Part shown: piece after piece, positions 1 through 23,252 of the stretch
Position numbering within the stretch: position 1 is the first letter of the stretch
Layout of the letters: the number at the start of each line of letters is the position of its first letter
Source: Methanobacterium sp.
GTDB taxonomy: Archaea > Methanobacteriota > Methanobacteria > Methanobacteriales > Methanobacteriaceae
DNA length: 23,252 bases
NCBI GenBank assembly: GCA_003166335.1
Contig: PMWA01000096.1
Span: 1 to 23,252, forward strand
Direction of reading: 5' to 3'
The notes under the pieces: generated by a model
Told to the model about the DNA's origin: nothing
What the model saw: only the letters and a program-made list of their open reading frames with translations
Database searches by the model: none
Translations under genes and position numbers: made by a program

Positions 1-1432
1 TTTTAGAACGTAGTTCCTCTTCTTTAGCAGCTTTTTTAGCCCTCAAATATTTCTGTAGACTTCTGGCGATTTTCATTGTAGCCTGTCTAACTTCGTGTAA
101 TATTTCAGCTTCAGGTGCTACACTCTGTTTTCCAGTTGAAAGATAAGGCACGTTAGTTGAAACTAAATTAACGAATACAGTTATAGGAGCGTTATCAAGG
201 TCCCTTATTCCATAGCGTTTCCAATCTATACTTTTCAATGCTTCGGTTATGGCACAGCTTCCCTGATCAAAAGTTAACGGAACCCGATTGGCGAATCTCA
301 TAATTTCCGCTCGCTTCTGTTCACCTACAATTCTCCCGGATTCTCCTCCGTAAGTGATTCCTGATTCTATTATGAATGCAACTCCTCCTCGGTAGGTTTT
401 AGGATTCCGTGTATTGGTGGCCACAAATTCCGGGGTTAAAATTTCCCGCATACCCTTTTCAATCTGTTCCTTGCCTATAGGTATTAAACCTGAAGTTGGT
501 GGTGCCATGAAATCCATTTTGGAAAAGAGTTCCACTATTTTCTCTGCTTCCTCCCACTTCATGTCTTTGGGTCGTTTATCTAAATCTATTCCAGTTGCTT
601 CTTGAATTTCATTTACTCTTTTAGTGGACATTCTAGAGAGGGAGGTGGTAAGAAGACTTCTGAATCTCCTTTTATCGGTATGTTTAGCCATGAATATTAA
701 ATCATCAGCGGTTACGCCACGTGGATGGGGCAGAACCTCCTTAGGTAATGGTGGGATTATGTCTGTGGCTCTTTCAAAGATGTATTTATGTCCAGTTGGA
801 TCTCGGAATCTGATCTTAGCGTGTGGATTGGCGATCACGGTTCTTCTAATATATTCAAACGCTCCTTGTTCACTTAGGGAATATGAAACATCCTTGAAGT
901 GTAATTCTATAGAAACTCCACTTGACTGTACTTCAACCTCTTGTTGGCTTAATATCAGTCCTTGGTTCTTTTTGACATCCATTTTGAATGTCATTTCAAT
1001 TCCCTTAAGTTTTTCACCTTCATGGTAGCCTGAAATCACTTTAGCCGGTTTACCTGTGGTCATCTGGGAAAGTAATACACATCCACTGCATCCTAAACCT
1101 TGCTGACCTCTTGATTGGATGTTACGAAATTTAGAGCCAGCGAACATGGTACAATATACTTTGGTTATAAATGCTTCAGGAATTCCCGGCCCGTTATCTG
1201 AATGTTTTAAAATATAATGGTCTTTACCCACTCTTTTAAGGTCTATAGTTATTTCTGGCCTTATTCCAGCTTCTTCAGCTGCGTCTAGACTGTTAGTTAT
1301 GAGTTCATGGAAAACCATGGTTAGGGATCTTATTTTTCCAGAGAATCCCAGCATCTGCTTGTTTCTCCTGAAAAATTCCGATGCCGTGAGTTCTTTAAAC
1401 TCTTCAAAAAGTTCTGCTGCTTCTCTCTCCAA
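1..1432 (-). CDS. top6B: DNA topoisomerase VI subunit B (3' end runs off the window)
   Basis: Translated by hand; not in the ORF track because there is no stop in the window. TTG start at 1432 after SD AAGGAGG (1439-1445). Reads [56 protein letters not shown]..., with GHKL ATPase motifs [16 protein letters not shown] and [12 protein letters not shown] typical of Top6B. Confidence 0.96.
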
Positions 1433-1568
1433 ATTAAGCCTCCTTTATAATGGTTTGTTTTAATTTATAATTTTTTTATAAGTATAAAAAAATTTAGGTA
1501 ATTTAAAATTATTAAATAATTTACATTCAAATTAAATATCTAAATTTTATGGGATATAAAGAAATTTT

Positions 1569-2132
1569 TTATTTCTTGGCTATTTCTTTGAATTCTTTAA
1601 TCCTTAATTCACGGGTTTTTTTCTCTAGAAATCCATAAACGCTTTTATGTCTTGCACCATGTAAAATCATATCTACAGCTTCCTTAGCTATCTGTATGTG
1701 ATCTAGATTACCAATGAGAGATACAGTTTTACCATAAATAGAGATATCAACTCCCGTCATTTCAGTTATGATATCTCTGGTTCTACCATCTTTACCAATT
1801 ATTCTTCCTTTCTGTCTTAAAATAGCCTTTTTTGATTTACCTACATAGTCTGGGAGATTAATTATATCCAATATCATCTCGTCTGAGGTGAGCTTCATTG
1901 CAACTTCTGGATTGAAACCTCTACCTATAGCTTTCACGATAAATTTAGTCTTCCATACAGATAAGGGGTCTTCTGACTCTTCCAGGGGCTCTATTGATAT
2001 GCTGCCGCTTTCACTGTCCACATCTATTTTAGTTTGAGTTGTTTTTTCAATTTCTTTCTTGGCTATACCATGTTTTCCAATTAAAATCGGTACCCTTTCA
2101 CGGGGGATTTTTATATATTCTATATTAATCAT
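1569..2132 (-). CDS. KH-domain pre-rRNA processing protein (Dim2/PNO1 family)
   Basis: Two KH GxxG loops ([13 protein letters not shown]), AIGRGF and HGARHKSVY motifs, GGTGA SD, and the usual position between RIO1 and top6B in archaea. Confidence 0.92.
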
Positions 2133-2233
2133 TTTTTCACCTTAATCTGGGAAGTTATGGCTCATGATGTAGCATGATTGTAATATTTATAATTATATTT
2201 TAAAATATTCTTTATAATATACTTTTCTAATCC

Positions 2234-3001
2234 TCAAGAATCCATAATTTCACTTTTTATTTCATCTTCAGATATATGAACTCCTAATTTTTTAAAAGCT
2301 AGTGTCAAATTGAGGATATCCCTGTTTAAAAGCTCTAGTGAGAATGGATGGTCCAATACTACACCTTGGGATATATCAATAATGACCGGTTCATCATCCT
2401 TAATTAAAATATTGTAGTTTGATAAATCTCCATGAACAAGTTTAGCATCATTATAAAGAATTTTTACATAATTTACCAGTGTTGTTAAAAGTTTATCTGG
2501 ATCGGAGATGTAAGCATCTTTCATAATTGAAGCAGGATTTCCTTCTTCATCTCCTATAAATTCCATTACTAATATGTTGTTTTTGGCAACTATTGGTCGA
2601 GGAACCCTCACTCCATGTTCACGGGCTCTTTTAAGATTTCTAAATTCCTTGTTAACCCATGCATTAACTATTTGGCGCTTATTAGTGGTTCTAACTTTAA
2701 ATCGTGGGTCGCCCTGTATATAATTTTGCATTTTTTTAAAATCTGAGGTAGTAATACGGTATATTTTCACTGCCACAAAGTTACCATTCTCATCTAAACC
2801 TTTAAAAACATTAGCTTCTTTTCCAGTGCTGATGGCGCCATTTAAAATATGAATATAACCATGATTTGCCAGTGTATAAAGGGTTTCCAAGGTTTTTTTA
2901 TCAAATACTTCGCTTCCCACTCTTCTATCAGCATCACTTTTTATTCGTTTTTCTGATAATATCTTTCTAAGTTCTTCATCTGCCTTAGATATTTTCGACA
3001 T
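2234..3001 (-). CDS. rio1: RIO1 family serine kinase (ribosome biogenesis)
   Basis: [11 protein letters not shown]-loop, [24 protein letters not shown] catalytic loop and IIDISQ. Confidence 0.95.
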
Positions 3002-3173
3002 TTATTAATCTCCAGAAGAGAACTTGAAAAGAAGTTTAAAAGTAAAAGGGGGATTTATGGATATAAAAATTTCTTAAAAAAATCTTTTAGTTTCCCTTAA
3101 ATTAACCAATTATTTACAAACAGCAGAATATTTAATTTAAAAAAAAAATTTTGCTTTGAGTAAAAATTTTGCT

Positions 3174-3479
3174 TTATAATTTAAGGTAACCTCGACGTTC
3201 TAACCAGTTAGATTCCGTTCTGGTGTATCTCCATATAACATCTGCTTTTTCATCACTCTGGAAATCCCATGGTTTTACTAAAACCACGTCCCCTTCCCTT
3301 ATCCATATTCTTTTTTTCATTTTTCCAGGTATCCTGGTAAGCCTTACTATACCATCAGCACATCTTACTTTGAGCTTGCCATGACCCATGATTTGTTCCA
3401 CCACACCGGGTATTTCACCCCGACGAGGTGTTCTAACTCTTCTTAATTCCTGAGTTGGTTGACTTGATCCTCTACTCAA
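3174..3479 (-). CDS. eif1a: translation initiation factor 1A (aIF-1A/eIF-1A)
   Basis: VRCADG...RIPGKMKKRIWIREGDVVLVKPWDFQ...ADVIWRY signature. TTG start with SD GGAGGAG (3485-3491). Confidence 0.96.
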   Translation of the reverse strand: MSRGSSQPTQELRRVRTPRRGEIPGVVEQIMGHGKLKVRCADGIVRLTRIPGKMKKRIWIREGDVVLVKPWDFQSDEKADVIWRYTRTESNWLERRGYLKL

Positions 3480-3861
3480 ATACTCTCCTCCTATCTTATC
3501 TAAAATTTATTAAATTATCATAAATTAGTCTTATTTAAAAAATATGTCTATCATAAATTAAAATATTCTGGTTCTTCATTCCGGTAATTCGTTTCATAAT
3601 GGAATATTATAAATCCAGATGATTCAAAAATATCTAATTGGACATATGAATATTAACTGAACATTTAAGTTCCTTATTTATATAGTATTTTGATATATAT
3701 AAAAAGAAGTATTTTTTATCCAACAAATACATGAAATTTAGGAACTAAATCACTAATCAATTTTAAATAATAAGATTTTAAAGCTTATTGTTCTTCATGA
3801 TGCACGTTTACTACCATTTTTTTAGTAATAATTATTTTAAATCAAATGAGATAGTGATGAA

Positions 3862-5094
3862 ATGGGAAATGAATTCTTGAACATAATGAATCCTGAAGAT
3901 GTGAAAAAAATCATTTCAACTCTTCCATTCAACAAAAAAGTCGAAAAATTAGCCATAGAGAATGCTTACCAGAGAGTTCTCTCAGAAAATATATATGCAA
4001 CTATTAATTTACCTCCATTCAAAAGAGCAGCCATGGACGGCTACGCAGTAAAGGCTAAAGATACTTTCAGAGCATCAGAAGATAAACCAACTTCTTTAAA
4101 ACTTTTAGAAGTGACAATGGCAGGTGAAGTCTCACAAAACAAAGTAGAAGAAGGAACATGTATTGAAGTAAGCACCGGTGCACCCATACCTGAAGGTGCT
4201 GATGCAGTAATCATGATAGAATTTGCTGAAAAAAAAGATGAAGATATTCTTATACTTGACAGTGTAACTTTAGGAGCCAATATCGCAGGTGAAGGTTCAG
4301 ATGTAAAGAAAGGAGAACTTTTACTGTCGGAGGGAGAATTCATAACACCCGATAAAATCGGCGTTTTAAGTGCCATTGGTCTCTCAAAAATCCCAGTTTA
4401 CGTTAAACCACAAGTAGCAGTAATTTCCACTGGAAATGAAATAATAAAACTTGACGAGAAGATGGAATACGGGAAAATATACGATATAAACTCGTATACC
4501 CTATACAATGCTGTAAAATCCTGTGGATGTCAGCCTATACATTCTGAGATAGTAAAAGATGATTTTGAATCCTTAAAAAATAAAATTATAGAATTTAAAG
4601 ATGCAGATATTATTATAACATCTGGTGGAACTTCAGCTGGGGCTGGAGACGTGTTAAGAATGGTTTTAGATGAGATAGGTGAAGTCTTAGTTCACGGCAT
4701 AGCAGTTAAACCAGGGAAACCAACCATAGTAGGCTTAATCAAAGATGAAAATGAAGGCCAAATCATATTTGGTCTACCAGGGTACCCGGTATCAGCATTA
4801 ATGATTTTTCATGTGTTCATCGCTCCGTTTTTGAGGAAAATTTCATCTTTAAATGGTGTAGATGAGGAAAATAATACGATAAAACTTAAACTATCCAGAA
4901 GATTTAGACCCGCTCGTGGAAGAAAACAATATGTTTTAGTCAAAATACAGGAAAATCAGGCGCATCCAATTTTAAAAGATTCAGGTGCTATAACCGCTCT
5001 TTCTGAAGCTGATGGATATTTTGAGGTACCTAAAAACGTGGAGATACTGGAAGAGGGTTCAAATGTGACAGTAATGCCTCTTTATTTTAAATAA
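3862..5094 (+). CDS. moeA: molybdopterin molybdenumtransferase MoeA
   Basis: PPFKRAAMDGYAV, STGAPIPEGADAV, STGNE, SGGTSAG, AVKPGKP and GLPGYP motifs; 410 aa with no C-terminal binding-protein fusion. Confidence 0.95.
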   Translation: MGNEFLNIMNPEDVKKIISTLPFNKKVEKLAIENAYQRVLSENIYATINLPPFKRAAMDGYAVKAKDTFRASEDKPTSLKLLEVTMAGEVSQNKVEEGTCIEVSTGAPIPEGADAVIMIEFAEKKDEDILILDSVTLGANIAGEGSDVKKGELLLSEGEFITPDKIGVLSAIGLSKIPVYVKPQVAVISTGNEIIKLDEKMEYGKIYDINSYTLYNAVKSCGCQPIHSEIVKDDFESLKNKIIEFKDADIIITSGGTSAGAGDVLRMVLDEIGEVLVHGIAVKPGKPTIVGLIKDENEGQIIFGLPGYPVSALMIFHVFIAPFLRKISSLNGVDEENNTIKLKLSRRFRPARGRKQYVLVKIQENQAHPILKDSGAITALSEADGYFEVPKNVEILEEGSNVTVMPLYFK

Positions 5095-5348
5095 ATCTTA
5101 AACTTCATTTATAATCTAAGTTGAATTTCAGTAACTGTTTAAACTGTTATATCTCAATAATTTTTTATTTAAATTTAAATTAAAAAATTTTATCAATGAA
5201 TACGTATTCTCCACTTCATAACTCCTTTCGTGGAAATAATCTCACTTTAAACGGCTTCATTATAATACCATAAGTATATATTTAGAATCTGCTTGATGAT
5301 CATTCATTGTGATAAAAATATTTTTATTAAAATGTGGAGAGATTTTAA

Positions 5349-6002
5349 ATGACTGAAATGGAGAATACCCCGCAACCTAGGGAAAAAGTTTTATTTGATA
5401 CTAGACCCAGATTTACAATAACTTTGAGTTCAACTTTCATTAAATTCTTCGTTTTAATTGTATTATTATATTTATTTACTACTATATTAGCTTCTGTGGC
5501 GTCAGTGCAAAATTTCCTGGTTAACTATGTGAGATTGCCTCTAGTGGAGTCAGTCAGTTATTTAATAGTCATATTAATATTTGTACTTTTTTTGTGGATT
5601 CTTTGGGATATTATTTCATGGAGAGCAATCCATTACATGTTAACGACAGATAGAGTGTTGGTTGAAAGGGGAGTATTAAGGAAAAAAAAGGTTTACATGC
5701 ACTATGAGAAAATTCAGGATGTTGATATATCTCAGGGGATAATGGAAAGAATTTTCAAGGCGGGAGACATTGAAATATGGGGTGGCCATGACCGCACTCA
5801 GTTGATAATGGAACATGTGCCCAACCCTGCCCAGGTAGATAATACTATAAATCGACTGATCCAAGGCGATGATGTTGGATTCAGGAAATATAAAAGATCT
5901 GAAGATCGTAAATCTGTGATTAAGGATTATGACAAAAAATTTAAACCGTCTGAAGATCGTAAATCTGTGATTAAGGATTATGACAAAAAATTTAAACAAT
6001 AA
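5349..6002 (+). CDS. membrane-anchored bacterial-PH-domain (bPH_2/YdbS-like) protein
   Basis: Two hydrophobic helices, then YMLTTDRVLVERGVL...YEKIQDVDISQGIMERIFKAGDIEI, a pattern typical of bPH_2. GGAGA SD at 5336-5340. Confidence 0.8.
   Translation: MTEMENTPQPREKVLFDTRPRFTITLSSTFIKFFVLIVLLYLFTTILASVASVQNFLVNYVRLPLVESVSYLIVILIFVLFLWILWDIISWRAIHYMLTTDRVLVERGVLRKKKVYMHYEKIQDVDISQGIMERIFKAGDIEIWGGHDRTQLIMEHVPNPAQVDNTINRLIQGDDVGFRKYKRSEDRKSVIKDYDKKFKPSEDRKSVIKDYDKKFKQ
5898..5997 (+). repeat. perfect 49-bp tandem direct repeat, period 51 bp (in frame)
   Basis: TCTGAAGATCGTAAATCTGTGATTAAGGATTATGACAAAAAATTTAAAC at 5898-5946 and 5949-5997, separated by CG; encodes SEDRKSVIKDYDKKFK twice. Confidence 0.98.
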
Positions 6003-6017
6003 ATCAGAATTAAAATA

Positions 6018-6026
6018 TTTTTTTTT
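6018..6026 (+). terminator. oligo-T tract, probable archaeal terminator of the PH-domain gene
   Basis: T9 run starting 16 nt after the stop, in the short gap between convergent genes. Confidence 0.45.
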
Positions 6027-7977
6027 AGGGGATTAAATTGGATAAAGCTAGTGAAATAACACTAGCAAATGCTTCAATTAAATGTCTTTGTTCAGTGGTT
6101 ATGTTCACGTCTGAAGATAATGCCATAATACCCATAATTTTTTCCTGAGCTTTTAATGGAATATGGAACCATTTAGAAGATGATAATGTTTCAGTTCCGC
6201 ATCCTGCAGCCTGTCCATGTTGAAAAACCCAAGTTGCTACACCATTTTCATGCTTGTCAAAATCTCTTTTAGTTCCAAAACGTGAGACTACCTCCAAATT
6301 ATTATTATCATCATTAGGTAGAAGTATTAATACATCATAATTAAATGATTCTGATATATATCTGGTGCTTTTTTCTAAAATATCATCTAAATCATGTGAA
6401 GTTAACAGGTCTTTACTTAAATCATATAAAGATGATATAAAAGTTTCACGTTGCCTTGTATATTCAACCTGTTTCTTAACGGTATCTGCCAATAAACTGG
6501 TTATAATTCCAACTATAAATAACACTAGAAATGTAGGAATGAGACGTACATCACTAAAACTGAATGAAAAATATGGTTGAACAAAGAAGAAGTCAAAAGA
6601 AGCTACGGCCAGTAATGAGGTCAAGATACCTGCTTTCCTACCCGCTATTAAGCTGGTTATAACTACGGGTATAATGAATATCATAGGTATATTTACTGCT
6701 TCCACAAAGGGACTTATCAAAAAGCAGATGACCACAGTAATGCCAATGCTTAAAAAACTCAGACCATACGGTTTCCAATCATATTTAACCGTATTTAAAT
6801 CCATTCTTAAACTTTCTGGTGGTTCTCTCTTTTTATCCTCATTTTCCACTACAAGTATTTGAGCATCACTTTTACTGATAACCTGATTAATTACAGAACC
6901 TGCTATAAACTCTTGCAAGCGAGATCTCTGTGAATGACCCATTAAAATGAGTGTTATATTTTTGGAGGATGCAAATGATACTATCTCATCAGCTATAGAA
7001 CCAGTTAAACGAAAAACCTTACCTTCAAGTTCTTCTGTAAGTTCCAGATTTTTTTCAAGTTGAATAGATTCTTCTCGTTTCATTGTGAATCCGTAGGATG
7101 GTTCAACATACACTGCGAACCATTCTGAATTAAAACGATCAGCTAATCTATTTGCAATACGAATAAGCCTCATAGAAGAAATACTAGGACTGACACATAC
7201 CATGATGCGGTTGCTGGTTTCCCAAGGCCCTAGAATATTGTCTTTTTTCAGATAACGATCCATATCATAATCAACATGTATTGTGGCGTAACGTAGAGCA
7301 AGTTCTCTTAATGCTACTAGATTTCTTTTTTTAAAAAAACTTTTAATAGCTTGTTCAGCTTTCTCTGGGATGTAAACTTTTCCTTCATTCATCCTCTCGA
7401 TTAATTCATCTATAGGTATGTCAACAAGCTCTATTTTATCTGCAATTTCAATAATTCTATCTGGAACTGTTTCTTTAACTTCAACACCTGTTATTTGCTG
7501 AACAATGTCATTTATACTTTCAATATGCTGTATGTTTAATGTGGTGTAAACTTTTATACCGGCATTAATCAATTCCTCCACATCATGATACCGCTTCAAA
7601 TGCCTTGCACCAGGAACATTGTTATGTGCGAGTTCATCCACTAAAACAAATTCAGGTTTTCTTTTCAAAATCGCGTCTAAATCTAATTCTTCCAGTATAA
7701 TACCCTTATAATTTATTTCCTGTCGAGGAATAATTTCTAAATCTTTAAGAAGAATTTCTGTTTCTTTTCTACCATGAGTTTCAACTAACCCAACAACAAC
7801 ATCTTTTTTTCTATCTTGTAAAACACGAGCTTCACTGAGCATCCTATAAGTTTTACCAACACCGGCAACATATCCTAAAAAAATTTTTAAATAACCCTTA
7901 TAATCCTCTCCACCTTCTTCTCCTTTTATTAAACGCAGTAGTTCATCAGGGTCAGGTCTTTTAGGTTCGTCTGTCAT
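6025..7977 (-). CDS. kdpD: KdpD-family sensor lacking the histidine-kinase module (N-terminal KdpD domain + Usp + TM + GAF)
   Basis: RPDPDELL start, Walker A GYVAGVGKT, Walker B VLVDELAH, TTLNIQHIESIND, ALRELALR, Usp segment (IMVCVSPS...WFAVYV), TM helices including ASFDFFFVQPYFSF, and GAF segment AGCGTETL. It ends at ...EQRHLIEAFASVISLALSNLIP with no SHDLRTPL H-box and no N/G1/G2 boxes. Confidence 0.92.
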   Translation of the reverse strand: MTDEPKRPDPDELLRLIKGEEGGEDYKGYLKIFLGYVAGVGKTYRMLSEARVLQDRKKDVVVGLVETHGRKETEILLKDLEIIPRQEINYKGIILEELDLDAILKRKPEFVLVDELAHNNVPGARHLKRYHDVEELINAGIKVYTTLNIQHIESINDIVQQITGVEVKETVPDRIIEIADKIELVDIPIDELIERMNEGKVYIPEKAEQAIKSFFKKRNLVALRELALRYATIHVDYDMDRYLKKDNILGPWETSNRIMVCVSPSISSMRLIRIANRLADRFNSEWFAVYVEPSYGFTMKREESIQLEKNLELTEELEGKVFRLTGSIADEIVSFASSKNITLILMGHSQRSRLQEFIAGSVINQVISKSDAQILVVENEDKKREPPESLRMDLNTVKYDWKPYGLSFLSIGITVVICFLISPFVEAVNIPMIFIIPVVITSLIAGRKAGILTSLLAVASFDFFFVQPYFSFSFSDVRLIPTFLVLFIVGIITSLLADTVKKQVEYTRQRETFISSLYDLSKDLLTSHDLDDILEKSTRYISESFNYDVLILLPNDDNNNLEVVSRFGTKRDFDKHENGVATWVFQHGQAAGCGTETLSSSKWFHIPLKAQEKIMGIMALSSDVNITTEQRHLIEAFASVISLALSNLIP

Positions 7978-8004
7978 TTTTATAGTAGTTATTCATATTA
8001 TTTT

Positions 8005-8562
8005 TCATTTATTAAGTTTATCTAACGCTATATTAAGCTTTAACACGTTAACTATGGGATTTCCAAGTAATTGATATTCTTCATTTTCAACTACAATTTC
8101 CCTAACTTCTGATTGACTTATATTCCTAGCTTGCGCAATTCTTGGAATCTGAATCATGGCTGAACTCGCGTATATATCACTGTCCAATCCACTAGATGAT
8201 GCTTCAACTAAATCTGAAGGAACAGTAGCGTTTGCAGGTAAATAATTTTCTTGTATTATCTGCTGCATATTTGCGCTTACATTACCTATCTCAGCCTGAC
8301 TGTCGGGGCCTAAATTAGTGCCACCGGATGTGCTAGCATTATAATCTACATAAGAAGGTCTGCCTTGGAAATACTGAGGACTGGAAAAGTTCTGTCCAAT
8401 AAGTTGAGAACCTATAATCATGCCATTTTCCTTAATTAACTCTCCGTTAGCTTGGCTAGGGAATGCTACTTGTGCTATTCCCGTGATTACTAAGGGATAA
8501 ATTATACCAAATATTATGGTGAATACCGCAAATATTATAATGGCATTCTTGATTTCACTCAT
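8005..8562 (-). CDS. kdpC: K+-transporting ATPase subunit C
   Basis: N-terminal TM with [49 protein letters not shown] and [11 protein letters not shown]. Its start overlaps the kdpB stop (ATGA). Confidence 0.95.
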
Positions 8563-10610
8563 ATTTTAACCCCCAAACCTAAAAAGGTAATTACAATGTC
8601 AATGGCTTTTATACCAATAAATGGTATGATTAAACCTCCAACACCATATATCATAATGTTTAAACCCAAAAGCCTTGAAACTGAAGAAGTTGCACGGAAT
8701 TTAACACCACTCAGAGAGAGAGGAATCAAAAAAGGTATTACAATAGCGTTAAAGATAACCGCTGAGAGAACAGCACTAGCAGGACTACTGAGTTGCATAA
8801 TATTTAAAACACCAATTTGAGGATAAACACTTGCAAATATGGCTGGTACAATGGCAAAGTATTTGGCAACATCGTTCGCAACACTGAATGTGGTTAATGC
8901 TCCTCTAGTTATGAGTATTTCTTTACCAATTTCAACTATGTCCAATAATTTTGATGGTGATGAATCTAAATCAACCATATTAGCTGCTTCTCTTGCCGCC
9001 GCTGTACCGGCGCTCATGGCAACCGCTACATCGGCTTGAGCAAGTGCTGGAGCATCATTAGTTCCATCCCCGATCATAGCTACTAGATATTGTTGATCAC
9101 CTGTTTGATAGTCGCGTATCATCTGTAACTTTGTTTCAGGCTTAGCTTCAGCACTGAAATCATCAACACCTGCTTCTGCAGCTATAGATGCGGCTGTAAG
9201 TGGATTATCACCAGTTATCATAATGGATTTAATACCCATATGTCTCAACTGGAGTAATCTTTTCTTAATACCTTGTTTTACAATATCTTTTAATCTTATA
9301 ACTCCTAATACTTGAGTATTAGAAGCAACAACTAGGGGTGTATCTCCTTTAACTGCTATTTCATCGACAATATTCTTTATTTCTGCAGGTACACTTCCAC
9401 CGTTATTTGTTACGAATTTTTCTATGGCATTGGTTGATCCTTTCCTAATTTTTTTTAAGCCAGCATCAACTCCACTCATACATGTTTCCGGTGTGAATGG
9501 AACAAATACGGATTCTTTCGAAGGATGTATATCTTTTCCCTGCACTTTCAACTCTTTTTTCCCTAGTTTAACTATGCTACGCCCTTCAGGGGTTTCATCG
9601 GCTAAGGATGACATTAAGGAAGCTTCTATCAACTCTTTTGCATCTACTCCTTCTGCGGGAATGAATTCTGTAGCCATCCTATTTCCTAAGGTGATAGTAC
9701 CGGTTTTATCCAGTAAAACTACACTAACATCCCCTGCTGCTTCTACAGCCCTTCCACTTAAAGCTATGACGTTGTGTTGTAATAATCGGTCCATACCTGC
9801 AATACCAATGGCAGGTAGAAGCGCTCCGATGGTGGTGGGCATAAGACATACTAGAAGAGCTATTAAAATAGCTATAGGAATGGTTATTCCCATGTAATCT
9901 GAAAATGCTGATAAAGTGATGACCACGGTTAGGAATATCACAGTTAAACCAAGAAGCAGTATTTCAAGAGCTCTTTCATTGGGTGTCTTCTGTCTTTTGG
10001 CGCTTTCAACCATACTTATCATGTTGTCAAGGAATGTTTCACCGGGATTTACACTTATCCTTACTTTTATTGTTCCTGAAAGTAATTTTGTACCACCAGT
10101 CACTCCACTTTTATCTCCACCTGATTCTCTTATGACTGGGGCTGACTCGCCTGTGATGGCTGATTCATCAACCAGTGCTGTTCCTTCTATTATATCCCCA
10201 TCACTGGGTATGATTTCATTTTCTTTAATTAGAACACAATCATTTCTTTGGAGGGTAAGGGCAGAGACGTTTTCTATGCTTCCATCCTTAAGAATCTTAT
10301 TGGCAGGTGCTTCTGCTCTAGTACGTTTAAGCGATTCTGCACGGGCTTTACCCTGACTTTCAGCTATAGCCTCCGCGAAATTAGCGAATAAAACTGTGAA
10401 CCATAACCATATTGAAATTTGTAAGTCAAATATAAAGCTTACACCCGTATAAATGTTAAAGATAGTGAGTATAGTTGTTATTAAAGCACCTATTTCTACT
10501 ATGAACATTACAGGATTTCTGATGAGCGTTATCGGGTTTAATCTGATGATTGACCCTTTTAATGAATTTAATATAATCTTCCTTTGAAATATGCTAGTTT
10601 CGATTTTCAT
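8559..10610 (-). CDS. kdpB: K+-transporting P-type ATPase subunit B
   Basis: TGES (Ser156), PTTIG, DKTGT phosphorylation site (Asp301), [17 protein letters not shown] and ANDVAKYF are all intact. SD AGGAGGTGA. Confidence 0.98.
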
Positions 10611-10630
10611 GTTTTATTCACCTCCTATGA

Positions 10631-12334
10631 CTATGTTATATGTCCTCCATACAGGAATAGATGATCCAGGATGGGTCCGAGAGTGAATACTGGGAAAAAT
10701 GTGAGTGCACCTAGTAGAATCACTACGGCTACAACTATAATTATGAATAACGGACCGGTAGTGGGGAATGAAGCAGAAGTTATTGGAACCTTTCCTTTCT
10801 GTGCTAACAAACCAGCTAATGCAATTGCAGGTATTATAGTAGCAAATCTACCTACAAGCATAGCTAATCCACCTGTTAAGTTATAAAATAACGTATTAGC
10901 GCTTAATCCTGCGAATGCTGAACCATTATTTCCAATCGTGGATAAGTAGGCATATAAAATTTCTGAAAGACCATGAGCTGAGGGGTTAGCCAAACTGGAT
11001 AGTCCGGCAGGCGTGGTGATGGCGATGGCAGCAAGAGTCAATATTGCCACGTGAGGTAATACGATAGGTATAACCGATAATATCATCTCAGGAGGGCCTA
11101 ATTTCTTCCCGAGGAATTCTGGTGTTCTCCCTATCATGAGTCCAGCTATGAACATTGATAAAATAACGTAGAACAACATGCCAATCAACCCCACGCCAAG
11201 ACCACCATATATGACTTCACCCGTGCACATGTTGAACATGTACACTAGTCCGGTTAGGGGCATTACACTATCATGCATGGAGTTTACTCCTCCGTTTGAC
11301 ACGTCCGTTGTGGCAACTCCCCATAGTACCGATTGGGTAACACCGAATCTTACTTCTTTACCTTCTAAATTACCTCCAGTTACGCCCATTTTTTCTAGTA
11401 TAGGGTTGGGTTGGCTTTCGGTGTATAGGGCTATTCCCAGTCCTAATCCGAATAATATAGTCATAACGGAGAATATGGCTAATCCTTGTTTAAAGTTTTT
11501 AATGAGGTAACCGAATGTAAATACTAGGGATATAGGTATTAATAAAATGGCTAAGATTTCTAAAATGTCAGTTATAGTGTTAGGATTTTCGAAGGGGTGC
11601 GCGGAGTTTGCATTGAAGAATCCTCCCCCATTGGATCCGATCATTTTTATAGCTTCTTGGGATGCGACGGGTCCAACCGCTATAGTTTGATTAACTCCTT
11701 CCAGAGTATGCGCCGTAATATACGGATTGAATGTTTGCACCACGCCTTGTGAGGCCAGTACTATGGCTAGTATCACGGCGATTGGTAGTAATACGTATAA
11801 TAGGGCTCGTGTGAGGTCTACCCAGAAGTTCCCGATTTTGTCTGTGTTTTTTCTGGTGAATCCTCTAATTAGAACAAGTAATGCTGCGATGCCTATTGCT
11901 GCTGATAAAAAGTTTTGCACGGCTAGACCTGTCATTTGAGTGAGGTAGCTCATAGTGGTTTCGCCAGCATAACCTTGCCAGTTAGTGTTGGTGGCGAATG
12001 ATATGGCGGTGTTGAGTGCTGAATCCCAACTTACACCAGGAAGTCCTTCAGGATTGAGCGGTAAAAATCCTTGTAATAGTTGTAATGCAAAAAGAAATAT
12101 TATACCAATGATATTTAGCATTATCAATGCGTAAGCGTATTGCTTCCAATTCATTTCCTTAGTTTCATCAGTACCTATTAAACGGTACATGAACCGTTCT
12201 ACTGGCTGCATTAAGGGAGTCATGAATGTTCTCTGCCCAGTGAACACTCGAGACATGTATTTGCCTAGTGGTATTGCAAGTGCTACGACGATTATGAAAA
12301 GTATTAGAATGAAAATTATATCTAGGATTCCCAA
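10631..12334 (-). CDS. kdpA: K+-transporting ATPase subunit A
   Basis: Selectivity-filter segments TNTNWQ, GSNGGGFF, VSNGGVN and GNNGSAF, plus GLMIGRTPEFLGKK. TTG start after GGGGGGAG. Confidence 0.98.
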   Translation of the reverse strand: MGILDIIFILILFIIVVALAIPLGKYMSRVFTGQRTFMTPLMQPVERFMYRLIGTDETKEMNWKQYAYALIMLNIIGIIFLFALQLLQGFLPLNPEGLPGVSWDSALNTAISFATNTNWQGYAGETTMSYLTQMTGLAVQNFLSAAIGIAALLVLIRGFTRKNTDKIGNFWVDLTRALLYVLLPIAVILAIVLASQGVVQTFNPYITAHTLEGVNQTIAVGPVASQEAIKMIGSNGGGFFNANSAHPFENPNTITDILEILAILLIPISLVFTFGYLIKNFKQGLAIFSVMTILFGLGLGIALYTESQPNPILEKMGVTGGNLEGKEVRFGVTQSVLWGVATTDVSNGGVNSMHDSVMPLTGLVYMFNMCTGEVIYGGLGVGLIGMLFYVILSMFIAGLMIGRTPEFLGKKLGPPEMILSVIPIVLPHVAILTLAAIAITTPAGLSSLANPSAHGLSEILYAYLSTIGNNGSAFAGLSANTLFYNLTGGLAMLVGRFATIIPAIALAGLLAQKGKVPITSASFPTTGPLFIIIVVAVVILLGALTFFPVFTLGPILDHLFLYGGHIT

Positions 12335-12465
12335 ATTAAACTCCCCCCAAAAGAGTTCATATATCGTTTCAGAATTATTTTCTCATATGATTTTTTAAAG
12401 CTAGATAATATATTAATATTAATAAAGAGTTTTTTTCCAGTTAAGTTTTCATTTTTATATTCCAC
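12322..12465 (-). CDS. putative 47-aa leader/uORF at the position normally held by kdpF
   Basis: Below the ORF-track cutoff. SD AGGAGGT, 7-nt spacer, then GTG at 12465. Reads MEYKNENLTGKKLFININILSSFKKSYEKIILKRYMNSFGGSLIWES, with the TAG stop (12324-12322) inside the first codons of kdpA. Basic and not KdpF-like. Confidence 0.45.
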   Translation of the reverse strand: MEYKNENLTGKKLFININILSSFKKSYEKIILKRYMNSFGGSLIWES

Positions 12466-12470
12466 TTTTT

Positions 12471-12527
12471 TTACCTCCTAAAGAAATTTATCCTCCAAGA
12501 GTGCATTTTTTATGTAGGGGGAGGTAA
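12471..12527. promoter_or_regulatory. inverted repeat TTACCTCC/GGAGGTAA: possible SD-sequestering hairpin or operator in the kdp leader
   Basis: TTACCTCC at 12471-12478 and GGAGGTAA at 12520-12527 are exact complements, and one arm is the uORF SD. Confidence 0.45.
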
Positions 12528-12808
12528 TTCAAAATTTAAAAACTTTCACTGATCTTTTTTATAGCTTCATTTTAGCATGAAATATGTTCAAACTGTTATT
12601 ATTATTCTTTCTTTTTTCCACCCATAATATTTGGAGTAAATGATTCATAACTATTATAGAATAGGTGAATGAATCTTTTAATAACAGTATTATATGAAAA
12701 GGAAGCTTTTTATATAATTTATAATGATTATACATGTTTAAATACATTATAGTGTTGTTTATATCACTTTCCCATAATTTTTTAGCTTGTAAAGGTAATG
12801 CAATACTA

Positions 12809-12843
12809 TTATATAAAGATTACGCCGGCAAAGGCCGGAACAG
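12809..12843. promoter_or_regulatory. TATA-like box with adjacent GC-rich repeat (candidate kdp promoter/operator)
   Basis: TTATATAAAG (minus strand CTTTATATAA) at 12809-12818, next to GCCGGCAAAG GCCGGAACAG (12824-12843) in otherwise very AT-rich DNA. Confidence 0.35.
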
Positions 12844-13484
12844 ATTTATTTATTCCTTAATTTTGCTTCGTTTTTCTTTTATTCGGAATATTCTTCCAAC
12901 AAAATAGTATTAATATTTAAAGTGATGCTAAATTTAGCAGATTAAAGGAATAATCACATTTTTTTAAAGTTATTATTTTTTTTAAGAACAATAGTATTAT
13001 TTAATATGGACTTATGTGGTTTAGTTTAAATTATAAACTCAGTAGATTACCCTCTTAATCATTAGAGAACGATATTTAAATGATGATATTTAAAGAAAAT
13101 GGGATCATCTAACTGTGTTTAACTATTATTAAAAATTATCACCCCAATAGGATAGTTCAAAATAAAAAAAACTTTGAAATTAAATTCTTATTATTAAATC
13201 AAAATAAAGTTTAATTTTTGGATAATATTGCTTTAAACTACTCTAATGGGCTAAATATTTAGAATTTACATTTTGAATATTTAAATTTTATAATAATCTA
13301 ATTTAATTAATAAATCCTTTAATTTAAATATATATTAGATAAAAAATAATTATAGCTATAAAGTTAGTAATAAAACTATTTTATTAATAGTAATTTTATA
13401 ATTTAACTGAGATTTTTATTTTCAAAGTTTGCATTTAATTTCAGTTAATTTAATATTATAATTTAAAAAGAGTTTCAGGTTAAC

Positions 13485-14672
13485 ATGATGAATTATGATG
13501 TATTAGTAGTGGGTGCTGGTCCCGTTGGTTCAACATTTGCCAGATATATGGCATTAAACGGGTTTAAAGTAGGTGTCTTAGAAAAAAAGAAGGAAATCGG
13601 TGTACCTCTCCAATGTGCTGGACTTTTGGGTAAACAAATAAAAAATGTTAATCCTTTACCAGATGAACTTATCATAAATCAAGTTTATGGAGCTTATCTA
13701 CATTCACCTTCTGATAATGAACTTAAAGTTTCTAAAAATGAACCACAAGCATATGTACTAGATAGAGTAGGATATGATAAATTCCTCGCCCAATTAGCAG
13801 TAGATGCCGGGGCTGATCTGTTTTTAAATCATCGAGTAAAGGATGTTGATATTAAAAATGGTCATGTTTATATGAATAAGGATAAGAGGGAGATGAGTGC
13901 TAAAATCATCATCGGAGCCGATGGTTATAATTCATTAATATCTGAAAAAGTCTCTAATAAATCCTATAAAACTCCGAAACAAGTTCAAGCTGCTCAATTC
14001 CTAGTTAACTTCAAACAAGATTTATTTGACACAGATTATGTGCATCTTCATGTGCGTGCTGCGTTATCCCCCGGATTCCTCTGGACAATTCCTTTATCTG
14101 AATCCACAGCTAGAATAGGTTTATTTGGAAATTCTGATTACCATTATCTCAATAATATCTTAAAAGATTTTCTAAATCATAATACTATATTCGGAGAATA
14201 TTCTATTTTAAAGAAATATTATGGAATGATACCAGTCTATAATTCGAAGAAAAAATTAGTTAATAATAGATGTCTACTATTGGGTGATGCTGCATCTCAA
14301 GTTAAACCAACCACTGGGGGTGGGCTTATAATGGGCTTTAAATGTGCAAAGATAGCAGCTGACATTACATCCAAAGCATTAGATAATGATAATATAGGAA
14401 ATTTAACGGATTATGAGTCAGAATATCAAAATAAATTTAGAAAAGAACTTAGTATGCAGCGTAGATTGCAAAATTTATTTAAAACATTAAGTGACAGTGA
14501 TCTGGATTATATGTTCGATAAACTTAAAGAAAAGGGTGCCGAGAAGATTATTTCCGAGTATGGGGATATGGATAGTCAATCTCCTCTGGTAAAGGAGTTA
14601 ATTAAGAATGGTCTTCTTTTCACGATATTACCTAAGATTTTATCTAGGAGGATACTTAGTTTATGGAAATAG
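13485..14672 (+). CDS. geranylgeranyl reductase family FAD-dependent oxidoreductase
   Basis: [12 protein letters not shown]ossmann motif, [14 protein letters not shown] (PxxC), [27 protein letters not shown]. Confidence 0.88.
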
Positions 14673-15715
14673 CGTTTATATTATCTCTTGAACATCCTAC
14701 TCTTCCCAAAGCAGAAATAAAAGCTGTTTTAAAGGCTGAGGATATATCATTTACTATTAAAAAAGATTTTGGGGGATTATTAATTTTGGAAATCCCTCAA
14801 ACATATTTAGAGATTCTTAAAACAGCTGGAAAACGGCTTTCATTAACTCATGAGGTCTTCCAGATTTATATTAATACGGATAAATCCCATTTGAAGATGG
14901 AAGTTGAAAAATATCCGTGGAATAAAATGTTATTAAGTGATTATGCGGTTAGAGTAAAGAAGATGGGATTAAAATCTGATATTAATACATTAGAACTTGA
15001 AAAAGAGATTGGTGGATTAATAAAGGATAAATTAGGATACAAGGCTAAAATAAATCTTGAAAATCCAGATAAATTTTTAAGAACAGTTTTAATAAATAAT
15101 TTCGCATTCATGGGATTAAGAATAGTTAAAATATCTAAAAAACACTTTTTTGAAAAAAAACCACATAAAAGACCATTCTTCTATCCAGGATCTATGAGTC
15201 CTAAACTAGCCCGTTGCATGGTTAATTTAACCCAGATAAAAAGTGGTGATAGATTATTAGACCCTTTCTGCGGCACTGGAGGAATACTTATAGAAGCTGG
15301 GATCATCGGGGCTCGCGTAGTAGGCACTGATATTGACCCTAAAATGGTGAAAGGAACCATTGAAAACCTCCAGCACTGTGATATAAATGATTACGAAGTG
15401 TTCAAATCGGATGCTAGAAAACTAAAACTTCCATATAAAGTAGACGGTATAGCTACTGATCCTCCTTATGGTATCTCAGCATCTACTAGAGGTTCGGATA
15501 GCAGTAAACTCTACGAGGGAGCATTATTATCATTAGAACATTTAATAAAAGACGAGGGATTAATGTGCCTAGCAACACCTCACTACATGGATATTAATAA
15601 CATACTAAAAGGTACAAAGTTTGAAATAATAGAACAACATCACATAAGAATGCATAAAAGTTTAACTCGGGTAATTTCTGTGCTGAAAAAAAAAATTATA
15701 GTAATTAATTCTTAA
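14663..15715 (+). CDS. trm11: tRNA (guanine(10)-N2)-methyltransferase, THUMP + SAM-MTase (Trm11/TrmG10 family)
   Basis: [14 protein letters not shown]-terminus, THUMP region, [42 protein letters not shown] and HKSLTR. Overlaps the upstream gene by 10 nt. Confidence 0.88.
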
Positions 15716-15763
15716 ACAAATAATTAATCAAAAAATAAAAAAAATCAATAGTTGGGATTTCTT

Positions 15764-17266
15764 GTGGATGTTAGAATATTAGATACTACACTTAGAGATG
15801 GTGAACAAACCCCTGGAGTTTCCCTCACTCCAGATGAGAAATTAAGGATAGCCATCAAATTGGATGAATTAGGAGTTGATGTTATAGAAGCAGGATCCGC
15901 TATAACTTCAGAAGGTGAAAGAGAGGGGATTAAGAAAATAGTTTCGGAAGGTTTATCCGCTGAAATATGCAGTTTTGCACGTGCACTTAAAATCGATGTA
16001 GATGCAGCATTAGAATGTGATGTAGAAAGTGTACACTTGGTTATTCCCACATCCGATTTACATATTAAACATAAATTAAGAAAAACCAGAGAAGAAGTTA
16101 AAGATTTAGCTGTTCAAAACACGGAATATGCATTGGATCATGGGTTAATCGTAGAGTTATCAGCAGAAGATTCAACCAGAAGCGATTTTGATTACTTAAC
16201 TCAATTATTCAAGGAAGGAATAGAAGCTGGTGCAAATAGGATTTGTGCCTGTGATACTGTAGGAATGCTCACTCCTGAGAAGGCTTACGATTTTTATAAA
16301 CCACTAACAAAACTTGGAGTACCTTTAAGCGTTCACTGTCACAATGACTTTGGATTAGCTGTAGCAAACTCACTTTCTGGATTAAGAGCGGGAGCCAGTC
16401 AAGCTCATGTCACAGTAAATGGAATAGGAGAAAGAGCCGGAAATGCATCATTAGAGGAAACTGTAATTGCATTACACTCCCTTTATAATATACCTACTAA
16501 TATACATAATGAAATGTTATATGATTTATCTAAAATGGTTGCCAGGTTAACTGGTGTTTATTTACAGCCAAATAAAGCTATTGTTGGAGAAAATGCCTTC
16601 GCACACGAGTCAGGAATACACGCTGATGGAGTGATGAAAAAAGCAGAGACTTATGAACCTATAACACCAGAATTGGTGGGTCATAAGAGAAGATTTGTCA
16701 TGGGTAAACATGTAGGCTCTCATATCATACAAAAACGCATCCAAGAGATGGGATTACGAGTGAATGATCAGCAATTCCAACAAATATTTAGTAGAATAAA
16801 ATCATTAGGTGATAAAGGTAAATGCGTTACAGATGTGGATTTACAGGCAATTACCGAGGATGTAATGGGAATACTCGCCGAGAAAGTGGTTGAACTTATA
16901 GACCTCACCATAGTTTCTGGAAATAAAGTTACTCCAACTGCTTCGATTCGACTCAACATAGATAATAATGAAGTTCTTGAGGCCGGTATTGGAATAGGTC
17001 CGGTTGATGCAGCTTTATTAGCAGTCAGAAAAAGTATAAAGGATTTCGCAGATATTGAGCTTGAAGAATACCACGTTGATGCAATAACTGGAGGTACAGA
17101 TGCATTAATTGATGTTGTGGTAAAACTCAAGCATGAGGGTAACATTGTCACCGCTAGAAGCACCCAACCAGATATTATAATGGCCAGTGTAGAAGCATAT
17201 TTAGGTGGAATAAACAAAATATTAGGCTCTAAATATGTTAAAAAAATAAAAGAAGGAGATTTATAA
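15764..17266 (+). CDS. cimA: (R)-citramalate synthase (LeuA/CimA DRE-TIM family)
   Basis: [55 protein letters not shown] and a C-terminal LeuA-type regulatory domain. GSAITS and VHLVIPTS match archaeal CimA better than LeuA (recalled, not aligned). GTG at 15764 preferred over the track's TTG at 15752. Confidence 0.82.
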
Positions 17267-17365
17267 AAAATAATTATAATTTTTTTCTTTTTATCTTTAA
17301 TCATCATTTCTTTTTAAATCTAATTTTTAATTTTAATCATAAAGAAAAATATAAATGATGAGAAT

Positions 17366-17881
17366 ATGATGCTACTTAAACCAAATAATGATTATAAAAT
17401 TCAAATATCAGGTTTTAAGTCCAATATAACCGATTTTACAGACTTAATGAATAATATTAATGAATTAAGCCAGAAGTGCACCATTCAACTATTAAATGCT
17501 GATGGAATTGCAGGATATGAACATATTCTTCATGCAACAATTCATGCAATTAAAGCATTCGAAAGGGATGAAAACATTGCAAATGACCTTGGACTTGAAA
17601 TATGCGTGCGAGCATCAGCCCAAAGACAAATATCAAAAGCCCTTAATATCCTGGGGATAAAAGAGGGTGAAATGAACATTTGCGCCGTCACAGTAGGTTG
17701 CACTGAAAATATAACGGATTTATTAAAAACAATACTGGGAAATAAGGATGATGAAGTTTTAAAACCTGATGAAATCATTTTAAAAAAGACTTATAATATT
17801 TCAGATCTAGAAATTGAAACTATGGGCAGTATTTCCAATGTAATGATTGAAAGAACGACACTTCTAATAATTGAAACTTAA
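17366..17881 (+). CDS. cgi121: KEOPS complex subunit Cgi121
   Basis: IQLLNADGIAGYEHILHA...AIKAF...NIANDLGLEICVRASAQRQISKALNILG is the Cgi121 signature. Confidence 0.9.
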   Translation: MMLLKPNNDYKIQISGFKSNITDFTDLMNNINELSQKCTIQLLNADGIAGYEHILHATIHAIKAFERDENIANDLGLEICVRASAQRQISKALNILGIKEGEMNICAVTVGCTENITDLLKTILGNKDDEVLKPDEIILKKTYNISDLEIETMGSISNVMIERTTLLIIET

Positions 17882-17948
17882 AAATTTTTTTAAATTTATT
17901 CATCGTAAATTATCAGTGTTAAAAATACTAAAAAATAAATTCTATTAA

Positions 17949-18923
17949 TCAAATTACATCATCAATAATTTGGATAATTTCTTTTAAAGTATCATTTTCC
18001 ATGCATTGCATATCAAGATTTTTGATCTCTATACAAACTGCTTTCATTATAACTCTATCATATCTAGGGCAAACAGTTATTATACTCCTGCCTTCAACAT
18101 TCAACTTTTGCCTAAGCAAATAACCCACCTTTTTAGGTTCATCAACCTTTAAAGCAACGTTAATACCTCTCCTATCAGCATGAATAGATGATTTAAACTC
18201 TTTTTTAATAAAATCACATGCTTCAACTGTTTTTGATAATATACGAGAGGCATTATTCACTTCCGTAAATATTCCTGCACAAGTTATAGGATCCGCTTTT
18301 AACGTTTTTAAAATAAATTTAGATTTTTTGAAAATTTCATTATCATTTGTTGAGATAAATCCACCGTTTCCAACGTTTATTATTTTAGGAGAGCCCGTTG
18401 AAGCCACAATTACATGAGCATGATGACCATTAGAGAGTTTTCTTTCTTTATCACCAACTCCTCCTGAAGCATCCTCCACTAAAATAACACCATTATCATC
18501 ACAACATTCAAATAATTCTTTTACAGGCTGTTCGGCAATATAACCGGCAAAACTTGTTATAAAAAGAGCTTCTGGCTTATATTTATCAATAGTATCCTCA
18601 AGAACTTTAGGATTAATAACTCCCAACTCGGTGGGGACTTCTATTATTTCACAGCCAAGAAATTCTGCTATATTTTTAAATCCACTCCAGCCACCCTGAT
18701 CTGGAATTAATATTTTACCTTTAAATGAACTCATAGCAGCTAAAATAGCGGAATTACCACTATTTACAATTTTAACGTGTTCATGTCCTGTAATTTCACT
18801 TATTTTATCCTGAGCATGTTTGATTTCATTAAATCCCCGGTTTGATGCATGATCCGTCTGCATTGCAGCTTCACACATTGCTCTTCTAGCATCAATCGAT
18901 GATTTTTTAAAGTATAATTCCAA
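17949..18923 (-). CDS. fold-type-I PLP-dependent enzyme (DegT/DnrJ/EryC1/StrS-like), function unknown
   Basis: VNSGNSAILAA, LVEDASG (PLP-binding Asp) and STGSPKIINVGNGGFI (putative Schiff-base Lys). TTG start. Confidence 0.75.
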   Translation of the reverse strand: MELYFKKSSIDARRAMCEAAMQTDHASNRGFNEIKHAQDKISEITGHEHVKIVNSGNSAILAAMSSFKGKILIPDQGGWSGFKNIAEFLGCEIIEVPTELGVINPKVLEDTIDKYKPEALFITSFAGYIAEQPVKELFECCDDNGVILVEDASGGVGDKERKLSNGHHAHVIVASTGSPKIINVGNGGFISTNDNEIFKKSKFILKTLKADPITCAGIFTEVNNASRILSKTVEACDFIKKEFKSSIHADRRGINVALKVDEPKKVGYLLRQKLNVEGRSIITVCPRYDRVIMKAVCIEIKNLDMQCMENDTLKEIIQIIDDVI

Positions 18924-19393
18924 TTTTAACTCATCTCAAACATAATTTTATAAAAACAATATATCAGCTTTTAATTAAGATATTTTGTATCTTATCTTTT
19001 CAGATCCCATTTTCATTTATCTGTAATACTTTTATCTGGAATATATTCAAATAGAAAAGTTTCTTTAAGGTACAGTAAGAGACATAAATATATTTAGATA
19101 ACACTTATTTAATGGTTTAATAATGTTTTAAGGCTTCATAAACCACCCTAGTTAAAATTTTTTTTATTCAAATTTTTCCATCAATAGTATTACTTTCCCC
19201 TTCAAAATTCCATGATTTTTTTTTACACATTATAAAATCTCACGCATGAATATTTAACAATAAAATTTCACTAAATCAAATTTTTACCTTTAAAAAATTT
19301 TATTTTTCTTCCTCAACTTATGTTCTGGTTGTCATATAAATGTGGTAATAAAAATTAACTAAAATATTTAATAAAAAAAAATTTAAGATAAAA

Positions 19394-20557
19394 CTAATGG
19401 AAACAATCTAATGTTGTCTGCCTAGACTGTAAAAGTTCTTTTAAAATATCACTCTGCTTCACAAACTTTTGCAATGGTAACTTTAAATTAGAAGCTATAT
19501 AATCCAGGGACGTTTTCATGTCTTCAAATTCTCTGTAAGGTTGACTCATAGCACTTCTAATATTCTCCCTCACATTAAACACACCCAAAGGTATATAACC
19601 CTGATAAGCTTCCCTTAAAATAATAGCAGCAGATTGCTTCTTCTCACTAGCCAATGATTCTAATACCGCCATCTTAGAAGTGTAATAACAACCACCAACC
19701 CGTGAATAACCTTTTTTAACAGAGTTATGCTCATAATCTGAGAATATTAACTCCTCTCTACCTAGAACATGTAAGAATGCTTCCATCCATTCAAACTCCC
19801 ACTCCTGAGGTAATAAAAGAATAGCATAATAGTTATTGAGGCTGCTGAATTCGTAAACTCTATGAGTTTCGATAACATCATAATTTTTAACTTCTCTCAA
19901 CAATCTATTACCAATAGTACTGTCACAAGCTGTAATAGACCATCTAGTGGGAACTAATTTTCTATTGTCATCAATTCCCATAGTTCCCATTGAAAAAGCT
20001 TTCTGCATACTAGAAAATGGCACTTCTTTTTGGTGAAGATGCATCACCGCATCTGCAGCCTTCAAATCATTATCATAAAATGCTTTCTCCAATTCCCGAT
20101 CCCATTTCACATTATTAATATCAAATTTTTCAATTAAAGCACTAGGACCATGAGGAGCATGCTGCTCATTAAATGACATTCCCCTAGGCTTACTACCGAA
20201 CTCAGCTTCACTATCAATGGAATTACTGGCAAGTGATATTTCCTGTAATTTCTCAACGAAAACATTATCTAGATCAGTTATTTTAACTGTTTGCTTACCT
20301 CTCACCAGATTCAGTCGATAACCAATGATATCTTCCTGTGTTTTTTGATCGGGTATCCAAGATTCCGGAGTATCCATTATGGAGGTATCCCCATGAAGTG
20401 GAGTAATCATAGGTCCAGCATAAACTTTAGGATAATTCCAGCTTCCAATAAATACTGAAGGAGGAGTACTCCCATCTAATTCTTTGCCAATATCCACCGA
20501 TGGCATTTTTATTTTAGAAGTTAAACGCTTAAGGTAGGCTGCTTTGCCTTTTATCAT
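19394..20557 (-). CDS. Nre family PCNA-interacting DNA repair protein
   Basis: [60 protein letters not shown] and a C-terminal PIP box QTTLDCF. Confidence 0.88.
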
Positions 20558-20636
20558 GATATTCTAATATATGCTTATAGTTAAATAAAAAGTTAATGAG
20601 AGCAAATGAAAAGTAATCGAGATTTAAATTATAATT

Positions 20637-21098
20637 TTAAAGTTCATCTCTTTTAACCAGCTTAAGTGAAGCAGAATTCATGCAATAACGTTTACCAGTC
20701 GGAGCAGGACCATCATCAAAAACATGACCCAAATGAGCGTGGCATCGAGCGCATAAAGCTTCCGTTCTAATCATAAAATGGCTTTTATCAACATTAGTGA
20801 TTACATTTTCCTCTGCAATAGGCGCCCAAAAACTAGGCCAACCCGTACCTGACTCAAATTTAGTCTCAGAATCAAACAAATCAGTACCACAACACACGCA
20901 ACGATAAATACCATCCTCATGACAATCATGATATTTACCCGTGAAAGCCATTTCAGTACCCTGCTTCCGAGCTACTTGATAAGATTCAGGACTAAGTTCT
21001 TTTCTCCATTCCTCATCCGTTTTCTCCACACGATCAACCAGTTTAATCTCACCAGTTTTAGCGAAAAAGATGGATACTTTTCCCATATCGCTTGTCAT
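20637..21098 (-). CDS. msrB: peptide-methionine (R)-S-oxide reductase MsrB
   Basis: GTEMAFTG, Zn ligands CVCC and CARC, GTGWPSF, HLGHVFDDGP and catalytic RYCMNS. Confidence 0.97.
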   Translation of the reverse strand: MTSDMGKVSIFFAKTGEIKLVDRVEKTDEEWRKELSPESYQVARKQGTEMAFTGKYHDCHEDGIYRCVCCGTDLFDSETKFESGTGWPSFWAPIAEENVITNVDKSHFMIRTEALCARCHAHLGHVFDDGPAPTGKRYCMNSASLKLVKRDEL

Positions 21099-21243
21099 AA
21101 CTATTATTTATCTACACTAAAATTAATAAAATTATGGGGTTATGCTTCAGTTTCATAAAAAAAAAATTTTTTCGAAAAATAATTTATAATAATAAATATC
21201 ATAATATTAATTTGCAGTAAAAAGAATTAAAGTGATTCTAAAC

Positions 21244-21404
21244 ATGAAAAAATATCAATGCTCCCCCTGTCAATATATATACGACCCCAAAGAAGGAGAC
21301 CCAGATATGGAGTAACTCCTGGAACAGCCTTCGAAGATCTGCCCGACGATTGGATATGTCCATTATGTGGAGTTAGAAAAGATTTATTTGAAGAAAAAGA
21401 TTAA
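21244..21404 (+). pseudogene. rubredoxin with a 1-nt frameshift (pseudogene or sequence error)
   Basis: ATG at 21244 gives [23 protein letters not shown] then TAA (21313-21315). The shifted frame from 21309 gives [31 protein letters not shown] then TAA (21402-21404). Both CxxC motifs are intact, and adding one base gives a 53-aa rubredoxin. Confidence 0.93.
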
Positions 21405-21405
21405 A

Positions 21406-21416
21406 TTTTTTTTTTT
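21406..21416 (+). terminator. oligo-T terminator after rubredoxin
   Basis: T11 run starting 2 nt after the stop codon. Confidence 0.5.
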
Positions 21417-21630
21417 AATCTAACTTTTAGATTATTTTAATTTAGAATTAAACAATTATTTGAAACTTTAATTAAAAATAAGTTTTAATTAAAATTTTTT
21501 CAATTTACTGAGGCTCCTGAATTACAAGTTCTTTATCAGTCATGAAGTCTCTCCACAGGTTAAATAGGAAATGTTAAATATTAAAAACAGCAAAAGAATA
21601 TTCAAGTAAAATTTAGGAGCCAATTTATTT

Positions 21631-21825
21631 ATGGTGGAAAAACCTGCTGATGAACCTACAATTACCGCAAAACTTGTTGTAACATTGATTATTGTTGTTT
21701 TAGCAATTTTCTATGTATTTGTGATAGCAGGGATTGCTGTTATATTAATTATATTCTTTATATTATGGTTACGCAAAGAAATAACGTCGAAAAACTTAAG
21801 AAACGGGGATAAAAAAATCACATAA
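21631..21825 (+). CDS. small hypothetical membrane protein
   Basis: AGGAG SD upstream; about 35 uninterrupted hydrophobic residues followed by a basic tail (positive-inside pattern). Confidence 0.6.
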   Translation: MVEKPADEPTITAKLVVTLIIVVLAIFYVFVIAGIAVILIIFFILWLRKEITSKNLRNGDKKIT

Positions 21826-21881
21826 AAAATCTTAGGCACAAAAAATAAATCTCAAAAATTTTGGATAAAAAGTAAAGATTT

Positions 21882-22529
21882 TTAATTCAAATTTTCTATT
21901 AATTGTTTCCAAACATTAACTCTTTTCACTGGTTCACCATGAGCAGGACAAACCCAATTAAAAGAATAACCATCTAATTTTTTAATAGATTCTTTAATAG
22001 CATCTTCATCCACATTCATAAAAGACGATATAGTTTGTAACTGTCCCTTACTACTTCTAACCAGATCACCTGCAAAAAGAACATCCTTATAAATGAGACA
22101 CACATGACCAGGGGTATGACCGGGAGTAGCTATAACCTCAACATCATCAATTTTATCATTCCCATAACTTTTAAGGTTTTCAGGCTTTTTAAATCTCATA
22201 AAAAATGATAAAAATGAGAATAATCCTTTAACTCCCGGACGATTAACATCACCATAAATATAAGGTATATCCTCTTTAGAAGCCCATAAAGTTGCTCCAG
22301 TCGCCTGCTGAAGTAAAGCAGCATTACCTATATGATCAATATCATGATGAGTGAATAAAATATGTTTAATATCTCCCGGTTTAATATTCATAGATTCCAA
22401 TTCATTTAAAATACCTTTACCCTGACCCGGACGTCCAGTATCCACCAAAATATTTTCATCACCAGAAATTAAATATGAATAATTCCCCTTAGTCGAATCC
22501 AAGGCATAAACATCATCAGTTATTTTCAT
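21882..22529 (-). CDS. metallo-beta-lactamase-fold hydrolase
   Basis: LVDTG, THHDIDHIG, TPGHTPGH, AGD and PAHG motifs. The real start is probably ATG at 22529 (MKITDDVY) after GGGAG, not the track's 22562. Confidence 0.88.
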   Translation of the reverse strand: MKITDDVYALDSTKGNYSYLISGDENILVDTGRPGQGKGILNELESMNIKPGDIKHILFTHHDIDHIGNAALLQQATGATLWASKEDIPYIYGDVNRPGVKGLFSFLSFFMRFKKPENLKSYGNDKIDDVEVIATPGHTPGHVCLIYKDVLFAGDLVRSSKGQLQTISSFMNVDEDAIKESIKKLDGYSFNWVCPAHGEPVKRVNVWKQLIENLN

Positions 22530-22709
22530 ATTTTCCAACTCCCAAAAATTTCTGATTATCATTGCTTAAATTTGGAGCGAATACATAAATAAAACTTAAA
22601 TCTTTAAAAGAAAAACTGATGCCAGCTATCTGGATGTAAACTATAAACAATACTGTTGAAGTTTTAGAAAATGAAACTATAGATTCTGGAGTAAAATCTA
22701 TAATCAATT

Positions 22710-23252
22710 TTATTCTGTGAATTTTTCAAGAACTTTTTTAGTAGAATCTCTTTTACTCAGAATTGATATTTTATCCCCATATTTTAATACCATTTCAGGT
22801 TTGCATATAGTAATTTTATCGTCATTATTCTCGCAGTATCCACATATGATGTAATCGTCGGTAGGACTCAATTCATTAATGGTTTTACCTATAATATCAT
22901 CGTTTTTTACTTCTATCTCTAATATTTCAGCTTGCCCTTTATCCACCACGTATAAATCGGCAACTTGTGGTTTTAAAATAAGTTTCTCCAGATAACCGGC
23001 TTCAGTGGTTTCTGGGCGTATTATTTCCACCATGGCACTGTCTTGAAAAACTTTTTCATGCTGAGGATCATTCACCCTGGCAATTATTTTATCAGGTTTA
23101 TATTCTTTAGCTAAAAGAGCTGCCATCAAATTAGCATTATCATCACCCGTAGCAGCTACAAAAACATCGGCATCCTCTATCTGAGCATCCTCAAGGATTT
23201 TATAATCAGTTCCATTACCCCAGATCACCACAGTATCCAATTCTTGCGCAAC
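22710..23252 (-). CDS. trkA: TrkA-family K+ uptake regulatory subunit (RCK_N + RCK_C), 5' end outside the window
   Basis: VIWGNGTD..LEDAQIEDADVFVAATGDDNANL, IIARVND, and a C-terminal RCK_C (IIGKTINEL...LKYGDKI). The frame stays open to the window edge (VAQELDT...). Confidence 0.88.
   Translation of the reverse strand, partial: VAQELDTVVIWGNGTDYKILEDAQIEDADVFVAATGDDNANLMAALLAKEYKPDKIIARVNDPQHEKVFQDSAMVEIIRPETTEAGYLEKLILKPQVADLYVVDKGQAEILEIEVKNDDIIGKTINELSPTDDYIICGYCENNDDKITICKPEMVLKYGDKISILSKRDSTKKVLEKFTE

Follow-up and report, generated by a model that had tools for sequence, protein, structure and literature searches.

A Methanobacterium KdpD ending after its GAF domain as a probable stand-alone serine kinase of the Kdp pump

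Background

The closest described counterparts of the protein considered here form the 'Truncated DHpCA domain' class of KdpD (Silberberg et al. 2024, Nat Commun 15:3223; PMC11018627), which comprises 61 of 5495 species and 17 of 49 archaea, and includes the 651-aa proteins of Methanobacterium lacus (F0TA31) and M. paludis (F6D4T4). A purely post-translational role has been proposed for this class which, in the part of that source available to us, is known from sequence classification, its natural members not having been assayed. The same paper lists 31 of 49 archaea with Kdp and without KdpD, and its supplementary data place 142 species in the 'No KdpD' category.

In E. coli, the isolated KdpD domain phosphorylates KdpB S162, and a KdpD delta663-894 variant still phosphorylates and inhibits KdpB (PMC11018627). 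Walker A G36/K37/T38, W39/R190, D109 and E110 are essential in the E. coli protein, and K+ raises the serine-kinase activity of full-length KdpD in SMALPs, an effect shown for that form only; how K+ controls the serine kinase is a question named in the same work (PMC11018627). TGES is a signature motif of P-type ATPases (PMC7535926). Furthermore, the Deinococcus short KdpD is stimulated by c-di-AMP (PMC11018627), a nucleotide for which the Usp motif (A/G/C)XSXSX2N(Y/F) has been described (PMC8214093).

Results

The window analysed here is a stretch of 23,252 nucleotides of Methanobacterium sp. (assembly GCA_003166335.1, contig PMWA01000096.1), the features of which are collected in Table 1.

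Table 1. Features of the kdp locus and of the end of the window
Feature	Position	Strand	Basis or remark
kdpD, 650 aa	6025..7977	(-)	ORF, Pfam/NCBIfam domain search and alignment
Walker B VLVDELAH, aa 111-118	7624..7647	(-)	alignment; D114/E115 = E. coli D109/E110
Walker A GYVAGVGKT, aa 35-43	7849..7875	(-)	alignment; G41-K42-T43
kdpC, 185 aa	8005..8562	(-)	ORF and domain search
kdpB, 683 aa, P-type ATPase	8559..10610	(-)	domain search and alignment
KdpB Ser156 codon, predicted inhibitory phosphosite	10143..10145	(-)	aligns to E. coli S162
kdpA, 567 aa	10631..12334	(-)	ORF and domain search
short upstream ORF, 47 aa	12322..12465	(-)	GTG start after AGGAGGT ribosome site; overlaps kdpA start
candidate kdp promoter, CCGG-N6-CCGG inverted repeat directly upstream of TTTATATA box	12810..12838	(-)	motif comparison
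trkA (RCK), stand-alone, 3' part	22710..23240	(-)	5' end on contig C25

According to Pfam, the 650-aa KdpD is composed of the atypical serine kinase (KdpD) domain (aa 27-232), a Usp domain (aa 256-377), the TM region DUF4118 (aa 404-510) and GAF_3 (aa 529-647), the last covering its whole model (1-129/129); the TM and GAF segments match the solved structures 2ksf and 4qpr, respectively. Neither HisKA nor HATPase_c was matched in the protein (Pfam, E<=0.1), which covers only positions 1-645 of the 895 of the NCBIfam full-length model NF007793, below its cut-off, and reaches 375 of the 550 bits required by NF038185 (KdpD/Usp non-kinase). The global alignment with E. coli KdpD ends at residue 647 of the latter, with H673 beyond the end. 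Pfam, NCBIfam and the alignment thus bear out the preliminary description of this DNA, which had proposed a KdpD-Usp-TM-GAF protein devoid of H-box and HATPase; the Walker A and B motifs it had placed were recovered at the same coordinates by alignment to E. coli KdpD, and the 22-bp gap it had noted between kdpD and the convergent gene is present at 6003-6024.

The essential residues of E. coli KdpD align to G41/K42/T43, Y44/R195, D114 and E115, Y44 lying directly after Walker A in the place of W39 and R195 being retained as the counterpart of R190. The serine-kinase residues are identical in all 24 family sequences compared. In the TM loop, the E. coli positions P466/T469/L470/V472 align to P468/S471/F472/F474, and P468 is invariant across 68 aligned rows.

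The protein carries Walker A and B followed by Usp, TM and GAF, with no DHp/CA, catalytic His, KdpE or second chain, and thus agrees with the 'Truncated DHpCA domain' class in domain order, length, Walker motifs and lack of both histidine kinase and KdpE; as the class is set out in the available part of PMC11018627, the difference is one of species and not of architecture. The M. lacus protein P0090 is 65% identical to it. Residues 1-647 of the E. coli tandem serine/histidine kinase align with it and the operon order kdpA-B-C-D is alike, whereas the window is without DHp/CA, kdpE and a recognisable kdpF, and Tyr replaces Trp39; the architecture is nearly that of E. coli delta663-894, stopping about 15 residues sooner. 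The short KdpD/Usp protein of Deinococcus geothermalis (NF038185) likewise combines the serine-kinase domain and Usp with no histidine kinase, but the window's KdpD has TM and GAF in addition, and its genome is without a diadenylate cyclase. As in the window, the Kdp system of Halobacterium salinarum has no KdpE, keeps the TGES serine and has a trkA-family gene nearby; it differs in having no KdpD in the operon, a kdpF and a stand-alone Usp gene, which we take to be KdpQ, and Glu after the serine.

Among the 120 best KdpD homologues, which include about 20 near-copies of the window's protein, 115 are 640-690 aa long and none has a KdpD-type H-box. A full-length match was found in 20 relatives among 150 family genomes, and every one of the 20 stops after GAF (0-14 aa past the GAF alignment, 649-664 aa in total), the boundary being the same in proteins down to 59% identity. 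Since relatives carry the identical truncation, a strain-specific deletion or frameshift of kdpD is ruled out. Purifying selection acts on all four KdpD domains, the median dN/dS over 40 non-independent pairs being 0.088 for the kinase, 0.091 for Usp, 0.076 for TM and 0.144 for GAF (maximum 0.304). The co-occurrence of kdpB and kdpD is near-perfect (25/151 genomes each, both in 24), and kdpD is split or broken in two genomes (G131, G144) and at the G221 locus. The preliminary description suggested that the transcriptional arm was dropped as being of little use with TBP/TFB promoters; the same truncation is also found in bacteria, however, and can thus be accounted for without invoking archaeal promoters.

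The TGES loop of KdpB carries E155/S156/A157, of which E155/S156 align to E. coli E161/S162, and the catalytic residue is D301 (codon 9708-9710), aligned to E. coli D307; the correspondence of Ser156 and Asp301 drawn in the preliminary description therefore holds. Phosphorylation of Ser156 is predicted by analogy (PMC11018627; PMC7535926). The retention of this serine, previously offered as support for a serine-kinase switch, proved to be weak evidence, because TGES is a general P-type motif whose serine is kept in KdpD-less pumps and in another P-type ATPase of the genome. The following residue is Ala in 57 of 57 KdpD-linked KdpBs and Thr, Ile or Glu in three KdpD-less pumps (G167, G195 and Halobacterium), a contrast that drift could explain, since all three of these pumps lie further away in sequence (61-67% or 48% identity); among the matches listed, a search for further KdpD-less archaeal KdpBs on plasmids returned Halobacterium copies only.

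A complex prediction pairing KdpD 22-240 with KdpB 95-215 scored 0.56 against 0.00 for the best control, which lies in the weak band of support: the mark was reached by 116/157 solved and 2/215 mismatched pairs, and 18 of the 157 solved pairs and both mismatches reached it at 0.60 or less. Contact agreement among runs was at least 57% and partner pLDDT at least 76, with one of the three runs at 0.29.

The 47-aa ORF upstream of kdpA is hydrophilic, unlike KdpF, and differs in length and sequence among relatives. The E. coli KdpF query, short and hence insensitive, gave no tblastn match, and the 450 nt upstream of the operon in the window hold no small hydrophobic ORF. RNA contigs span kdpD and join kdpC to kdpD in three of the four runs as listed (contigs only), and the depth at 12866-13447 is 0 in three of four.

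In the genome (99.4% complete, 126 contigs, 1779 bases withheld), no match was found to Trans_reg_C (PF00486), the KdpE-type DNA-binding domain, and an E. coli KdpE query matched nothing on the window's contig by tblastn and gave only three weak receiver-region matches elsewhere, in agreement with the absence of kdpE claimed earlier. Domain searches returned a single DUF4118 match and a single KdpD-domain match, and a profile of the KdpD C-terminus (44 sequences) gave 16 matches, none above 142 bits, where two true KdpDs scored 309 and 316; these searches thus found neither a second TM-GAF-DHpCA chain nor the split kinase half whose possible presence elsewhere in the genome had been raised. 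By alignment, domain and profile searches, both parts of a canonical KdpDE, the H673-bearing transmitter and its cognate KdpE, are absent from the genome, in which at least 13 other histidine-kinase ORFs remain. The domain search also found no diadenylate cyclase (DAC domain) in this genome. Across the 151 family genomes, Trans_reg_C occurs in three, all of one genus with kdpB in 0/13, and DAC in one.

The CCGG-N6-CCGG repeat beside the kdp TATA box is a candidate operator or unusual BRE region; RNA contigs from two studies end at 12773, a weak hint of a promoter here. The CCGG-spacer-CCG motif is present in 16 of 23 and then in 3 of 5 further kdpD-bearing operons, and in neither of two KdpD-less ones. 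Fixed-spacer patterns searched genome-wide (CGGAA-N7-TTCC, CGG.A-N14-18-TTCCG) fell mostly within ORFs and were uninformative. Inspection of five long loci revealed no conserved gene for a regulator or kinase next to kdp, and the Rfam search for a known riboswitch in the leader gave chance-level matches only (the window's upstream region and nine relatives' loci). The end of contig C25 has 23 nt in common with the end of the window's contig, and the trkA promoter on it bears the same CCGG-spacer-CCG motif as kdp; as a family-wide trkA regulon the motif is unsupported, with 1 of 29 trkA loci matching.

Discussion

The KdpD of the window is intact and conserved, and probably acts as a stand-alone, membrane-anchored atypical serine kinase that would switch off KdpABC via KdpB Ser156. 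By likeness to the E. coli pair, its serine-kinase domain would phosphorylate Ser156, and phosphorylated KdpB would turn the pump off when potassium is plentiful; the retained TM and GAF would supply the K+ input, in place of c-di-AMP, and transcription of the operon has to be constitutive or under something other than KdpE. This reading is already in print for the same architecture in archaea, Methanobacterium included (PMC11018627, in the part available), and a specialist would not be surprised to see the published class confirmed. In the literature searched, we found no published archaeal KdpD activity or KdpB phosphosite, nor the Ala after the TGES serine or the CCGG promoter motif. The switch is dispensable in archaea, because some Kdp pumps run without KdpD, as in two genomes of the same taxonomic class and in Halobacterium.

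The constraint on TM and GAF, equal to that on the kinase domain, would also suit a truncated KdpD that acts additionally, or mainly, as a K+ sensor for transcription, signalling in trans to an unrelated archaeal histidine kinase or to a transcription factor at the kdp TATA-box motif; however, serine-kinase control already accounts for it. The other histidine kinases of the genome could provide a partner, and in two acidobacterial loci (L051, L053) the same truncation has both kdpE and a HAMP-PAS histidine kinase in its vicinity, while a homologue (P0061) has PAS fused C-terminal to GAF; yet the five long loci inspected share no regulator or kinase gene next to kdp, and the KdpE-type domain is absent from the genome. 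The promoter motif is found with kdpD-bearing operons, but the 0/2 contrast is tiny and both KdpD-less operons are divergent. On balance, we regard a transcriptional sensor as unlikely.

That the serine kinase is controlled at Usp by c-di-AMP or some other nucleotide, in the manner of the Deinococcus short KdpD, instead of by K+ at TM/GAF, is less plausible still and very unlikely, given a genome without DAC, a family with a single case and, in the part of PMC11018627 available, three Methanobacterium rows without a cyclase. Although Usp is under purifying selection and C261, S263, S265 and Y290 occupy four of the five positions of the motif as given in the accessible part of PMC8214093, the motif Asn is missing in 116/116 parsed segments (120 homologues), with Ser in its place in the window's KdpD, and 40 homologues retain the second Ser. 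That kdpD is a decaying, now functionless remnant of a horizontally acquired kdpDE is scarcely credible: the patchy occurrence (25/151 genomes) and the broken copies in G131, G144 and at the G221 locus would fit such a history, but this is largely refuted by dN/dS of about 0.1 in each domain and unchanged catalytic residues, and a single stop boundary down to 59% identity and RNA covering kdpD also speak against it.

As a stand-alone serine kinase, a natural KdpD with K+-sensing domains and with neither histidine kinase nor c-di-AMP would isolate the K+ control of that activity, and KdpD-KdpB would be a defined kinase-substrate pair governing an archaeal transporter. Two cheap, specific predictions come from the promoter motif and from the Ala that follows the TGES serine.

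More tentatively, and with considerable doubt, both arms of Kdp control may have been rebuilt in Methanobacteriaceae with neither a two-component system nor c-di-AMP: KdpD, as K+ sensor, would shut the pump, and a putative archaeal transcription factor at the CCGG repeat would replace KdpE and co-regulate the stand-alone trkA, while a structured 5' leader some 450 nt long may add another layer. If true, this would answer how kdp is expressed without a histidine kinase, a point left open in the available part of PMC11018627.

Architecture of the operon and of its KdpD

The kdp genes and the regulatory elements discussed below are collected in the following table.

Coordinates of the kdp genes and of associated promoter and leader elements (window positions unless a contig is named; G000:C25 is another contig of the same genome)
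Feature	Position	Strand	Context
kdpA	10631-12334	minus	
kdpB	8559-10610	minus	
kdpC	8005-8562	minus	
kdpD	6025-7977	minus	
CCGG-N6-CCGG-N7-TTTATA	12810-12838	minus	kdp promoter
CCGG-N6-CCGG-N7-TTTATA	G000:C25:15250-15276	plus	stand-alone trkA promoter
Conserved leader element	12473-12527	minus	own genus; also at loci L035, L037, L114-L117

The 650-aa KdpD comprises the Pfam domains KdpD (27-232), Usp (256-377), DUF4118 (404-510) and a complete GAF_3 (529-647), and the Pfam scan returned no domain C-terminal to the latter. Only positions 1-645 of the 895 in the full-length KdpD model are covered, and the alignment with E. coli KdpD (query from the annotated record) stops at residue 647, before H673. 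The loss of the histidine-kinase half proposed in the preliminary description was thereby confirmed, and its coordinates, including the 22-bp gap to the convergent gene, proved exact on re-checking. In the same alignment, E. coli residues G36/K37/T38, D109, E110 and R190 correspond to G41/K42/T43, D114, E115 and R195, and W39 to Y44; in KdpB, E161/S162/D307 correspond to E155/S156/D301. A PDB sequence search returned isolated KdpD domains only. Judged by the names of the homologues, the window belongs to the Methanobacteriaceae. In the convergent bPH_2 gene, a tandem duplication at the 3' end (5889-6000, plus strand) yields SEDRKSVIKDYDKKFK two times.

According to the accessible portion of PMC11018627, KdpB S162 is phosphorylated by the N-terminal domain of KdpD, a KdpD lacking 663-894 still phosphorylates KdpB in vivo, and the activity of the full-length protein is stimulated by K+ in SMALPs; the assays reported in that portion concern only E. 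coli and Deinococcus proteins. It also describes the loss of the histidine kinase in Campylobacterota and Archaea and defines a truncated-DHpCA class, the sole role of which appears to be post-translational. Its tables assign 61 of 5495 species, and 17 of 49 archaea, to this class, and M. lacus F0TA31, M. paludis F6D4T4 and a Methanobacterium sp. (651 aa each) are entered there without KdpE and without cyclase. As a class acting only post-translationally was already proposed in that text, the corresponding inference of the preliminary description is those authors' own. The window's truncated KdpD is real and well conserved, very probably functions as that description read it, and is an additional member of the class described in 2024, which includes orthologues from the same family.

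Conservation and origin of the truncation

Among the best 120 homologues, which include about 20 near-copies of the window's protein, 115 measure 640-690 aa, four are shorter, at 516-605 aa, and the remaining one is a PAS fusion; a KdpD H-box was found in none of them. Full-length KdpD matches were present in 20 of 150 family genomes, and all 20 ORFs end 0-14 aa past the GAF alignment, so that the stop after GAF is conserved in relatives; in four further genomes (G131, G144, G072 and G089) the copy is broken, incomplete or truncated at a contig end. Median dN/dS (Nei-Gojobori), calculated from 40 non-independent pairs among 24 sequences, was 0.088 for the kinase, 0.091 for Usp, 0.076 for TM and 0.144 for GAF, in agreement with purifying selection. 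The truncation is old and has been kept. Across the 151 family genomes, kdpB and kdpD each occur in 25 and both in 24, the exceptions having been checked. Copies of kdpD or kdpB that are frameshifted, split or reduced to fragments, through decay or assembly error, were seen in G131, G144, G044, G130, G018 and at locus L202. P0061, a methanogen-type KdpD of 792 aa, continues past GAF into a PAS domain and lacks a kinase; fusion to a PAS kinase gene, an incomplete sequence or misassembly may account for it.

In a quick tree of 69 rows, built without bootstrap, flagged for compositional bias and leaving out the Methanoregula, Methanosarcina and Methanoculleus forms of the PMC11018627 table, 24 methanogen-clade KdpDs are united in a single long-branched group (SH-aLRT 100). 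Four Methanomethylovorans/Methanolobus-type proteins (P0064, P0070, P0079, P0087) branch within the Methanobacteriaceae group, a position which, in an unrooted and unconstrained tree, suggests kdp transfer between methanogen orders. Four acidobacterial proteins with the same stop boundary are placed separately, amid full-length KdpDs; since the two truncations fall in separate groups, the cut after GAF appears to have arisen more than once and is not peculiar to archaeal promoters. Acidobacteriota KdpDs ending at this GAF boundary were found at loci L051, L053, L056, L085 and L095, and L051 and L053 also hold kdpE and a HAMP-PAS histidine kinase.

Search for a transcriptional arm

The own genome, 2.49 Mb in 126 contigs and 99.4% complete, was searched apart from 1779 bases; it contains a single KdpD domain and a single DUF4118, and it gave no match to Trans_reg_C or to the DAC domain; each family search gave matches in known control genomes. 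A profile built from 44 bacterial KdpD C-termini matched 16 ORFs, mostly with an H-box of the HDLQEPLRM type, at no more than 142 bits, whereas two true KdpDs score 309 and 316 bits. Two-component kinases are therefore present, but a KdpD-type kinase half is absent, and neither kdpE nor a split kinase was found elsewhere in the genome. Trans_reg_C occurs in 3 of 151 family genomes, all of one genus, in which kdpB is found in 0 of 13; DAC occurs in one of the 151.

A probable serine kinase acting on the pump

By analogy with E. coli, the window's KdpD is likely to be a K+-controlled serine kinase stalling KdpB through Ser156. At low K+ the kinase would be quiet and the pump active; at high K+ the TM/GAF portion, the sole known K+-sensing part remaining, would activate the N-terminal kinase, which would phosphorylate Ser156 and stall the pump. 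The parts of this system are present and conserved, and alternatives to them are absent; phosphotransfer, inhibition and K+ control would operate as they do in E. coli. Control of KdpD by c-di-AMP is unlikely, as the own genome has no cyclase in the DAC search and the Asn of the binding motif given in the accessible part of PMC8214093 is missing from every one of the 116 homologues parsed out of 120.

The accessible part of PMC7535926 describes TGES as a signature motif of P-type ATPases, the serine being its most variable position. The motif is intact in Halobacterium KdpB, the operon of which has no kdpD, in KdpB of the two genomes that gave no KdpD match (G167 and G195), and in another P-type ATPase of the own genome; the serine alone therefore says little. 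Ser156 is present, as had been noted, but, being kept also without KdpD, it lends the kinase switch weak support. The following residue (157; 10140-10142, minus strand) is Ala in all 57 aligned KdpBs whose locus or genome carries KdpD; these 57 come from 68 intact hits, those set aside being chiefly duplicates and near-duplicates. In three KdpD-less pumps the residue is Thr, Ile and Glu. Ala was also found in 119 of 120 further KdpB homologues, taken irrespective of KdpD status, the exception being the query's own. Residue 157 is possibly a kinase recognition position, with drift as the alternative given three divergent cases. A complex prediction of KdpD 22-240 and KdpB 95-215 with ATP and Mg scored 0.56 (runs 0.29, 0.64 and 0.56) against 0.00 for the best control, with contact agreement of at least 57% and partner pLDDT of at least 76. 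Of 157 solved pairs 116 attained the mark used, as did 2 of 215 mismatched ones, but just 18 solved pairs and both mismatches did so at 0.60 or below; the model weakly supports pairing of the kinase domain with the TGES region.

Promoter and leader elements

An inverted repeat, CGG-spacer-CC(G/T), abuts the TATA box upstream in 16 of 23 kdpA upstream regions and occurs in 16 of 1280 own-genome background windows, the pattern having been drawn by eye from the same promoters in related genomes. Within 700 nt at new loci it was present in 3 of 5 kdpD-bearing operons, all three of a genus already sampled, and in neither of two KdpD-less operons. The two intergenic matches of the strict motif in the own genome are the kdp promoter and that of a stand-alone trkA, and their arrangement recurs in G063 and G152. 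Nineteen genomes of the genus gave 35 strict matches against 9 with a reversed control; 12 of 30 fetched matches were intergenic (8 before kdpA, 3 before stand-alone trkA, 1 at a contig end). The shared motif is a candidate K+-regulon operator. Against a regulon, the motif occurs in just 1 of 29 trkA loci family-wide, its right half lies in the position expected of a BRE, and no conserved regulator gene was found near kdp in the loci inspected. The two promoters, 10 kb apart with a contig break between, could instead share a local origin. A search of literature listings, which took in few subscription journals and bioRxiv supplements, returned no publication on the inverted-repeat site.

A second palindrome, (A/G)TAAC-N3-GTTA(T/C), precedes 4 of 23 kdp operons (L120-L122, L128 and L200 being listed) and 7 of 14 trkH-linked trkA loci (L139-L142, L147, L150, L163), with 4 of 1321 own-genome windows as background; CGATC(A/T)TTA directly follows the TATA box in 9 of the 14 trkH-linked loci.

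Contigs from four RNA runs cover the kdp operon, including kdpD. Depth over 12866-13447 is 0 in three runs and below 1.5 in the fourth, and contigs of two studies end at 12773, shortly downstream of the TATA box (12810-12817). The pattern is consistent with a kdpABCD transcript whose leader measures about 450 nt, although the contigs give neither strand, start nor level.

Neither of two leader elements matched Rfam. In that of the own genus, a CCTCC stretch occurs together with a TGC(A/G)CTCTTGGAGGA core and with the AGGAGGT sequence that serves a short upstream ORF as ribosome site; this site is buried in both of two alternative predicted folds. The other, also conserved and found mostly in genus g26 (L125-L132, L198-L200, L202), lies some 130-220 nt ahead of kdpA in the loci where its position was assigned; its putative nested stems (TTTCC/GGAAA, GAAGTC/GRCTTC, GTTC/GAAC), with modest fold energies of -10 to -14 kcal/mol, precede a short acidic upstream ORF.
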